From an uncultured Candidatus Rokubacteria bacterium (GTDB lineage Bacteria; Methylomirabilota; Methylomirabilia; Rokubacteriales; DASRDR01), in assembly GCA_963708025.1 (NCBI GenBank), contig CAVPSB010000034.1:128001-192000 (forward strand): a stretch of DNA of 64,000 nt. The letters run 5' to 3'. Made by a program: the position numbers and the translations under genes. Shown here one piece after another: positions 1 through 64,000 of the stretch. Numbering within the stretch: the first letter of the stretch is position 1; the number at the start of each line of letters is the position of its first letter. Below the pieces are notes generated by a model that was given only the letters and a program-made list of their open reading frames with translations, was not told the DNA's origin and ran no database searches.

Positions 1-1256
1 CCGGCGAAGCCCCCGAAGAACACGGCGCTGAACAGCGTGTAGTGGAAGTGCGCGACGACGAAGTAGGTGTTGTTGATGTAGATGTCGACCGGGGCCGACC
101 CGTTGAAGATGCCGGTGAGCCCGCCCACGATGAACATCGTGACGAAGCCGAGGGCCCAGAGCATCGGGGTGTCGAAGCGGATCGAGCCCCGCCACAGCGT
201 CGCGATCATCGCGAACATCACGAAGGCGAACGGCACCGAGATCAGGATGGTCGTGACCGAGAAGGGCATCGCCAGACGCGGGTCCATGCCACTCACGAAC
301 ATGTGGTGCGCCCACACGATGAACGACAGCGCCCCCGCCACCAGGGTGGCCCAGATGATCCACCGGTACCCGAAGATCGGCTTCCGGGAGAACACCGGCA
401 GGACCTCCAGCACGAAGCCGACGGCGGGCAGCAGCACGACGTAGACCTCGGGGTGCCCGAAGAACCAGAAGAGATGCTGCCAGAGGAGCGGGTCCCCGCC
501 GCCGGCCGGCGCGAAGAACTGCGTCCCGATCGTCCGGTCCAGGAGGAGCATCACCGCCCCGCCGATCAGGGGCCCCACCGACAGCAGGAAGATCACCGCC
601 GCCATGAGTTGATGCCACACGACCAGCGGGAGCCGGAAGAAGCCCATGCCCGGGGCTCGCAGGACGATCGCGGTCGTCACGTAGTTGACCCCGCCCATCA
701 GGAACGACGCGAACTCCAGCGCGTGGGCCAGGAGCCAGAGGTTCAGCCCCCACGTCACCCCGGTGAAGTCCGGCCGCGCCGACAGCGGCGGGTACCCGGT
801 CCAGCCCGCCGAGGCCGCCCCGCCCGGCACGAAGAAGGACACGAGCAGGAGCAGGGAGGCGACGAGGAACACCCAGACCGAGAGCATGTTCAGGCGCGGG
901 AAGACCATGTCCCGGGCGCCGATCATGAGCGGGATCAGGAAGTTTCCGAACGCCCCCAGCAGGATGGGCATCGCCACGAAGAACACCATGATGGTCCCGT
1001 GCATCGTGACGAAGACGTTGTAGGCCTCGGGCCCGACCTCGCCCAGCACCGGAACTGGCGCCTCCGGCCAGGCGAGCTGGTATCGCATCAGGAACGCGAG
1101 AAAGCTCCCCACCAGGATCCAGAACACCCCGAGGCCGAGGTACTGCATCCCGATGGTCTTGTGGTCGGTCGCGAAGACGTACCGCCCCCAGAATCCCGGC
1201 GCCGCGTGCTGGGCGACGTGCGCCACCGCCGCCGTCCCGGCCCCCGCCTCGCTCAT
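1..1256 (-). CDS. coxA: Heme-copper oxidase subunit I, A-family (3' end outside window); atypical K-channel and Mg site
   Basis: Not in the ORF track; translated by hand from ATG 1256. Motifs: ATDHKTIG, TMHGTIMVFF, FGNFLIPLMIGARDMVFPRLN, GWTGYPPLS, WQHLFWFFGHPEVY, VWAHHM, VVAHFHY. Confidence 0.95.
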   Translation of the reverse strand, partial: MSEAGAGTAAVAHVAQHAAPGFWGRYVFATDHKTIGMQYLGLGVFWILVGSFLAFLMRYQLAWPEAPVPVLGEVGPEAYNVFVTMHGTIMVFFVAMPILLGAFGNFLIPLMIGARDMVFPRLNMLSVWVFLVASLLLLVSFFVPGGAASAGWTGYPPLSARPDFTGVTWGLNLWLLAHALEFASFLMGGVNYVTTAIVLRAPGMGFFRLPLVVWHQLMAAVIFLLSVGPLIGGAVMLLLDRTIGTQFFAPAGGGDPLLWQHLFWFFGHPEVYVVLLPAVGFVLEVLPVFSRKPIFGYRWIIWATLVAGALSFIVWAHHMFVSGMDPRLAMPFSVTTILISVPFAFVMFAMIATLWRGSIRFDTPMLWALGFVTMFIVGGLTGIFNGSAPVDIYINNTYFVVAHFHYTLFSAVFFGGFA

Positions 1257-1281
1257 GTGGTCGTCTCCCGGCCCGTGTCCG

Positions 1282-1959
1282 TCAGGATCCCCACTGCTCG
1301 GCCCGCCACCGGTCGAAGACCTCCGGCGTCTCGACGAAGAGGTATCCCTTCATCCCGGAGTGCCCGAACCCGCAGAGCATGGCGCAGGGAAGCTCGTACT
1401 TGCCGGTCTTCGTCGCCTCGAACCAGGCGTCGATCACGCGCCCCGGCACCACGTCCTGCTTGAGACGGAGGTTGGGCAGGAAGAAGCTGTGGATGACGTC
1501 CTTCGAGCGGAGCTCGAGCCGCACCGGCTTCCCGACCGGGACGTGGATCTCGTTGTCGAAGGTCCGGTCGTCCGTGGTGTCGAACTTCCCGTCCGGCCCC
1601 GGGTAGACGACCTCCCAGTTGAACTGCTTGCCGGTGACCCGGATCGTCAGCTCCGCCGGCGGCCGCTCCAGCTTGACCCGCGCCCAGGCCGGCGCGCCCT
1701 TGAAGTCGATCCAGAAATCGAGCACCAGCACGACCGCCACCGGGACGAGCAGCCACGCCACCTCGCCGAGCCGCTCGCCGCGCACGTACGCCGCGCGCTG
1801 GCCCGGGCGGCGCCGGTAGCGGACGAGGAACCAGCCGATGGCGCCGAAGGTGATGAAGAACCAGATGATCGTGAGGTAGTAAACCAGGCCGAAGACCGCG
1901 TCGATCTCGCCACCGTAGGTCGAGACGTTCTCGGGCAGCCACCGGAACCAGTTGAGCAT
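1282..1959 (-). CDS. coxB: Cytochrome c oxidase subunit II (CuA)
   Basis: MLNWFRWLPENVSTYG start, two TM helices, GKQFNW, DVIHSF, CAMLCGFGHSGM CuA motif. ATG overlaps the upstream TGA (TGATG). Confidence 0.93.
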   Translation of the reverse strand: MLNWFRWLPENVSTYGGEIDAVFGLVYYLTIIWFFITFGAIGWFLVRYRRRPGQRAAYVRGERLGEVAWLLVPVAVVLVLDFWIDFKGAPAWARVKLERPPAELTIRVTGKQFNWEVVYPGPDGKFDTTDDRTFDNEIHVPVGKPVRLELRSKDVIHSFFLPNLRLKQDVVPGRVIDAWFEATKTGKYELPCAMLCGFGHSGMKGYLFVETPEVFDRWRAEQWGS

Positions 1960-2390
1960 CAGGACGCCTCCCGCCGCGTCGGGGGGGTGTGAGCCGGGAC
2001 CAGGTCGTCGATGCGCACCGCCTCGAGCTCCCGGGTGACGAGCGCCTGGATCCGGAGCCAGACTGGATGGACCGGGCACGTGCCGGCCCGGGCACACCGC
2101 GGTGGCCGGGTCACGCACCGGTTGAGCGCCATCGGCCCCTCGACGGCCTCGATGACCCGCCGGAGGCTGATCGTGTGCGGGCTCGCCGCGAGCGAGACGC
2201 CACCCAGCGCGCCGCGCCGCGTGTGCACCAGACCGTCCCGCGCGAGGGCCTGGACGATCTTGGTCAGGTAGGCCCGGGGCACCTCGGTGCGCCGGCCGAG
2301 GTCGTCCGTCCTGACGGTCGTCCCCGCCGGCTGCGCCGCCAGATCGACGACGACCCGCACCGCGTAGTCGCCCTTGCGCGTGAGCTCCAT
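1959..2390 (-). CDS. Rrf2-family (IscR/NsrR-like) Fe-S transcriptional regulator
   Basis: MELTRKGDYAVR, YLTKIVQAL, RGALGGVSLA, and three Cys in C-x6-C-x5-C (RCVTRPPRCARAGTCPVH). Confidence 0.92.
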   Translation of the reverse strand: MELTRKGDYAVRVVVDLAAQPAGTTVRTDDLGRRTEVPRAYLTKIVQALARDGLVHTRRGALGGVSLAASPHTISLRRVIEAVEGPMALNRCVTRPPRCARAGTCPVHPVWLRIQALVTRELEAVRIDDLVPAHTPPTRREAS

Positions 2391-2394
2391 GGAG

Positions 2395-2420
2395 TGGACC
2401 TTGTTGATCCCGTTGGTCCA
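2395..2420. promoter_or_regulatory. Inverted repeat TGGACC-N14-GGTCCA, putative Rrf2 autoregulatory operator
   Basis: Perfect 6-bp arms ending 4 nt before the Rrf2 ATG. Confidence 0.5.
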
Positions 2421-2623
2421 GAAGGACCTACCCGAGGATCGCTCACGGGCCACGGCGCGGACAATGAGGCATCCGCATCATTTCCCTAGTCCGGGCGACC
2501 CGGTCGTCCGGCACCTCGACGAAGCGAGCCGGCGCCGTCTCGAGGAACGCCTCGGGTGGCGGCGCGCCTCGTCCACCGCTGAAAGGGTCGGAACGGCCGG
2601 CGCAGCCCCCGGGGGGGGGAGAA

Positions 2624-2652
2624 TCGAGGGGGGGGTCTTCCGAGCCCTCGAA
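2624..2652 (-). repeat. Family-A 3' hairpin (degenerate copy)
   Basis: TTCGAGGGCTCGGAAGACCCCCCCCTCGA, 4 nt after the stop at 2657. Confidence 0.55.
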
Positions 2653-2656
2653 GGGA

Positions 2657-5600
2657 CTACCGGGTCTCGACCGCCGGGAGACCGCCTTCGCGCACGAGCG
2701 TGTTGAACGCGGACACGTCGGCGTCGACCAGCGCCTGGAGGCGACCGAGCTCCCGGCGGACCTGGGCCGCCAGGTGCTCGTAGACCTCGACGGCCTGCCG
2801 GGGTGGGGCGGCGTCGGCGCTCGACAGCACGCTGACCAGGGAGGCCAGGCGGAGGTTGAGGCGCGCGGGATACCGGAGCGCGTCCATCGAGTTCCGGGCG
2901 CCGGTCTGGACCAGCTCGGTCTCGATCTCGGTGAGCCGGGCCACGAGCGCCTCGGCCGCGCCGGCGATGGCGAGGAGACGCTCGGGGGCCTCGCCGGGCG
3001 CCGTGGACTCGCGGACGCGCTGGGACCACTCGCCCACCTGACGGCGGATCCGCCGGAGGCGGTTGATGCCGGCATGCGTCTCCGACAGCGTGTCGCGGAT
3101 GCGGCTCCACAGGGCGAACTGCGCGTCGAGATCGGCCTGGCTGGCCGGCACCCGGGGATCCTTGCGCACCTCGAACGACTGCGTCCACGACCGGTCGCCG
3201 ACCGTCAGACGGACCTGGTAGGTGCCGGGCGGAGCGAGCGGGCCGGTGATCGCCTTCTCGGTGGTGACGTCACCCGGCACCTTTTCCGCGCCGGGGTAGC
3301 GGAGGTCCCACACGAAGCGGTTGAGGCCCGGCCGGGCCGTGATGTAACGCTCGTCCTTCGGCGCGGCTTCGGGGGCGACCGACGTCGTCTCGGCGCCAGG
3401 CGGCCGGCTCGTTCCGCCGTCGGCTGCCGGCTCCTCCGGCCGTGTCCCGAACGTGCGGATCACGGCGCCCCCGGATTCCAGGAAGCCGAGCGACACGGGA
3501 CCGGCAGGCGCGCCGGGAAGGACGTAGTAGACGATGGCGCCGGTCGGCGGGTTCTCGCCGGCGTCGAGGAACGTCCGCAGGCGCTCGCCCTCGGGCGTCC
3601 GGTCCTCGTAGAAGGTCAGCCCGGTCCCCAGCGCCATCATGTAGTTCTTGTGGTGCTTGCCCGGCCCCCGGAAGAGGTCCACGCTCCAGTTCTGCCAGGG
3701 CCGCACGGTGGCGCGCGGCGGGAGGAGCCGGGCGGCCTCGGCCGCGCTCGCCGTCGCCTCGCGCAGCGGGGTCAGGTCGTCGAGGATCCAGAACGACCGG
3801 CCGTGGGTCGCGGCGACCAGGTCGCCGTTCTTGACGGCGAGGTCGTAGACCGGCGCCACCGGCAGGTTCCCGGGAAGCCGGTGCCAGGTCGTCCCGTCGT
3901 CCCCGGACACCACGACCCCGGTCTCCGTCCCGACGTAGAGGAGCCCGCGCCGCGCCGGGTCCTCCCGGATGACGCGGCTGATCTCGCCGGCCGGGAAGTC
4001 CCCGGCCAGGGCGCGCCAGGTGTGGCCGTAGTCGTCGGTCCGGTAGAGGTAGGCGTGGTAGTCGTCGAGCTTGTAGCGGGTGGCGGCCACGTAGGCCGTG
4101 CCGCGCGCGTGCGGCGAGACCTCGATCGTCGCGATCAGGGACCACTCGGGCAGATCGGGCGGCGTCACGTTCTGCCAGCGTCTGGCCGTCGTCCCGCGAG
4201 ACGTGGACGAGGCCGTCGTCGCTCCCTGCCCACAGGACGCCCCGCTCGTGCGGGCGACTCGGCAAAGGCGTAGACGGTGCCGTAGTGCTCGGCGCCGCTG
4301 GTGTCCTTGGTCAGCGGCCCGCCCGAGGCTTCGAGCTTGGTCGGGTCCTGCCGGGTGAGGTCCGGGCTGATCGCCTCCCAGCTCGAGCCCTCGTCGCGGG
4401 TGCGGAAGACGAGGTTGCCGGTGGCGTAGAGCGTGCCGGGGTCGTGGGGCGAGAAGACGATGGGGAAGGTCCAGGCGAAGCGGTACTTGAGGTCCCGGGC
4501 GCCCCAGCCGTAGTACACCTCCGGCCACACGGTGACGAGCCGGATCTGGCGCGTGCGGTGGTCGTAGCGCTGGAGCGCCCCACCGCCGCCGGGCGAGCTG
4601 CCGACCGCGCCGACGTAGACGACGTTCGGATCGCGCGGGTGGACCGCGATGTACCCGCTCTCCCCGGTGCCGGCCGGGTAGCAGTCGCCCCAGGTGATGC
4701 CGCCGTTCTCGGAGGCGCTTGGCACGCTCACGCTCGAGTTGTCCTGCTGGGTGCCGTAGACGCGGTAGGGGTGCTGGTCGTCGGTGGCCACGTGATAGAA
4801 CTGCGCGGTGAGCTGGTTGTAGATGGTGGACCAGCTCCCGCCCGCCGTTGAACGAGACGCAGGCGCCGCCGTCGTTCCCCTCGATCATGCGCCGGGGATC
4901 CCGGGGGTCGATCCAGAGATCGTGGTTGTCGCCGTGCGGCGTGGTGATCTCGGCGAAGGTGCGCCCGCCGTCGGTCGACTTCCACATCTTGAGATTGGTC
5001 ACGTAGACCGTGTCGGGGTCGACCGGGTCCGCGAAGACGTGGCAGTAGTACCAGGGGCGATGGATCAGGTCGCGGTTGTCGGAGACGAGCTCCCACGTTC
5101 GCCCGCCGTCGTCCGAGCGGTAGAGGCCCGCGCTCGACGCCTCGACGATGGCCCAGACGCGATCGCCCCGGGCCGGGGACACGCTGACCCCGATCTTGCC
5201 CTTGATCCCGCGCGGCAGCCCCGGATTGTCGGTGATGTCCGTCCAGGTGTCGCCCCCGTCGGTCGACTTGTAGATCCGGCTGTCCGGGCCCCCGCTGGAG
5301 AGCGTCCAGAAGTGGCGGTACACCTCCCAGGTGGCCGCGTAGAGGACGCGGGGGTTGCCCGGGTCGAGGGCGAGGTCGATCGCGCCCGCCTTGTCGCTCG
5401 TGAAGAGGACCTGCTGCCAGCTGCGGCCGCCGTCCCGGGAGCGGAAGACCCCGCGCTCCCGGTTGGGTCCGAACGCGTGGCCGAGCGCGGCGACGTACAC
5501 CAGGTCGGGGTCGCGGGGGTGGACGCGGATCTTGCCGATGTGACGGCTGTCGGCCAGCCCCACGTGCGTCCACGTCTGGCCGCCGTCGGTCGTCTTGTAG

Positions 5601-5896
5601 ACGCCGTCGCCGTAGGAGACGTCGATCCGGATGGTCGCCTCCCCCGTTCCCGCGTAGATGACGCTGGGATCCGACTCGGCCACCGCCAGCGCACCGATGG
5701 CCGCCGTTCGGAAGTAGCCGTCGGAGACGTTCTCCCAGTACGTGCCGCCGTCCGTCGTCTTCCACACCCCACCGGCCACGGCACCGAAGTAGAACACCGC
5801 CGGCTCGGTTGGATGGCCGGCGACCGCGACCACCCGCCCGCCGCGCGGGGGACCGATGCAGCGCCACCGGAGGGTCTGGAACAGGGCTGGGTCCAT
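2657..5896 (-). CDS. BNR/VPS10-like beta-propeller glycosyl hydrolase-family protein (compensating frameshifts at ~4840, ~4250, ~4180)
   Basis: WRCIGPPRGGRV start and many S/T-x-D-G-G-x-T-W repeats. The middle segment lies in ORFs 4165-4791 (YGTQQDNS) and 3270-4265 (WAGSDDGLVHVSRD). Confidence 0.85.
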   Translation of the reverse strand: MDPALFQTLRWRCIGPPRGGRVVAVAGHPTEPAVFYFGAVAGGVWKTTDGGTYWENVSDGYFRTAAIGALAVAESDPSVIYAGTGEATIRIDVSYGDGVYKTTDGGQTWTHVGLADSRHIGKIRVHPRDPDLVYVAALGHAFGPNRERGVFRSRDGGRSWQQVLFTSDKAGAIDLALDPGNPRVLYAATWEVYRHFWTLSSGGPDSRIYKSTDGGDTWTDITDNPGLPRGIKGKIGVSVSPARGDRVWAIVEASSAGLYRSDDGGRTWELVSDNRDLIHRPWYYCHVFADPVDPDTVYVTNLKMWKSTDGGRTFAEITTPHGDNHDLWIDPRDPRRMIEGNDGGACVSFNGGRELVHHLQPAHRAVLSRGHRRPAPLPRLRHPAGQLERERAKRLRERRHHLGRLLPGRHRGERVHRGPPARSERRLRRRGRQLARRRWGAPALRPPHAPDPARHRVAGGVLRLGRPGPQVPLRLDLPHRLLAPRPRHALRHRQPRLPHPRRGLELGGDQPGPHPAGPDQARSLGRAADQGHQRRRALRHRLRLCRVARTSGASCGQGATTASSTSRGTTARRWQNVTPPDLPEWSLIATIEVSPHARGTAYVAATRYKLDDYHAYLYRTDDYGHTWRALAGDFPAGEISRVIREDPARRGLLYVGTETGVVVSGDDGTTWHRLPGNLPVAPVYDLAVKNGDLVAATHGRSFWILDDLTPLREATASAAEAARLLPPRATVRPWQNWSVDLFRGPGKHHKNYMMALGTGLTFYEDRTPEGERLRTFLDAGENPPTGAIVYYVLPGAPAGPVSLGFLESGGAVIRTFGTRPEEPAADGGTSRPPGAETTSVAPEAAPKDERYITARPGLNRFVWDLRYPGAEKVPGDVTTEKAITGPLAPPGTYQVRLTVGDRSWTQSFEVRKDPRVPASQADLDAQFALWSRIRDTLSETHAGINRLRRIRRQVGEWSQRVRESTAPGEAPERLLAIAGAAEALVARLTEIETELVQTGARNSMDALRYPARLNLRLASLVSVLSSADAAPPRQAVEVYEHLAAQVRRELGRLQALVDADVSAFNTLVREGGLPAVETR

Positions 5897-6022
5897 CGGA
5901 TCGACCTCGCAAGCTCGGAGTTTTCGCCGCCGTTCGGATCGCGATCGGAACTAGAGGCCGTCCGCGATGATAGGCCAGCGCGGGCCAGTGGCGCAACCGG
6001 CCACGATGCGGCCGACTCGCGG

Positions 6023-6051
6023 TTGACAGTCCGGGGCCGGCCGTCTAGTGT
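6023..6051 (+). promoter_or_regulatory. Sigma70-type promoter
   Basis: TTGACA-N17-TAGTGT upstream of the 6094 ORF. Confidence 0.6.
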
Positions 6052-6093
6052 CTCATCGACGGCCGATCGGTCCACCGACAGGAGGAGGACGCC

Positions 6094-6360
6094 ATGGAGG
6101 AAGTGTTTCCCGTAGGCTCGGGGGTGGTTCTGGGACTCGCCATCGCCTACCTGGTCCCGGGGCGACTACGAGGTTGGGTCCTCGGCTGCTTCAGCGTGCT
6201 CATCGGCGCGATGGCCAGCTGGGTCAGCGGGGAGCTGGCGATCAGCTGGGTCTATCTCCTGATCGACACCGCCCAGGTGCTGGTGGCCGGCGCGATGACC
6301 TGGTTCCTGGCGGTCCGCTGGAGACGCTTCGCCGCTGCCTCCGGCCGACGAAACGCCTGA
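6094..6360 (+). CDS. Small hypothetical membrane protein (88 aa, ~3 TM)
   Basis: AGGAGG SD, upstream promoter, hydrophobic helices. Confidence 0.75.
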   Translation: MEEVFPVGSGVVLGLAIAYLVPGRLRGWVLGCFSVLIGAMASWVSGELAISWVYLLIDTAQVLVAGAMTWFLAVRWRRFAAASGRRNA

Positions 6361-6433
6361 CGCCCCTCCCGGACTGATTCCGAGCGGCGGCTCCGCCGGC
6401 CGGCCCACCCACCCGACCCGAAAAGGGGGGGCA

Positions 6434-6462
6434 TCGGGGGGGTGTTCCGACACCCCCCCGAA
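6434..6462 (-). repeat. Family-A 3' hairpin
   Basis: TTCGGGGGGGTGT-CGGA-ACACCCCCCCGA, 3 nt after the stop at 6466. Confidence 0.75.
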
Positions 6463-6465
6463 GGC

Positions 6466-7473
6466 CTAGCGGAGGAAGGTGGCCTGCCGCGCCGTCTCGA
6501 TACAGCGCAGCGCGTCGGCCGGCGTCAGGATCTCGCGGGCCAGGAGCCGCTCGAACTCCTTCCGGAGCGTCGTCCGGAGGAGGTAGGTCCCGTCGGTGTT
6601 GATCGTGGTCCGGACGCCGGCGGCGCGGAAGCGGGCGAAGATCTCCCGCAGCTCCGCCCAGCCCGAGATGGCCCGGGTGCGGTGGTTCGACGACGGACAG
6701 ATCTCCAGCACGATGTTGCGCTCGACGAGCTTCGCCATCAGCTCCTCGCTCTGGGCGGCGGCGATCCCGTGGCCGATCCGGTCCGGCTCGAGCTTCTCGA
6801 TGACCGCCAGCACCCCCTCGGGCCCGGTGTGGGAGGTCTCGCCGGTGTGGATGGTGGTGCCGAGACCGGCCGCCCGGGCCCTCGCGAACAGCTCCCGGTA
6901 GCGGTCCACGTCGCCCCCGAACTCGAGCGTGTGGCGCTCGGGTCCGGCCAGATCGATCCCCACCACCCCCCGGTCGCGATAGCGCTCGGCCTTGCGGACG
7001 AGGATGTCGTTCAGCTCGTAGTCGAACTCGCGAGCGAGACAGAAGATCAGGCCGGCCCGGACGCCGTAGGCGAGGCAGGCCCGCTCCATGCCGCGAATGG
7101 CGGCGGCGATGATGTGGTCGAGGTCGCGCTCGCCGCCGACGTTCCGCTTCATGGGGTTGAAGCGGAGCTCGATGGTCGAGACGCGGGAGGAGCGGTACTC
7201 CTTGCCGATGATGGCGTAGACCGACCGCTCGATGGCGGAGGGTGACGACTGGATCCGCTCCGTCCAGCGGTGCATGATGTCGAGGTAGCTGTCCAGGGAC
7301 GACACCCGGGCGGGGTCGGCGTAGACGAGGTCGCGGAACTCCCAGTAGGTCCTGACCGGCAGCTTGAAGCCGTGGTCGTGCGCGATCTCCCACAGCACCT
7401 GGGGGGCGACGGCGCCTCCCACGTGGATGTGGAGGTCGGTCAGCTCGATCGTATCGAGGCTGAAGTCGCTCAG
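6466..7473 (-). CDS. add: Adenosine/adenine deaminase family protein (start probably CTG 7473)
   Basis: DLHIHVGG lies upstream of the ORF-track start. Also TIHTGE, DRIGHG, EICPSSN, INTDG. Confidence 0.85.
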   Translation of the reverse strand: MSDFSLDTIELTDLHIHVGGAVAPQVLWEIAHDHGFKLPVRTYWEFRDLVYADPARVSSLDSYLDIMHRWTERIQSSPSAIERSVYAIIGKEYRSSRVSTIELRFNPMKRNVGGERDLDHIIAAAIRGMERACLAYGVRAGLIFCLAREFDYELNDILVRKAERYRDRGVVGIDLAGPERHTLEFGGDVDRYRELFARARAAGLGTTIHTGETSHTGPEGVLAVIEKLEPDRIGHGIAAAQSEELMAKLVERNIVLEICPSSNHRTRAISGWAELREIFARFRAAGVRTTINTDGTYLLRTTLRKEFERLLAREILTPADALRCIETARQATFLR

Positions 7474-7503
7474 CTCGGCTCCGACGTCACGGTCCCGGGC
7501 ACG

Positions 7504-8076
7504 CTACCTCGCCGCCAGCGCGGTCTCGATGTCCTTCCGCAGACCCGCGTCGTCCGGCGTCACCCGGCTCGGATAGAACTTCACGACCCGGCCGTCCCGG
7601 GCGACCAGGTACTTGCCGAAGTTCCAGCCCGGCAGCTCGCCGGACTGCTTCTGGAGATTGGCGTACACGGGGGACTGGCCGGTGCCGGCCCGGGTGACGA
7701 CCTTCTCGAACAGCGGGAAGCTGACGTCGTAGGTGAGCGAGCAGAACTGGCGGATCTCCCGGGCCGTCCCCGGCTCCTGGCCGCCGAAGTCGTTGCTCGG
7801 GAAGCCCAGGACGAGGAAGTCCCGGCCGCGGAGGTCGCGGTAGAGCTTCTCCAGGCCCGCGTACTGGGGCGTGTAGCCGCACTGGCTGGCCAAGTTGACG
7901 ACGAGGGTGACCTTGCCGGCGTAGGCCTTGAGATCGGCGGGCTGCCCCTCCAGGGTCTTCGTCGTCAGGCGATAGAGCGAGTCCGGGGCCAAGGCGATCT
8001 CCTTCTTGCTCTCCTGGGCCTCGGACGCGAGCGTCAGGGCCAGCAGGGCGAGGCCAACGGTCCACACGCGGCGCAT
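7504..8076 (-). CDS. Glutathione peroxidase family protein with signal peptide (Cys type)
   Basis: NLASQCGYTPQY, GFPSNDFGGQEPG, WNFGKYLV. Confidence 0.92.
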   Translation of the reverse strand: MRRVWTVGLALLALTLASEAQESKKEIALAPDSLYRLTTKTLEGQPADLKAYAGKVTLVVNLASQCGYTPQYAGLEKLYRDLRGRDFLVLGFPSNDFGGQEPGTAREIRQFCSLTYDVSFPLFEKVVTRAGTGQSPVYANLQKQSGELPGWNFGKYLVARDGRVVKFYPSRVTPDDAGLRKDIETALAAR

Positions 8077-8101
8077 GGGTCGTCTCCTGTGCCCGGGTTT
8101 G

Positions 8102-8569
8102 TCAGCGAGCCGAGGGGCCGCCGAGGGCGGCCTCCATGTCCTTCACCCGGTGAGCCCCCGAGTGCCCGTCGAGGTCGGCGGGCCAGTGGGCGGAGCGCTC
8201 CCGGCGGCCGAACCACTCGGCGGGGGTCCTGGCGAGCGTCCTCAGCACGTCGGCGTGGACCCGACGATGCCACGCGATGACCTGGCCCGGCCGCTGGCGA
8301 TGCCAGCGCTCGTAGATGAGGCGGTTGATCTGGTTCACGTCGAGGCCCCGCATCTCCGGCAGCCGCCGCTCGCCGCGGATCACGCGGGCGGTGTGCTCTT
8401 TCCAGTAGACGATGTGGGCGAGGGCGTCCTTGACGGTCCACGGATCGCGTGTCGGCGGCCGCGGCACCCGCCGGTTCCAGTCCGCCGGGCGCAGCCGCGC
8501 GACCAGCCGGTCGAGCCGGGCGAACTCGCGGCGGGTCCGGTCGAGAACCTCCCGGCGGGTGTGACGCAT
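8102..8569 (-). CDS. DinB/ClbS-DfsB-like four-helix bundle protein
   Basis: WTVKDALAHIVYW and C-terminal H-x3-H. Confidence 0.75.
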   Translation of the reverse strand: MRHTRREVLDRTRREFARLDRLVARLRPADWNRRVPRPPTRDPWTVKDALAHIVYWKEHTARVIRGERRLPEMRGLDVNQINRLIYERWHRQRPGQVIAWHRRVHADVLRTLARTPAEWFGRRERSAHWPADLDGHSGAHRVKDMEAALGGPSAR

Positions 8570-8668
8570 GTCGGGAAGCATCCTACACCGCCGGGCTCAC
8601 CGGCGCGACTGGCGCGATGCCGCACCGGGGCGAGACGGAGGCGGTATACTGAAACGACAGGAAATACG

Positions 8669-9148
8669 ATGCGTTCACGCCTCGTCGCCGCGGGTGGCGC
8701 CCTGATGCTGACGGTGGCGGCCGCCCTCGCCCCGACCGCGCCGCTCGCGGATCCCAGCTCGCCGGCCGTCGAGCAGCGGCGCCAGCCCCCGGCCGCGGAG
8801 ACCGCCGACAGCGAGTACAACCGCGGCGTGCGGGCCCGCGTCGCCCAGGACTGGAAGGCGGCCGAGGCCGCGTTCCGCCGCGCCATCGCCCTGCGCCCCG
8901 GCTTCCCGGACGCCTGGAACGAGCTCGGGTATGCCCTGCGCAACCAGAGCCGCTACCCGGAGTCACTCCGGGCCTACGACGAGGCGCTCCGGCTGCGGCC
9001 CGACTTCCCGGAGGCGCTCGAGTATCTCGGCGAGGCCTACGTGAAGGTCGGCCGGCTCCCGGACGCGCGCCGCGTCCTCGACCGGCTGCGTGCCCTCGAC
9101 CCCCGCCGCGCCCGAGAGCTGGCCGAGGTCATCGAGAAGGGAAACTAG
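8669..9148 (+). CDS. Secreted tetratricopeptide-repeat protein
   Basis: Signal peptide; TPRs DAWNELGYALR and EALEYLGEAYV. Confidence 0.85.
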   Translation: MRSRLVAAGGALMLTVAAALAPTAPLADPSSPAVEQRRQPPAAETADSEYNRGVRARVAQDWKAAEAAFRRAIALRPGFPDAWNELGYALRNQSRYPESLRAYDEALRLRPDFPEALEYLGEAYVKVGRLPDARRVLDRLRALDPRRARELAEVIEKGN

Positions 9149-9226
9149 CCCCGCCCCTATCCCCCCAAGCGCCCGCCCCGGTGCTTGGGCCCGCTCTAGT
9201 TCCTTGGCGTACCGGGTCAAGCTGTC

Positions 9227-9354
9227 GGGGGCGGGGCCGAGGAGCGAGCAGCGCTAGGACGCAGGGAGTCGCCCACCGCAGGCGTATGCCGCATACGCCG
9301 AGGATGGGCGACGACCGAGGACGACGCGATGCGACGCTCATCGGCCCCGCCCCC
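9227..9354. repeat. 128-bp nested imperfect palindrome between convergent genes (MITE/REP-like)
   Basis: Arms GGGGGCGGGGCCGA/TCGGCCCCGCCCCC, GTCGCCCA/TGGGCGAC and GGCGTATGC/GCATACGCC. Confidence 0.75.
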
Positions 9355-11013
9355 CTAAAACCGCGAGGACGAGAGCTGGACGTCGGCCTTGCCCCAGGCC
9401 TTGCGGAAGGCCGCCTCCACGCGCGCAGCCTCGGCCGTGTTCCCCTGGGCTCGCAGGCTCTGGGTCAGCCCGAACAGCGACCAGCCGTTGTCCGGGTTCC
9501 GGGCGAGGTCCTCGCGGTAGACTTGCTCCGCCTCGCGGGGCCGACCGGCCTGGAGCAGCACCGCGCCGAGGGTTTGCCGCACCGGGAAGTACCACGGCGG
9601 GGGCTCGGTGAACCAGTGGGTGTCCTGCTCGGCCACCGCCGCGCGGAGCAGCCGCTCCGCGGTCGCCATGTCCCCCGCCTTGGCCGCCAGCTCGCCGGCC
9701 AGCACGTTCGCGGCGAGCTGGAGCATGTTCCGGGCGCGGAAGAAGAAGGCGACGGTCCGCTCCGCGGGGACCGACTGGAGGAGCGCCTCCAGCGCGGCCA
9801 GCTCCTGCCGGGCCTCGGCGGCTTGCCCCTTCGCGTTGAACGCCAGGCCGCGGGCGTAGTGCCACACCCCCCGGGTGTACGACCACTCCCGCGGAGGGGC
9901 CGGGTACCGGAGCACGTCGTCCCAGCGGCCGAAGCGCGCCAGGGCCACGAACGGCGCCACCGGCGCCGTCTCCATGTCCGGCATCTCCTTGATCATCTCC
10001 GCCGGCGCGGCGTCACCGAACTCGCGAGCCGCGCGGATGGTCTCCGCGGCGCGTCCCTGCATGGCCGCCGACTGCCAGATGAAGTCGAGGTTGTGCGGGT
10101 AGTAGAGCCCGCGGTAGATGGGACTCGGGCTGGCCGTCGCGAAGTACCGGCGGTCCGCCTGCACCGCCGCCGCGTTGGAGGCGACAGCGTCCGCGTAGCG
10201 TCCCACTCGCCAGTAGATGTGCGAGGGCATGTGGACGAGATGCCCCGCCCCGGGCATCAGCTTCAGCAGGCGGTCGGCCGGCGCCTCGGCGCGCCGGGGA
10301 TCCGGGCTGGCCTCGACGGCGTGGATGTACAGGTGGATGGCGCCGGGATGATCGGGGTTCCGGGCCAGGACCCGCTCGAGCGTCCGGACGATCTCCTCCG
10401 TGCCCGGCTGCGGCTGGCCCTCGGGGGTCCAGAGGTTCCACGGCCGGAGGTTCATCATGGCGTCCGCGAAGAACGTGGCGACCTCCGGGTCGTCCGGGAA
10501 CTCACGCGCGACCTGCCGCATGGCATCGGCGTAGGCCTGGTCGAGCGCCTCGCGCTTGACGCCGGGATCGGCCGAGTGACGCTTCGCGATCGCCTGGATC
10601 AGCGCCCGCTCGCGAGGGCTCGTGGAGGCCGCGGCCCGCGTCGCCTCCTGGACGGCGGCCAGCGCCTTCTTCTCACGGTCCGCGTCGGTGGGACTGTTGT
10701 AGTTCGAGCCTTCGGTGAGCGCGATTCCCCAGTAGCACAGGGCGCACGCGGGATCGAGGCGGGCGGCCTCCCGGAACGACTTCTCCGCCTCGGAGTGATT
10801 GAAGGCGTAGACCAGCCGCAGGCCCTGGTCGAACCAGCGCTGGGCCTCCGGGGACGCGGTGGTGATCCGGGAGGAGTAGCTCCCGAGCGAGTCGTAGAGG
10901 GCCGGGCGATCCGTGGCCGCCGCGCCACCGTGCGTCATGTCGTGCCGCTGCGTCGAGCAGGCGGCCAGCCCAATGAGGAGTGTCGGGACGAGAATCCGGC
11001 GCCATGCCTTCAT
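9355..11013 (-). CDS. TPR-containing lipoprotein
   Basis: GAAGGAGG SD, lipobox LAAC, QRWFDQGLRLVYAFNH, HPGAIHLYIHAVE, GHLVHMPSHIY. Confidence 0.85.
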   Translation of the reverse strand: MKAWRRILVPTLLIGLAACSTQRHDMTHGGAAATDRPALYDSLGSYSSRITTASPEAQRWFDQGLRLVYAFNHSEAEKSFREAARLDPACALCYWGIALTEGSNYNSPTDADREKKALAAVQEATRAAASTSPRERALIQAIAKRHSADPGVKREALDQAYADAMRQVAREFPDDPEVATFFADAMMNLRPWNLWTPEGQPQPGTEEIVRTLERVLARNPDHPGAIHLYIHAVEASPDPRRAEAPADRLLKLMPGAGHLVHMPSHIYWRVGRYADAVASNAAAVQADRRYFATASPSPIYRGLYYPHNLDFIWQSAAMQGRAAETIRAAREFGDAAPAEMIKEMPDMETAPVAPFVALARFGRWDDVLRYPAPPREWSYTRGVWHYARGLAFNAKGQAAEARQELAALEALLQSVPAERTVAFFFRARNMLQLAANVLAGELAAKAGDMATAERLLRAAVAEQDTHWFTEPPPWYFPVRQTLGAVLLQAGRPREAEQVYREDLARNPDNGWSLFGLTQSLRAQGNTAEAARVEAAFRKAWGKADVQLSSSRF

Positions 11014-11081
11014 CGATGTTCCTCCTTCATGGTGAGCGCGGCGTCCGCTCGATTCCGCGGGGGCGGCGTCTCGGTGACCCG

Positions 11082-11933
11082 TCACGCGGGCGAGCGGCTC
11101 ACGGAGCGCTCGATGCGCGCCAGCCGGGCGAGCACGTCGCCTTGCAGGCGGTCCACCTTCTCGTGCAGGTGGGCGACCTCCAGCTCGGCCTTCAGGTTCA
11201 CGTCGTACTCGATGTCGGAGCGGATCCGGTCCTTCGCGGCCATCCGGTTCTGACTGATCAGCACGAAGATCGAGAGGAAGATCGCCTCCAGGGACACCGC
11301 CATGGTCAGGAGGCCGAAGGGGAACGGATCGAAGGCGGGGAGCCCGGGGACGAGGTCCACGTTCGCCACGATCCACACCAGGAAGAACAGCGCGTTCAGG
11401 GCGAGGAAGACCATGCTGCCGCTGAAGTCGGCGATCCAGTCGGCGGCCTTCTGGACGAGTGTCCGGTGATCCTCCATCTCCTCGTTGACGTTCCGGGATG
11501 CGGTGTGGCGGAGCTGCTCCGCGCTCGCCCGCAGGCGGCGTCCCATGACCGCCAGCATGTCGAGCGCCGCCGAGGGGTACCGGTTCAGGAACTGCTCGAG
11601 GTCGGGACGGTCCAGCCGCAGCGCCTCCAGGTCCTCGGTCGCGACCACCGCCGCCGTGCGCGGCCCGCTGTCGAGGAGCGAGATCTCCCCGAAGTAATCC
11701 CCGACCCCGGACGTCTCCAGGACGATCCGCTTGCCGGTGTCGTCGGTGACGAAGATCTCGACCGCGCCCGCGCGGACGATGTAGAGCGAGTCTCCGGGGT
11801 CGTTGTAGTTGAACACCAGCTGGTTCGCCGGCACCCGCACCACGTCCAGGACCCCGGCCAGGGCCGTGCGCTCCTGCTCGTCCATCAGCTGGAAGAAGGG
11901 GACTTCCTTCAGCAGTGCGGCATCGGTCGGCAT
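11082..11933 (-). CDS. Cyclic-nucleotide-binding + DUF1003 membrane protein
   Basis: cNMP motif YFGEISLLDSGPRTA; DUF1003 motif FDPFPFGLLTMAVSLEAIFLSIFVLISQNR. Confidence 0.9.
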   Translation of the reverse strand: MPTDAALLKEVPFFQLMDEQERTALAGVLDVVRVPANQLVFNYNDPGDSLYIVRAGAVEIFVTDDTGKRIVLETSGVGDYFGEISLLDSGPRTAAVVATEDLEALRLDRPDLEQFLNRYPSAALDMLAVMGRRLRASAEQLRHTASRNVNEEMEDHRTLVQKAADWIADFSGSMVFLALNALFFLVWIVANVDLVPGLPAFDPFPFGLLTMAVSLEAIFLSIFVLISQNRMAAKDRIRSDIEYDVNLKAELEVAHLHEKVDRLQGDVLARLARIERSVSRSPA

Positions 11934-12182
11934 GGTGACCCCCTCATCTGTCGCTCCCGCCCCGGTGGCCCTGGTGACGCCCGGTTGTCCTCCCTGGCGG
12001 TCCGGGGAGCGCGGATCACCGCGAGCGTAGCACACCTGGCGAGAGGTCGAGGAGCCGGAGCCGGCTCACGGCTCCACCGTCGCGCGCCCGGGAGGAAGCG
12101 AGCCGGGGGCTGAACGGAGCTGGAACGAACGACTCGCACGCCGCGATTGTGGCAAACTGGACGAGTTGTGCCGGAACGCGCC

Positions 12183-13418
12183 ATGGAGAGGTCAGAGCTC
12201 CTCAAGCAGCTCCACATCGATCGCGGCACCAACGGAACCCCGCGGTCGCGCGCCCGCCGGCTCGGGCTCGGGGCGGCCGTGCTGCTGGTCCTGGCCGGAG
12301 TCGTCTGGCTCGCGCTGGGCCGGCGAGAGCCGCCCACCGTGCGCACCGCCGTGGCCCGGGCCGCCGGCCCCGCCGCCGGTGCGGGGTCGGTGCTCGACGC
12401 CAGTGGCTACGTCACCGCACGCCGCCAGGCCACCGTCTCGGCCAAGATCACGGGCAAGGTCGCCGAGGTGCTGATCGAGGAAGGCATGCGCGTCCAGGAG
12501 GGCGCCGTGCTGGCCCGGCTCGACGACACCGAGGCCCGGGCCCAGCTCTCGCTGGCCCAGGCGCAGCTCACCGCGGCGCGCTCGCAACAGGCCGAGATCC
12601 GGGCCCAGCTCGAGCAGGCCGAGCGGGACTACGCGCGCCAGAGCGAGCTCTATCGGCGGGAGCTCATCGCCGCGCAGACGCTGGACGCCGCCCAGGCGCA
12701 GCGCGACACGCTCCGGGCCCGGCTGGCCAGCGCCGGCGAGCAGATCAAGGTGGCGCAGGAATCGGTCACGGTGGCCGAGGTCCAGCTCGCCAACACCGTG
12801 GTGCGCGCCCCGTTCACCGGGGTGGTGGTCGCCAAGGCGGCCCAGCCGGGGGAGATGATCTCGCCGATCTCGGCCGGCGGCGGCTTCACACGGACCGGGA
12901 TCGGCACCATCGTGGACATGGACTCGCTCGAGATCCAGGTCGACGTCAACGAGGCCTACATCAATCGCGTCACCCCGGGCCAGCCGGTGGAAGCCACACT
13001 GAACGCCTACCCGGACTGGAAGATCCCGGCCGAGGTGATCGCCATCATCCCCAGCGCCGATCGCAGCAAGGCCACGGTCAAGGTGCGCATCGCCATCAAG
13101 CCGAAGGATGGCCGCATCGTGCCGGACATGGGCGTGCGGGTGGCCTTCCTGAGCGCGCCCTCGACCGCCCCTCCGGTGCCGACGGCGGCCTCGCCCGGGG
13201 TGCTGGTGCCCGCCGAGGCGGTCAGGGTGGACGGCGGCCAGAGCGTGGTGTTCGTGCACGCCAACGGCAAGGTGGAGCGCCGCCCCGTCACGCTGGGCCC
13301 GAGCGTCGGGGGCCACCGGCACGTGCTCACCGGCCTCCGTGACGGCGAGCGGGTGGTGCTGTCCCCGCCGGAGTCGCTCGAGGACGGCGCCGCCGTGAAG
13401 CTGGCCGAGAGCGGCTGA
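12183..13418 (+). CDS. Efflux periplasmic adaptor subunit (MacA-like)
   Basis: ASGYVTARRQATVSAKITGKV, helical hairpin, VRAPFTGVV. Confidence 0.9.
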   Translation: MERSELLKQLHIDRGTNGTPRSRARRLGLGAAVLLVLAGVVWLALGRREPPTVRTAVARAAGPAAGAGSVLDASGYVTARRQATVSAKITGKVAEVLIEEGMRVQEGAVLARLDDTEARAQLSLAQAQLTAARSQQAEIRAQLEQAERDYARQSELYRRELIAAQTLDAAQAQRDTLRARLASAGEQIKVAQESVTVAEVQLANTVVRAPFTGVVVAKAAQPGEMISPISAGGGFTRTGIGTIVDMDSLEIQVDVNEAYINRVTPGQPVEATLNAYPDWKIPAEVIAIIPSADRSKATVKVRIAIKPKDGRIVPDMGVRVAFLSAPSTAPPVPTAASPGVLVPAEAVRVDGGQSVVFVHANGKVERRPVTLGPSVGGHRHVLTGLRDGERVVLSPPESLEDGAAVKLAESG

Positions 13419-13460
13419 CGGCTCGCCGGCCGGATCCCGAAGGGACCCCGCGAATTCCCG

Positions 13461-14159
13461 ATGGCCACGCTGGTCGAGGTCCGCGGCGTGACGAAGGTCT
13501 ATCGGCGCGGCAGCACGACGATCGAGGTGCTGCACGGCGTCGACCTCGACATCCCCCGGGGCGACTTCGTGGCGTTCATGGGTCCGTCCGGGTCCGGCAA
13601 GACGACCCTGCTGAATCTCATCGGCGGCCTGGACTCGCCGACCTCGGGCAGCATCGTGGTGGACGGCCAGCGCATCGACCGGCTTTCGAGCGGCGAGCTG
13701 TCGCGCTGGCGGGCCGCGAACGTCGGCTTCGTGTTCCAGGCCTACAACCTGCTGCCCGTGCTGTCGGCCCAGAAGAACGTGGAGCTCCCGCTCCTGCTCA
13801 CCAGCCTGTCGGCGGCCCAGCGGCGCCGGCACGCCCGGATCGCGCTGACGCTGATGGGCCTCGCGGACCGCGCCCAGCACAAGCCCAAGGAGCTGTCGGG
13901 CGGCCAGGAGCAACGGGTGGCGATCGCGCGCGCCATCGTGTCCGACCCCACGCTCCTGGTCTGTGACGAGCCGACCGGCGACCTCGACCGCGCCACCGCC
14001 GACGAGATCCTGACGCTGCTGCAGATGCTCAACCGGGAGCACGGCAAGACCATCGTGATGGTCACCCACGATCCCAAGGCCGCCGGCTACGCGCAGCGTC
14101 GCCTGCACCTGGACAAGGGGACGCTGGCGCCGGACGACGCGGCCGGTCGCCCGTCATGA
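13461..14159 (+). CDS. ABC transporter ATP-binding protein (MacB/LolD type)
   Basis: [22 protein letters not shown]. Confidence 0.95.
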
Positions 14160-15322
14160 GGTACCTGCCCCTCCTGTGGGCGGGGCTCTTCCGCAAGAAG
14201 ACCCGCACCGTCCTGACGCTCTCCTCGGTGATCGTGGCTTTCCTGCTGTTCGGCCTCCTGCAGGGGGTCAAGGTGGCGTTCGAGTCGGGCGCGGACACCG
14301 CGGACGCCAAGCGGCTGCTGACCACCGCCCGCTATTCGATCATCGAGCCCCTGCCGATCGCCTACCTGCGGCGGATCGAGCAGGTCCCGGGGGTGATCGG
14401 GGTGGCCCACGCCGAGTGGTTCGGCGCCAAGTACCAGAACGAGAGCAACGCCTTCCCGGTGTTCGCGGTGAACCCGGCCCGCTATCTGGACATGTACCCG
14501 GAGTTCACCGTCGCCCGGGACCAGCGCGAGGCCTTCATCAAGACGCGGACCGGGGCGGTGGCGGGCCGGCGTCTGGTCGACCGCTTCGGCTGGAGGCTGG
14601 GCCAGAAGCTGCCGATCAGCTCCGAGATCCACCCCCGGGCCAACGGGGACATGAACTGGGAGTTCGACCTGGTCGGCATCCTCGACGCCGAGGATCCGGC
14701 GGTGCGCGGCAACACGGACGTGGTGCTCATCGGCGCCGAGTACTTCGACGAGGCCCGCCAGATGGGCAAGGGCCGGACCGGCTGGTACATCGAGCGCATC
14801 GCCGATCCGGGGCAAGCCCGGGCCATCTCGGCCGACATCGACCGGCAGTTCACGAACTCCCCCGACGAGACCAAGACCCAGCCCGAGAAGGAGTTCGCCA
14901 TCGGCTTCGCCAAGCAGATCGGGGACCTGGGCGCCCTGGTCACCCGGATCCTGGCCGCGGTGTTCTTCACCATCCTGATCCTGACCGGCAACATCATGGC
15001 CCAGTCGATCCGGGAGCGGACCGCGGAGCTCGCCATTCTCAAGACGCTCGGCTTCTCCGACGGGAAGGTGACGGCGCTGGTGCTGGCGGAGGCCCTCCTG
15101 CTGCTGGGTCTGGGCGGTGGGCTGGGCATGGTGGCGGCGGTGGCCGCGCTGCCCTTCCTGAACGGCGCCACCGGCGGCCGCTTCCCCCCGCTGTTCGTGA
15201 GCGGCGCCACCTGGCTGATGGCCGCCGGCATCACCACGGCGCTGGCGCTGGCGGTCGGGCTGCCCCCGGCGCTCCGGGCCCGGCGGCTCCGGATCGTGGA
15301 AGCGCTGGCCGGCCGCCGATGA
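14156..15322 (+). CDS. ABC transporter permease (MacB/FtsX type)
   Basis: RKKTRTVLT, ERTAELAILKTLGF; ATGA overlap with upstream gene. Confidence 0.92.
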   Translation: MRYLPLLWAGLFRKKTRTVLTLSSVIVAFLLFGLLQGVKVAFESGADTADAKRLLTTARYSIIEPLPIAYLRRIEQVPGVIGVAHAEWFGAKYQNESNAFPVFAVNPARYLDMYPEFTVARDQREAFIKTRTGAVAGRRLVDRFGWRLGQKLPISSEIHPRANGDMNWEFDLVGILDAEDPAVRGNTDVVLIGAEYFDEARQMGKGRTGWYIERIADPGQARAISADIDRQFTNSPDETKTQPEKEFAIGFAKQIGDLGALVTRILAAVFFTILILTGNIMAQSIRERTAELAILKTLGFSDGKVTALVLAEALLLLGLGGGLGMVAAVAALPFLNGATGGRFPPLFVSGATWLMAAGITTALALAVGLPPALRARRLRIVEALAGRR

Positions 15323-15347
15323 TCAATGCTTGTCCGAGGGTCGCTCG

Positions 15348-16538
15348 ATGATCAACCAGATCGTGCAGATCACGCTCGATGAACCTGCGCAACGTCCCGC
15401 AGCGCCTGGGCGCGTCGCTGGTCGTGATCGTCGGGATCGGCGGCGTGGTCGGCGTGCTGGTGTCGATCCTGGCGATGTCGGAGGGCTTCCGCCACACCCT
15501 GGCCAGCACCGGGCGGAGCCACCGCGTGATCATGCTCCGGTCCGGGTCCGACACCGAGCTCTCCAGCGGCCTGCCGCGGGAGCAGGCCACGCTGCTCGGC
15601 AACCTGCCCGGGGTCGCGCGCGACGCCGGCGGGACGCCCGCTGGCGTCGGCCGAGCTGATGGTGATGGTGGACCTGCCGCGGCGGGGCGAGACGAATCCC
15701 AACAACGTGCCGTTCCGCGGCGTGCAGCCGGTGGCCTTCGCGATCCGCGACGAGCTCCGGATCGTGGCCGGGCGCCGGTTCGAGCGCGGCGTGCGCGAGG
15801 TGATCGTGGGCCGGAAGGCCTCCCGGCAGTTCGCCGGGCTGAGCGTCGGCTCGAGGATCGGCTTCCGCGACAGCGACTGGACCGTGGTCGGCGTCTTCGA
15901 GAGCGGCGGCGACGTGCACGAATCCGAGATCTGGGCGGATGCCGAGGTGGCCATGTCGGCGTTCCGGCGCCCGGGCTACCAGTCGGTCACCGCCGTGCTC
16001 GCCGACGGCTCGGCGAGCCGGCTTCGGGGCCCTCGAGGCGACGATCGGCCGCGATCCGCGCTTCTCGATCAAGGTGCTGCGCGAGCCGGAGTACTATGCC
16101 CGGCAGGCCAGGATCCTGTCGGACCTGATCAACGTGCTGGGCTACACGGTCGCCGCCTTCATGGCGATCGGCGCGATGTTCGGCGCGCTGAACTGCATGT
16201 ACTCGGCGGTGGCCAGCCGCCAGGTGGAGATCGCCACGCTCCGCGCGATCGGGTTCGGCGGCCTGCCGGTGGTGATCTCGGTGATGATCGAGGCGCTGCT
16301 CCTCGCGCTGCTGGGCGGCGCGGTGGGCGGCGCCCTGGCCTATCTCTACTGCGACGGCGCCTCGCTCTCCACGCTGAACTTCAGCACCTTCTCCCAGGTC
16401 GCCTTCGACCTGCGGGTGACGCCGACCCTGCTGGTCCAGGGGCTCGCGTGGGCGCTCGCCATCGGCGTCGCCGGCGGGCTGCTCCCGGCCGTCCGGGCGG
16501 CGCGCCTGCCAGTGACCCTCGCGCTCCGCGCCCTGTAG
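15348..16538 (+). CDS. ABC transporter permease (MacB/FtsX type), frameshifts at ~15378, ~15640, ~16015
   Basis: Pieces in ORFs 15330, 15379, 15659 and 15939 join into one permease (RQVEIATLRAIGF). Confidence 0.85.
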
Positions 16539-16657
16539 ACTGGTTCGGGGGGTCCCCGGCATCCGCTCGGAGCGCTGGCTCGGCGTCGGAGCTTGCCTCG
16601 GCCTGGCCGGCCTCGGACCGCCGGACTCTCCGACACGCCCGGGAGCGCGGTACGCGG

Positions 16658-18155
16658 TCAGACGGTCGGCCGGGTCACGTAGCCGTAGCGTCGATTGGTG
16701 CGGCCCGGACCCTCCTCCTCGTACGCGGCCCGGGCGACCGCGATGCGGTCGGTCGCGAGCGCGGCGCGCCGGTCGTACCGGTAGAGCGCCGCCGAGTTCT
16801 CGCCGAAGATCGCCCGCTTGACCGGGCCGTCGGCGGGACCGAGCGGGGCGAACCCGTGCTTCTTCTGCATGTCCTCGGGGATCTCCAGCCGGCGCAGCGC
16901 CTCGATCTGCCACTGGGGCGCGCCGGTCCAGACGGCGTCGGTGCCCCACACCACGTGGTCGGCCCCCAGCCCCTTGACGAGCTGGCCCAGCATCGCGGCG
17001 CACAGGCGGGGCTCCGCCACCGTGCTCTGGGCGAAGATCTGGCCGAGGTCGCCGTACACGTTGGTGACGCCGTACCGGGCCGGGATCTCGGACAGGTCGG
17101 TCACCCAGTCCACGCGCCCCGTCTGCTCGAACTGCGTCCAGCCGTCGGCCTGGGCGCCGCCGGTGAAGCGGAATCCCGAGTGGTAGATGATGAAGTTGAG
17201 CTGCGGCCAGTCCTTGGCGGCCTTGCCGACGTCGCGCACGTCCGCGTACTCCAGGAGCTGCGGGAACTGCTTGGTGGTCGACGGCGGGTAGAGCCCCTTG
17301 TGGACGCACACGTTGACCAGCCCGGCCTTCTGGAGCTTCTCGTAGAAGGGATAGAGCAGCTTCTCGTCGTCCATGCGCCACGGGTGCCGGGCCAGCTGCT
17401 TGTTGGTGTTGTCGCCGACCGTGTAGCCCTTGAACGAGTCGGGCTTCAGCGTCGCGATCGCGTGGTCCACCGCTTCCATCCACCCCGGCATGCCCGGCAT
17501 GAAGATCGCGTGCGAGAGCATGCGCCGGGAGCCGGTGAGCTTGTTCACCCGGGCCCGCGCCTCGGCCTTCATCTCGTTGGTCAGGAACCAGTCGCGCGGG
17601 TCCTCCGAGCCCGACCCCGAGATGAGGGCGACCTTGGTGTCGCTGTCGAAGTAGATCTCCTTGAAGTAGTTCGCGAACTTGAGGTCCTCGAGCGTCTGGG
17701 GCTTGCCGACCAGGGCCGGGTTCCAGCCGGCCTGACCGACGGCCTCCCGCGAGCGCACGAAGCCCACCAGGCGCGTGTCGTCGCGCAGGAAGTGGGTGTG
17801 CATGTCCATGATGAACTGGTCGGCCAGCGCCTTGGCGCGCTCGTTGGCCAGGTCCGGCGCGGCAGCCTCGGCGCGGCTGACACCGAAGAGCGGGCCGTAG
17901 ACCTCGTTCATCGCCACGAAGGCCGCGGCCATGCCGGCGGCGGTCTGGAAGAAGCGGCGCCGGCTCAGGCCCTGGTGTTTCGCCAGCTCGCGTCCCCAGC
18001 GCCTTCACGCGGGCCTCGACCTGCCGCTGCTTCGCGGTCTGCGGCAGCGGCATGAACTCGTCGCTGGAGACGAACTGCGTGGGGATCGGTGACGCGAAGG
18101 CGGCGGTCTCGGCGGGCAGGAGCTGGGCGAGTTCTTCCGGATCGAGCGACGGCAT
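16658..18155 (-). CDS. Amidohydrolase-2 family protein, frameshift at ~17990
   Basis: PIPTQFVSSDEF N-terminus, DMHTHF, CVHKG, IIYHSG, WGTDAVW. Confidence 0.85.
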
Positions 18156-18347
18156 GGATGCCCTCCTGGTGCGAGGAGTGTCGGCCCGCGGCCGCCCGTT
18201 TCCGGCGGGCGGCCGCCGGCCATGGCCGCATGGTTCCGAGACATCTTCGATCGTCCGTCGGCGCGGTGTCAAGCGGCCGAGGGCACTTCCGAGGGGCCAT
18301 CCGTACGCTCTCGACCCGGGGCGGCCCTCGCGCTATCATCCAGCGGT

Positions 18348-19031
18348 ATGCCGATCCGGATCGTCAGCGAGCCGATCTCCGTCGATGACCTCCGGCGGAT
18401 CGCCCGCGACCAGTTCGGCGACTTCGTGAAGGCGGTGGTGGACGTCCGGCAGGGGGTGATGGCGATCGGCGCCGAGCTCCATGCCGACGAGGAGGCCTGG
18501 CTCCTGGATCGGGACGCCCGACAGGCCGACCTCTGGGGGATCAATCTCTATCCGGACCGGCCCGAGGGCAAGCGCGTCGAGTTCGACTCGCTGATCAACG
18601 TGCGGCCGTCGCAGGGGAACCGATCCCGCTCCGTCGACGACGCCGCGATCCGCCAGCAGATCGGCGCCATCGTGGCGCGGCTCGTCGAGCCCGTGACGGT
18701 CTCTGGGTTCCGGCACGCCGAGCTCGCGGCCGGCCGCTGGGGCCAGCTTTCGCTGGTCGAGCAGCTCGCCAACGCCGGGACCGAGGTGGGGCGCATGCGC
18801 CGGTGGTACGGGCGAGACCACGCGCTGGCGGCGGCGGCGTTCGAGCGCGCGCTCGAGCTGCTCGACCTGACCCTCGCCGACCCGCGCTGGCGCGGCCGGC
18901 GGAAGGAGGTCGCCCGGGCGCGCGAGCTCCTCGGCGACGCCGCCACCGGCGGCCACGAGCACGGCGCCACGCTGGAGGATCTGGACCGCTACTTCCTCGC
19001 CTTCGCCCTGGCCGCCCGGGCCGGCCGCTAG
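18348..19031 (+). CDS. DUF5674-like protein fused (possibly by indel) to a conserved helical hypothetical protein starting at GTG 18693
   Basis: VKAVVDV..GAELHADEE..LWGINLYP..EFDSLINVRPSQGN; second part GRWGQLSLVEQLANAGTEVGR. Confidence 0.7.
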   Translation: MPIRIVSEPISVDDLRRIARDQFGDFVKAVVDVRQGVMAIGAELHADEEAWLLDRDARQADLWGINLYPDRPEGKRVEFDSLINVRPSQGNRSRSVDDAAIRQQIGAIVARLVEPVTVSGFRHAELAAGRWGQLSLVEQLANAGTEVGRMRRWYGRDHALAAAAFERALELLDLTLADPRWRGRRKEVARARELLGDAATGGHEHGATLEDLDRYFLAFALAARAGR

Positions 19032-19067
19032 CCAGGCCAGTGCCGCGGCCTCCGAGTGGCCGGAGTC

Positions 19068-19092
19068 CGGGGGTCTTCCGAGACCCCCCGAA
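19068..19092 (-). repeat. Family-A 3' hairpin
   Basis: TTCGGGGGGTCT-CGGA-AGACCCCCG, 3 nt after the stop at 19096. Confidence 0.75.
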
Positions 19093-19095
19093 AAC

Positions 19096-20594
19096 TCAGA
19101 CGTACTCGCGCTCGGCCCGGCGGATGGCCCGGTAGCGCTCGAACGCCTTGCGCTCGTCCTCGAGCCCCAGGAGCGACCGCCAGAAGCTCGAGCCGCGGAA
19201 CGTGTGGGCGAGCATCCGCCCCCCGTTCCGGAGCACGAACCCCGGGCTGTGGAAGAGGACCGAGCCCATGTGACGGACCTTCAGCCAGCGCTCGGCCCGC
19301 CAGCGGAGGAACTCGATCTCCTCGGCCTCGAGGTGCTCGCTGCGGACGACCGCGGTGGTGCCGTCGTACTCCTCCAGCCGCTCGTTGATGATGAGCCCCC
19401 GCTCGCGGAAGTCCTTGGTCATCGGCGTCCGCGGGTAGGGGGTGGGGTGCTGGATGTACGGGTAGTCCACGTACTGCCGCGCGAACGCCAGGTTGGCCTC
19501 GATGGACTCCCGGGTGTCGTCCGGGTTGCCGACGATCAGGCCGCCGACCACCCACAGCCCGTGCCGGTGGAGGTGCTCGATCGCCGTGATCGTGGCGTTG
19601 CCCGCCGTGCGGCCGTTCTCGCGGTGGAGGTTCTTGGCCCGGGCGCGGAGGAACGCCAGGTCCGTCGTCCAGGATGTTCTCGATGCCGAGGAAGACGTAG
19701 CGGAAGCCGGCCCGACGCATGAGGGGCGCCAGCGTGGCGCCGTGGCTCGGCGATGGACGAGGTCATCGCCTGGACCAGGTAGTCGACGTCGTTCAGACCG
19801 GCATCGACGATGGCCTGGCAGAGCGCCTCGAAGCGGCGAACGTTCAGCGTGAGGTTGTCGTCGACCAGGAAGATGGCCCGGGCGCCGTGGGCGCGGGCGT
19901 CCGCGATGTCGGCCAGCACCCGATCGAACGTGTAGGTGTGGAAGTTGCGCCCGCGCATCTCGATGATCGAGCAGAAGCTGCAGTCGAACGTGCAGCCGCG
20001 CGAGGTCTCGACGACGTCGACCTGCCGGCCGAGGAGCGTGTAGCCGTGGAGCACGCGGGCGCTCCGGTTCGGCGGCCGGATGTCGCCGTCCTCGAGCCCG
20101 TTGACCGGGCGATCCGGATTGTGGAGGAAGCCGTCACCCTGGCGGTGGGAGAGGCCCGGGATCGTCTCGTAGCCGCCACCGGCCTCCAGGGCGCGCACGA
20201 GCGCCCGGAAGGTCAGCTCGCCCTCGCCCCGGACGATGAAGTCCACGCCGGCGTCCGGGTCCGTGTAGGCCTCGGGGGCCAGGCTCGGATCGTAGCCCCC
20301 GACCACCACCCGCACCCCGGGCCGGAGGCCGCGCACGAGCCGGATCAGCCGCAGCGCCGTCCGCCGCTGGAACGTCATCACCGACAGCCCGACGACGTCG
20401 GGCGCCTGCTCGCGGACCAGCCGCTCGACGGTCTCCCGCACCCGGGACTGGACGAGGACCAGGTCGGCGACCGCCACCCGGTGGTGCGGGTCGAGGTTGC
20501 CGGCCACCGAGCTGAGCGCACCGTTCGGCATGCGGATGCCGACGGTCGGCATGTGCTCGAACGAGTCCGGCATCGAGAATAGGAGGACGTTCAT
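19096..20594 (-). CDS. B12-binding radical SAM protein, frameshifts at ~19745 and ~19665
   Basis: VVGLSVMT and VVVGGY cobalamin domain; SRGCTFDCSFC; GFRYVFLGIE in an alternate frame. Confidence 0.88.
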
Positions 20595-20610
20595 CGGGAT
20601 CCTCCCGGGG

Positions 20611-21480
20611 CTACTTCAGCCGGAAGAGTCGCTCCGCGTTCGCGTGGGCGATCCGGTCGGCGACGTCCGGGGGCAGCTCGCCGAGGACGCGCCGGGTCCA
20701 GCGCATCAGGCGGTCGAGCATCTCCGGCTTGAAGAGCTGGGGCGCCCACACGTCAATGCCCATCAGGAGGCGGTCGGCATGCTCGGTCAGGAGGGCCTTC
20801 CACTCCGGCTTGAGCGGCCCGGTCTCGGTCGCCAGCGCCGGGGTGCGGAGGAAGTGCATCCCGGAGAGGTCGACCCGGAGGTTCGGGTGCCGAGCCAGCA
20901 GGCCAGCCACCGCCGGCGGCTCGCCGCTGCCGGCGTGGGCCAGCACGATCGTCGCCTGGGGGTTGTGAGCGAGGGCGCGCTCCAGTTCGGCCGCCGTCTC
21001 CGGGATCAGCTCGTCGTGGATCACCAGGGGGGCGCCGTGGCGGGTGCAGACGTCGAGCACGGCGAGGACCGGGGCCGCGTCGGCGGCCCGGCGGATCTTG
21101 CGCGAGGCCTGGTGGATGTGCACCTCGCCCGCGCCCTTGAAGCGCCCGGTCGCCAGGAGCGCGTCGAGCCGCTTGGCGGCGTCCGCCGCGGTCGGGTCGG
21201 GGACGGGGGCGACCGCGATGACGCGGTCCGGGAATCGGCGGGCGGCGGTCTCGATCCAGGCCTGGTCGTCCTTCTGCACGCCGCCCACTCCCATCAGCCC
21301 GACGCGCGCGATCTTGTGGCGGTCCATCGCGGCGACGAGCGGGTCGAGGGCCTGGAGGCTCGGCAGGTGGGAGTGGGCGTCGATGAGCGGCCCCGCGTAC
21401 GGCTCGGCGGCCGCCGCCGGCCGGCGCCCGAAGAGCCCCAGCGTCAGCGCGAGAGCGGCGAGGGCGAGCCGACGCTCCAC
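20611..21480 (-). CDS. Secreted amidohydrolase-family protein
   Basis: IDAHSH, GAGEV, VLAHAG, LMGID. Confidence 0.85.
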   Translation of the reverse strand: MERRLALAALALTLGLFGRRPAAAAEPYAGPLIDAHSHLPSLQALDPLVAAMDRHKIARVGLMGVGGVQKDDQAWIETAARRFPDRVIAVAPVPDPTAADAAKRLDALLATGRFKGAGEVHIHQASRKIRRAADAAPVLAVLDVCTRHGAPLVIHDELIPETAAELERALAHNPQATIVLAHAGSGEPPAVAGLLARHPNLRVDLSGMHFLRTPALATETGPLKPEWKALLTEHADRLLMGIDVWAPQLFKPEMLDRLMRWTRRVLGELPPDVADRIAHANAERLFRLK

Positions 21481-21541
21481 GAGCCGAGCCTAGCCGACGG
21501 CCGGCGGGCTGTCAAACGGCGCGCCGGGCGGGGCCGAGGCT

Positions 21542-21570
21542 TTGGGATTCGGTGAGGCGGCATCTATACT
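21542..21570 (+). promoter_or_regulatory. Possible sigma70 promoter
   Basis: TTGGGA-N17-TATACT, 19 nt before ATG 21590. Confidence 0.45.
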
Positions 21571-21589
21571 GCCAGTAGGGGATTTGCGC

Positions 21590-22759
21590 ATGGACTTTGC
21601 CCTCACCGAGCCCCAGGAGCTGATCCGGAAAGAGGTCGGCGCGCTCGCCCGCGGCTTCGGGTGGGAGTACTGGCGCGAGAAGGACCGGAAGGCCGAGTAC
21701 CCCACGGAGTTCGTGCAGGCCTTCGCCCGGGCCGGCTGGCTCGGCCTCGCGATTCCCGAGGCCTACGGGGGCGCCGGCCTCGGCGTCGTCGAGGCCGTGC
21801 TCATGCTGGAGGCGATCTGCGCGTCGGGGGCGGGGCTCTCCGGCGCCTCGCCGATCCACTTCGCGGTCTTCCCGCCGATGCCGATCATCAAGCACGGGAG
21901 CGAGGACCTCCGCCGGCGGATCCTGCCCGGGATCGCGGACGGGAGCCTGAGCCTGGCGTTCGGTGTCACCGAGCCGGATGCCGGGACCGACACCAGCCGG
22001 ATCCAGACGACGGCCCGGCGCGACGGCGCCGGCTGGGTCGTCACCGGGCGCAAGGTCTGGACCTCGAACGCGCGCCACTCGGCGAAGTTCCTGCTGCTGG
22101 CCCGCACCACGCCGTACGACGAGGTCGGATCCCGCAAGCTCGAGGGCCTGACCCTGTTCGTCGCCGACCTCGACCCGGCCGCCGTGACGCTCCGGGAGAT
22201 CGACAAGCTGGGCCGCGCCGCCGTGGACTCGAACGAGGTCGTCATCGACGGCCTGCGGGTGACCGACGCGGACGTGGTGGGCGAGGTGGGTCGCGGCTTC
22301 TACCACCTGCTCGACTCCCTCAACCCGGAGCGGATCCTGGTGGCCGCCGAGGCCGTCGGGATCGGCCGCGCCGCGCTGGAGCGCGCCGCGGAGTACGCGC
22401 GGGAGCGGATCGTGTTCGGGCGGCCGATCGGGCAGAACCAGGCGATCGCCCACCCGCTGGCGGCGGCCTGGGCGCGCCTCGAGGCCGGCTGGGCCCTGAC
22501 CCTGCGGGCGGCGTGGCTCTTCGATCGCGGGCTCCCGTGCGGCGCCGAGGCGAACGCGGCCAAGCTCGTCACCGCCGAGGCCGGCTTCGAGGCGTGCGAC
22601 GCCGCGCTCCAGACCTTCGGCGGCTTCGGGTACGCCAAGGAGTTCCACATCGAGCGGCTCTGGCGGGAGGTCCGGCTCTACAAGATCGCGCCAGTCCCCC
22701 AGCAGATGGCGCTGAACTACCTGGCCGAGCGGGTCCTGGGCCTCCCGAAGTCCTACTGA
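21590..22759 (+). CDS. Acyl-CoA dehydrogenase
   Basis: FGVTEPDAGTD, GRKVWTS, RIVFGRPIGQNQ, FGGFGY. Confidence 0.93.
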   Translation: MDFALTEPQELIRKEVGALARGFGWEYWREKDRKAEYPTEFVQAFARAGWLGLAIPEAYGGAGLGVVEAVLMLEAICASGAGLSGASPIHFAVFPPMPIIKHGSEDLRRRILPGIADGSLSLAFGVTEPDAGTDTSRIQTTARRDGAGWVVTGRKVWTSNARHSAKFLLLARTTPYDEVGSRKLEGLTLFVADLDPAAVTLREIDKLGRAAVDSNEVVIDGLRVTDADVVGEVGRGFYHLLDSLNPERILVAAEAVGIGRAALERAAEYARERIVFGRPIGQNQAIAHPLAAAWARLEAGWALTLRAAWLFDRGLPCGAEANAAKLVTAEAGFEACDAALQTFGGFGYAKEFHIERLWREVRLYKIAPVPQQMALNYLAERVLGLPKSY

Positions 22760-22782
22760 GCGGAGCCCGTCTAAGCCGGTAC

Positions 22783-25351
22783 ATGCCGCCTCACTCGCTG
22801 GATCCGCAGCCACCGTGTCCTCGCCGCCTTCGCGGCCGGCGTGCTGCTGACCCTCGTGGCGCTGGCGGCGGCCGGCTACTACGTCCTGTCCGACCAGCGA
22901 CGGTCGGCTCGCGTGCTTGCCGGCGCCCTCTCCCAGGCGCTGGCCCGCGAGGTGCGCATCGACCGGGTGACGGATCTCGGGACGGACCGGGTCGTCATGC
23001 GGGGAGTGGAGCTGCCGCGCACGGGCGGCTGGCCGGCCACGATCGTGGCCGAGCGGGTCGAGGCGACCGGCCCCCTGCTGGCGGCGGCGCGCGGAGACGC
23101 GGCGCCCGTCCGGCTGGCCGTGACCCGTCCGACGGTCGACCTCGGGGTCGGGGGCGGTGGCGGCCTGGCGGGGCTCGAGGGGCTGCCGGAGACCCTCAAG
23201 GGCTTCCTGTCGAGCTCGCTGCTGCTCGATCGTCCGCCTGACCGGGGGAACGGCCCGGCACGCCGGCGGCGCCGCCGGGTTCGACCTCACCCTGCTCAAG
23301 GGGCCGGGCGAGGTGCGCGGCGAGCTGACGCTACACGAGGCCAACGCTCCGCCGCTCACGCTGCGGCTGGAGGCCCACCTCGCCGGCGACACTCCGCAGC
23401 TCGCGCTCACCGGCACGGGCGGCCTCGCGCCGGTCGCCGCGCTGGCTGCCCGCCGGGGCGGCGGCGAGCGGTCCGCGATCGGACGCTCGAGCTGCAGCTC
23501 GACGTGGATCTCGGCGCGAAGGACCGACTCACCGCCCGGGGTCGGGCCCGCGTCGGCGACGCGCTCGCGGCCGAGGGCTCGGCCACGCTCGTCCGGGGGA
23601 CTCTCGAGGTCGCGCTGCCGCAGGCCACCGTGGACCTCGGCTTCGCCGCGGCGGCCACCGGTCTCGGCGGTGGCGCGACCGGGCGGGCCGAGCTGAGCGA
23701 GGTGACCGCGACCTGGCGGCCCGAGGCGGGCATCCGGCCCACGCTGCGGGCGCGGCTCCGGCTGCCCGAGCTGGCCGTGCCGGCGACGACCGCCGGCATC
23801 GACGTCGCCGCCGCCGAGCTCGACGGCCGCGTCCTGGTCGAGCCGGTCGGCGCGGGGCTCGCCCTCTCGGGGGAGGCGCGCGTGGCGCGACTCCGCGCGG
23901 CGGGCTTCGAGGTGGCCCCGGTCGAGACGCGGTACCGGGTGGCGCTGGATGACCGGGGGAGCGTGACCCGCGCCGAGCTGGACGGGCTCCAGGGGCGCCT
24001 CCAGGGTGCGGCCCTGGCAGGCCAGGTCGTCTACGACGCCGTCGCCCGGCGGCTCGAGGCGCGGCTCGACGGCGATCAGGTGGAAGCGGGCGAGATCGCG
24101 CGGCGACTGGCCCCCGGGTGGCTCGGACCCGCCGACCGGCTGCGGCTCACCGGCCTGCGGCTGACCGCGACCGGGCTCGAGCCCCGGGAGCTCCAGGAGG
24201 GGACCGTACGGCTCGAGGCCCGCGGTTTCCGCCTCGATCGGCCGGACGGCCAGCTCACCGGGGGCGCGCTGGGCGCCCGCGCCGAGCTGGTCCGGGACGG
24301 CGTGAGCCTCGCGATCGACGCCGAGCGCGTCGTCTCCACGCTGCCGGCCCTCGTCGCCGACGTTCCGCGCCTGGCTGTCTCGGGGCAGCTGACGCGACGC
24401 GGCGATGCCCGGCTCGGCCCCGAGCGCGGCGCGCTCACCGCCCGCGACCGCGAGGGTCGCGAGTTGATCGTGGCCAGCCTGGCGCCGGCCGCCGTCGCCG
24501 GCCGGCTCCGGCTGACGGCGCGGGCGCCTGCGCTGGAGCGCCTCGACGGGTTCTGGCCGGCGATTCCCCGGCGCCTGACGGGATCGGCGCGGCTCGAGGT
24601 CGACCTCGCCGGCCCCGACTTCCAGACCGGGGAGGGCGGCCTCGCGCTGGCGGTTCCCGAGGGGGAGCTGTGGAACGGCCAGGTGTCGATCCGGGACCTG
24701 ACGGCTGACGTGCCGCTGCGGCGCGGTGAGAGCGGGGGGGAGCCGCCGTGGGGACAGCTCGCGTTCGGCGAGCTGATCGCCTACGGCGTGGTGGTCCGGG
24801 ACCTCACGACCCCCGCCCGCCTCTGGCACGATCGGCTGAGCTTGAACGATCTCACGTACGCTCTGTACTCTGGGACCGGCAAGGGCTGGGGGGAGGTCGA
24901 GCTGCAGCCGGCCGGCGTGTCGCTGAAGGGCCAGCTCACCGGTGACCGGGTCCGGATCGAGGAGTTCATGACGGCCTACGGGGTCCGGGGCGGCACGATG
25001 ACGGGACTCTTGAAGTACCAGCTCGACTACCAGTACCGGGCCGGGCGCCTGGCGCTGAACGGCCGCTTCGAGGTGCCCGAGGGCGGCGTGGTGAGCATCG
25101 AGCTGCTGAACCGGATCCTCGGCTACGCGGAATCCGACCCCAGCGGCGTGACCCGGAGCGCGCTGGAGAACCTCCGCCAGTTCGACTACAAGCGCGCCGA
25201 GGCGCAGGTCCGGTCCACGGGCGACGACATCCTGCTCAGCCTGTCCCTGCAGGGTCGGGAGCGGTTCCTGATCTTTCCCGCGAAGGTCCAGGAGATCAAC
25301 GTCCGGAGCATGCCGCTGTCGTTCCTGGCGCGGCAGTTTCCGGGAAGCTGA
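22783..25351 (+). CDS. AsmA-like / YdbH-type intermembrane bridge protein (frameshifts at ~22786 and ~23230-23450)
   Basis: N-terminal TM anchor, beta-rich body, C-terminal ALENLRQFDYK..LSLQG; followed by a YnbE/YdbL-like gene. Confidence 0.65.
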
Positions 25352-25369
25352 CAACGAGGAGGACGACTC

Positions 25370-25979
25370 ATGCCGGGAATTCGCTCATTGCCGTGGCTCG
25401 CGTTGCTCGGTCTGGCTTGCATCGTCGGGGCTTGCGTGCCGGTGACGGTGAACATCAGCTTCCCACAGGACAGGCTCGACGACGCGGCCCGGCAGATCGA
25501 GAATCAGGTCCGAAGCCCGGAGAACCCGAAGCCGGCCCCCGACCCGACGAAGCCGCAGAGCTCGCTGAGCGATCTCCTGCTGGCGATGCTCGGGCCGCGG
25601 GAGGCGGAGGCGCAGGGCCGGACCATCGTCGTCGCCCAGGAGCCGCGGACCGACAGCCCTGAAATCCAGCGGGCAAACACCGCGCGGAGCGCGCGCGTCG
25701 GCCAGCATCGACCAGTGGAAGGCCCGGGGCTGCATCGGCGAGACGAACCAGGGCTTGCTCGAGACGCGACCGGGCGCAGGGCTGCGGCGGCGAGGCGGCC
25801 TCGCTGGTCGGCGCCGAGAACGCGGATCGCCAGCTCATCTGGATGCGTTCATGCGACAGAACCGCATGCCGGCGAGCGACACCCCCCGGGTGCGCGAGGC
25901 GTTCGCGAAGGCCAACCGCGAGAAGGCAAGGCCGGGGGAGTGGGTGCAGCAGCCCAACGGCCAGTGGGCCCGCAAGTGA
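25370..25979 (+). CDS. YnbE-like lipoprotein fused to YdbL (DUF1318), frameshifts at ~25705-25845
   Basis: Lipobox VGAC-VPVTVNISFP; GCIGETNQGLL, ENADR, PGEWVQQPNGQW. Confidence 0.7.
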
Positions 25980-26139
25980 CGCCATGCCGATAACCGTCGC
26001 CATCTTCATCTCGGCCGTGACCCGCTCGGCCTGCGGCCTCGCGTCCGTCCCGGCCTATGGTCGTCCTCGGTCGTCAACCCCCTGCGTCCTGGCGCTGCTC
26101 GGCTCTCGGCCCGGCTAGTTGGCGCAGGGGCGGCGACTG

Positions 26140-26834
26140 ATGAAAATCCGGGCGGTCTTTCTGGATGCCGGGAACACGATTGTCAGCCTGGATTACGAGG
26201 TCATTGCCGAGCGGATCCGGGCGGATGGGCACCGGGTCGCCGCCGACCAGGTGCGCCGGGCCGAGCAGCGGGCGCGGGTGCGGCTGGATCCCCACCTGGG
26301 CGGCCACTCGACGGAGACGCCTCGACACCTTCCGGCTCTACCTCCGCTACACGCTGGAGGGGCTCGGCATCCCCTGGGACGCGGCGGCCGATCGGATCGC
26401 CGGCGATCTGAGGTCCGCCAAGCCGCCCTACGGCCTCTGGTCCACGCTGGTCCCCGAGGCCCCGGCCGTGCTCGCCGGAGCTCCGCCGCCGGGGGCTGCG
26501 CCTGGCGGTGGTCTCGAACTCGAACGGCACCGTGGCCGACATCCTCCGGCTGGTCGGCCTGGCCGGATACCTCGACGCGGTCATGGACTCGGGAGTGATC
26601 GGGGCCGAGAAGCCTCAGCCGAAGATCTTCATCGCCGCCGCGGCGGCCGTCGGCGTGCGGCCGGAGGAGGCCGTCCACATCGGCGATCTCTACTCGGTCA
26701 ACGTCGCGGGGGCCCGGGCCGCGGGGTGCGGGGCGATCCTGCTGGATCCGGCCGGCGCGTGGGGCGCCGTGGACTGCCCGACGGCGCCCGACCTGCCGGC
26801 CGCCGCCCGCCTCATCGAGTCCATCCGCTGGTGA
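26140..26834 (+). CDS. HAD-superfamily hydrolase, frameshifts at ~26320 and ~26478
   Basis: FLDAGNT, VVSNSNG, EKPQPKIF, HIGD. Confidence 0.85.
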
Positions 26835-26878
26835 AGATCCCAAGACACTGGACGCCGAGGGGTTGGGAGGGTGCGGCG

Positions 26879-28006
26879 ATGAGAAGGACGCTAGGGGGGG
26901 TCGCGTTGTCTCTCCTGGTCGGGTCTGTCGTGTCACCCGCCAAGGCATCAGTGCCGATCCCGGAATCCTACGGCCTCTACGCGATCGAACGCGACCAGCT
27001 CAGCGATGGAACGAAAGTCCCGGAGGCCGGATTCAGCCCTTCGGTCCAGTTTCTCTTCTTCAGCAAGACCGTGAGCATGGAAGGTCGGGATATTTTCCTT
27101 CAGCGAGCGGCATACGTGAGATACCACGTCGACGTCGGCGCCTGGGTCGTTCCGGATACCGGGCCGGTTCCCGTGAAGGAGGTGAGACCGGTAAAGGAGT
27201 GGAGTCAGCCGGCGGGGTCCGGGTTCCGGAGGCCGGCCTTTCTCGGCAAGGTGGAGCTCAGGGTGGAGCCGGTTCCCGGACAGGGCGAGATGATTCTCAT
27301 CGTACCGGCGGAGCCTCTGAAGCCCGGCGTGTACGTGCTGCAGGTCCAGCCTGGTACATGGTGGCGATTTGCCGTTGAGCGCTCGAAGCTTGTCGAGATG
27401 GAGCCGTGCCTGGACTTCTATCTCCCGATGTCTCTTGCGGGCGCCCAGTACGAGCCCTGCGCGCGATACGATGCTCTCGAGAGCTCGAGCGGGCCGGGAC
27501 GGCAAGCCAAGGCGCCGACACCGGATCCCAAGGCGCCGACATCCCCGGATCCCGCGCGCCCGTCGCCGGGTGCCGGCAAGCCAGCACCCGGCCCCGGTCA
27601 GACGACACTCGAGACGCTGACGCGGGACCTCGTGGACGCGAAGTCGTTTGCGGCAAAGGACAAGGTGTTCCCCGTCGCGTTCGATGCGGTGTGGACGACG
27701 GCGCTTCAGGTGTTCTCGGAGAAGGGCGATCCTCTCGAGGGCTTCGGCTCTGACAGGATTGCGACCGCCGATCGTGAACGGGGCGTTCTCATCACGCGAC
27801 CGTCGTTGCACTCGCGAATCCCGGGGACGTCGTTACAGCGCCAGTACGTGATTCTCATCGAGCGATTTGGTGACACATCCACTCGAGTGGGTGTCAAGGG
27901 CCTGTGTTACGACGTCCGCGGCTCGCGAACAATCACGCGATGGCCACCCGAGCGGTGCACCGATGTGTTCCTGGAGGAGCTCGCCAGGCGGCTGCCCGCC
28001 AACTAG
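26879..28006 (+). CDS. Secreted hypothetical protein: two domains joined by a Pro-rich linker
   Basis: GGAGGG SD, signal peptide MRRTLGGVALSLL; C-terminal FDAVWTTALQVF..IATADRERGVLIT resembles a helix-grip (BamC-like) domain. Confidence 0.7.
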   Translation: MRRTLGGVALSLLVGSVVSPAKASVPIPESYGLYAIERDQLSDGTKVPEAGFSPSVQFLFFSKTVSMEGRDIFLQRAAYVRYHVDVGAWVVPDTGPVPVKEVRPVKEWSQPAGSGFRRPAFLGKVELRVEPVPGQGEMILIVPAEPLKPGVYVLQVQPGTWWRFAVERSKLVEMEPCLDFYLPMSLAGAQYEPCARYDALESSSGPGRQAKAPTPDPKAPTSPDPARPSPGAGKPAPGPGQTTLETLTRDLVDAKSFAAKDKVFPVAFDAVWTTALQVFSEKGDPLEGFGSDRIATADRERGVLITRPSLHSRIPGTSLQRQYVILIERFGDTSTRVGVKGLCYDVRGSRTITRWPPERCTDVFLEELARRLPAN

Positions 28007-28072
28007 CCCCGATCGGCGATTCGTCGAATGACCGCGACCACGCGGGCCCCAGGTCCGGCGCCGCGCCTAGGG

Positions 28073-29125
28073 TTAGCGGGCGACGACGCGGTTCCGGCCG
28101 AGCCGCTTGGCCTCGGTGACCGCCTGCTCGGCGGCGCTCAGCAATTCCTCGGCCGACCCCGCATCACCCGGGATGGACGCGACCCCCAGGCTCGCGGTCA
28201 GCGGACCGTGGCGGAAGGCGTGGGACGCGATCGCGCACCGGATCCGCTCGGCGTAGGTGACCCCGCCCGCCTTCGGCGTGCTCGCCAGCACGATCCCGAA
28301 GTTGTCGCCGCCGTACCGGCTCACGACCGTAAAGCTCCGGGAGTGGCGCAGCAGCAGTCGGGCGACCTGGCGAAGCACCTCGTGGCCGGCGGCCGGCCCG
28401 AGCCGGTCGTAGACCGACTTGAAGTCGTCCAGGTCCAGGGCCACGACCGAGATCGGCTCGCCCGTCCGCACGTGACGCTGGCACTCCTCGCCGAGCCGCA
28501 CCCCGAGGTAGCGCCGGTTATAGGCCTCGGTGACGTCGTCCTTCAGCGCCAGGGCGTCGAGCCGCGCGTTGCGGATCGCCACCGCTGCCTGGGAGGCGAG
28601 CGTGCGCACCAGGGTCTCGTACTGAGGGTCGAACGCGATCACCTGGCCGTCCCGGTTGAGTGCGTTGATGAGCTGGATCACGCCCAGGATCCTCCCGGAC
28701 GGGTCCGGCAAGGGCACGACGAGGACCGACTGGGTCCGGTACTCGCACCGATTATCCACCCGCTTGTCGAAGGCGTAGGGTCGGTCGGCCGGGATCATGT
28801 GCGTGTCGTGGAGATTGAGGATGTCGCCCGTCAAGGCGACGTGGCCGGCGAGGCTGGGCTCGGTCAGCGTCAGGGGCTCGGCCTGCAGCATCTGCTTCAT
28901 CGCGTCCCCGCCGAGTCGGCGGGCCAGTCGGTCGTTCTGGACGACCGCGAAGTGGAGCAGGTCGCCCTCGAGAAGGTACAGGGTTCCCGCCTCGGCCGAG
29001 GTGAACCAGCGGGCTTCCGTGAGCACGCGGTCGAGGAGGGTGGGAAGATCGGTCTCCTGGGTCAGGGCGAGACCGATCCGCACCAGATCCTGATAGGCCC
29101 TGCTCAGGTCCTGTACAGGAGGCAT
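28073..29125 (-). CDS. GAF + degenerate GGDEF-domain protein
   Basis: GAF motif YRTQSVLVVPL..LGVIQLIN; GGDEF-domain motifs DLDDFKSVYD and RYGGDNF. Confidence 0.85.
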   Translation of the reverse strand: MPPVQDLSRAYQDLVRIGLALTQETDLPTLLDRVLTEARWFTSAEAGTLYLLEGDLLHFAVVQNDRLARRLGGDAMKQMLQAEPLTLTEPSLAGHVALTGDILNLHDTHMIPADRPYAFDKRVDNRCEYRTQSVLVVPLPDPSGRILGVIQLINALNRDGQVIAFDPQYETLVRTLASQAAVAIRNARLDALALKDDVTEAYNRRYLGVRLGEECQRHVRTGEPISVVALDLDDFKSVYDRLGPAAGHEVLRQVARLLLRHSRSFTVVSRYGGDNFGIVLASTPKAGGVTYAERIRCAIASHAFRHGPLTASLGVASIPGDAGSAEELLSAAEQAVTEAKRLGRNRVVAR

Positions 29126-29274
29126 AGGGGTGCCCGACCGTGATGCGATCGCCGTGCCAATATTCGTCATTGGGACGATTTTGATTTGATGACACGTAGA
29201 TCGAGTGAATGCGGCGAAGTGGGCCTGAGAAAGAACTGGCCCATTCTAGAGCGTCCTGATCAGGTTCTGATCAC

Positions 29275-30045
29275 CTACCGAGGTGGGGCCATGACTCCAT
29301 TGAGCGCGAGCCGGCCCCCGTCGGCGTAGATGGTGGTGCCGGTGACGTAGGAGGCGTCCTCCGAAGCCAGGAACACGGCCACCCGGGCGATCTCTTCCGG
29401 CTCGGCGATGCGGCCGAGCGGCGTCCGCATGAGGAAGCGGTCGATCATCCCCGGCATGCTGAAGAAGTTGGCGTTGATCGGCGTGTTCACGGTGCCCGGG
29501 CCGATGGCGTTGACGCGGATGCCGTGGGGCGCCAGCGCCACTGCCATCCCCTTCGTCAGCATTGCGATGCCGCCCTTGGTCGCCGCGTAGTGGACGAGCA
29601 CCGGGTGGGTGGCGACCGCGTTGATCGAGCTGATGTTGACGATCGCCCCCCGCCGGCCCGTCTCCACCATGTGTCGCGCCGCGGTCTGGCCGCACAGGAA
29701 GGTGCCCTTCAGGTTCACGCGAACCACCCGGTCGAACTCCTCCTCGGTGAGGTCCAGAAACGGGATCTCCGCCTGGACGGCCGCATTCGCCACCATGATG
29801 TCCAGCCCGCCAAACTTCCGGATGGTCTCGCCGGCCAGCGCCCGCACCTGCCCGGCGTCGCCCACGTCGGTCGGGACGGCATGGGCCCCGGCACCGAGGG
29901 CGGCCGCCTCTCGGCGGACCTCGTCGGCCAGCCAGTCAGCCAGGACGACCCGTGCGCCCTCGTTGACGAACGCTTGCGCGATGGCGAGCCCGATGCCGCG
30001 GGCGGCCCCCGTCACGACTGCCACCTTGCCCTGGAGCCGCATCAC
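29275..30045 (-). CDS. Short-chain dehydrogenase/reductase
   Basis: TGAARGIG, YAATK, NAIGPG. Confidence 0.93.
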   Translation of the reverse strand: MMRLQGKVAVVTGAARGIGLAIAQAFVNEGARVVLADWLADEVRREAAALGAGAHAVPTDVGDAGQVRALAGETIRKFGGLDIMVANAAVQAEIPFLDLTEEEFDRVVRVNLKGTFLCGQTAARHMVETGRRGAIVNISSINAVATHPVLVHYAATKGGIAMLTKGMAVALAPHGIRVNAIGPGTVNTPINANFFSMPGMIDRFLMRTPLGRIAEPEEIARVAVFLASEDASYVTGTTIYADGGRLALNGVMAPPR

Positions 30046-30379
30046 CGACCCTCCCTGGTCTCACGACTGACCACGCCGACCGTGCACTGCTCAGCCCGTC
30101 AAAGGCGAAGCCGATTCTGGGCGATGCCCGGGGAAAAGACAAGTCGCCGGCGTCACGACAGTGACGGGACCGTATGCCTGGGCATCCTGTCGGGGAAGAC
30201 ACCAGGGCCGGGATGGTCGCCGGCGGATCGGAGCGACCCGAGGCTAACTGACGGCGAAGAAATGCGGGATCGTCGGTTTGCGAACACGCGCAGACGCGAT
30301 TGGCATCGTCGTCGCACTGAGGACGGCAGCGCTGGAGACATGTTCCGGCAACGGCCCTGGAACCAAAAGGAGGTCGGCG

Positions 30380-30610
30380 ATGTTCGGCTTCATGCTCGAT
30401 GAGACGGACAGCCCTGAGCGGGCGGGTCAGGCGGTGGCGTGCCGTTCGTGCCACATCCGGCTCGCGCCCCGCGCACCTCGCGTGGTGGACGGAGACACGT
30501 CGTACCACCGGGACTGCTTCGAGGCGGTGCACCGGAAGCGCACCGGGAAGCGCCCGACCCTGGTGTCCACCAGCCACGGCGATCGCTTCAGCTTCCGCCT
30601 GGCTGCCTGA
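30380..30610 (+). CDS. Small hypothetical protein with C-x2-C-x18-H-x2-C Zn-finger-like motif
   Basis: AAGGAGG SD before ATG 30380; CRSC...YHRDCF. Confidence 0.6.
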   Translation: MFGFMLDETDSPERAGQAVACRSCHIRLAPRAPRVVDGDTSYHRDCFEAVHRKRTGKRPTLVSTSHGDRFSFRLAA

Positions 30611-30743
30611 GAGCGACCTCGCCCATCGTAACCTCGCGGGCGACACCGTTCGCCCGCTTCCCGAGCCGGCGGGCCGGGCCGCCGACAGGCCGCCCGACTC
30701 GCCTGGCGATGACGAGATAACGGGGAGGGAAAGGAGTGACCAC

Positions 30744-30968
30744 GTGAATCGCGACACCCTGAAGGGGCAGTGGATGCAGATCAAGGGCAAGATCCGGGAG
30801 CAGTGGGGCAAGCTCACGGAAGACGACATCGACCAGATGCAGGGCAACGCCGAGCAGCTCATCGGGAAAATCCAGGAGCGCTATGGGCGGAGCCGCGAGC
30901 AGGCCGAGCAGGAAGTGAATCGCTGGCTCGGCCAGCAGGGCGGTGGCGTCGAGCGCAAGGCGTCCTAG
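30744..30968 (+). CDS. CsbD/YjbJ family stress protein
   Basis: AAGGAG SD; NRDTLKGQWMQIKGKIREQWGKLTEDD..GKIQERYG. Confidence 0.93.
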   Translation: MNRDTLKGQWMQIKGKIREQWGKLTEDDIDQMQGNAEQLIGKIQERYGRSREQAEQEVNRWLGQQGGGVERKAS

Positions 30969-30988
30969 CGCTCCGACTTCGCTGACCG

Positions 30989-31021
30989 GCGGCCGCGCGT
31001 CCCCTCGGGCGCGCGGCCGTT
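30989..31021 (+). terminator. GC hairpin after the CsbD gene
   Basis: CGGCCGCGCGTCC..GGGCGCGCGGCCG followed by only a short T run. Confidence 0.4.
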
Positions 31022-31348
31022 CGCGTCCTTGCGTGCCTGGATCGGTCCGCGTGCCTTGACCGGCCCGGAGGCTCGTGCTACCAAGTCCCTCGTGACGGGG
31101 ACGGCGGGGTCCGAGCCGTGGCGGCGCACCGGCGAGCTCGTCCGCGCCTTCAGCCGGAACTGGGACCTGTCGGGGCGGGCCGCGGAATTCGGCTCGTTCG
31201 ACTGGCCGGGCCCCTGACCGCCGGTCTCTCGGGCACCGCCCCTTCCGGCCCCCCCCTCCCCCCCGGTGGCTGCCGGAAGGACGGGACGTCGCGAGGGCCC
31301 GCAGGCCCGAGTCGTCCCGGGGATCCGGTCAAACGGAGGGGGGTTGGG

Positions 31349-31369
31349 GGGTAGGCGGGAGGTCCCGAA
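31349..31369 (+). repeat. Family-B 21-nt repeat
   Basis: GGGTAGGCGGGAGGTCCCGAA; near-identical copies on the minus strand at 37928 and 50761. Confidence 0.65.
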
Positions 31370-32137
31370 GTGACCACCGAGCGGACGCTCGAGGCGGCGC
31401 TGGAGGCGGCGAAGGCGGGCGGCGCCCTCGCCCTCCGGTACTTCGCCGGCGACTTCCAGGTCACCCTCAAGCCGGACCAGACGCCGGTGACGGAGGCCGA
31501 CCGCGAGGCGGAGCAGGCGATCGTCGGGCGTCTGCAGGCGGCCTTCCCCGAGATCGGGATCCTCGGCGAGGAGTACGGGGCCCAGGGCGCCCAGGGACGC
31601 CGCTGGATCATCGATCCGATCGACGGGACCAAGAACTTCATTCGTGGCATCCCGTACTGGGCGACGCTCATCGCGCTCGAGGAGGACGGGGAGGTGACCC
31701 TCGGCGTGGTGCACGCCCCGGCCACCGGGGATCTCCTGTGGGCGCAGCGAGGGGCCGGCGCCTTTGCCAACGGCCGGCCGCTCCGCGTGTCAACGATCGA
31801 CCGGCTGGCCGAGGCGACCCTGCTCCACTCGGGGCTGAGCTATCTCCGGCGCGTCCCGCCGTACTGGGACGGCTTCCTCCGGCTGGTGGACCGGAGCGGC
31901 CGCCAGCGGGGCTTCGGCGACTACCTCGGCTACACCTTCGTCCTGCGCGGCCAGGCGGAGCTGATGCTGGAGGCCGACCTCAAGCCCTGGGACCTGGCTC
32001 CCTTCAAGGTGCTGTTCGAGGAAGCCGGCGGCCGCTTCTCCGACTTCGAGGGCCGCCCGACGATCTATTCGGGCACCGCGCTGGCGTCTAACGGCCGGCT
32101 CCACGACGAGGCCCTGGCGCTGCTGGCCGGGCCCTGA
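31370..32137 (+). CDS. hisN: Histidinol-phosphatase / inositol monophosphatase family
   Basis: KPDQTPVTEADR, LGEEYG, WIIDPIDGTKNFIRG, RGFGDY, KPWDLA. Confidence 0.8.
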   Translation: MTTERTLEAALEAAKAGGALALRYFAGDFQVTLKPDQTPVTEADREAEQAIVGRLQAAFPEIGILGEEYGAQGAQGRRWIIDPIDGTKNFIRGIPYWATLIALEEDGEVTLGVVHAPATGDLLWAQRGAGAFANGRPLRVSTIDRLAEATLLHSGLSYLRRVPPYWDGFLRLVDRSGRQRGFGDYLGYTFVLRGQAELMLEADLKPWDLAPFKVLFEEAGGRFSDFEGRPTIYSGTALASNGRLHDEALALLAGP

Positions 32138-32141
32138 TCCG

Positions 32142-32951
32142 TCAGGTCCTCTGCAGGACGGGGGCGAAGTCGTCGGGGGACAGCCGGAGCGCGTCGGCGA
32201 TCTTGGTGAAGCCGTTGAACATCTGGGTGACCTGCAGCGCCTCCAGGATCCCCGCCTCGGACAGCCCGAGCCGGCGGACCTGGTGGAGGTGGAAGTCCAC
32301 CCCGTAGTCGGACTTCGCGGTCACCGACGCGGCGAGGGCCAGCAGCTCCTTGGTCAGCCGATCGAGGACGCCCGGCTCGAACGCGGCCCGGACCCCGGCC
32401 CAGAGATCGCGCGCGAAGCCGGGATCGTTGGCCATGACCCGGAGGACGGCCGGGGGCCGCTCCATCGCATAGAACGCGCAGGCGTCGTCGAACAGGGCCT
32501 GGACGTCGGGCGCGGCGCCGGCGGGGTCGATCAGCGCGACGAGCGGGCGTCGCTCCGGGCTCGGGCCGAAGTCGAGCGGGCACCGGACGCCATCGGCCAG
32601 GCTGTTCAGGTTGTTGGTCACGCCGATGACGAAGGCCAGCTCGTACCAGACCCGGTCGTCCGCGAATCCCTGCAGCTTCCCGGCTGCAGTGTGGGCGACC
32701 GTTCAGTACTCGCAGACGTTCATGGCCGAGACGGCGGCGGCGAGCAGCTCCTTCTGGCCCCGCGTCAGCACCCGATCCGGCATGGCGCGGCGCGAGGCGC
32801 GCATGATGCCGTCGCCGATCGCCGGGATGGAGCGGAGGACCAGGCTCATCTTGGGGACGAAGTCGATCCGGAACCAGCGCCGCGTGTTCTCGAAGATCTT
32901 CTGGTCCTCGGGCCCCAGCTCGTCGGGATCGGGGAGCCGCACGGTCTCCAT
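32142..32951 (-). CDS. Two-domain AhpD/CMD-like selenoprotein (269 aa, Sec83 at TGA 32703-32705)
   Basis: ORFs 32703-33074 and 32142-32621 are in the same frame. Read-through gives KELLAAAVSAMNVCEY-U-TVAH, the AhpD C-x-Y-C-x-x-x-H motif; a SECIS-like hairpin follows. Confidence 0.85.
32653..32701 (-). promoter_or_regulatory. Bacterial SECIS-like hairpin
   Basis: Upper stem CTGCAGC-CGGGAA-GCTGCAG starts 13 nt after the UGA; lower stem CGGTCG/CGACCG. Confidence 0.7.
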
Positions 32952-32976
32952 CGGAGTCCTCCTCTCGGAATCGCGC

Positions 32977-33681
32977 CTACCGCTTCGGGCCTTCGAGCAC
33001 GTGCACGGTGTACTGGGTCCGGATGTTCCGCTCGAGGCGCGGGTCAGCCAGCTCCAGCTCGTAAGCGTCGCCATAGATCAGCTCGCCGTCCAGCGTGGGC
33101 ACGGTTCCCGAGAACAGGAGGACCCCGGTCAGCTCGCGTCCGGCGTGGCGGCGGAGGCCGGGGAGCAGCCCGCCCGGCGCCAGCATCGACCCGAGGGTCG
33201 CCTCCTGGTAGAGGCGGCGCTTCCGGCCGCTCCGCACCCAGCAGCGCAGGATCAGCTCGTCCCAGTGCTCCTCCACCTCTGCCACCGGCCACACCGTGCC
33301 GGCCAGGATCTTCGGGCAGAGCTGCTTGGACGCCGGCACCGAGTGGCGCTCGAAGAAGCGATCGGTCTGGTCGCTCCCCACCGTCACCCAGGGGCCGCCG
33401 GGGCCGAAGAGCAGCACGAACTCGACCTCGCCCGAGGTGAAAGGTCCCTGGACCTCGGCCACGTCGCCGGCCGTGACCAGGTAGGAGGAGACGGAGAAGA
33501 AGATCGGGATCTCCTGGGGTCTCGAGATCCCCAGCCGCTCGAGCTCCTTGATGTGCCGCTCGACCTCGGCGCGGTCGCGGCTCACGTAGCCGCCGCACAC
33601 GACTCGGCGGACCGTGAACGGCAGGCGGTGGCGCCCTTCGCGCGACTCGACCTGGAGCACCAGCTCGGGCCGGGACGACAT
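32977..33681 (-). CDS. DUF2848 family protein
   Basis: GYVSRDRAEVERHIKELERLG, TSGEVE, VGSDQTDR, SKQLCPK. Confidence 0.88.
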   Translation of the reverse strand: MSSRPELVLQVESREGRHRLPFTVRRVVCGGYVSRDRAEVERHIKELERLGISRPQEIPIFFSVSSYLVTAGDVAEVQGPFTSGEVEFVLLFGPGGPWVTVGSDQTDRFFERHSVPASKQLCPKILAGTVWPVAEVEEHWDELILRCWVRSGRKRRLYQEATLGSMLAPGGLLPGLRRHAGRELTGVLLFSGTVPTLDGELIYGDAYELELADPRLERNIRTQYTVHVLEGPKR

Positions 33682-33852
33682 CCCGTCTCTCAGGGCTGGC
33701 GACACGCTGCGGGCGGCTGCGATTCCTCAGCCCGGTCCGGCCCGGCTTCTCGCAACCCGTTGACGTCCGGACTCGCGGCGATGACGTTCCGCTCCGAGCC
33801 GCGGCCCAAAGGCCGAAGGCCGTCCAACAGTCGCGGCCTCCGCGGGGGGGCC

Positions 33853-33881
33853 TCGGGGGGGTCTTCCGAGACCCCCCCGAA
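33853..33881 (-). repeat. Family-A 3' hairpin
   Basis: TTCGGGGGGGTCT-CGGA-AGACCCCCCCGA, 2 nt after the stop at 33884. Confidence 0.75.
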
Positions 33882-33883
33882 GC

Positions 33884-34636
33884 TCAAATCCAGCCGCCGG
33901 CGAACGGAATGACCTGACCGCAGAAGAAGTCGGCCTCGTTCGAGGCCAGGTACACCGCGAGGCGGGCCGATTCCTCCGACCGGGCCAGCCGCCCGGCCGG
34001 GACGTGCCGGACGATGCGGGCGAGCTTCTCGGGATCGGCGACGATGTCCGGCCCGAAGTACGTCGGGTTCTCGACGAAGTTCTGGGCGATCGCGTTCACC
34101 TGGATCCCGTGGCGCGCGACCTCCCGCCCGACCGCCCGGGTGAGGCCGTTGGTGCCGGCGCGGGCGGCGGTGTACGCCGCGTAGTTGGGCAGCCCCAGGA
34201 GGGCCACCGCCGAGGTGACGTTGACGATCTTGCCGTGCCCCTGGCGCTTCATGTGGCGGACCGCGGCGCGGAGCATGTAGAAGGGCTCGTCGAGGAGGTG
34301 CGCCATCAGCGAGCGCCACGCCTCGTCCGAGACGTCCTCCACCGGGCCGCCGACCGGCGCGTGGCTCGAGTTGTTGACCAGGACGTCGAGCCGCCCGAAC
34401 CGGTCCACCACGCTCCGCACGGCCCGGTTCGCCTCCACGGCCCGGGTCAGGTCTCCCGTCACCACGAGCGCCTCCCGACCGTAGGCGAGCGCCACGTCGA
34501 TCGCCGGCTTCGCGCGCGACTCGGTGCGGTCGTGAAGCGCGAGGATGGCGCCTTCCTTCGCGAACTCCTCGGCGCAGGCCGGCCCCATGAACTGGCTGAC
34601 GTTGGTGATGAGGGTGACCTTGCCGGTGAGCTTCAT
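33884..34636 (-). CDS. Halohydrin dehalogenase-like SDR-fold protein
   Basis: T-x4-F-x-G (TNVSQFMG) replaces the Gly-rich motif; S-x12-Y-x3-R triad; NAIAQNFVENPTYF. Confidence 0.8.
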   Translation of the reverse strand: MKLTGKVTLITNVSQFMGPACAEEFAKEGAILALHDRTESRAKPAIDVALAYGREALVVTGDLTRAVEANRAVRSVVDRFGRLDVLVNNSSHAPVGGPVEDVSDEAWRSLMAHLLDEPFYMLRAAVRHMKRQGHGKIVNVTSAVALLGLPNYAAYTAARAGTNGLTRAVGREVARHGIQVNAIAQNFVENPTYFGPDIVADPEKLARIVRHVPAGRLARSEESARLAVYLASNEADFFCGQVIPFAGGWI

Positions 34637-34783
34637 CGGGTCATCGTACCGGCAAAGACGGGCTCCACGCAATCGGCGCCCGACACCGGTGGCCACGGCC
34701 GCCTATAATGGACGTGGTCGCGCCGGGCCGCTCGGGTCCGGGCGGGCCGTGCCGCTCACCGGGCCCACCTGGAGGAGTCACAC

Positions 34784-35233
34784 ATGGACTGGCTGCTGTT
34801 CAGTTACCCGTCCTGGTCGACCCTCGTGATCCGCGTCGTGCTCGGCATCATCTTCTTCGCCCACGGCGCCCAGAAGGTGCTCGGCTGGTTCGGGGGCTAC
34901 GGGCTGAAGGGGACCGTGGGGTACCTGACCTCGACCGGGCTGCCGGTGCCGATCGCGTATCTGGTCTGCTTCTTCGAGTTCCTCGGCGGGATCGGGTTGA
35001 TCTTCGGCCTGCTCACGCGGCTGGACGCGCTGGCGATCGCCATCGTCATGGTCGGCGCCATCGTCAAGGTGCACTGGCAGCACGGCTTTTTCCTCAACTG
35101 GTCGCTCACCCCGGGGAAGGGCCACGGCTACGAGGGGAACCTCGCCTTCCTGGCGATGGCGGTGGCGTGCCTGATCGCCGGCGGCGGCAGGCTCTCGCTG
35201 GATCGGCTCATGCTCGGCCCGATGGCGCCGTAA
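34784..35233 (+). CDS. DoxX family membrane protein
   Basis: RVVLGIIFFAHGAQKVLGWFGGYG, GYEGNL, GGGRLSLD. Confidence 0.92.
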   Translation: MDWLLFSYPSWSTLVIRVVLGIIFFAHGAQKVLGWFGGYGLKGTVGYLTSTGLPVPIAYLVCFFEFLGGIGLIFGLLTRLDALAIAIVMVGAIVKVHWQHGFFLNWSLTPGKGHGYEGNLAFLAMAVACLIAGGGRLSLDRLMLGPMAP

Positions 35234-35363
35234 CAGCGCCGCGGCCCTATACTGACGGCGGTCGGCCGGGGCGGCTTGACGCGGGACAGGCGGCACCCGC
35301 CACCTAAGCGCCGGGGGTGGGGTGGCTCCGACCGAAACACCCCCACTACCTTTCCTCCGAGGT

Positions 35364-37733
35364 CTACCGTTGGCTGCCCTCGGGCGCCGGCTGCGGGGTC
35401 GGCCGCCCGAAGAAGTCGAAGAGGCGGCGGAAGAGGGTCTCGACCAGCTCGCCGGGGCCGTGGTCGGGGCAGGCCTCGCGCGGCTCGGTCCCTGACAGGA
35501 ACGCCTCCCGGAAGACGACCGGGCAGAAGCGGGTCGCCAGCTTGCCGTTCATGGTGTCCACCTCGCGGAAGGTGACCGAGGCCGGCACGGTGAACCCCTC
35601 GCTCGGGAGGACGGCCATCGCCGTCCGCATGAAGTCGGCCCAGATCGGCAGTGCCGCCTGGGCGCCCGACAGCTTGAGCACCTCCCGCTGGTCGAACCCG
35701 ACCCACACCAGCGTCACCAGCCGGGGCGTGTAGCCGACGAACCAGGCGTCGCGCCCGTCGTTGGTGGTGCCCGTCTTGCCCGCCACCACCCCCTCGACAC
35801 CGAGCGCGCGGGCGGCGGCCCCGGTCCCGCGATCCACCACCCCCCGCATCAGGTAGGTCAGGAGGAACGCCTCGTCGGCACGGGCGGCGGTCGCGCGGTC
35901 CGGTCCTGGCGCCTCCACCTGGCCCTCGGCGTCCACGATCGTCCGCACGGCGGTCGGGCTGACCCGCTCCCCTGAGTTGGCCAGCGTGGCGTAGCTGCCG
36001 ACCAGCTCCAGCGGCGTCACCTCGAAACTGCCCAGGGTCAGCGCCGGCACCGGCTGCATCGGGCTCGTGAACCCAACCTCCCGGGCGGTCCGGATGACCG
36101 CGTCGAGACCGATCTCGGACGCGATCCGGACCGTCGCCGCGTTGAGCGACTGCTCGAGGGCGCGCCGGAGCGTCACCGTCCCCTCGAAGCGGTTCTCGTA
36201 GTTGCGCGGGCTCCAGGTATCCTTCCCGACCTTGAGCGTCAGCGGCTCGTCCTGCACGAACGAGACGGGGGTGAAGCGGGGCGGCTCGCCGTTCCGCCCG
36301 GCCCGGAGGGCGGCCAGGTAGACGAACGGCTTGAAGGCCGAGCCGGGCTGCCGCCGGGCGTGGATGACGCGGTTGAACTGGCTCTGCGCGTACTCGCGGC
36401 CGCCGACCAGGGCGCGGATCTCGCCGGTGACCGGGTCGACCGCGATCAGCGCGGCCTGCAGCCGCTGGGTCGGCTCCAGCCGGCGGAGGTGCCGGTGGCG
36501 GCCCTCGATCCGGTCGAGCCCCCGGCTGACCACGGCCTCGGCCGCGCGCTGGAGCACCGGGTCGAGGGTCGTGTAGATGCGGAGCCCCCCGATGGCCGGC
36601 AGCCCGTTGTCCGACTGCGGCTGCTCGATCTGCGCCCGCACGTGGTCGAGGAAGTAGGGGCCGAGGAGTCGCGGCGCGGTGGCCGACCGGACGCGGACCC
36701 GCTCCTGGCTCGTCCTGGCGCGGGTCGCCTCGTCGATGAGGCCGAGGTCGCGCATGCGCCCGAGGATCACGTCGCGGCGCTCCTGCGCCCGCTCGGGGTT
36801 CAGGACCGGCGAGTAGGTGTTGGGAGCCCGCAGCATGCCGGCCAGGAGGGCGGCCTCGGCCAGGCTCACGCGCTCGACGTCCTTGCCCAGGTAGCTCCGG
36901 GCGGCGGCCCCGACACCGTAGAGCGCGGTGCTCCCGTGCTGGCCCAGGTAGATCGTGTTGAGGTACGCCTCGAGGATCTGCGGCTTCCCGTAGCGCCACT
37001 CGAGCATCAGGGCCAGCCCCGCCTCGCGGAGCTTGCGGTCCCAGGTCCGCTTCGGGGTCAGCAGGAGGTTCTTCACGAGCTGCTGGGTCAGGGTGCTCCC
37101 GCCCTGGGCGACCTCGCCCCGCTGCAGGTTCACCCACATCGCGCGCAGGACGGCCCGGGCGTCCACACCGCCGTGCTCGTAGAAGCGGTGGTCCTCGGCG
37201 GCGAGGATCGCGGTGAGGAGCGGCGGCGGGACGGCCGCCAGGCGGACGGGGCGGCGGAGCTGCCCGATGGTGTCGCCGAGACCGCTCAGCACCTCGGGCT
37301 CCAGCTCGATGCCGTCCATGCCGGCGCCGTCTGTCGGGTTGACGACCGCCGTGATCCGCTGCTCCTGGAGCGCCAGGCGCACGCGCAGGGCTGGGCGTCG
37401 GGCCCGGGGATCGTCGCGGGCGTTGAGGAAGATGTCCCAGGCCTCGGGGCCCTTGCGGTACTCGCCGGCCAGGCGGGGCTGGCTGCCGACTTCCTGGTAG
37501 CGCAGCCGGCGCAGCGTCCCGGCGAGGTCGGTCGCCTCGACCGACAGCCCCGCGGTGAGCGGCTGCCCGGCCGCGTAGATGAAGGAGGCCTGGTGGGCCC
37601 GCTCCAGGTCGAGCCCGGAAACGACCTGCCAGGCCCAGGCGGCGAAGATGGCGGCGGGGACGACCGTGAGGAGCGCGAGGGCCAGGGCCACCCGGCCCTT
37701 CCGCCGCCACACCGCCCGCCCGGCCCGGCCCAC
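35364..37733 (-). CDS. mrcB: Class A penicillin-binding protein (PBP1B-like)
   Basis: UB2H-like insert; EDHRFYEH, GGSTLTQQLVKN, RKLRE; SAFK, SLN, KTG. Confidence 0.85.
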   Translation of the reverse strand: MGRAGRAVWRRKGRVALALALLTVVPAAIFAAWAWQVVSGLDLERAHQASFIYAAGQPLTAGLSVEATDLAGTLRRLRYQEVGSQPRLAGEYRKGPEAWDIFLNARDDPRARRPALRVRLALQEQRITAVVNPTDGAGMDGIELEPEVLSGLGDTIGQLRRPVRLAAVPPPLLTAILAAEDHRFYEHGGVDARAVLRAMWVNLQRGEVAQGGSTLTQQLVKNLLLTPKRTWDRKLREAGLALMLEWRYGKPQILEAYLNTIYLGQHGSTALYGVGAAARSYLGKDVERVSLAEAALLAGMLRAPNTYSPVLNPERAQERRDVILGRMRDLGLIDEATRARTSQERVRVRSATAPRLLGPYFLDHVRAQIEQPQSDNGLPAIGGLRIYTTLDPVLQRAAEAVVSRGLDRIEGRHRHLRRLEPTQRLQAALIAVDPVTGEIRALVGGREYAQSQFNRVIHARRQPGSAFKPFVYLAALRAGRNGEPPRFTPVSFVQDEPLTLKVGKDTWSPRNYENRFEGTVTLRRALEQSLNAATVRIASEIGLDAVIRTAREVGFTSPMQPVPALTLGSFEVTPLELVGSYATLANSGERVSPTAVRTIVDAEGQVEAPGPDRATAARADEAFLLTYLMRGVVDRGTGAAARALGVEGVVAGKTGTTNDGRDAWFVGYTPRLVTLVWVGFDQREVLKLSGAQAALPIWADFMRTAMAVLPSEGFTVPASVTFREVDTMNGKLATRFCPVVFREAFLSGTEPREACPDHGPGELVETLFRRLFDFFGRPTPQPAPEGSQR

Positions 37734-37927
37734 GCCCCGACGGGCGGACCGGGCGGCCGTGCCGAGACGCCGGCGGGCCCGGCCGAGCCGCTCCGGCCAA
37801 TCACCGCGCGGAGCGCGGGCGCCGGGGTCAGGCGCGGGATCGAGTGGATTGCTCAGGATCGGGCCTCTCGCTGGGCAGCCGTCCCCCCGGGCCCGATCCG
37901 CTCAGGGCCGCCGGGCTGCCGTTGATG

Positions 37928-37948
37928 TTCGGGACCTCCCGCCCTCCC
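37928..37948 (-). repeat. Family-B 21-nt repeat
   Basis: TTCGGGACCTCCCGCCCTCCC on the plus strand. Confidence 0.55.
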
Positions 37949-38018
37949 CTCCCACCCGCCGAGGGGCAAGAGTGGTGCCGGATGACCCGAAGGGCTCCGG
38001 ATGCTTTCAGTATACGGG

Positions 38019-39161
38019 TCAGGCGGGGCGATAGGTGATGCGGTAGACGACACCCTGCCGGTCGTCGGAGACGAACAGGCTGCCGTCCGCTCCGACGGCC
38101 ACGTCCACGGGCCAGCCCCACCCGCGGCGCCCGGACAGCCAGCCGGTCGCGAAGTCCTCGGCGCGCGGCTCCCCCCCGTCCAGCCGGACCCGGATCACCT
38201 TGTGGCCGGTCGGCGTCGCGCGGTTCCAGGAGCCGTGGAGCGCGACGAAGAGGCTGCCCTGGTACTCCGGCGGGAACTGCCGGCCCGTGTAGAAGGCCAG
38301 GCCGAGCGGCGCCGCGTGGGCCTGGTAGAGGAGGCTCGGCCGCGCGACCCGCGGGCAGCGCGCCGGCGAGCCGAGGTCGGGATCGGCGGCCAGGCGACCG
38401 TCCATGTCCCAGTGGCAGTAGGGCCAGCCGTAGAAGCCACCGGGCTCCACGCGGGTCAGGTACTCGGCCGGGCGCTCGTCGCCGAGAAAGTCCCGGCCGT
38501 TGACGGTCGCCCACAGCTCGTCGGTCCCGGGCCGGAACGCGAGGCCCACCGCGTTGCGCAGGCCGCTCGCGACACGGACCTCGCCTGCGCCGTCCGCCTC
38601 GTACCGGGTGATGGCGGCGCGACGCGGGTCCGCTTCCTCGCAGTTGTTGCAGGAAGAGCCGACCGCGACGTACAGGCGCCCGTCCGGGCCGAAGGCGATG
38701 GTCCGGGTCCAGTGGCTGCCCCGGGCCGGCAGCCCGCCGACGACCACCGCCGGGGGCCCGGCGGCCCGGCGGGTGGCGGCGTCGTAGGGCAGGCGGACGA
38801 CACGGCCCGTCTCCGCGACGTAGAGCGCGCCCTCCCGGAAGGCGAGGCCGTGCGGCAGGCCGAGGCCCTCGACGACCGTGATCGCCCGATCGGCCCGCCC
38901 ATCGCCGTCGTCGTCGGGGAGGGCCAGGACCCGGCCGGTGCGGGGGACCGAGACGAGCAACGTCCCCCGGGGATCGACCGCCAGGAAGCGGGCCGGACCC
39001 AGGTCCCGGGCGAAGACGGCGATCGCGAAGCCGGGCGGGAGACGCAGCGAGGCCTGGTCGGAGGGGGGGGCCGGGGTGGGGTTGAAGGCCGAGCAGGCGA
39101 GGAGGACGAGCGCGACGAGCAGGGGCGCGCCGACGTGGAGGGCCGCCCGCCGTCGGGACAC
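38019..39161 (-). CDS. PQQ-dependent sugar/sorbosone dehydrogenase family lipoprotein
   Basis: HWTRTIAFGPDGRLYVAVGSSCN, GLRNAVG, YGWPYC, HAAPLG, HGSWNR. Confidence 0.9.
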   Translation of the reverse strand: MSRRRAALHVGAPLLVALVLLACSAFNPTPAPPSDQASLRLPPGFAIAVFARDLGPARFLAVDPRGTLLVSVPRTGRVLALPDDDGDGRADRAITVVEGLGLPHGLAFREGALYVAETGRVVRLPYDAATRRAAGPPAVVVGGLPARGSHWTRTIAFGPDGRLYVAVGSSCNNCEEADPRRAAITRYEADGAGEVRVASGLRNAVGLAFRPGTDELWATVNGRDFLGDERPAEYLTRVEPGGFYGWPYCHWDMDGRLAADPDLGSPARCPRVARPSLLYQAHAAPLGLAFYTGRQFPPEYQGSLFVALHGSWNRATPTGHKVIRVRLDGGEPRAEDFATGWLSGRRGWGWPVDVAVGADGSLFVSDDRQGVVYRITYRPA

Positions 39162-39165
39162 GGCG

Positions 39166-39930
39166 TCAGGCCATGCGGCCGTCCTCGGCCACCCCGGTGA
39201 TGATGTAGGTCCCGCTCCGGTCGTCGCGCTTGAGGCTGACGACCTTGTGCTTGACGGCGTCCTCGAGGAGCTTCGAGAAGGTCGAGTAGCCGTAGTACGA
39301 CTCGCTGAACGCCGGGTTCTTCCGGATCATGGTCTGCTTGACCATCGAGCCCCACAGCACTTCCTTGTTCTCGCGCTGGAGGGCCTGGACGGCGTCGATC
39401 AGCTGCCCGAACACCTCGGCCTTCTTCTCGGGGAGCCCCTTGAGCAGGGTGCCCTTCTTGGCCTCCCGCGTGAGGTCCTCGTAGAAGATGAACTCGTCGC
39501 AGTTCGCCACCAGGAGCTCCGACGAGGAGTTCTTCACCCCGAGCCCGATCACGTACTTGTCGTTCTCCCGCAGCTTGGAGACGAGCGGCGAGAAGTCCGA
39601 GTCGCCGGAGACGACCGCGAAGGTGTCGATGTGCTGGTTCTTCTGGGTGAGGTCCATCGCGTCGACGACCATCCGGATGTCGGCCGAGTTCTTCCCGCTG
39701 TAGCGGCTCTGCGGGATGTCGATCAGCTCGATCGCGGCCTCGTGGAAGGGCCGCTTGTACTCCGTGTAGCGGTTCCAGTCCGCGTAGGCGCGCTTGACCA
39801 TGATCTTGCCCTTCTCGACCAGCCGCTCGAGCACCAGCTTGATCTCGAAGCCCTTGTACTGGGCGTCCTTGATGCCGCGGGCGATGTTCTCGAAGTCGAT
39901 GAACAGCGCGAGCTTCCGTTCTTCGTTCAT
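39166..39930 (-). CDS. NYN (LabA/DUF88) domain protein with C-terminal OST-HTH
   Basis: FIDFEN, GKNSADIRMVVDA, SGDSDFSPL, FSESYYGYSTFSKLL. Confidence 0.92.
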   Translation of the reverse strand: MNEERKLALFIDFENIARGIKDAQYKGFEIKLVLERLVEKGKIMVKRAYADWNRYTEYKRPFHEAAIELIDIPQSRYSGKNSADIRMVVDAMDLTQKNQHIDTFAVVSGDSDFSPLVSKLRENDKYVIGLGVKNSSSELLVANCDEFIFYEDLTREAKKGTLLKGLPEKKAEVFGQLIDAVQALQRENKEVLWGSMVKQTMIRKNPAFSESYYGYSTFSKLLEDAVKHKVVSLKRDDRSGTYIITGVAEDGRMA

Positions 39931-40061
39931 GCGATGCTCCCTCTGCGGAGGCGGGTCCCCGGAGCGGGCGGGGCGGGCGAGGCCCTGGGTCGAGGTCCAG
40001 CCATGCGTCGATTCATTATACGTCCAGATCCGTCCAGATCCCGTCTGGTAGAATCGCCCGG

Positions 40062-40655
40062 ATGACGCCGGCCGACCCGATCGCCGAGCTGGTCGCCGAC
40101 CGCGAGCGTGCCCGCGCCGCGGCGGATCCCTTCACCGACCTCTGCATCCTGGGCACGGCCGACGAGACCGGCGCCGCCGCCGTCCGGCCGATCGTCCTCC
40201 GGGACGCGGGGCCGCAGGGCGTGGGGCTCCTCCTCACCGAGCTGAGCCCGAAGTGGCCGGCCCTGGCCGCGGGCCGGGCGGAATGCCTGCTGGTCTGGCT
40301 CAGCATCCGCCGGCAGTACCGGATCCGCGGGAGGCTGGCGCCGATGCCGGAGGAGCGCATCGCGCGGTACTGGGGACAGAAGGTCCACGAGTCCCGGCTG
40401 CTCGACGTCTACTACACCCGCTACCACCCGCAGAGCACCGCTCTCCCGTCGCGCCAGGCGTTCGTCGAGGGGATCGACGCCCTCCGCCGCCAGTACCCGG
40501 CGCCCGACGACGTGCCGCGTCCCGACGCCCTCCGCGGCGTGTACCTGGTCCCGGACCGGATCGAGATCTGGCGAGGGGCGCCGGACCGGCTGCACGACCG
40601 GCGGCTGTTCCTCCCGGCCGCCGGCGGCTGGCGCGAGGAGGTCCTCGTCCCCTGA
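40062..40655 (+). CDS. Pyridoxamine 5'-phosphate oxidase-like FMN-binding protein
   Basis: RQYRIRG, IEIWRGAPDRLHDR, W..EVLVP C-terminus. Confidence 0.8.
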   Translation: MTPADPIAELVADRERARAAADPFTDLCILGTADETGAAAVRPIVLRDAGPQGVGLLLTELSPKWPALAAGRAECLLVWLSIRRQYRIRGRLAPMPEERIARYWGQKVHESRLLDVYYTRYHPQSTALPSRQAFVEGIDALRRQYPAPDDVPRPDALRGVYLVPDRIEIWRGAPDRLHDRRLFLPAAGGWREEVLVP

Positions 40656-40662
40656 GACGCCG

Positions 40663-41805
40663 TCAGGCGGCGGCGTCGCGGACGGCGTCGGCGAGCCGGC
40701 GGGCGGCGAGACCGCCGATCACGGCGGCGGCCAGCGTGACCGCGAGCGCGACCAGGGTCGCCCCGGCGCCGGGCACCATCGGCTGGAAAGCCGGGCTCCG
40801 CGCCAGGAGCACGCCGCTGACGGCGAACGCCGCGACCGCGGAGGCCGCGGTGGCGAGGAGCGGGCGCCGGCGGGCGTCCGCGGCCGTCATCGCCGCCGCC
40901 GGAACGAGCGCGAGGGCCAGCGCGAGGCCGCCGGGCACCCCGGGTCCGGTCCGGTTCTTCCGGGCGATGGCGTGCGCCAGCGCGATCGGGGAGTCGGGGT
41001 CCCCGGCGATCGCCGCGTCGATCACCGACACCGGCTGGATGAGCGCGAAGCCCGCCGCCGCGATCTCGTTGCCGGCGAGGTCGCTGAGCAGCACCACGCC
41101 CAGCACCAGCAGCGGAGCCGCCCGGAGAGCCGACAGCCGGGCGGCGCTCACCAGCGCGAGGGGCAGGAGCAGGGGAGCCAGCATCGCGTAGGCGTGGAAG
41201 CGCACCCCCCCGTGCCGGTAGGCGATCAGGAGGGCCGGCTCCAGCGTGGTGTGCAGCCCCCGGTAGAGCAGCGCGGCGCCGAGGACCAGGGCCGCCTGCC
41301 GGGCCCGGTGCCCCGGCGGGTAGACCTCCCGCGCGATCAGGAGGCAGCCGACCGAGTTGATCGCGCCGCCGAGGAAGCCCAGCAGGTGCGGCGGGCTCCA
41401 GATCGTGACGTCGAGGCCGAACAGCCGGTGCCAGAGGTCGTCGATCGGCGCCGCCGCCACCGTGACCGCCACGCCCCAGGCGGCGACCTGGAAGCCGCGC
41501 GTGCCGCGGAGACCCAGGATCCGGAGCGTCCGACCCCCCGCCGGGCCCCGCCACGTCTCCCAGGCCAGGACGCCGAAGCTCACGAGGGTGATCAGCGCCA
41601 CCCCGCCGTAGGTCATGAGGTGCGGCGGGATCCAGAACGAGTCGCGCCCGATCCGGACGTGCCACTCGATGTCCCAGCGGACGCCCCAGCCGGCGACGAG
41701 CTTGGCGGCGAGCAGCGCCCACAGGGCCACGCGGCGGACGGCGAGCCGGTCCGCGACCCCGACCAGCGGAGCCTCGACGGCTCGGGTTGCCGTCTGGACG
41801 CTCAC
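40663..41805 (-). CDS. Multi-pass membrane protein with two D-x-x-W-H...P-P-H motifs
   Basis: WDIEWHVRIGRDSFWIPPH and DDLWHRLFGLDVTIWSPPH; many TM segments; start uncertain. Confidence 0.75.
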   Translation of the reverse strand: MSVQTATRAVEAPLVGVADRLAVRRVALWALLAAKLVAGWGVRWDIEWHVRIGRDSFWIPPHLMTYGGVALITLVSFGVLAWETWRGPAGGRTLRILGLRGTRGFQVAAWGVAVTVAAAPIDDLWHRLFGLDVTIWSPPHLLGFLGGAINSVGCLLIAREVYPPGHRARQAALVLGAALLYRGLHTTLEPALLIAYRHGGVRFHAYAMLAPLLLPLALVSAARLSALRAAPLLVLGVVLLSDLAGNEIAAAGFALIQPVSVIDAAIAGDPDSPIALAHAIARKNRTGPGVPGGLALALALVPAAAMTAADARRRPLLATAASAVAAFAVSGVLLARSPAFQPMVPGAGATLVALAVTLAAAVIGGLAARRLADAVRDAAA

Positions 41806-42003
41806 CGTGCGATTCCGAGCCGCTCGAAGCCGTCGAAGAACCGGGGGGCACCGGCGCGATGCCCGGGCTCGAGACCCACGGTGATCATCGGCCCTACGGT
41901 ACCACACGGGCGGCACGCCGGCCTTGACAGGCGGCCTCCCGTGACCGACATTCGGGGCGCACGTCCGCACCTCACGATCACCGGAGATTCAGGAGGACAC
42001 GCC

Positions 42004-43355
42004 ATGCTCCACCATCCCATCAGCCGACGGAAGATCCTCGCGGGACCCTCGGCACCACCGCGGCCCTCGCGCTTCCCCGCGCTGCCTTTCCCGCGGTGAA
42101 GAAGGGCACCAGCCTTCGCTTGTGGATCCTCAAGACCTACGTGGAGCCGACCAACAAGGCGATCGAGGCGAGCGCGCAGCGCTGGGCCCAGAAGCACGGC
42201 GCCGCCGTCACCGTGGAGTACTTCACCTTCGAGGACATGCAGACGAAGTACGTGGCGGCCATCGAGAGCAACAGCACACCCGACGTGGGACAGCTCGAGA
42301 CGGGCGCCCCCGCCCGCTTCGCCGGCATGGGCCAGCTCCTCGACCTCACCACGTTCTACCGTCAGATCGAGGGCCAGGTGGGCAAGGCTCCCGCCAACGT
42401 GGCGCCGGTGACCATGGTGGGCGACAAGGTCTACGCGATCCCGTGGTACGTCATGGCCGCGTTCTGGTACGCGTGGCGCGACGTCTTCGAGAAGGCCAAG
42501 GTCAAGCTCCCCACCACCTTCGCGGAGGCCAAGGAGGCCGCGCAGGCGCTCACCCGGCCCAAGGACAACTTCTACGGCATGGGGCAGAGCTGGAACCGCA
42601 CCTCCGACGGCTACGGCGTCATGCAGAGCCTGATGTACTCCTACGGCGTGGGCTGGGCGGGCAAGGACGGCAAGTACAAGTCCATCAAGACGCCGGCGAT
42701 GCAGACGGCGATGAAGTGGGCGACCGACATCTACCGGGACAATCTCCAGCCCGCCGACACCCTCACCTGGACCGGCTCGGGCAACAACGAGAACTTCATC
42801 GCGAAGAACATCGCCCAGACCTCCAACGGGCCCAGCATCACCTTCGCCATGGAGAACGCCGTCGCCAAGGCCACCGATGCCAAGGACAAGAAGATGAAGG
42901 AGGAGGCTCTCGCCAATCACGTGGCCCTGCCGCATCCCGCCGGGCCGGACGGGCGGCGCATGTGGGCCATCGCGATGTCCATGGGCATCTTCAAGGGCAG
43001 CAAGGATCCGGAGGCGGCGATGAGCCTCCTCGCGCACCTGCTCTCCCCCGAGGAGACGCTCGGCGTCATGAAGGACTCCTACGGCCAGTTCGCGCCGGTG
43101 CTGGACAAGTCGCGCAACGCCGCCAAGGACTACTTCGACAAGAACGAGAACTACCGGACCTTCGGGCGCGCCGTCGAGTGGTTCGCTCCCACCGGCTGGC
43201 CGGGGCCGGTCACGCCCGCGGCCGCCGAGGTGCAGGCGAGCAACGTGCTCACCGACGCGCCCGCCAAGGTGATCGTGGACAAGTGGTCGGTGGATCAGGC
43301 CATCGAGTGGGAAGACAAGAAGATCAAGGAGATCTACGACACGCTGAAGGGGTGA
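42004..43355 (+). CDS. Sugar ABC transporter substrate-binding protein with Tat signal (frameshift/deletion at ~42050-42095)
   Basis: AGGAGG SD, MLHHPISRRKIL; TPDVGQ, VYAIPW. Confidence 0.88.
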
Positions 43356-44257
43356 GGTCGCGTCCCCGCCGGGGACTCGGGGCGCGGGGCCGGGAGACCG
43401 GCACCGCGCTCCTCTTTCTCCTCCCGCTCTTCGTCCTGGTGGTGGGGCTGATCTTCTATCCCTTCTGCCGGGCGATCTGGCTCTCCCTCACCGACAAGCT
43501 GGTGGGCTATCCCGAGCGATTCGTCGGCCTCAAGAACTACGTCTATCTGGCGGGCGACGACGCCTTCCGGCAGGTCGTCCGCAACAGCGTGGTCTTCACG
43601 GTGGTATCGGTGGGCATGAAGGTGGTCACCGGGCTCGCCATGGCCCTCGTTCTCAACGGAATGATCCGCGGCCGCAACTTCTTCCGCGGCCTCTTCCTCA
43701 TGCCGTGGATCACCTCCACCGTCATCATCGCCCTGACCTGGCGGTGGATGTTCGACGCCTTCCCCGGGCGCGGCTTCTTCAACAGCCTCCTCCTCGACCT
43801 CGGGCTCCTCCGCCAGCCCGTCGCCTTCATGGCCACGCCGGAGGGCGCCATGGCCGCGGTGATCGTGGCCAACTGGTGGCGGGGCTTCCCCTTCTTCGGC
43901 GTGTCCTTCCTCGCCGGCATGGCGAGCATCCCGCGCGAGCTCTACGAGGCGGCCTCGGTGGACGGCGCCGCCGCGAGCCGGCGCTTCTGGCACATCACCC
44001 TGCCCGGGCTCAAGCACGTGATGATCGTGACCACGCTCCTGTCCTTCATCCTCACCATCAACGACTTCAACATCATCTACGTGATGACCCGCGGCGGGCC
44101 CGGCTCGGCCACCCAGGTCTTCGCGACCTACTCGTACCAGGTGGCGTTCAACCAGCTCCGCTGGGGGCGCGGGGTGACCATCTCGATCTTCCTGGTGCCG
44201 CTGCTCGTGGTCGGCATCATCCTCATCAGCCGCTATCTCCTGCGGGAGCGGCGATGA
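43352..44257 (+). CDS. Carbohydrate ABC transporter permease
   Basis: FVGLKNY, IPRELYEAASVDGA, ITLP; GTGA overlap with upstream gene. Confidence 0.92.
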   Translation: MRSRPRRGLGARGRETGTALLFLLPLFVLVVGLIFYPFCRAIWLSLTDKLVGYPERFVGLKNYVYLAGDDAFRQVVRNSVVFTVVSVGMKVVTGLAMALVLNGMIRGRNFFRGLFLMPWITSTVIIALTWRWMFDAFPGRGFFNSLLLDLGLLRQPVAFMATPEGAMAAVIVANWWRGFPFFGVSFLAGMASIPRELYEAASVDGAAASRRFWHITLPGLKHVMIVTTLLSFILTINDFNIIYVMTRGGPGSATQVFATYSYQVAFNQLRWGRGVTISIFLVPLLVVGIILISRYLLRERR

Positions 44258-44264
44258 GGCCGGC

Positions 44265-45080
44265 ATGACGCGCGCGCTCAGGCTCGCCGGGCTCGTGGCC
44301 TTCCTGCTGCTGATCCTCGTCCCCTTCTGGTGGATCGCCAGCATGTCCTTCAAGACCTACGAGCAGATCCAGTTCGCCACGAGCATCTACGTGCCGAGCC
44401 CCTTCACCTGGGAGAACTACACCGGCCTCTGGACGGAGACCCGCTTCCCCCTCTGGCTGCGCAACAGCCTGGTGACGGCGCTGGTGGTCACGCTCATCAC
44501 CAGCGTGGTGGCCAGCCTGGGCGGCTACGCGGTGGCGCGGCTCCGCTTCCCCGGCCGCGAGGCGGTGGCCAGCCTCATCCTCATCCTCTACCTGATCCCG
44601 CCCGCGCTGCTCTTCATCCCCCTCTACCGCGTGCTCACCGAGCTCGGCGCGACCAACCATCTTGCCGCGCTCTTCCTCGCCTATCCCACGTTCACCGTGC
44701 CCTTCTGCACCTGGCTCCTCATCGGGTTCTTCAAGGCTCTGCCCGAGGAGCTGGAGGAGGCTGCCCTCATCGACGGGGCCGGGCGCGTCACCGCCTTCGT
44801 CCGCGTCCTCCTGCCACTGGCCGCCCCCGGGCTGGTGGCCTCGGCCATCTTCGCCTTCACGCTGTCCTGGAACGAGTTCCTGTACGCCCTCGTCTTCATC
44901 CAAGACGAGACCCTCATCACCGTCCCGGTCGGGCTCAACCTCCTCATCTACGGGGACGTCTTCCACTGGGGCCAGCTCATGGCCGCCTCGGTGATCACTA
45001 CCATCCCGGTTGTCGCACTCTACGTCTTCATACATCGCTGGATGGCGGAGGGTCTCGTGGCAGGATCGGTGAAGGGGTAG
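44265..45080 (+). CDS. Carbohydrate ABC transporter permease
   Basis: LPEELEEAALIDGA, SWNEFLYA. Confidence 0.93.
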   Translation: MTRALRLAGLVAFLLLILVPFWWIASMSFKTYEQIQFATSIYVPSPFTWENYTGLWTETRFPLWLRNSLVTALVVTLITSVVASLGGYAVARLRFPGREAVASLILILYLIPPALLFIPLYRVLTELGATNHLAALFLAYPTFTVPFCTWLLIGFFKALPEELEEAALIDGAGRVTAFVRVLLPLAAPGLVASAIFAFTLSWNEFLYALVFIQDETLITVPVGLNLLIYGDVFHWGQLMAASVITTIPVVALYVFIHRWMAEGLVAGSVKG

Positions 45081-45112
45081 GAGGCCGGCTTCGTCCCAAT
45101 ATTCGGCCTCCT
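45080..45112 (+). terminator. Hairpin after the ABC operon
   Basis: GGAGGCCG...CGGCCTCC followed by TT. Confidence 0.4.
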
Positions 45113-45182
45113 TGGGTCGGGTGCTATACTGACCCGGCCGTCGGATGACGGCGAATTGTCCAGAGTCAAGGAGCACCGTCCG

Positions 45183-46145
45183 ATGAGAGCCCCGGCCCTG
45201 GTCCTCGTCATCGCCGTCCTGCTGACGCTGCCGCTCGCCGCCGGCGGCGCCGAGCTGTACGTCACCAACACCCACTCCGGCACCATCTCCATCATCGACA
45301 CCAGCCGGGACGACGTGATCGGCAGCATCCCGCTGGGCGGCGGGGTGCCCAACCGGATCGTCGCCACGCCCGACGGGCGGCAGGCCTGGGTGATCCACGA
45401 CCGGTCGAAGAAGATCAGCATCGTCGACACGACGTCCCGGAAGGTGCTCCGGCAGGTGAAGATCGGCCAGTGGCCGTACAACCTCACGTTCACGCCCGAC
45501 GGGCGCTACTGCTGGGTGCTGGACTGGGGCGACGTGAGCCAGCTCATCATCTACGACGTCGCCCGGGACGCGGTGGACGGCGCCATCGAGGTGAGCACGT
45601 GGCCGGCCCACGGGATCTTCTCCCGCGACGGGCGGCTCTTCTGGGTCACCAGCGAGACGGCCGGCAACGTCGCGGTCGTGGACGTGGCCCAGCGCAAGGT
45701 CCTGGAGACGCTGCCCTCGGGGGGCGACGCGATGGGGCTCGCGCAGACCGCCGACGGCCAGTACGTGTTCGTGGCGAACGGCGAGGAGAAGACGTTGTCC
45801 AAGGTGGACACCCGGACCCACCGGATCGTGGCGTCGGTTCCGCTCAAGGGAGTGGTCCACGACGTCGTGCTGACGCTGGACGGCCGGTTCCTCTACGCCA
45901 CCCTCCGCAAGGCCAACGCGATCACCGTCATCCGGACCCAGGACCTCGAGGTCGTGGCGCAGATCCCGCAGCCCGGCTACCCCGACCTCGTCACCATGGC
46001 GCCGGACGGCACCAAGGCCTACGCGACGAACCGCCACGCCAACGTCGTCACGGTCATCGGGCTGGTCGATCACCGCGAGGTGAAGCGCATCCCGGTGGGG
46101 AAGGGGCCGCACGGGATGGCGTTGCTCCCCGCCCCCCGGCCGTGA
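45183..46145 (+). CDS. YVTN-family beta-propeller protein (YncE-like)
   Basis: LYVTNTHSGTISIID, repeated PDG..YV, IPVGKGPHG. Confidence 0.88.
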   Translation: MRAPALVLVIAVLLTLPLAAGGAELYVTNTHSGTISIIDTSRDDVIGSIPLGGGVPNRIVATPDGRQAWVIHDRSKKISIVDTTSRKVLRQVKIGQWPYNLTFTPDGRYCWVLDWGDVSQLIIYDVARDAVDGAIEVSTWPAHGIFSRDGRLFWVTSETAGNVAVVDVAQRKVLETLPSGGDAMGLAQTADGQYVFVANGEEKTLSKVDTRTHRIVASVPLKGVVHDVVLTLDGRFLYATLRKANAITVIRTQDLEVVAQIPQPGYPDLVTMAPDGTKAYATNRHANVVTVIGLVDHREVKRIPVGKGPHGMALLPAPRP

Positions 46146-46636
46146 CGCGCCTCTGGCTGGTGGCGGGCCTGGTCGTCGGGCTCGCCACGGCGCCGGCCCT
46201 CTCCCAGGATGGGCCGGGGAAGAAGATGCCGGACCGCGGCCAGCAGCACATCCAGGTCGGCACCACCATCCCCTACCAGGAGTACCCACCGACCTCGGGC
46301 TCGCACTGGCCGGTCGTCGCCCGGTGGGGCGTCTACACGGAGCCGATCCCCGACGAGGTGCTGGTCCACAACCTCGAGCACGGCGGGATCGTGCTGGTCT
46401 ACAACTGCACGACCCCGTGCGCGGACGTCGTCCGCCAGATGCCGGAAATCTACGAGTCCATGCCCAAGAGCAAGTTCGGCCACGTCAAGGTCGTGATCGC
46501 GCCGAACCCCCGGATCAAGACCCGCTTCGCCCTGCTCGCCTGGACCCGGCTGGACGAGTTCGAGCAGCTGGAGCGCGGGCGCGTCCTCCGCTTCGTCCAG
46601 GCCTGGCAGGACAAGGGCCCGGAGGACGTGCCCTAG
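46142..46636 (+). CDS. DUF3105 domain protein
   Basis: YPPTSGSHW, VHNLEHGGIVLVYNC, LLAW, GPE. Confidence 0.88.
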   Translation: MTRLWLVAGLVVGLATAPALSQDGPGKKMPDRGQQHIQVGTTIPYQEYPPTSGSHWPVVARWGVYTEPIPDEVLVHNLEHGGIVLVYNCTTPCADVVRQMPEIYESMPKSKFGHVKVVIAPNPRIKTRFALLAWTRLDEFEQLERGRVLRFVQAWQDKGPEDVP

Positions 46637-46786
46637 ATCACCTGGCTTCATCGGCGCGGACCAGGTGGTCGATCCCGGCCCGCAACAGCGGGCGACCGGA
46701 GCACCGGACGACGAGAGCCGGGGTCTCGCCACCGAGACAACAGAGCGGGTCGTAGACCCAGCCGCGGCTGGCGACCGACGAAACCG

Positions 46787-47842
46787 CTAGGGCGTCCCCA
46801 TGGTCTTCGAGTGCTGCATCAGCAGCGAGTAGGGCGGCGCCAGATCCACGCCGTCCGGGTTGTTGAGCAGGCCGGGCTCCCGCCCCTTCTGGCCCGTCTT
46901 GCCGTACTGCCACACGATGCGGTTCGTCTGCGGGTCCACGACGATCACCCGGTGGTTGTGGTCGTCGTTTGCGAGGACCATCCCGTTGGGCAGCACGACG
47001 GCCAGCGAGGGATGGTCGAGAGCGTCCTTGCCGGTGGGCTTGAAGCGCCAGCGCACCTTGCCGTCGCCGTCGAACATCACGAGCTGACCCGGCTTGGAGT
47101 AGTCGGCGGTGACGAAGCGCCCGTCGGCGAACTCGTTGGAGTCGGATGGGTAACGGACCTCGGGCACCCGGAAGCTCCGAATCACGGTTCCCGTCTTGAG
47201 GTCGAACTCGCTGTGCCACGCCCCCTGGATCTCGGTGACGAGGTAGTGGCCGTTGCGCATCGGGAAGGCGCCGTTGGGGCTGCCGAAGATGCGCGGCGGA
47301 TCGTGCTTGCAGCCACCGGCCGGGCGCCGGGCCGCCCCGTAGAGCCGCTCGGGCGTCTGGGCTCCCCGGGCGACTAGGACGAGGCGGCAGTTCTTGATGT
47401 CGGCGACGAGCACGTGCCCGTCGGGGAGCACGATGGCGTCGTCGGGGTTCCAGAGCTGGTTCGGCCCGTGCCCGTGGACGCCCGGGGTGCCGTACTTCCA
47501 GACGATCCGGCGACTGCCAACGTCCACCAGCGAGACGGCGAAGTTCTCTTCGTGCGTGACGATGATCTGCTTGCCGTCGGGGGTATAGAAGGCGTCATCC
47601 GGCACCTTGAAGGTCTCGCCCGGACCCAGGTCGCCGGGTTCGGGAAACGTCCAGATCACGCGGCCCTGAGCATCGACGAGGACGATCCGGTCGTTGTCCT
47701 CGTCGGCGATCAACACGGGGCCGGGTAGCGCCGACGGATCCGAGCCCGGCTGCAGGTGCCCCTCCTGCTGAGACGAGGCCGTGGAGACGCCCAGGAGAAG
47801 CCCCGCCACCACAACGACCGCGTAGCTCGCCGCCCGCCTCAT
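46787..47842 (-). CDS. Secreted beta-propeller repeat protein (PQQ/NHL-like)
   Basis: Signal peptide; repeats of P-D-D-A..IAD..N.R..IVW.YG. Confidence 0.8.
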   Translation of the reverse strand: MRRAASYAVVVVAGLLLGVSTASSQQEGHLQPGSDPSALPGPVLIADEDNDRIVLVDAQGRVIWTFPEPGDLGPGETFKVPDDAFYTPDGKQIIVTHEENFAVSLVDVGSRRIVWKYGTPGVHGHGPNQLWNPDDAIVLPDGHVLVADIKNCRLVLVARGAQTPERLYGAARRPAGGCKHDPPRIFGSPNGAFPMRNGHYLVTEIQGAWHSEFDLKTGTVIRSFRVPEVRYPSDSNEFADGRFVTADYSKPGQLVMFDGDGKVRWRFKPTGKDALDHPSLAVVLPNGMVLANDDHNHRVIVVDPQTNRIVWQYGKTGQKGREPGLLNNPDGVDLAPPYSLLMQHSKTMGTP

Positions 47843-47948
47843 CGTCTCTCCCGCATGTCGGTCATGTGAACACGAATCTCGACCATCCTAGTGGGCGTGC
47901 CCGCCAGCTCCAATAGGTCAAATGCCTCGCCCGGACGAGCCGAATGCC

Positions 47949-49187
47949 TCAGACACTCGGGCCTCGATCGGTGGGACCTCGATTCCCGCGCTTCGGACCG
48001 ATGGCGCCGCCGGAGCGCAGCGCGGCGATGGCCTCGGCGTCCAGCCCCAGGAGCCCGCGCAGCACCGCGTCGGTGTGCTCGCCGAGCATCGGCGCCGGCG
48101 TGCGCACGGAGCCCGGGGTCTCCGAGAGCCTCACGGGCACGCCCACCATCCGCACCTTGCCGGCGCGGGGGTGATCCACGTCCACCAGCGCCCGGCGAGC
48201 GGCCACCTGGGGGTGCTCGACCACCTGGGCGATGCTGTTGATCGCGCCCACGGGAATGCCTCGGGCGAGGAGGAGCGGCTCCCAGTCCTCGTAGGTGCGC
48301 GTCAGGAACACCTCCCGGAGCGTCGGGATGAGCGTGTCGCGGTTCCGCACGCGATCGGCATTGGTGCGATAGCGGGGATCGTCGGCCATCTCCGGCCGGC
48401 CGATCGCGGGGCAGAACACCTTCCAGAGCTTCTCGCTGCCCACCGCCAGGGCCAGGTCGCGCGTCCTGGTGCGGAAGGTCTGGTAGGGGAGCAGGGCCTT
48501 GTACGCGGTGCCCATCGGCCGGGGCAGCTCGCCGTCGGCGAAGTAGCCGCCGATCGTGCTCCCGAGCAAGGAGAGCTGGCCCTCCAGCATGGAGACGTCG
48601 AGGGCCTGGCCGCGACCGGTTCGCTCCTTGACGCGGAGCGCGAGCATGATACCGAACGCCGCGTACATCCCGGCGGTCATGTCGGCGATCGAGACGCCGC
48701 AGCGCACCCCACGCTCACCCGGCTCGCCGGTGGTGCTGATCATCCCGCTCTCGCCCTGCAGGATCAGGTCGAGCGCGGCGCGATCGCGATAGGGGCCGTC
48801 CTGGCCGAAGCCGGAGACGGAGCAATAGATGATGCCGAGGTTCCGCTCGCGGGCCGCCTCGTAGCCCAGGCCGAGCCGGGCGAGGACGCCCACCCGGTAG
48901 TTCTCCAGCACCACGTCGCACTTCTCGACCAGCCGGAAGAACAGCGCCTGGCCTTCGGGATGCTTGAGGTCAACCTCGATCCCCTTCTTGTTGCGGTGCA
49001 AACTCACGAAGTACGAGGTCTCTCCGCCCGGCAGGGGCACCCCCCAGGCGCGGGCGATGTCGCCCGCGCCGGGGGGCTCGAGCTTGATGACCTCGGCGCC
49101 GAAGTCGGCGAGCATGGTGGAGCAGAACGGCCCCGCCAGGGCGTGGCTTAGGTCGAGGACCTTCACGTCTTCGAGCGGCATCCGCAT
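47949..49187 (-). CDS. CaiB/BaiF family CoA-transferase (family III)
   Basis: LAGPFCSTMLADFGAEVIKLE, RNKK, ENYRVG, SGFGQDGP, IADMTAG. Confidence 0.93.
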   Translation of the reverse strand: MRMPLEDVKVLDLSHALAGPFCSTMLADFGAEVIKLEPPGAGDIARAWGVPLPGGETSYFVSLHRNKKGIEVDLKHPEGQALFFRLVEKCDVVLENYRVGVLARLGLGYEAARERNLGIIYCSVSGFGQDGPYRDRAALDLILQGESGMISTTGEPGERGVRCGVSIADMTAGMYAAFGIMLALRVKERTGRGQALDVSMLEGQLSLLGSTIGGYFADGELPRPMGTAYKALLPYQTFRTRTRDLALAVGSEKLWKVFCPAIGRPEMADDPRYRTNADRVRNRDTLIPTLREVFLTRTYEDWEPLLLARGIPVGAINSIAQVVEHPQVAARRALVDVDHPRAGKVRMVGVPVRLSETPGSVRTPAPMLGEHTDAVLRGLLGLDAEAIAALRSGGAIGPKRGNRGPTDRGPSV

Positions 49188-49209
49188 CGAGCGCTCTCGG
49201 GAGGACCGG

Positions 49210-50181
49210 CTACGGGACCAGGAGGACCTTGCCGATCGTGCGGCGGCCGGCCAGGTGGGCGTGGGCCCGGGCGACGTCGGCCATCGGGAAGGCGCGGTCG
49301 ACGATGGGCTTGAGTCGGCCGGCGGCGACGAGCTGGATGATCTCGATGAAGGCCTCGGCGTGCATGTCGGGCCGCCACGGTCGGCGACCCAGGTGCAGCC
49401 CAAGCACCGAGAGGTTGCGGGTGAGGATCACGTCGCCACTCACGGCCCCCGGCTCGCCCGACGCCCGGCCGTAGATCACCAGGCGGCCCCCCGGGGCGAG
49501 CGCCATCGCGCTCTGGGCCAGGACCTCGCCTCCCACGCACTCCAGCACGACGTCAACGCCACGGTTCTCGGTCCGGGCCAGCACCGCGGTCACGAAGTTC
49601 TCCCGCGCGTAGTTGATCGTCTCGTCGGCGCCGAGCGCCCGCACCGCCTCGAGCTTCTCGTCGGTGGAGGCGGTCGCGAAGACGCGGGCGCCCCAGAGCT
49701 TCGCGAGCTGGACGGCCAGCGTCCCCACGCCGCTGGCGGCGGCGTGGATCAGGACCGACTCGCCGGGCTGGAGCGCGGCGCCGGTCTTGAGCAGGTGATA
49801 GGCCGTGAGGGACGCCAGCGGGAGCGCGGCCGCCGCCTCGAAGGAGTAGCCCGGCGGCATGGGGTAGACGAGGGGCTCCGGCGCCGCGACGTACTCGGCC
49901 TGGCAGCGCTGGCCGAGCATCGTCATGACGCGGTCGCCCGGCCGGGGTCCCTGGACCTCGGCGCCGACGCGCTCGACGGTGCCGGCCGCCTCCACCCCTT
50001 CGTGGTGGGGGAGCGGGAGCTTGGGGTTGTAGGTGCCGGCCCGGCGCATCACGTCCGAGAAGTTGACGCCGGCGGCGGCCACGCGGATCAGGACGTCGCC
50101 CGGCCCCACCTCGGGATCGGGGACGTCCTCGTACGCGAGCACCTCCGGCCCGCCGAAGCGGTGATAGCGCACCGCCTTCAC
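49210..50181 (-). CDS. NADPH:quinone oxidoreductase (MDR family)
   Basis: FGGPEVL, AGVNFSD, HAAASGVG, GVDVVLE. Confidence 0.9.
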   Translation of the reverse strand: MKAVRYHRFGGPEVLAYEDVPDPEVGPGDVLIRVAAAGVNFSDVMRRAGTYNPKLPLPHHEGVEAAGTVERVGAEVQGPRPGDRVMTMLGQRCQAEYVAAPEPLVYPMPPGYSFEAAAALPLASLTAYHLLKTGAALQPGESVLIHAAASGVGTLAVQLAKLWGARVFATASTDEKLEAVRALGADETINYARENFVTAVLARTENRGVDVVLECVGGEVLAQSAMALAPGGRLVIYGRASGEPGAVSGDVILTRNLSVLGLHLGRRPWRPDMHAEAFIEIIQLVAAGRLKPIVDRAFPMADVARAHAHLAGRRTIGKVLLVP

Positions 50182-50429
50182 GGTGCGCCTCCCGGCTCGG
50201 GGGTGAACCAGCCCTCCAGCGCCTCGTCGTAGTAGAGCGTCATCTCCTCGCTGGTCGCCAGGCGGACCCGGAACCAGCGCCGGTAGCCGCCGCCGGGCTC
50301 CGCGCCCGCCTCGATCCACCCCCAGAGCACGTCGGTGACGGCGACGGCGCTCTCGCCGCGCCAGATGCCGCAAGGGCGCTCGTTGCCCCGGCCCCCGGCG
50401 TACGCGAGCACGCGAATCGGGTGATCCAT
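50178..50429 (-). CDS. Small conserved hypothetical protein
   Basis: VLAYAGGRGNERP..WFRVR..LYYDE..W; in operon with overlapping neighbours. Confidence 0.7.
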   Translation of the reverse strand: MDHPIRVLAYAGGRGNERPCGIWRGESAVAVTDVLWGWIEAGAEPGGGYRRWFRVRLATSEEMTLYYDEALEGWFTPEPGGAP

Positions 50430-50436
50430 CGACTTC

Positions 50437-50739
50437 CTAGACGTTGACGTAGATGTCGCCGCCTTCAACCCGCGCCGGGAACGAGCCCACCTTGACGGCG
50501 GGGTTCGCCGCGTTGGCGCCTGTCCGCACGTCCCAGCTCCAGCCGTGCCACGGGCAGGTCACGATCGTGCCGTCGAGGTCGCCTTCACCCAGCGGCCCGC
50601 CCCGGTGGAGGCAGGTGTTCTCGATCGCGTAGAAGGTGCCGTCACAGTTGAAGACGGCCAGCGTCCGGCCCTCGGCCTCGATGACCTTCCCCTGGCCGCG
50701 TGGAATTTCGCTCGCCTCGGCCACCTTGCACTTCGCCAT
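50437..50739 (-). CDS. Rieske [2Fe-2S] ferredoxin
   Basis: CLH...CPWH. Confidence 0.93.
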   Translation of the reverse strand: MAKCKVAEASEIPRGQGKVIEAEGRTLAVFNCDGTFYAIENTCLHRGGPLGEGDLDGTIVTCPWHGWSWDVRTGANAANPAVKVGSFPARVEGGDIYVNV

Positions 50740-50760
50740 GTGGGTCTCCCTTCGCCTTTG

Positions 50761-50845
50761 TTCGGAACCTCCCGCCTACCCGATCCTTCGACGGCCTTCG
50801 GCCCCTGGCCCCCTCCTCCATCGTCCGACGGCCTTCGGCCTTTGG
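50761..50845. repeat. Composite intergenic repeat: family-B copy (50761-50781) plus two GACGGCCTTCGGCC units
   Basis: Units at 50790 and 50827; 50827-50845 matches 33806-33824 in reverse complement over 19 nt. Confidence 0.6.
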
Positions 50846-50890
50846 CGGGGGGGAGGGGGGAGTCGGAGGCCGCGGTTGCCTCACACGCTC

Positions 50891-52039
50891 TCACTCCCTG
50901 AGGAGCTGGCGCGCGATGATGAGCCGCTGGATCTCCGAGGTGCCCTCGTAGATCCGGGGGGCGCGGGCCTCCCGGTAGAGCCGCTCGATGGGCGAGCCCC
51001 GGACCACGCCCAGGCCTCCGTGGATCTGGACCGCCTGGTCGATCACCCGGTGCGCCATCTCGGTGGCGAAGAGCTTGGCCATCGACGACTCGAGCGTGAC
51101 CCGCGCCGCGCCCGCGTCCTTGAGCCGCGCCGCCGAGTAGACCAGCAGGCGCGCCGCCCGCAACTCGGTCGCCATGTCGGCGAGCTTCGCCTGGATGAGC
51201 TGGAACTGGGCGAGCGGCTGGCCGAACTGGGTGCGCCGCCGCGCGTGCGCCAGCGCGAGGTCGAGGCCGGCCTGGGCCAGGCCCACGGCCTGGGCCCCGA
51301 CCGAGGCCCGGAAGACGTCGAGCGTCGCCATCGCCACCCGCCAGCCCTCGTGCTCGGCGCCGAGGAGGCTGCCGGCCGCCAGACGGCAGTCGTCGAAGGT
51401 CAGCTCGCCGATGACGTGCGGGGCCAGCGTGTGCATGACGGCGCCGGAGAGCCCGGGCGCCTCCCGCGGCACGATGAACGCCGAGATGCCCTTCGCCCCG
51501 CGCTCGGGCGCCGTCTTGGCGAAGACGACGTAGAGGTCGGCCGCCGGCGCGTTCGAGATGAAGTGCTTCCGGCCGGTCAGCCGCCAGCCGTCGCCCCGGC
51601 GCTCGGCGCGCGTGGCCAGCGCCGCCGCGTCGGAGCCGGCCTCCGGCTCGGTGAGGGCGAACGCGGGGACCTGCTCGCCGCGGGCCAGCGGGGGCAGGTG
51701 GGCCGTCTTCTGGGCCTCGGTGCCGGCCAGCAGGATCGGGTAGCTGCCGAGGCCCTGGATGGCGAACAGCTCCTCGGCGGCGGGACAGGTCCGGGCCAGC
51801 TCCTCGCGGACCAGGCAGAGCGTCATGGAGCGGAACGGGCCCTCGAGCGCGCCGCCGTAGGCCGTCGGAACGAGGAGTGGGAAGAGCCCTTCCTTGCCGA
51901 GCGCGCGGGCCAGGTCCCGGTTCAGGTCGTCCCGCTCGCCCCAGGCGTCCGCGATCGGCCGCAGCGCCTCGGCGCCGGCGCGCGCGACGACGGCCCGGAG
52001 CTCTCGCTCCTCGACGGTCAGCTCGAGCGTCATGGTCAC
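50891..52039 (-). CDS. Acyl-CoA dehydrogenase
   Basis: FALTEPEAGSD, RTQFG, IHGGLG, RIYEGTSEIQ. Confidence 0.93.
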   Translation of the reverse strand: MTMTLELTVEERELRAVVARAGAEALRPIADAWGERDDLNRDLARALGKEGLFPLLVPTAYGGALEGPFRSMTLCLVREELARTCPAAEELFAIQGLGSYPILLAGTEAQKTAHLPPLARGEQVPAFALTEPEAGSDAAALATRAERRGDGWRLTGRKHFISNAPAADLYVVFAKTAPERGAKGISAFIVPREAPGLSGAVMHTLAPHVIGELTFDDCRLAAGSLLGAEHEGWRVAMATLDVFRASVGAQAVGLAQAGLDLALAHARRRTQFGQPLAQFQLIQAKLADMATELRAARLLVYSAARLKDAGAARVTLESSMAKLFATEMAHRVIDQAVQIHGGLGVVRGSPIERLYREARAPRIYEGTSEIQRLIIARQLLRE

Positions 52040-53346
52040 GACGGCCCGGCGGGGAGGAGGCTCTTGACGAAGGCGAGCTTGCCGCTCTCGATCCTGAACA
52101 CCGCGAGCGGGCGCGCCAGCGCGCCGTCCCCTCGCAGCGTGAGCGGCCCGCCGTAGACGGACGGGACGTCGCGCAGGCCGGCCAGCGTCTCCCGGAGCCG
52201 CGCTCCTCCCAGTGTGCCGCGTCCCTCGCCGGCCGCCGCGCGGATGCCGGCCGCCACCAGCATGACGGCGTCGTAGGCGCTGGCGGCGTAGCGCGACGGC
52301 CCGTCACCGAACTTCTTCTTGTAGGCCTCGGCGAAGCGCTCGGACCGCGCCCCCGCCTGGGGGGCGAAGGCATCGCTGACGACGATCGCCCCCTTGAGCG
52401 CCGGGCCGCCGGCCAGGCGGACCGCCGGGTCGTCGTCCAGCAGGTACAGCCCGCCCTGGTAGCCCCCCTCGCGGAGCCGCGCCGCCAGGTCGCCGAGGTC
52501 CATCCCGCGGAAGCCGAGCACGAGGGCCTCCGGAGCCTGCCGGGTGATCTGGCGGATCCGCGACGCGAGGTCGGAGGCCTCCAGCGAGAGGCTCTCCTCG
52601 ACCGCGAGGCTGGCGCCCCGCTCGCGCCAGCGGGCCGAGACGGCGGCCCGCACCGCCTTGCCGAACTCGTCCCCGCCCGCCAGGAGCCCGAGCCGTTGGA
52701 CCTTCTGCTCCGCGGCGTGCGCCAGCAGGGTGTCCACGTGCGTGGCCATCGAGGGCCGGGTGTGGACGAGCACGCGGCTCGTGGCGGGGAACCGCCCGGT
52801 GACGATGCCCTGGTGGACGACCAGGAGGTTGCGGGTCGAGGCCAGCGGATAGATCGCCAGCGTCGGCGTCGCCGAGGCGGTGAACACCACGACGACCCCC
52901 ATCCCGGCCAGCCGGGTGAACTCGTCCGTGGCCTTCTTGCCGTCCAGCGGCTGGACGTCGGCGGCCTCGAGGGTGAACGTGACGCCGGTGGGGGACGGCT
53001 CTTCCTCGGCGGCCCGCCGGGCGATCTCCACGGCCTCCTCTTCCCGGGCGCGGGCGAGGGGGGAAACCGCCGGCCGCTTGGGGCCGAGGTCCGCGATGGC
53101 CAGCTCGATGCCCTGGCGGATCTCCTTGCCGAACCAGGCGCCGGACCCGGTGAGCGGGAGCAGGGCCCCGAGGCGGAGCACCGGGACGGGAGGCTTGGCC
53201 TCGGGCGGCGGGCTCTCGTCACGAGGCGCCGCCGGCGCGCTCGCCCCGGGCAGGGGCTTGAGGTGACCCGGGCTCTGGGGGAGCGCGGGCGAGGCCAGCG
53301 AGAGGAGGACGAGCCCGGCGACGGCGAGCCGACCGATCACCCGCAT
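52036..53346 (-). CDS. Branched-chain amino acid-type ABC substrate-binding protein
   Basis: LGALLPLTGSGAWFG, ASAYDAV. Confidence 0.82.
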   Translation of the reverse strand: MRVIGRLAVAGLVLLSLASPALPQSPGHLKPLPGASAPAAPRDESPPPEAKPPVPVLRLGALLPLTGSGAWFGKEIRQGIELAIADLGPKRPAVSPLARAREEEAVEIARRAAEEEPSPTGVTFTLEAADVQPLDGKKATDEFTRLAGMGVVVVFTASATPTLAIYPLASTRNLLVVHQGIVTGRFPATSRVLVHTRPSMATHVDTLLAHAAEQKVQRLGLLAGGDEFGKAVRAAVSARWRERGASLAVEESLSLEASDLASRIRQITRQAPEALVLGFRGMDLGDLAARLREGGYQGGLYLLDDDPAVRLAGGPALKGAIVVSDAFAPQAGARSERFAEAYKKKFGDGPSRYAASAYDAVMLVAAGIRAAAGEGRGTLGGARLRETLAGLRDVPSVYGGPLTLRGDGALARPLAVFRIESGKLAFVKSLLPAGPS

Positions 53347-53457
53347 GTTCGGGTGAATTGTACCCCAGCCGCGCCGCGGTGACCGCCGAACGCGCACGGG
53401 CGCCGCCCCGTGGGGGAGCGGCGCCCGTGCTGGGGTCCCCGGCGCGGGCCGGTCGGA

Positions 53458-54964
<1,507 letters not shown>

Positions 54965-54992
54965 TGACACTCCTTTCAAGCCGGAGGGAACC

Positions 54993-55676
<684 letters not shown>

Positions 55677-55768
55677 CTAGGCTCGATCATCGCCGGTCGA
55701 GGCGCGCTGCCGCGGCCCCTTCCCGCGGGGAGCGGCAGGAAAGGGGTGTCGGGAAAAGGAGTGCCGCG

Positions 55769-57463
55769 GTGGGTGTCAGAAAGTGGTTCTTGGATCGGCC
55801 CATCAGAACCAAGCTCCTCATCGGATTCGTTGCGGTCACCGCGGCGATCACCGTGATCTGCCTCGGCAGGCTCCGACAGACCGGGCAGACCCTTGCGACC
55901 TTCCAGGAGGCCTACCGAGGTCAGGCCCTGTCGCTGGGCGCCCTCGCCGAGTCGGTGCGCGCCATGTCCAGGGCTCAGGACCTTGCGGTCGAGCATGCCC
56001 TCGTGCAGAGCCCGGGCCGGATGCGGGAGATCGAAAGCGAGATCAGGAGCCTCGACGCCAGGGTGGACGAGGGGATCGGCTCCTTCGAAAGGACCCTCCT
56101 GAGCCCCGAGGAGCGATCGGCGCTCGCCCGGTTCAAGCAGGCCCTCACGGGATATCGCGGAGGGCGACGCGACGAGGCCCTGCGCTTCAGCGACGGCGGC
56201 AGAAAGGCCGAGGCGATGACGGCTCTCGGTCAAGCGGCTCAGCAGCTGCGGGCGACCGATGAGGCGATGAACGAGCTGCTGGCCATCAGGGTGAATGCCA
56301 TCAAGGCGGGCGTCGAGGCAGGCCGCGAGGCGTACGCCGCAACCTGGCGGCTCACCGTGTTCCTGGTCCTCCTGGGGCTCGGCTTCTCGATGGTCTTGGC
56401 CCTGGTGATCGCGCGAACGGTCTGGTACCCGGTGGAAGAGATGGTGAAGGTCCTCGAGACGATGGAGCGGGGGGACCTCACGAAGCGCTTCAAGTGGGAC
56501 ACGCGGGACGAGATGGGCTGGGTCGCCTGGGTCATCAAGAAGCTCGGCGACACGATGCGCGACACGATGCGGGAGGTCGGTAGTGCGGCGACCCACGTCG
56601 CCGCCGCGTCCCAGCAGTTCTCGGCCGCGACCGAACAGTTCTCCAGCAGCGCTCACGAGCACGCGTCCAGCCTCGAGGAGACCGCCGCGTCGCTGGAGCA
56701 GCTCACGGCCACGGTCAAGCAGAACGCGGACAACGCCCGGCAGGCCAGCCAGCTCGCCGTCGGTTCCCGCGCTGTGGCCGAGCGGGGCGGCCAGGTCGTC
56801 GCGGCGGCGACGGGCGCGATGGAGGAGATCACCCACGCGTCGAGGCAGATCGCCGAGATCATCACGACGATCGATGAGATCGCCTTCCAGACGAATCTGC
56901 TGGCCTTGAACGCGGCGGTGGAGGCGGCCCGCGCCGGCGAGGAGGGTCGGGGCTTCGCGGTGGTGGCGGTCGAAGTGCGGAACCTGGCCCAGCGGGCGGC
57001 GCAGGCGGCGAGAGAGATCCGGCAGCTGATCCAGGATTCGGTCCAGAAGGTGGAGAGCGGGTCGGAGCTGGTAAACCGGTCAGGCCAGACTCTCCACGAG
57101 ATCGTCGAGTCGGTCAAGCGCGTGGCGGCGATCATCGGTGAGATCTCGGCCACCTCCCAGGAGCAAGCCACCGGGATCGAGCAGGTGAACCGGGCGGTGA
57201 GCCAGATGGAGCAGGCGGTGCAGCGGGAGGCGGCTTCGGCTCACGAGCTGTCGGAGACGGCTCACGGCCTGAGCCAGGATGCGACCCACCTTCGGGCCCT
57301 GGTGGCTCGGTTCAAGCTGGGGCAGGAGAGCCCGGCCCCCAAACCGGGGGCCTGGTCCCCGAGCCGGCCCGACGCCACGACGCCGCCGGAGCCAGCGGCG
57401 ACGGTCACGCCGAGGGGTGAGCCCTCGATCCGGGCTCGGGCGGGAGCGGGCCCGGGGCGCTGA
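55769..57463 (+). CDS. Methyl-accepting chemotaxis protein (periplasmic helical sensor, HAMP, signalling domain)
   Basis: [38 protein letters not shown]. Confidence 0.92.
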
Positions 57464-57484
57464 CCGGTCGCGCGGCTCGGGGGG

Positions 57485-60215
57485 TCACACGCTCTCGAAG
57501 CGACCCCGGGGACCGAACCGCGCGACCTCGGCACCGGTCGGCACCCGCTCGACCCGGACCGCGCAGACCTTGTACTCGGGGATCTTGGAATCCGGGTCAT
57601 GGGCGGAGTTCGTCAGGAAGTTGGCCGCGGAGTCGGCCAGCTTGACGAACGGGATGAAGAGCTCGCCGGCCCGGACGGCGTCGGTGAGCCAGGCGAGCCC
57701 CTCCAGCTCCCCGCGGCGGGAGAGGACCCGCACGGGGTCGCCGTCCTTCACCCGGAGCCGGCGGGCGTCCGCCGGGTGGATCGACACCTGGAGGTGCGGG
57801 GCGAGCTGGAGGAGGCCCTCGACGCGCCGGGTGATGGTGCCGCCGTGCCAGTGGTACAAGAGCCGTCCGGTGTTGAGGATGAAGGGATAGTCGGGGTCGG
57901 GGAGCTCCGCGGCCTGCGGGCCCTGGCTCACCGGGACGAACTTTCCCTTGCCGCGCGGGAAGGACTCCGCGTAGAGGAAGCGCGTCCCCGGATGGTCGGG
58001 CGCCGGGCACGGCCACTGGATCCCGCCCTCACGATCCAGCCGCGCGTGGGAGATCCCGCCGAGCGCGGGCACCAGGGCCGCCATCTCGTCGAAGATCGCG
58101 GTGGGTCCGCTCCAGTCGAAGCCGTCGGCCGGGCGCCCGAGTCGTCGCGCCACCCGCCGGGCCAGCTCCGCGGTGATCCACCAGTCGGGGCGGGTCTCGC
58201 CCGGCGGGTCCACGATCCGTCGCACCCGCTGGACGCGCCGCTCCGAGTTGGTGAAGGTCCCCTCCTTCTCGGCGAACGCCGCCGCCGGCAGGAAGACGTG
58301 GGCCAGCTCGGAGGTCTCGTGGAGGAAGAGGTCCTGGACGACCAGGCAGTCGAGCTGCTCGAACGCCTTCCGGGCGTGGTTCAGATCGGGCTCGGAGAGG
58401 AGCGGGTTCTCCCCGACGACGTACATCGCGCGGATCTGACCCGTCAGGCAGCCCTCCACCATCTCGGTCACGACGAGGCCCGGCTCGGCCGGCGGCCGGA
58501 CGCCCCAGGCGCGCTCGAACTTCGCCAGCGACTCCGGCCCGAAGTTCTGGTAGCCGGGCAGGTTCGTCGGGATGCAGCCGGCGTCCCCGCAGCCCTGGAC
58601 GTTGTTCTGGCCCCGCAGCGGCGAGATCCCCGCGCCCGGCCGGCCGAGCTGGCCGGTGAGGAGCGAGAGGTTCAGCAGCGCGTGGGCGTTGGCGGTGCCG
58701 TTGGTGTGCTGGGTGACGCCCATGCCCCAGATCAGGCACGAGCCGGAGAACGGGGGTCGCGCGTACCAGCGGGCCGCCTGCACGATGTCGGCGGCCGGCA
58801 CCCCGGTCATGCGCTCGGCGACCTCCGGCGTGTAGGGCTCCACCGCCGCCCGCCACGCCTCGAAGCTCTCGGTCCGGTCCCGCGACGAACTCGCGGTCCC
58901 ACAGCCCCTCGTCGAGGATCACCCGGGCCATGCGCTGAACAGCGCGACGTCGGTCCCCGGCCGCTGGCGGATCCAGATGTCCGCGTAGTCGCAGAGCTCG
59001 ATCCGCTTGGGGTTGGCGACGACGAGCCTGGCGCCGCGGGCCACCGCCCGCCGGAACCGGACCGCGATGACCGGGTGGTTGGCGCTGGCGTCGGCGCCGA
59101 CGACGAAGAGGCAGCCGGCCTCCTCGTAGTCCACGTAGGAGTTCGACGTGGCGCCGGAGCCCATCGAGACCAGCATGGCCTCCACCGAGGGCGAGTGGCA
59201 GAGGCGCGTGCAGTGGTCGACGTTGTTCGTGTCCATCACCACCCGGCAGAGCTTCTGGATGGCGTAGCCGTCCTCGTTGGTGGCCTTGGCCGAGGCCAGC
59301 GCCCCGAAGCGCGCCGCGGTTCCGGACCAGCCCGTCCGCCGCGGCGTCGAGCGCCTCGTCCCAGGACACCGGCTCCCATCCGGCCCCGCGCCGGACCATC
59401 GGGCGGAGGACGCGGTCGCGCGCGTGGACGAAGCCGGTGCCGAAGCGCCCCTTGACGCACAGCATGCCCTGGCTCGAGCCGTTCGCCGGCACGTCGTCGG
59501 TCATCACCGCCAGGCGCCGGTCCTCCCGCACGGAGGCGACGATCCCGCAGCCGACGCCGCAGTAGGGGCAGGTGGTCTCGACGCGCCGGGTGACCCGGGC
59601 CGGCGTCTCCTTGGGCCGGAGCGCGCCGGTCGGACAGGTCGCCACGCACTGGCCGCACGAGGTGCAGATCGAGTCGGCCATCAGGCCGTCCCCGAAGACG
59701 CCGACCCGCTCGGCGTGGCCCTTGCCGATCAGGCTGATGGCGCCGATCCGCTGCACGTCGTCGCAGGCGGTGGTGCAGCGGCCGCAGAGGATGCAGGCCT
59801 CGCGGTCGAGGACGAAGAACGACTTCGAGTCGTCCACCGGGGAGCGGTGGAGCGGGGCGTGGGAGGCGCCCGGGAGCCCGTGGCGGGCGCAGGCCTCGCC
59901 GAGCTGGCCGAACCCGTCGCGGCCGTCACCCGGCGTCAGCATCGAGAGCGTGAGGTCCAGGACCGCCCGGCGGAGGCGGGTGACGTCGGGGGTGTCGGTC
60001 CGCACGACCATGCCGTCGCGCGCCGGCAGGTGGCACGAGGCCGGGAAGCCCCGCTGGCCCTCGACCTGGACCAGGCAGGTCCGGCACGCCCCGAGCGGCG
60101 CGCGATCGGGGTCCTTGCAGAGCTGGGGCAGCGGCAGGCCGAGCCGGTTGACCGCGTCGAGGACGGTGGCGCCCCCGTCGACCTCCACGGCCCGGCCGTC
60201 GATGGTCAGGCGCAT
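57485..60215 (-). CDS. Formate dehydrogenase alpha subunit (Mo/W-bisPGD, Cys type), several frameshifts at ~58870-59310
   Basis: [2Fe-2S] and 2x[4Fe-4S] motifs, CPYCGVGC, NNVDHCTRLCHSPS, PLRGQNNVQG, IPEYK. Confidence 0.9.
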
Positions 60216-60219
60216 GGCT

Positions 60220-62222
60220 CTACTGTACCCCGAAGGCCCCCGGGAAGTGCTCGAGGGCCGACCGGACCGAGAGCGGGGCGGCCTGGCCCAGGCCGCAGAG
60301 CGAGGCGAGCTGGACGACCTCCCCCAGCTCGCGGAGGAGCGGGACCTCGGCATCGCCGCCCGTGCCGGCCGCGAGGCCGTCGAGCGCCGCGAGCATCCGC
60401 GCGGTCCCCTCCCGGCACGGCGTGCACTTCCCGCACGACTCCTTCGCGTTGAAGGCCATCAGCACCCGGACGATCTCGAGCACCGGGACCGAGTCGTCGA
60501 GGGCCACCACGCCGCCGGTGCCGGGGGAGAGCGCCGGCCGCTCGAGCGGCTGGTCGAGGAGCGCCGGCGGGAGGATCACGCCCGAGGGGCCGCCGACGAC
60601 GATCGCGCCGAGCGGCCGGCCGGTGGCGAGGCCGCCGCCGAGGCCGTGGACCAGTCGCCGGAGGGTGACGGGCGGGGCGACCTCCACGACGCCGGGCCGG
60701 GCGACGTGACCGGACAGCCCGAACAGCTTCGTCGCCGCCGCGCCCGAGTCACCGGCCACGATGAGCGGCACGGCGGCCAGGGTCTCCACGTTGTTGATGA
60801 CGGTGGGGCGGCCGTACACGCCCGCCTCGACGGGAAAGGGCGGCTTGGTCCGCGGCATCGCCCGCCGCCCCTCGATGGACTCGAGGAGCGCCGTCTCCTC
60901 GCCCAGGATGAAGCCGCCGGCCCCGCGCCGGATCTCGACGTCGAAGGCGAAGTCCGAGCCGAGGACGCGCGGGCCCAGGATGCCGGCCGCCCGCGCCGCG
61001 CCCACCGCCGCCGCGCAGCGCTCGGCCGAGAGGCCGGCCTCGCCGTGTATATAGAGGATGCCGTGGCTGGCCCCCGCCGCGTAGGCGGCGAGCAGCAGGC
61101 CCTCGAGGAGCCGGTGGGGGTCGGCCTCCATGAGGTGGCGGTCCTTGAAGATCCCCGGCTCGCCCTCCTCGCCGTTGACGACGACGTACTTCGGCGCGCC
61201 CGGCGCGGCCCGGCACCCTTCCCACTTCACCGCCGCCGGGAAGTAGGCGCCGCCCCGCCCCTGGAGCCCGGCCGCCTTCACCGCGGCGATGACGGCCTCG
61301 GGATCGCCACGCTCGAGGGCGGCGGCCAGCGTCGCGTAGCTGCCCGCCCGACGGGCGTCGGCGAGGTCCTCGGGATCGATCGCGTTCCAGCGCGCGCTGA
61401 GCCGGCGCTGCTGGCCGCCGAGCACGGGATGCGAGGCGACCGGCGGCAGCCCGGCCACGGGGTCCGTCCGCCCAGGCGGCGCCGGTCAGCCCGTGGTCGC
61501 CGGCGCCGTCGAGGAGGCGCCGGAGCGCCGGCACGGCGGCGGGGGTCACCCGCTCGACCGTCAGCCGGGGCGCGCCGGGCCGCAGCACGTCGACGACCGG
61601 CGCGGCGTGGCAGAGGCCCGGACAGGCCCCCGCCCGGACGTCGGCGCCGGGGAGGGCCTCGCGGAGGGCCGTGAGCGTCGCCGCCGCGCCCCGGGCGAGG
61701 CCGCAGGAGCCGGCGCCGACGAGGAGCCTGGTGCCATCGCTCCCGCGAGGGGCTGAGGCCGGGAGATGGGGTTCCGGCGCCCGGCAGGCCCGGATCACGT
61801 CGTCCGGGGTCGGCGCGCTCAGGTACCGATGATCCACCTCGACCACCGGCGCCACGCTGCACACGAAGCAGCAGTCCGTCTCCTCGAGGGTCACCGCGCC
61901 GTCCGCCGTCGTCTCCCCGGGCGCGACGCCGAGGCGCCGCAGCGAGTGCGGCGAGGAGGCCGGCGCCGCCGTTGACGCGGCACGAGACCCCGGTGCAGAC
62001 GCGCACGAGGTGGGCGCCCCGGGGCGCCAGCCTCAGCTCCGGATAGTGGGTCGCGACGCCGTAGACCTCGCTCTTCGGGACCCGGAGGTGCGCGCCGACG
62101 GCGGTGAGGTCATCCGGAGAGAGCCAGCCGCGCTCGGCCTGGACGGCCTGGAGGGCGGGGAGGAGCCAGGTCCGCTCGCGAGGGAAGGGCGCGAGGACGG
62201 CGATCGACGATGCCTGGGTCAC
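60220..62222 (-). CDS. Fused NuoE-like / thioredoxin-like / NuoF-like NADH-binding subunit, frameshifts at ~61945 and ~61460
   Basis: CTGVSC..CCFVC; GSCG..CPGLC; GRGGAYFP, GEEGEPG, GEETAL, ESCGKCTPCREG. Confidence 0.85.
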
Positions 62223-62416
62223 CGAGGGTGGCTCGCGATCATGGCTGGGGGTCCGGGCCGGTGTGTCGCGCTCATCTTAGAGGCCGTTCCGCGGCCCCGT
62301 CAAGCTCGCCACCGCGCAGGGTGACGGCGAGCGCCCACCTCCGCATCGCCACGCTGCCACGCGACTCACCGTTGACAGGCGGACGGCTCGCGTGCCACCG
62401 TGACCGTGAGGGTCCG

Positions 62417-63680
62417 ATGTCCACCGATCGCTTCGGCAACCCGCTCGCGCCCGGGCTCCCGTACGCCCGCGGCACCATCGTCCGGTCCACCGACGACGAC
62501 CTCCGCAAGCTCCGTCACGCATGGAGCCTGATCGAGGCGCGCATCCGGAAGGACGGCCCGGAGGCGATCTTCAACCTGACCGGGCTGGAGCGGCGCCTCC
62601 AGGTCGAGCCGAGCGACCTCCCGTTTCTCGACGACGAGCTGGCCCCGGCGCTCTTCGGCGAGCGCCTCACGGCGCTGGCGCTCGAGCACCTCGGGGGCAC
62701 GCCGGACCGCCACGACGTCATGGTGTTCAACCGGACCACGGCCGCCACGCTGGCCACCCACCTGACGCTCGTCCAGCCGGGGGACACGGTCATCGGGGTC
62801 TCGGCGGGCTACAGCCATCCCACCGTCGTCCGCGCCGCCGCCCAGGCCGGCGCCCGCTTTGTCGACACGGTGGGTCTCGACGCCTTCGCGGCCGCGCTCG
62901 AGCGGGCCGACCGGGTCACGCTGGTCGTGCTCACCCGGCTCGCCGTGACCTACGAGGCGCTGTCGGCCGCGGATCTCGCCGGGGTCGTGGCGCTCGCCCG
63001 CGCGCGCGGCGCGCGGATCTACGCCGACGACGCCGGCGGTGCCCGGGTCGGGCCGGCCGCGCTGGACCAGCCCCGCATGCTGGAGCTGGGGGTGGACGTG
63101 GGCGCCACCGGCCTCGACAAGTACGGCACCGTGGGCCCGCGCCTCGGCCTTCTCGGCGGGGAGCGCGGGCTGGTGGCCGCGATCCGGGCGCGGGCCTTCG
63201 AGCTGGGGCTCGAGGCCCGGCCCATGCTCTACCCGGCGGTCCTGCGCTCGCTCGAGCAGTACGCGCCGGCGCGGGTCCGGCAGCTCGTGGCCTGCACGAA
63301 GGAGGTGGCCGCGGCCCTGCGGGAGGTCGTCGGCGGCCGGCTCCACGAGACGCCGGTGACGGCCCAGCTCCGGGGCGAGGACATCCTCGACATCGCCCGC
63401 GAGCGCGCGGGAGGCGTGACGTCGGCCCCTCGTCCCGATCGAGGCGACGGCGGCGCTCGCGATGCTCCTGCTCCGGGACCACGGGGTCCTGACGGTTCAC
63501 TTCGCCGGGATGCCGCCCGGCACCTCGGCCCTGCTCGTCAAGTTCGTGCCGCCGGAGACCCTGCGCCGCCTCGGCGGCGCCCCCGTCTTCGCCCGGGCCG
63601 TGGACGACTCGCTCGACCGGCTCGCCGGGCTGGTCGGGTCGGCGGATGCGGTGCGCACCCTCCTGTTCGGCCCTTCCTAG
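62417..63680 (+). CDS. SelA-like PLP-dependent enzyme (MJ0158-like), frameshift at ~63425
   Basis: VFNRTTAA, SHPTV, DDAGGAR, GVDVGATGLDKY..GPRLGLLGG. Confidence 0.75.
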
Positions 63681-63770
63681 CGTCGGCTTCCGGCCCTTCT
63701 CCCATCCGGGATCCCCCGTACGAGCCTCCCCCGAAAAAGGGGGTTCCAGGGATTCCCTCTCCGGTGTAAC

Positions 63771-64000
63771 ATGCCGTCCCAGTCTCACAGGTCGGGGGAG
63801 GGGGCGTCATGGTCCCGGAGCATCCCGGCCGCAGTCCGCGCACCACCTGGTCGCATCGCCTGGCTCGCCGCTCCGTCGCGCTCGACGGTCCTCGTCGCCG
63901 TCGCGCTGCTGGGGACCGGCCTGGCCTGGGCGGGTCGCCTCCACCCCGACGTCGCGGCGCAGCTCGCCGTGCTCCCGGCCGGCGGCCGCATCGCCGTCAT
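63771..64000 (+). CDS. 5' end of a secreted protein (truncated by window end)
   Basis: Open frame ..VLVAVALLGTGLAWA-GRLHPDVAAQLAVLPAGGRIAV: signal peptide followed by a subtilase-prodomain-like start. Start codon uncertain (63771, or 63809 with an indel). Confidence 0.45.
   Translation, partial: MPSQSHRSGEGASWSRSIPAAVRAPPGRIAWLAAPSRSTVLVAVALLGTGLAWAGRLHPDVAAQLAVLPAGGRIAV

Follow-up and report, generated by a model that had tools for sequence, protein, structure and literature searches.

The window (64,000 nucleotides of a contig from an uncultured soil bacterium of Candidatus Rokubacteria) opens within an oxidase gene cluster encoded on its reverse strand. The first feature, coxI (1..1256, -), specifies subunit I of an A-family (A1, HPEVY) heme-copper oxidase (HCO), as judged from the list of open reading frames, alignments and the Pfam COX1 profile (E 9.7e-120). 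Its reading frame, at 3-1256, comprises 418 amino acids and is open at the window edge; the complete gene, recovered from the genome, extends to G000:C34:127541 and encodes 571 residues (P0004), of which residues 1-418 lie in the window. Against mitochondrial COX1 chains the best phmmer E for subunit I is 6.1e-103. The score with the NCBIfam equivalog TIGR02891 (CtaD_CoxA), 620.5 bits, is under the cut-off of 670.75. The AlphaFold model (pLDDT 86.5, pTM 0.88) contains 12 long helices, beginning at residue 32 with none earlier, and matches solved A-family oxidases in Foldseek with TM 0.83-0.87.

Upstream of coxI lies coxII (1282..1959, -; 225 amino acids from the ATG at 1959), which encodes the CuA-containing subunit II (Pfam COX2, alignment with the P. 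denitrificans protein, clade motifs). Its product keeps the ligands of CuA and the Trp at which electrons enter; the ligand motif H...CxxxCxxxHxxM is present at 20/20 coxII loci, with the QxxW entry motif also retained. The Glu of CxExC is replaced by Met in this member. The Glu at the entry of the K-channel (Glu101 of subunit II) is present here ('rlgEvaw' aligned with 'tpiEviw') and is relaxed in the clade, the 20 loci having E in 8, Q in 9, H in 2 and G in 1. Next comes an Rrf2-family regulator (1959..2453, -; Pfam Rrf2 5.9e-34, only the superfamily model among NCBIfam profiles), whose TGA stop overlaps the coxII ATG (TGATG) and whose start is likely to be Met22 at nt 2390. A C-x6-C-x5-C-x2-H motif is conserved at 8 loci. 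Fe-S-type Rrf2 regulators frequently act as sensors of redox state or of oxidative stress, and the oxidase operon is probably controlled by such a regulator, co-transcribed with it. This coupling is limited to one order and is missing from the family elsewhere.

The catalytic core of subunit I is unaltered. The six metal-binding His residues (86, 268, 317, 318, 403 and 405, the ligands of heme a, heme a3 and CuB) are present, as are Glu270 and the cross-linking Tyr272 of HPEVY; together with the Arg465/Arg466 pair and the residues of the D-channel they are invariant in 140/140 clade sequences. The preliminary description of this DNA, which listed the His residues, HPEVY and the D-channel elements FGN and RDMVFPRLN as intact, is borne out by the alignment. 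The Mg/Mn site is a different matter: Asn395-Asn396 (69..74, -) replace His411-Asp412, as seen in alignment and in the clade column counts, and the site is lost in this member. Both columns vary in the clade (N51 S43 H37 T5 and N44 D29 A27 R17). (Residue numbers of the Rhodobacter sphaeroides enzyme are obtained by adding a constant 16 to those of the query, an offset taken from the 1m56_A ranges and the spacing of landmarks rather than from a residue-by-residue alignment. The equivalence with S299, T359 and K362 that had been proposed fits this offset.)

The K-channel, on the other hand, is gone. In helix VIII the segment ISVPFAFVMF (residues 339-348; 213..242, -) replaces the canonical sequence, with phmmer aligning 'isvpFafVmf' to 'iaiPTgvKvf'. 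(The numbers 213-242, originally given as codons, are window nucleotides.) In helix VI, HPEVYVVLLPAVGFVLE (residues 268-284; 405..455, -) keeps CuB ligand His268, Glu270 and Tyr272, and 'lpavgfvLEvl' aligns with 'lpgfgmiSHiv'. Since both alignments to COX1 chains are free of gaps, the Thr, Lys and Ser of these chains correspond to Phe343, Val346 and Leu283, the three substitutions first noted. In R. sphaeroides numbering the full set of changes is Ser299 to Leu283, Thr359 to Phe343, Lys362 to Val346 and Ser365 to Ala349, with Trp366 becoming Met350 next to Ala349. All K-channel polar residues, the active-site Tyr excepted, thus have apolar counterparts in the sequence. Changes that the preliminary description did not mention are those at Ser365, Trp366, the Mg/Mn ligands His411/Asp412, the CxExC Glu, Ser197 and Ser201.

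These substitutions are far beyond what chance would give. No Lys occupies its position in the best 120/120 database relatives, nor in 140/140 relatives of 68-100% identity, genome loci included, among which the residue is I in 58, L in 53, V in 24, M in 2 and others in the remainder; position 283 is L in 102, A in 26, C in 6, M in 3, and others. Positions 283, 343, 346 and 349 are apolar throughout the clade, whereas 28/28 sequences of the sister clade have S, S/T, K and N there. Because 140/140 relatives have no lysine, while all 28 sister sequences retain Ser and Lys, the loss of the K-channel is not decay. Isolated decay and sequencing error are excluded by the same conservation. The contention that three in-frame substitutions could not be indel noise is upheld, and the collected homologues show that they define a clade. 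There is also a conserved polar residue on the K-channel face: Ser340, between Thr336 and Phe343, is invariant in 140/140 clade sequences, the sister clade having Ala instead.

The D-channel has been kept and remodelled. Its entrance, FGN...GARDMVFPRLN (888..944, -), contains Asn105, Asp116 and Asn123, each found in 140/140 sequences; with Asn191 and Ser126, also invariant, these correspond to Asn121, Asp132, Asn139, Asn207 and Ser142. Helix IV has the motif ALEFASF (residues 179-185; 702..722, -), in which Ser197 is replaced by Glu181, Gly198 by Phe182 and Ser201 by Phe185. All three replacements occur in 140/140 clade sequences, and in the sister clade the corresponding residues are L/V/M/F, G/A and S, respectively. 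Residue 181 is in the middle of a helix (169-198) in the AlphaFold model. Ser197, Ser200 and Ser201 are listed among the residues that line the D-channel (PMC10341450); from this list and from helix periodicity, Glu181 would be a buried residue on the side of helix IV that lines the channel, a turn of the helix above Ser184 and close to Glu270. When clade-specific transmembrane changes were checked for a new ionisable residue, none besides Glu181 was found.

In a tree of 227 subunit I sequences, all 33 that have Glu181 form one clade (support 1.0) in which no member has the Lys; the core lysine-less clade has support 0.993. Within this family the association of Glu181 with loss of Lys is a single evolutionary event. 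The family groups with Lys-bearing 'IAVPSAIKTF' enzymes and apart from other lysine-less groups. Two of the latter were considered and set aside as relatives: an archaeal 'RG' clade, which has the ISxPF motif in common and forms a separate clade (support 1.0) without Glu181, and a group from Verrucomicrobiota, Planctomycetota and Acidobacteriota with Ser343 and Ile346, also without Glu181. An acidic residue occurs at positions 179-186 in 0/131 Lys-bearing sequences, in 35/78 with an apolar residue at the Lys position and in 16/18 with Q or H there, in a sample picked by similarity to the query and with a one-residue alignment shift possible. Among lysine-less sequences helix-IV carboxylates belong to at least three separate lineages.

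The Glu181 clade is distributed over Methylomirabilota, Gemmatimonadota, Myxococcota, Bdellovibrionota and Verrucomicrobiota; the search for related loci, with identities of at most 57% among the matches listed, revealed the family in the other phyla. The operon order is coxII-coxI-coxIII-coxIV-coxIII'. Of the Methylomirabilota loci, 19/20 have coxII-coxI-coxIIIa-coxIV, and a second cox3 follows at 10/10 loci of other phyla. The present locus has the ALEF motif, the apolar K-channel and the complete coxII-coxI-coxIIIa-coxIV-coxIIIb arrangement. Another locus (L117) adds a dihaem cytochrome c, a thioredoxin-fold/SCO-like protein and a DUF420 protein. Loci of the genus g54 are 56-58% GC. Besides coxI the present genome has three lysine-bearing A-type genes and one B-type gene for HCO subunit I, four in all, and here the Glu181-type enzyme is an accessory oxidase. 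In the complete genome G008 and in G003 it is the sole PF00115 match above 180 bits. Some Methylomirabilota genomes have no other A-type oxidase and so rely on this one for cytochrome c-linked O2 respiration.

Compared with the canonical A1 aa3 oxidases (R. sphaeroides 1M56/2GSM, P. denitrificans 1AR1/1QLE, bovine 1OCC), the query has the same fold at 40-44% identity. Common to both are the six His, the Glu and Tyr of HPEVY, the Arg pair, the Asn/Asp/Asn/Asn/Ser set of the D-channel, a CuA subunit II with Trp entry, and subunits III and IV. What distinguishes the query is the absence of Ser299, Thr359, Lys362 and Ser365, the loss of the Mg/Mn ligands in this member, the extra invariant Glu at Ser197 with Phe at Ser201, and an operon with two additional genes, one cox3-like (the second of its kind) and one for a small CxxC membrane protein.

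Loss of the lysine is not in itself new, and the preliminary suggestion of an uncharacterised HCO subfamily went too far: Degli Esposti et al. (10.1101/2020.03.01.968255; PMC8239418) have already published A-family COX1 proteins whose Lys position is taken by a hydrophobic residue. That group includes the aa3 oxidase of the Acidithiobacillus rus operon, a working terminal oxidase of Fe(II) respiration (PMC2754497). The COX1 of these acidophilic Fe(II) oxidisers shares with the query the hydrophobic Lys position (V346 here) and the conserved D-channel, and Degli Esposti et al. likewise read it as having no functional K-channel. There are differences, however. The Fe(II)-oxidiser enzymes are of A2 type, whereas the query is A1; the transmembrane Glu of their COX2 (P. 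denitrificans E78) is replaced, whereas the query keeps it and 12/20 clade relatives have Q, H or G; and the basal iron-oxidiser clade has two extra N-terminal helices (PMC8239418), of which the query model has none. NC10 and Methylomirabilis are unmentioned in the main text of the 2020 preprint (10.1101/2020.03.01.968255). A literature search returned no lysine-less oxidase in NC10 or Rokubacteria and no Glu at Ser197, although the supplements of PMC8239418 and of the preprint may list the clade. Lysine-less oxidases as such are established, then, and it is the Glu181 version that seems to be undescribed.

Two further comparisons are instructive. Oxidases fused with subunit III in which Lys is replaced by Gln or His have, like the query, lost the Lys and have a helix-IV acidic residue within one position of Glu181. 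They are a separate lineage in the tree (cluster representatives, ~840 aa); their Lys position is polar, and, unlike in the query, Asn121 of the D-channel is replaced too and Asn207 has become Glu. The B. huanghuaihaiense locus L157, which we take to be a coxMNOP-type alternative oxidase operon of Bradyrhizobium, resembles the query in that it encodes an accessory A-type oxidase and contains two cox3-like genes. Unlike the query it retains Thr and Lys, with Phe at position 181, and its gene order is II-I-III-III-IV in place of the II-I-III-IV-III' of the Glu181 family.

Textbook accounts and mutagenesis hold that the A-type oxidase cycle cannot pass through its reductive half without Lys362. 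The product of coxI is probably the catalytic subunit of a functional A1-type cytochrome c:O2 oxidoreductase that depends on CuA, a member of a multi-phylum family that has abandoned the K-channel and remodelled the D-channel. With the D-channel intact, an enzyme that uses the D-channel only (one of the possibilities raised at the outset) is the natural reading. The passage of PMC7601700 that deals with R. sphaeroides K362M agrees with the earlier statement that loss of the Lys blocks oxidase activity and spares peroxidase activity, the peroxidase phase using the D-channel only. Since K362M abolishes oxidase turnover, a D-channel-only oxidase needs some compensation, which for the present enzyme we infer. 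Substrate and pumped protons would all enter by way of Asp116, Asn105/123/191 and Ser126/184, then Glu181 and Glu270, and the second carboxylate, Glu181, may deliver the protons of the reductive phase, which is the job of Lys362 in textbook enzymes. O2 reductase activity, proton supply through the D-channel only and the role of Glu181 are, in this sense, predictions from sequence. Wu and colleagues reportedly (2011) saw transcription of an aa3-type oxidase of Methylomirabilis oxyfera and detected no active enzyme; that gene may or may not belong to the Glu181 clade.

A more general proposal is possible, and we hold it tentatively: that a buried helix-IV carboxylate atop the D-channel is a recurrent natural replacement for the K-channel, and that the family consists of D-channel-only, fully pumping A1 oxidases in which the Glu181/Glu270 pair delivers both chemical and pumped protons. 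If so, the 'essential' lysine pathway is dispensable given one compensating residue, and one would expect that the S197E change could restore function to K362M of the R. sphaeroides enzyme. A natural proton-pumping cytochrome c peroxidase can be thought of as a bolder branch of the same idea.

The alternative that survives best, though we consider it rather improbable, is a second proton input through other residues or subunits (for example Ser340 and Thr336 of helix VIII, Glu284, the extra cox3-like subunit, the small protein with CxxC, or bound lipid and water), with a different role for Glu181. The invariance of Ser340 on the K-channel face and the extra conserved subunits of the operon would fit it. 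Ser340 is, however, above the blocked stretch (343, 346, 349 and 283 all being apolar), the subunit II entry Glu is unconserved, and the sole new ionisable residue among the clade-specific transmembrane changes is Glu181 itself.

We know of no natural HCO peroxidase. It is unlikely that the main activity of the family is that of a proton-pumping cytochrome c peroxidase in which H2O2, as acceptor, lets the cycle bypass the K-channel-dependent reductive phase. The K362M enzyme, in the passage of PMC7601700 devoted to it, keeps a peroxidase activity served by the D-channel only, and an Fe-S-type Rrf2 regulator is coupled to the operon; against this, that regulator is missing from the family beyond one order, the enzyme is the sole A-type oxidase in two genomes, and sequence does not tell peroxide from O2 use. 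The peroxide reduction suggested at the outset thus finds no support in the present data.

NO reduction, its companion suggestion, is disfavoured, and an NO reductase or NO-tolerant detoxifying enzyme is slightly less probable still. The host phylum does contain nitrite- and NO-metabolising organisms; tandem ~800-aa HCO-like genes are present in three genomes (G008, G003 and G007); the adjacent Rrf2 is weakly NsrR-like (49.7 bits, far under the cut-off of 182); and slow NO reduction is possible in A-family oxidases according to PMC11214002. The same source describes HCO-type NO reductases (cNOR, qNOR, eNOR, sNOR, gNOR, nNOR and bNOR) as having no Tyr cofactor and a changed ligand set (FeB with Glu, or variants). 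In contrast, the Tyr, the three canonical CuB His and Glu286 are invariant in the present clade, and the full pumping D-channel is kept. A decaying or non-catalytic paralogue, to which the four further subunit I genes of the genome and the lost Mg/Mn site might point, is highly improbable, being contradicted by retention of every catalytic residue in 140 relatives of 68-100% identity, by conservation of the operon over five phyla and by genomes in which this is the sole A-type enzyme.

The Glu181 oxidases are a natural, strongly conserved A1-type family without the whole K pathway and with one extra invariant D-channel Glu, and hence offer a defined and testable case of an aa3-type enzyme that would run on one channel. 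The family is found in at least five phyla, and some carriers are likely to be culturable, for example 'Puniceicoccaceae bacterium K14' (L116). The annotation 'cytochrome c oxidase subunit I' conceals mechanistically distinct subfamilies.

Of transcription of the cox locus there is at most a hint, DNA carry-over being possible. None of the sequencing runs screened with sampled words contained half of them, and most matching contigs had only conserved motifs and came from other organisms. The only certain RNA library (X20) yielded one contig, 177 nt long and with 2 differences, on coxII (window 1520-1696). Four 151-nt contigs with 2-6 differences, from a run whose RNA label is a guess (X19), lie on the start of coxI, the end of coxII and Rrf2.

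The coxI gene occupies window positions 3..1256 on the minus strand and is open at the window edge (window GC 0.68-0.76); extended in the source genome (8.17 Mb, 49 contigs) it encodes the 571-residue protein P0004. P0004 matches Pfam COX1 (E 9.7e-120) and 52 distinct PDB sequences at E <= 1e-5, the best of which are mitochondrial and bacterial aa3 subunits I (E ~1e-103 to 1e-98). Its AlphaFold model (input alignment of 30 sequences; pLDDT 86.5, pTM 0.88) has 12 long helices and compares with solved A-family oxidases at a query-normalised TM of 0.83-0.87 and 40-44% identity.

The preliminary description had the K-channel replaced by hydrophobic residues in an enzyme that keeps its metal ligands and D-channel, and on both counts it was right. 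HMMER alignments with PDB chains place ISVPFAFVMF under IAIPTGVKVF and LPAVGFVLE under LPGFGMISH without gaps, so that Thr359, Lys362 and Ser299 of the R. sphaeroides enzyme become Phe343, Val346 and Leu283. (The R. sphaeroides number is query position + 16, which fits the 1m56_A match ranges and the spacing of all landmarks; beyond these the numbering is our assumption.) All six metal-binding His and the D-channel set Asn105, Asp116, Asn123, Ser126 and Asn191 are present, as are Glu270 and Tyr272 of the HPEVY motif and Arg465/466. The list of changes is longer than first given: Ser365/Trp366 are Ala349/Met350, the Mg/Mn ligands His411/Asp412 are Asn395/Asn396, and the CxExC Glu of the window's subunit II is Met.

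These substitutions mark a clade and are not an isolated decay. Among at least 8000 proteins retrieved by a word-index search with P0004 (E <= 1e-50), the best 120 (72-100% identity) all have IS[VI]PFA with hydrophobic residues after it. Together with 20 genome loci of 68-78% identity these form a clade set of 140, set against 28 sister sequences (the genome's own paralogue on contig C32, 20 relatives of 56-60% identity and 7 cluster representatives). Lys is found at position 346 in none of the 140 (Ile 58, Leu 53, Val 24, Met 2, others the remainder) versus 28/28 in the sister set. At position 343 (Thr359) the clade has Phe 131, Ile 7, Val 1 and Leu 1, the sister set Ser 27 and Thr 1; at 283 (Ser299) Leu 102, Ala 26, Cys 6, Met 3 and others face 28 Ser; at 349 (Ser365) Ala 131, Ser 7, Cys 1 and Thr 1 face 28 Asn. 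The subunit II CuA ligands are invariant in the 20 genome loci, and the K-channel entry Glu position varies (Glu 8, Gln 9, His 2, Gly 1; the window's own subunit II keeps Glu). The entire K pathway has thus been relaxed or filled in, and everything catalytic is strongly constrained. A FastTree phylogeny of 147 sequences recovers the core clade with an SH-like support of 0.993 (0.998 with P0124 and P0125, relatives of 53-63% identity) and places it among Lys-bearing IAVPSAIKTF enzymes (0.879 for this larger group, 0.116 for the immediate sister node). The pattern first noted is genuine and well conserved.

Helix IV reads ALEFASF in 140/140 clade sequences. Glu181 (R. sphaeroides Ser197) stands where the sister clade has Leu, Val, Met or Phe, Phe182 (Gly198) where it has Gly or Ala, and Phe185 (Ser201) where it has Ser; S197, S200 and S201 are included among the D-channel-bounding residues of one molecular dynamics study (PMC10341450). 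Residue 181 is mid-helix in the AlphaFold model (helix 169-198), and helix periodicity puts it on a common face with Ser184, Gly188 and Asn191, from which we infer that its side chain would point into the upper D-channel, near Glu270. In a tree of 227 sequences the 33 with Glu181 form one clade (support 1.0) and every one of them is without Lys362; the sequences without Glu181 divide into 131 with Lys362 and 63 lacking it.

Retention of the Tyr cofactor and the CuB site, of an equivalent of Glu286, of a full D-channel, and of the CuA centre with its Trp electron entry, and the presence of subunits III and IV and of assembly-type neighbours, all speak for a cytochrome c:O2 oxidoreductase. A precedent exists: in acidophilic Fe(II) oxidisers COX1 is described with Ile or a similar residue in place of the Lys (2020 preprint), and A. 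ferrooxidans has as its terminal oxidase the aa3 enzyme of the rus operon, which has been reconstituted in vitro (PMC2754497). We therefore favour an oxidase working through its D-channel only, with Glu181 as candidate compensating residue. We consider it very likely that the enzyme is A-type, lysine-less and functional, and probable that it reduces O2; that Glu181 makes good the loss of the K-channel is a tentative proposal, on balance doubtful. Peroxide reduction, also raised initially, is a formal possibility (peroxidase activity is spared in K362M, and that phase is said to need the D-channel only; PMC7601700), but nothing specific supports it. NO reduction is disfavoured, since the HCO-type NO reductases described in PMC11214002 are without the Tyr that P0004 keeps.

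K-channel loss recurs, and carboxylates in helix IV track it. Several other lysine-less A-type lineages occur among the best 150 of the 50%-cluster representatives from a search that gave 20,684 proteins at E <= 0.001: an archaeal clade whose Mg site has Arg-Gly (Desulfurococcales, Hydrothermarchaeota and Euryarchaeota by source name), an ISIPSxxI group with Verrucomicrobiota, Planctomycetota and Acidobacteriota loci, and a group with Gln or His for Lys (~840 residues, fused to subunit III; cluster representatives P0156-P0270, for example P0159, P0165 and P0177). In this last group Asn121 is Ile, Val or Met, Asn207 is Glu and helix IV has Glu at position 182; both channels appear to have been rebuilt. 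Among 227 aligned sequences, sampled by similarity to the query, helix IV has an acidic residue between positions 179 and 186 in 0/131 with Lys, 35/78 with an apolar residue in its place and 16/18 with Gln or His. The carriers belong to at least three lineages (the Glu181 family; the Gln/His group and P0243, with Glu at 182; one archaeal representative with Asp at 181). Given kinship among relatives and the similarity-chosen sample, what can fairly be stated is two to three independent co-occurrences, with no counter-example among Lys-bearing sequences.

The suggestion of an uncharacterised HCO subfamily goes too far. Lysine-less A-family oxidases are already in print (2020 preprint; PMC8239418): the latter refers to seven independent K-channel losses on an archaeal tree, to a supplementary listing of about twenty subclades of bacterial COX1, and to 'K^C-channel' residues, described in Degli Esposti 2020, that family A and C oxidases are stated to have in common. 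A K-less COX in Ferrigenium is also mentioned, its meaning there called unclear (2026 preprint). A literature search found no description of an A1 lysine-less family with Glu at the Ser197 position, which published supplements may nevertheless list. What sets the family apart is its A1 type, this Glu, a II-I-III-IV-III' operon and occurrence in NC10/Rokubacteria-type bacteria (two members of the clade carry the source names 'candidate division NC10 bacterium' and 'Candidatus Methylomirabilia bacterium') and four other phyla. Its main value lies in the Glu181 lead and in the clean natural experiment that it offers.

A scan of species-representative genomes gives at least 80 loci of 43-57% identity to the query; 10 of those listed have Glu181 and Phe185, with Met or Leu for Lys. 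By record title they are Gemmatimonadales, Gemmatimonadaceae, Longimicrobiales, two Myxococcota, Polyangiales, Bradymonadia, Bdellovibrionaceae, Puniceicoccaceae bacterium K14 and a bin titled Klebsiella pneumoniae. The last (L115, CAMASI010000044.1) has a Glu181, lysine-less operon typical of Gemmatimonadota and Myxococcota, and its label is probably wrong. All 10 share the order coxII-coxI-coxIIIa-(coxIV)-coxIIIb. The low-GC Bdellovibrionaceae locus (L117) has a dihaem cytochrome c upstream and, downstream, a 76-residue CxxC membrane protein, a thioredoxin-fold (SCO-like) protein and a DUF420 protein.

The window operon, which runs past the window start, reads Rrf2-coxII-coxI-coxIIIa-coxIV-coxIIIb, followed by a small CxxC protein and an internally duplicated 313-residue membrane protein. 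The small protein (L006 9589-9885, minus strand; L117 9300-9530, plus strand; also L037 and L038) has a signal-like helix, an ACAVC/ACSVC motif and a second helix. It comes after coxIIIb in Methylomirabilota and in the Bdellovibrionaceae locus, and may be a conserved candidate copper-handling protein or extra subunit of the oxidase family. The 313-residue protein ends the operon on the minus strand just outside the window (L006 8602-9543, which is G000:C34:124602-125543) and matched no family in Pfam or NCBIfam. Three other lysine-less operons (L038, L039, L040) have it immediately before coxII, and in a Gemmatimonadota record (L103) a homologue comes after an oxidase operon with Lys; the protein may be an accessory factor of the oxidase that has gone unrecognised. 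The Rrf2 gene, whose TGA in the window overlaps the coxII ATG, is directly upstream in 9/20 loci (a tenth has a divergent copy downstream), and eight Rrf2 loci share a C-x6-C-x5-C-x2-H motif. Neither the genus g54 loci nor the ten other-phyla loci have Rrf2, which is therefore a lineage-specific regulator, not core to the Glu181 family.

Five genes for HCO subunit I are present in the source genome. Besides the query on C34 these are a Lys-bearing copy on C32 (55% identical to the query), a Lys-bearing fused I+III on C15, a B-type on C16 and, on C13 (L004, G000:C13:367662-369202), an A-type coxI with Lys (IAVPTGIKIF) in two pieces that meet in different frames near residue 330, either a frameshifted pseudogene or an assembly error. 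At least 33 of 201 sampled genomes of the phylum, this one included, have a match of at least 68% identity (31 full-length, 2 partial; the unpublished genomes G152, G029, G101 and G058 are tallied only as non-holders), and lysine-less status was checked directly in 20 of them and in the source genome; the other 16 same-family genomes in the sample have no match at that threshold. In G008 (complete, single contig) and G003 no PF00115 match other than the lysine-less enzyme exceeds 180 bits; G007, G038 and G064 have lysine-type copies too. Tandem HCO-like gene pairs with open frames of ~810-870 residues, a length resembling that of qNOR, occur in three small genomes of the same class (G008:C1:2091817-2096459; G003:C18:13458-18174; G007:C19:11873-16298), where they and the lysine-less oxidase make up the main HCO complement.

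Elsewhere in the window, a 1079-residue Sortilin/Vps10-BNR repeat frame (2657-5896, minus strand) matches Pfam in its N-terminal part only, and its middle third looks like Arg/Pro-rich nonsense. An overlapping minus-strand ORF in a different frame (4165-4791) resembles genuine beta-propeller sequence, and the gene probably contains two compensating frameshifts or assembly indels.

Follow-up and report, generated by a model that had tools for sequence, protein, structure and literature searches.

A 143-residue Rrf2-family protein is encoded at the head of an aa3-type terminal oxidase operon in an uncultured Rokubacteria bacterium. Together with a 24-bp palindrome before its own start codon, it probably forms a dedicated, self-regulating switch for this accessory oxidase, with an O2- or oxidant-labile Fe-S repressor as the sensor (probability of the whole model about 0.55).

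Rokubacteria are abundant, uncultured bacteria of soil and groundwater. The host genome (Rokubacteria/Methylomirabilota) is 8.17 Mb in 49 contigs, and the window, the whole stretch of DNA analyzed, is 64,000 nt in length (G000:C34:128001-192000). The genes rrf2, coxB, and coxA and the candidate operator all lie on the minus strand, with the rrf2 ATG at 2390. The features of the coding region are as follows.

1959..2390, minus strand: rrf2 coding sequence, 143 aa plus a TGA stop at 1961-1959 (translation, Pfam PF02082, TIGR00738).
2076..2117, minus strand: putative cluster-binding segment with codons C92 (2117-2115), C99 (2096-2094), and C105 (2078-2076), then H108 (ortholog alignment).
1957..1961, minus strand: TGATG, the rrf2 stop and coxB start, with one base (1959) common to both (sequence).
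1282..1959, minus strand: coxB, 225 aa, cupredoxin subunit II with the CuA motif C-A-M-L-C-x3-H-x2-M (Pfam COX2, E 2.7e-16; translation).
1..1256, minus strand: coxA, first 418 of 571 codons, running past the window start (Pfam COX1).

The 143-aa protein belongs to the Rrf2 family. It matches PF02082 over residues 3-131 (E 3.7e-34; 118.1 bits, cut-off 30) and scores above the cut-off of the NCBIfam Rrf2 superfamily model TIGR00738 (110.2 vs 73.3 bits). Its N-terminus, M-E-L-T, agrees with the M-Q/R-L-T of its orthologs. The three cluster-type cysteines named in a first-pass annotation of the window are C92, C99, and C105, the only cysteines in the protein, spaced C-X6-C-X5-C. They are invariant, as is D8, in 8/8 orthologs aligned; H108 is replaced by Tyr in one of the eight. 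In a profile alignment, C92, C99, C105, and H108 fall on E. coli IscR positions 92, 98, 104, and 107. Three conserved cysteines after the dimerization helix point to the Fe-S-binding subgroup of the family. The host genome encodes two other Rrf2 paralogs.

All models of named Rrf2 regulators scored below their cut-offs. The highest scores were to IscR (TIGR02010, 77.9 vs 207.55 bits) and the SUF regulator (76.3 vs 110.65), followed by RirA (61.5 vs 193), CymR (59.3 vs 195), a second IscR equivalog (NF008110, 53.6 vs 275), and the NsrR equivalog NF008240 (50.4 vs 182). A match to the NsrR structure 5n07 was also obtained (E 3.8e-10). Streptomyces NsrR holds its cluster with three Cys and Asp8. 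The ligand set of the window protein would fit an IscR-like or an NsrR-like cluster equally.

The rrf2 stop codon overlaps the coxB start in TGATG, as the first-pass annotation had read it (junction ...TCC TGA TGC..., coxB ATG at 1959-1957). The coxB N-terminus, MLNW..., aligns with its orthologs from residue 1. Where coxB is directly adjacent in orthologs (14 loci), the two genes overlap by 7 or 10 nt in 11 and are separated by 6-7 nt in two and by 106 nt in one. The same annotation had suggested inspecting the genes beyond coxA, which are coxC, coxD, a second COX3-like gene, and a gene for a membrane protein. The order is thus rrf2-coxB-coxA-coxC-coxD, COX3-like, membrane protein, with products beyond the window of 571 aa (CoxA), 192 aa (COX3), 93 aa (COX4_pro), 245 aa (COX3-like), and 313 aa (membrane protein). 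The operon contains no nor, nir, hmp, or hcp gene. No isc or suf gene is found near rrf2, whose neighbors are coxBACD. A consensus scan of positions 1900-2800 detected no terminator.

The linked enzyme looks like an O2 reductase. CoxA retains GHPEVY, the WAHHMF His pair, and the D-channel Asp and other D-channel residues, and CoxB retains the CuA motif. Canonical A-family enzymes need the K proton channel. When CoxA was aligned to the solved mycobacterial CtaD, PTGIKFF was paired with PFAFVMF, replacing the K-channel Thr and Lys with Phe and Val. This loss is common to the window CoxA and 11/11 orthologs examined. The host genome encodes two further A-type subunit I genes and a fourth, interrupted one; the K-channel Lys is retained in the CoxA paralogs encoded on contigs C32 and C15. 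A coxB of the C32 type (or some match at E <=1e-40) is present in 50/61 genomes, and most relatives have a second, canonical coxB type. The rrf2-linked coxB type is found in about 8/60 relatives. Tallies of coxB types, and those of rrf2 orthologs in the 60 relatives, include the unpublished genomes G038 and G055, on which none of the remaining results depend. Together with the coxB distribution, the absence of the K-channel Thr and Lys from the linked CoxA, against retention of the Lys in two paralogs, supports the earlier proposal, said to fit the altered proton channel, that the rrf2-linked oxidase is accessory and not the housekeeping enzyme.

Linkage between rrf2 and oxidase genes is conserved. 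Rrf2 orthologs with 55-69% identity occur in 7/60 relatives, where the next best match is 35% identical. A scan of species-representative genomes yielded 80 rrf2 loci, seven of which are the same records as the ortholog loci of the 60-relative set. In a quick tree that left out L119, the window protein falls in a clade of 26 rows (Rokubacteria and a few others; SH-aLRT 99). The gene-neighborhood search proposed by the first-pass annotation found a same-strand gene for an O2-reducing enzyme downstream of rrf2 in 22/26 clade rows. Downstream of rrf2, the clade rows contain:

coxB-coxA (aa3): 18 rows, three of them with one or two inserted genes.
cbb3 (ccoNO-ccoP-ccoG): 1 row.
Multicopper oxidase with a bd-like subunit: 2 rows.
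Another heme-copper oxidase: 1 row.
Locus cut by a contig end: 2 rows.
No identified oxidase: 2 rows.

In the full set, 38/80 loci have a downstream oxidase match. More distant relatives precede cydAB (14 loci), rubrerythrin (5), ribonucleotide reductase (5), hybrid-cluster protein (3), and cysteine-desulfurase-type (2) genes, and one precedes the gene of a DUF2249-NnrS protein. A cydAB-linked relative from Deltaproteobacteria has an Rrf2 that is 35% identical. The oxidase type also occurs without the regulator. No rrf2 lies within 1.5 kb upstream of the orthologous coxB-coxA in G059 and G033, the G056 locus is truncated at the end of its contig, and searches of these three assemblies returned no Rrf2 ortholog.

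Rrf2 genes adjoining oxidase genes are already known, and the window locus is a further example. Rrf2 genes neighboring cydAB, cbb3, and aa3 genes have, to our knowledge, been reported from several phyla and characterized in none. Searches of the literature on Rrf2 and terminal oxidases returned no characterized oxidase-dedicated Rrf2 and no operator for one, and searches on Rokubacteria and Rrf2 returned no study of such a regulator. PMC13194489 names Rrf2 once, in a context with no bearing on this locus. A regulatory link has been proposed for Geobacter sulfurreducens GSU1639, an Rrf2 gene whose locus tag comes ahead of the cydAB region (PMC7726332). The same has been proposed for Acidithiobacillus ferrooxidans ctaR, an Rrf2 gene by oxidase biogenesis genes, and a cbb3-linked ctaR homolog was remarked on in T. 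denitrificans (PMC2754497). The passages of these papers that were consulted describe no operator or coupling for GSU1639 or ctaR (PMC7726332, PMC2754497). Both resemble the window locus in placing an Rrf2 gene beside terminal oxidase or oxidase biogenesis genes, but they belong to other clades and phyla, and the window partner is a K-channel-less aa3-type enzyme joined to its regulator by overlapping stop and start codons.

The region before rrf2 contains the following features.

2396..2419, minus strand: candidate operator, 24 bp, GGAC-N6-GATC-N6-GTCC (ortholog-only matrix, conserved position).
2399..2402, minus strand: weak SD-like AAGG within the right half of the candidate operator, 8 nt before the ATG (sequence; putative SD role).
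2424..2428, minus strand: additional GGTCC, 4 nt ahead of the left arm, in an approximately 12-nt insertion unique to the host genome (not conserved).
2459..2464, minus strand: conserved TTGTCC, a putative -35-like hexamer, with a poor -10-like CGATCC (2441-2436) 17 nt downstream.
2478..2486, minus strand: GGGAAATGA, the window version of the A-tract block AGAAAAATGA of the orthologs, possibly an UP-like element.

The palindrome noticed just before the ATG in the first-pass annotation spans 2395-2420 and consists of TGGACC (2420-2415), N14, and GGTCCA (2400-2395), separated by CTCC, 4 nt, from the rrf2 start codon. The accompanying remark that there is no clear SD stands insofar as a strong SD is absent; the weak SD-like AAGG at 2402-2399 qualifies it. 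The arms by themselves are not rare, as the 8.17-Mb genome contains three copies of TGGACC-N14-GGTCCA and 38 of GGACC-N14-GGTCC, so the significance of the site rests on position and conservation. A matrix was trained on 18 orthologous sites, excluding the window's own. With this matrix, the window site scored 28.2 bits, the highest of 275 positions above 12 bits on both strands of the whole genome; the next scored 22.0 bits.

The check for an upstream motif in homologous loci was also positive. The core GGAS-N6-GRYC-N6-STCC was found with <=1 mismatch and <=60 nt upstream of rrf2 in 19/25 assessable clade loci, and the 653,220 nt scanned contain 41 other matches at <=1 mismatch. Of the six clade loci without such a match, four retain a degenerate copy in register and two have none. 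With a stricter pattern, the sole match in G039 is the rrf2 site, and G001 has the rrf2 site and one other. No second convincing site emerged from the matrix scan of the host genome (all others <=22 bits) or from a pattern scan of five relatives. The motif also precedes rrf2 in the multicopper-oxidase loci, and it is missing from three orthologous loci where the oxidase genes occur without rrf2 (<=8.5 bits) and from five housekeeping coxB loci (<=12.3 bits). It thus tracks rrf2, not the oxidase. In the Clostridiales locus L065, which encodes a 50% identical Rrf2, GGAC-N6-GGTC-N6-GTCC lies 17 nt after the rrf2 stop and before cydA in the opposite orientation, and this loose pattern has just four occurrences in the 5-Mb genome. 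A second Firmicute, L151, has one copy before rrf2 and another between rrf2 and cydA. Rrf2 dimers bind sites of 23-29 bp, and the 24-bp inverted repeat, placed at the regulator's presumed promoter or leader, falls within that range. The palindrome is a credible candidate operator.

Upstream regions of the orthologs have three blocks in common: the A-tract AGAAAAATGA, a -35-like (G/C)ATTG(T/A)nC, and the GGAS-N6-GRYC-N6-STCC motif before the ATG. The A-tract is 52-57 nt before the motif in 14/18 orthologous loci, and ATTG is 33-37 nt before it in 17/18. In the window, ATTG is 46 nt before the motif, the insertion adding approximately 12 nt to the distance between motif and -35-like element seen in orthologs. 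At the position of AAGG, orthologs have GAAAGG or GGAAAG. In the sub-clade of the window, the right half-site is asymmetric, with AA instead of the expected TT, and overlaps these SD-like purines, so a possible role in translation is not separable from the proposed operator role. A consensus sigma-70 scan of positions 1900-2800 detected no promoter, and the position of the operator relative to the transcript start is therefore a prediction. Should the conserved TTGnnC be the -35 element, transcription in most orthologs would begin at or inside the motif. One ortholog sub-clade has a second palindrome, TGTGC-N6-GCACA, over the -35-like element.

In the proposed mechanism, Rrf2 would act as a dimeric winged-helix regulator, made from the first gene of the operon and probably carrying an Fe-S cluster on C92, C99, and C105, with D8 or H108 as a fourth ligand. 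The cluster-intact dimer would bind GGAC-N6-GATC-N6-GTCC through the half-site GGAC-nAA. Positioned downstream of the conserved -35-like element, ahead of the rrf2 start codon, and over the weak ribosome-binding site, the bound dimer would repress, rather than activate, rrf2, coxB, coxA, coxC, coxD, the COX3-like gene, and the gene of the 313-aa membrane protein. O2 or a related oxidant would degrade the cluster, release the protein from DNA, and allow expression of the operon. With rrf2 as the leading gene and its stop codon overlapping the start of coxB, the regulator would be made together with the oxidase and close a negative feedback loop. The first-pass annotation had described the locus as an inducible NO/redox-stress module. 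Of that reading, the credible operator, the coupling, and the accessory oxidase are supported, and the emphasis on NO is not. A lack of conserved linkage or of the palindrome in homologous loci, which that annotation named as refuting, was not observed.

FNR is an O2-labile Fe-S transcription factor that sets terminal oxidase choice and is a global regulator of the CRP family. The likeness to FNR is one of function only, as the CRP-family fold is unrelated and the window Rrf2 is apparently local, acting on a single operon. With one protein, one 24-bp site, and one operon, the locus would be a tractable system for respiratory regulation in Rokubacteria. The regulator also offers a handle on the K-channel-less aa3-type oxidase, since the inducing signal would show the purpose of the enzyme.

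For a signal of O2 or an oxidant, acting on a labile repressor, we estimate roughly even odds. An O2 or redox signal is favored because the partners within the clade are O2 reductases of four different kinds. Oxygen is also favored because, in anaerobes, the Rrf2 genes of more distant relatives stand before bd oxidase and rubrerythrin genes and because the operon lacks any NO-related gene.

It is unlikely that the protein is instead an NsrR-like NO sensor, in which nitrosylation of the cluster would derepress the oxidase for nitrosative stress, the enzyme being NO-tolerant or NO-consuming. NO sensing keeps some weight because D8 and the three cysteines reproduce the NsrR ligand set, and the match to 5n07, the distant relatives that precede hybrid-cluster protein genes (3 loci) or the DUF2249-NnrS protein gene (1 locus), and the unusual oxidase without a K channel all agree with it. 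Like NsrR (Streptomyces coelicolor 5n07 and 7b0c; E. coli, Bacillus), the window Rrf2 is probably a cluster-dependent repressor with a palindromic candidate site over its promoter or leader. It differs from NsrR in its score to the NsrR equivalog, which is far below the cut-off and below that of the IscR model, and in its linkage to O2 reductases (aa3, cbb3, multicopper, and bd-like in the clade) rather than to NO-detoxifying targets such as nor, nir, hmp, or hcp. The catalytic and D-channel residues kept in CoxA and the CuA motif kept in CoxB likewise resemble those of an O2 reductase. These scores, the gene content of the operon, and the four kinds of O2-reducing partner are what count against the NO emphasis of the earlier reading.

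A sensor of iron or Fe-S supply, resembling IscR or RirA, would permit synthesis of the heme- and copper-rich oxidase only when iron is sufficient; we regard this as improbable. E. coli IscR (4hf0, 4hf1, 4hf2, 4chu) has the same Rrf2 winged-helix fold with an aligned Cys triad and His, and IscR and the SUF regulator are the top-scoring named models. IscR heads and regulates its own operon, and the window Rrf2 heads, and probably regulates, its own. Nonetheless, the IscR, SUF, and RirA models all score far below their cut-offs, the operon encodes an oxidase with no isc or suf genes nearby, and the fourth IscR-type ligand, H108, is Tyr in 1/8 orthologs. The site GGAC-N6-GATC-N6-GTCC is presumably unlike IscR type 1 or type 2 sites, and a global iron regulon would be expected to show more than the single high-scoring site seen in the genome; either of the two other Rrf2 paralogs could take that role. 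Precedents that favor iron are A. ferrooxidans ctaR, for which an iron-responsive role in regulating aa3 biogenesis was predicted (PMC2754497), and GSU1639, reported to be Fe(II)-responsive and under Fur control (PMC7726332). The remainder of the odds goes to a signal other than O2 or an oxidant, NO, or iron or Fe-S supply.

Returning to O2 as the preferred signal, a tentative extension is that the window protein may belong to a cross-phylum family of oxidase-dedicated Rrf2 O2 sensors in Rokubacteria, Firmicutes, and probably Chloroflexota, with the common half-site GGAC-nAAG, each switching on an adjacent accessory O2-reducing enzyme. The adjacent targets would then be a K-channel-less aa3, cbb3, or bd oxidase or a multicopper oxidase, the circuit would be a locally wired, FNR-independent response to O2, and the K-channel-less aa3 would be a specialized enzyme made only on an O2 signal. 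A common operator half-site would allow sequence-based prediction of oxidase-linked Rrf2 regulons.

There is little likelihood that the motif is not the Rrf2 operator and serves instead as a 5'-UTR or translation-initiation element, for example by masking the weak SD in a hairpin or standby site, or as the site of another regulator. Its position is in keeping with such an element, as it ends 3-12 nt before the ATG in 19/19 aligned sites with its right half over the SD-like purines, and a translation element would also be predicted to track rrf2. Another factor may act over the -35-like element in the sub-clade with TGTGC-N6-GCACA. The 81-nt leader of the window folds better than shuffled sequences (z = -2.98), but the fold rests on GGTCC 2424-2428, which competes for pairing with GGACC, and on CGUGAGC/GCUCACG pairing, neither of which is conserved in orthologs, and a hairpin was rejected. 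Across the 19 aligned sites, the arms pair in 73.7% of cells vs 70.6% in shuffles, with 50/500 shuffles as high. No covariation beyond sequence conservation was detected in the arms of these sites, and the fourth pair is broken in 8/19. If the -35-like assignment is right, most ortholog transcripts would start inside the motif, which also counts against a leader element. Copies in L065 and L151 are found in either orientation between rrf2 and cydA, at a distance from the rrf2 start, and a 24-26 bp palindrome fits the size of Rrf2 dimer sites. Because the arms lack covariation, the Firmicute motif lies between rrf2 and cydA, and the motif follows rrf2 and not the oxidase, we favor a protein-binding DNA site with the half-site GGAC-nAA(G) over an RNA hairpin.

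A reading of the motif as coding sequence, in an N-terminal extension from GTG 2453, was discarded on the varying motif-to-ATG distance (3, 4, 5, 6, 10, and 12 nt) and on the ortholog starts, which are all M-Q/R/E-L-T.

No run shared half of the window's sequence words, and four metatranscriptome runs were examined as Logan contigs. One contig of 244 nt aligns to 2252-2495 with 7 differences, and another of 163 nt aligns to 2272-2410 with a single difference; these contigs come from relatives, from RNA libraries that may contain DNA, and demonstrate neither transcription nor a start site nor co-transcription. Among the contigs listed for the four runs, none spans the rrf2/coxB junction.

A 287-aa ORF at L012:9589-10452 was ruled out as a gene, as it has no family match, is Arg/Gly/Pro-rich, and has no similarity to CtaA; the true gene there is the overlapping 245-aa COX3-like frame. 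The 313-aa membrane protein at the end of the operon matches no Pfam family and is 61% identical to the product of a gene located between rrf2 and coxB in some relatives.

The A-family subunit I (CoxA) linked to rrf2 departs from the canonical proton-channel pattern at its K-channel positions. The subunit I genes considered are:

Window 1-1256 and L012:11541-13256 (L012 being the operon region on contig C34 of the source genome G000): coxA, A-family subunit I linked to rrf2.
G000:C13:368037-369202: fourth heme-copper subunit I gene of the source genome.

In rrf2-linked CoxA, the K-channel Thr and Lys positions are occupied by Phe and Val (VPFAFVMF vs VPTGIKFF), and the D-channel residues, GHPEVY, and CuB histidines are all retained. 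The same pattern is found in 11/11 CoxA orthologs, and the K-channel Lys is present in two CoxA paralogs of the same genome. The rrf2-linked enzyme, a natural K-channel-less aa3-type oxidase, merits separate study. The fourth subunit I gene is split or broken by an in-frame TGA.

Across loci, the oxidase operon is accompanied by a 313-314-aa membrane protein that belongs to no Pfam family, encoded at:

L012:8602-9543 (G000:C34), minus strand: source-genome copy.
L048:1665-2609, L051:5489-6433, L053:4648-5592, and L129:532-1476: copies in loci of relatives.

Its gene lies 3′ of the cox genes in L012; relatives have it between rrf2 and coxB. The L012 and L048 copies share 61% identity, and the protein looks internally duplicated when the alignment is judged by eye. 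The nearest Atlas clusters are nameless and derive from Gemmatimonadota and Methylomirabilota.

Gene content also varies among relatives. In three orthologous operons (L044-L046), coxB and coxA are separated by an inserted gene for a COX15/CtaA-like heme A synthase. In L047, which is the same record as L015, the rrf2 stop is overlapped by what remains of the coxB start (ATGCTGAACTGG..., which translates as MLNWLRS up to a stop). No oxidase gene was found within 5 kb of this rrf2 stop, and the genes 3′ of rrf2 encode a 158-aa unknown protein and an MMPL transporter. L047 appears to have lost the oxidase operon and retained rrf2 and its motif. In two Chloroflexota loci (L070 and L084), Rrf2 relatives are encoded 5′ of tandem fusion genes whose products combine a cytochrome c domain with a partial cytochrome bd subunit I domain.

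Many orthologous loci (L043-L055, L061) contain a second palindrome, TGTGC-N6-GCACA, ~16-31 nt 5′ of the motif; the multicopper-oxidase loci have a TCACA variant. This CRP/FNR-like palindrome overlaps the -35-like element, so an additional regulator may act there in the orthologous loci. The window's own rrf2 leader lacks TGTGC-N6-GCACA.

Upstream of that leader lie:

Window 2600-2645: C8, C9, and G5 runs, in the spacer between the BNR/sortilin-like gene and the rrf2 leader.
Window 2657-5896, minus strand: BNR/sortilin-like gene.

Homopolymer runs of this type are error-prone in assembly; alternatively, the 2600-2645 element may be a G/C hairpin that resembles a terminator but lacks a T-run.
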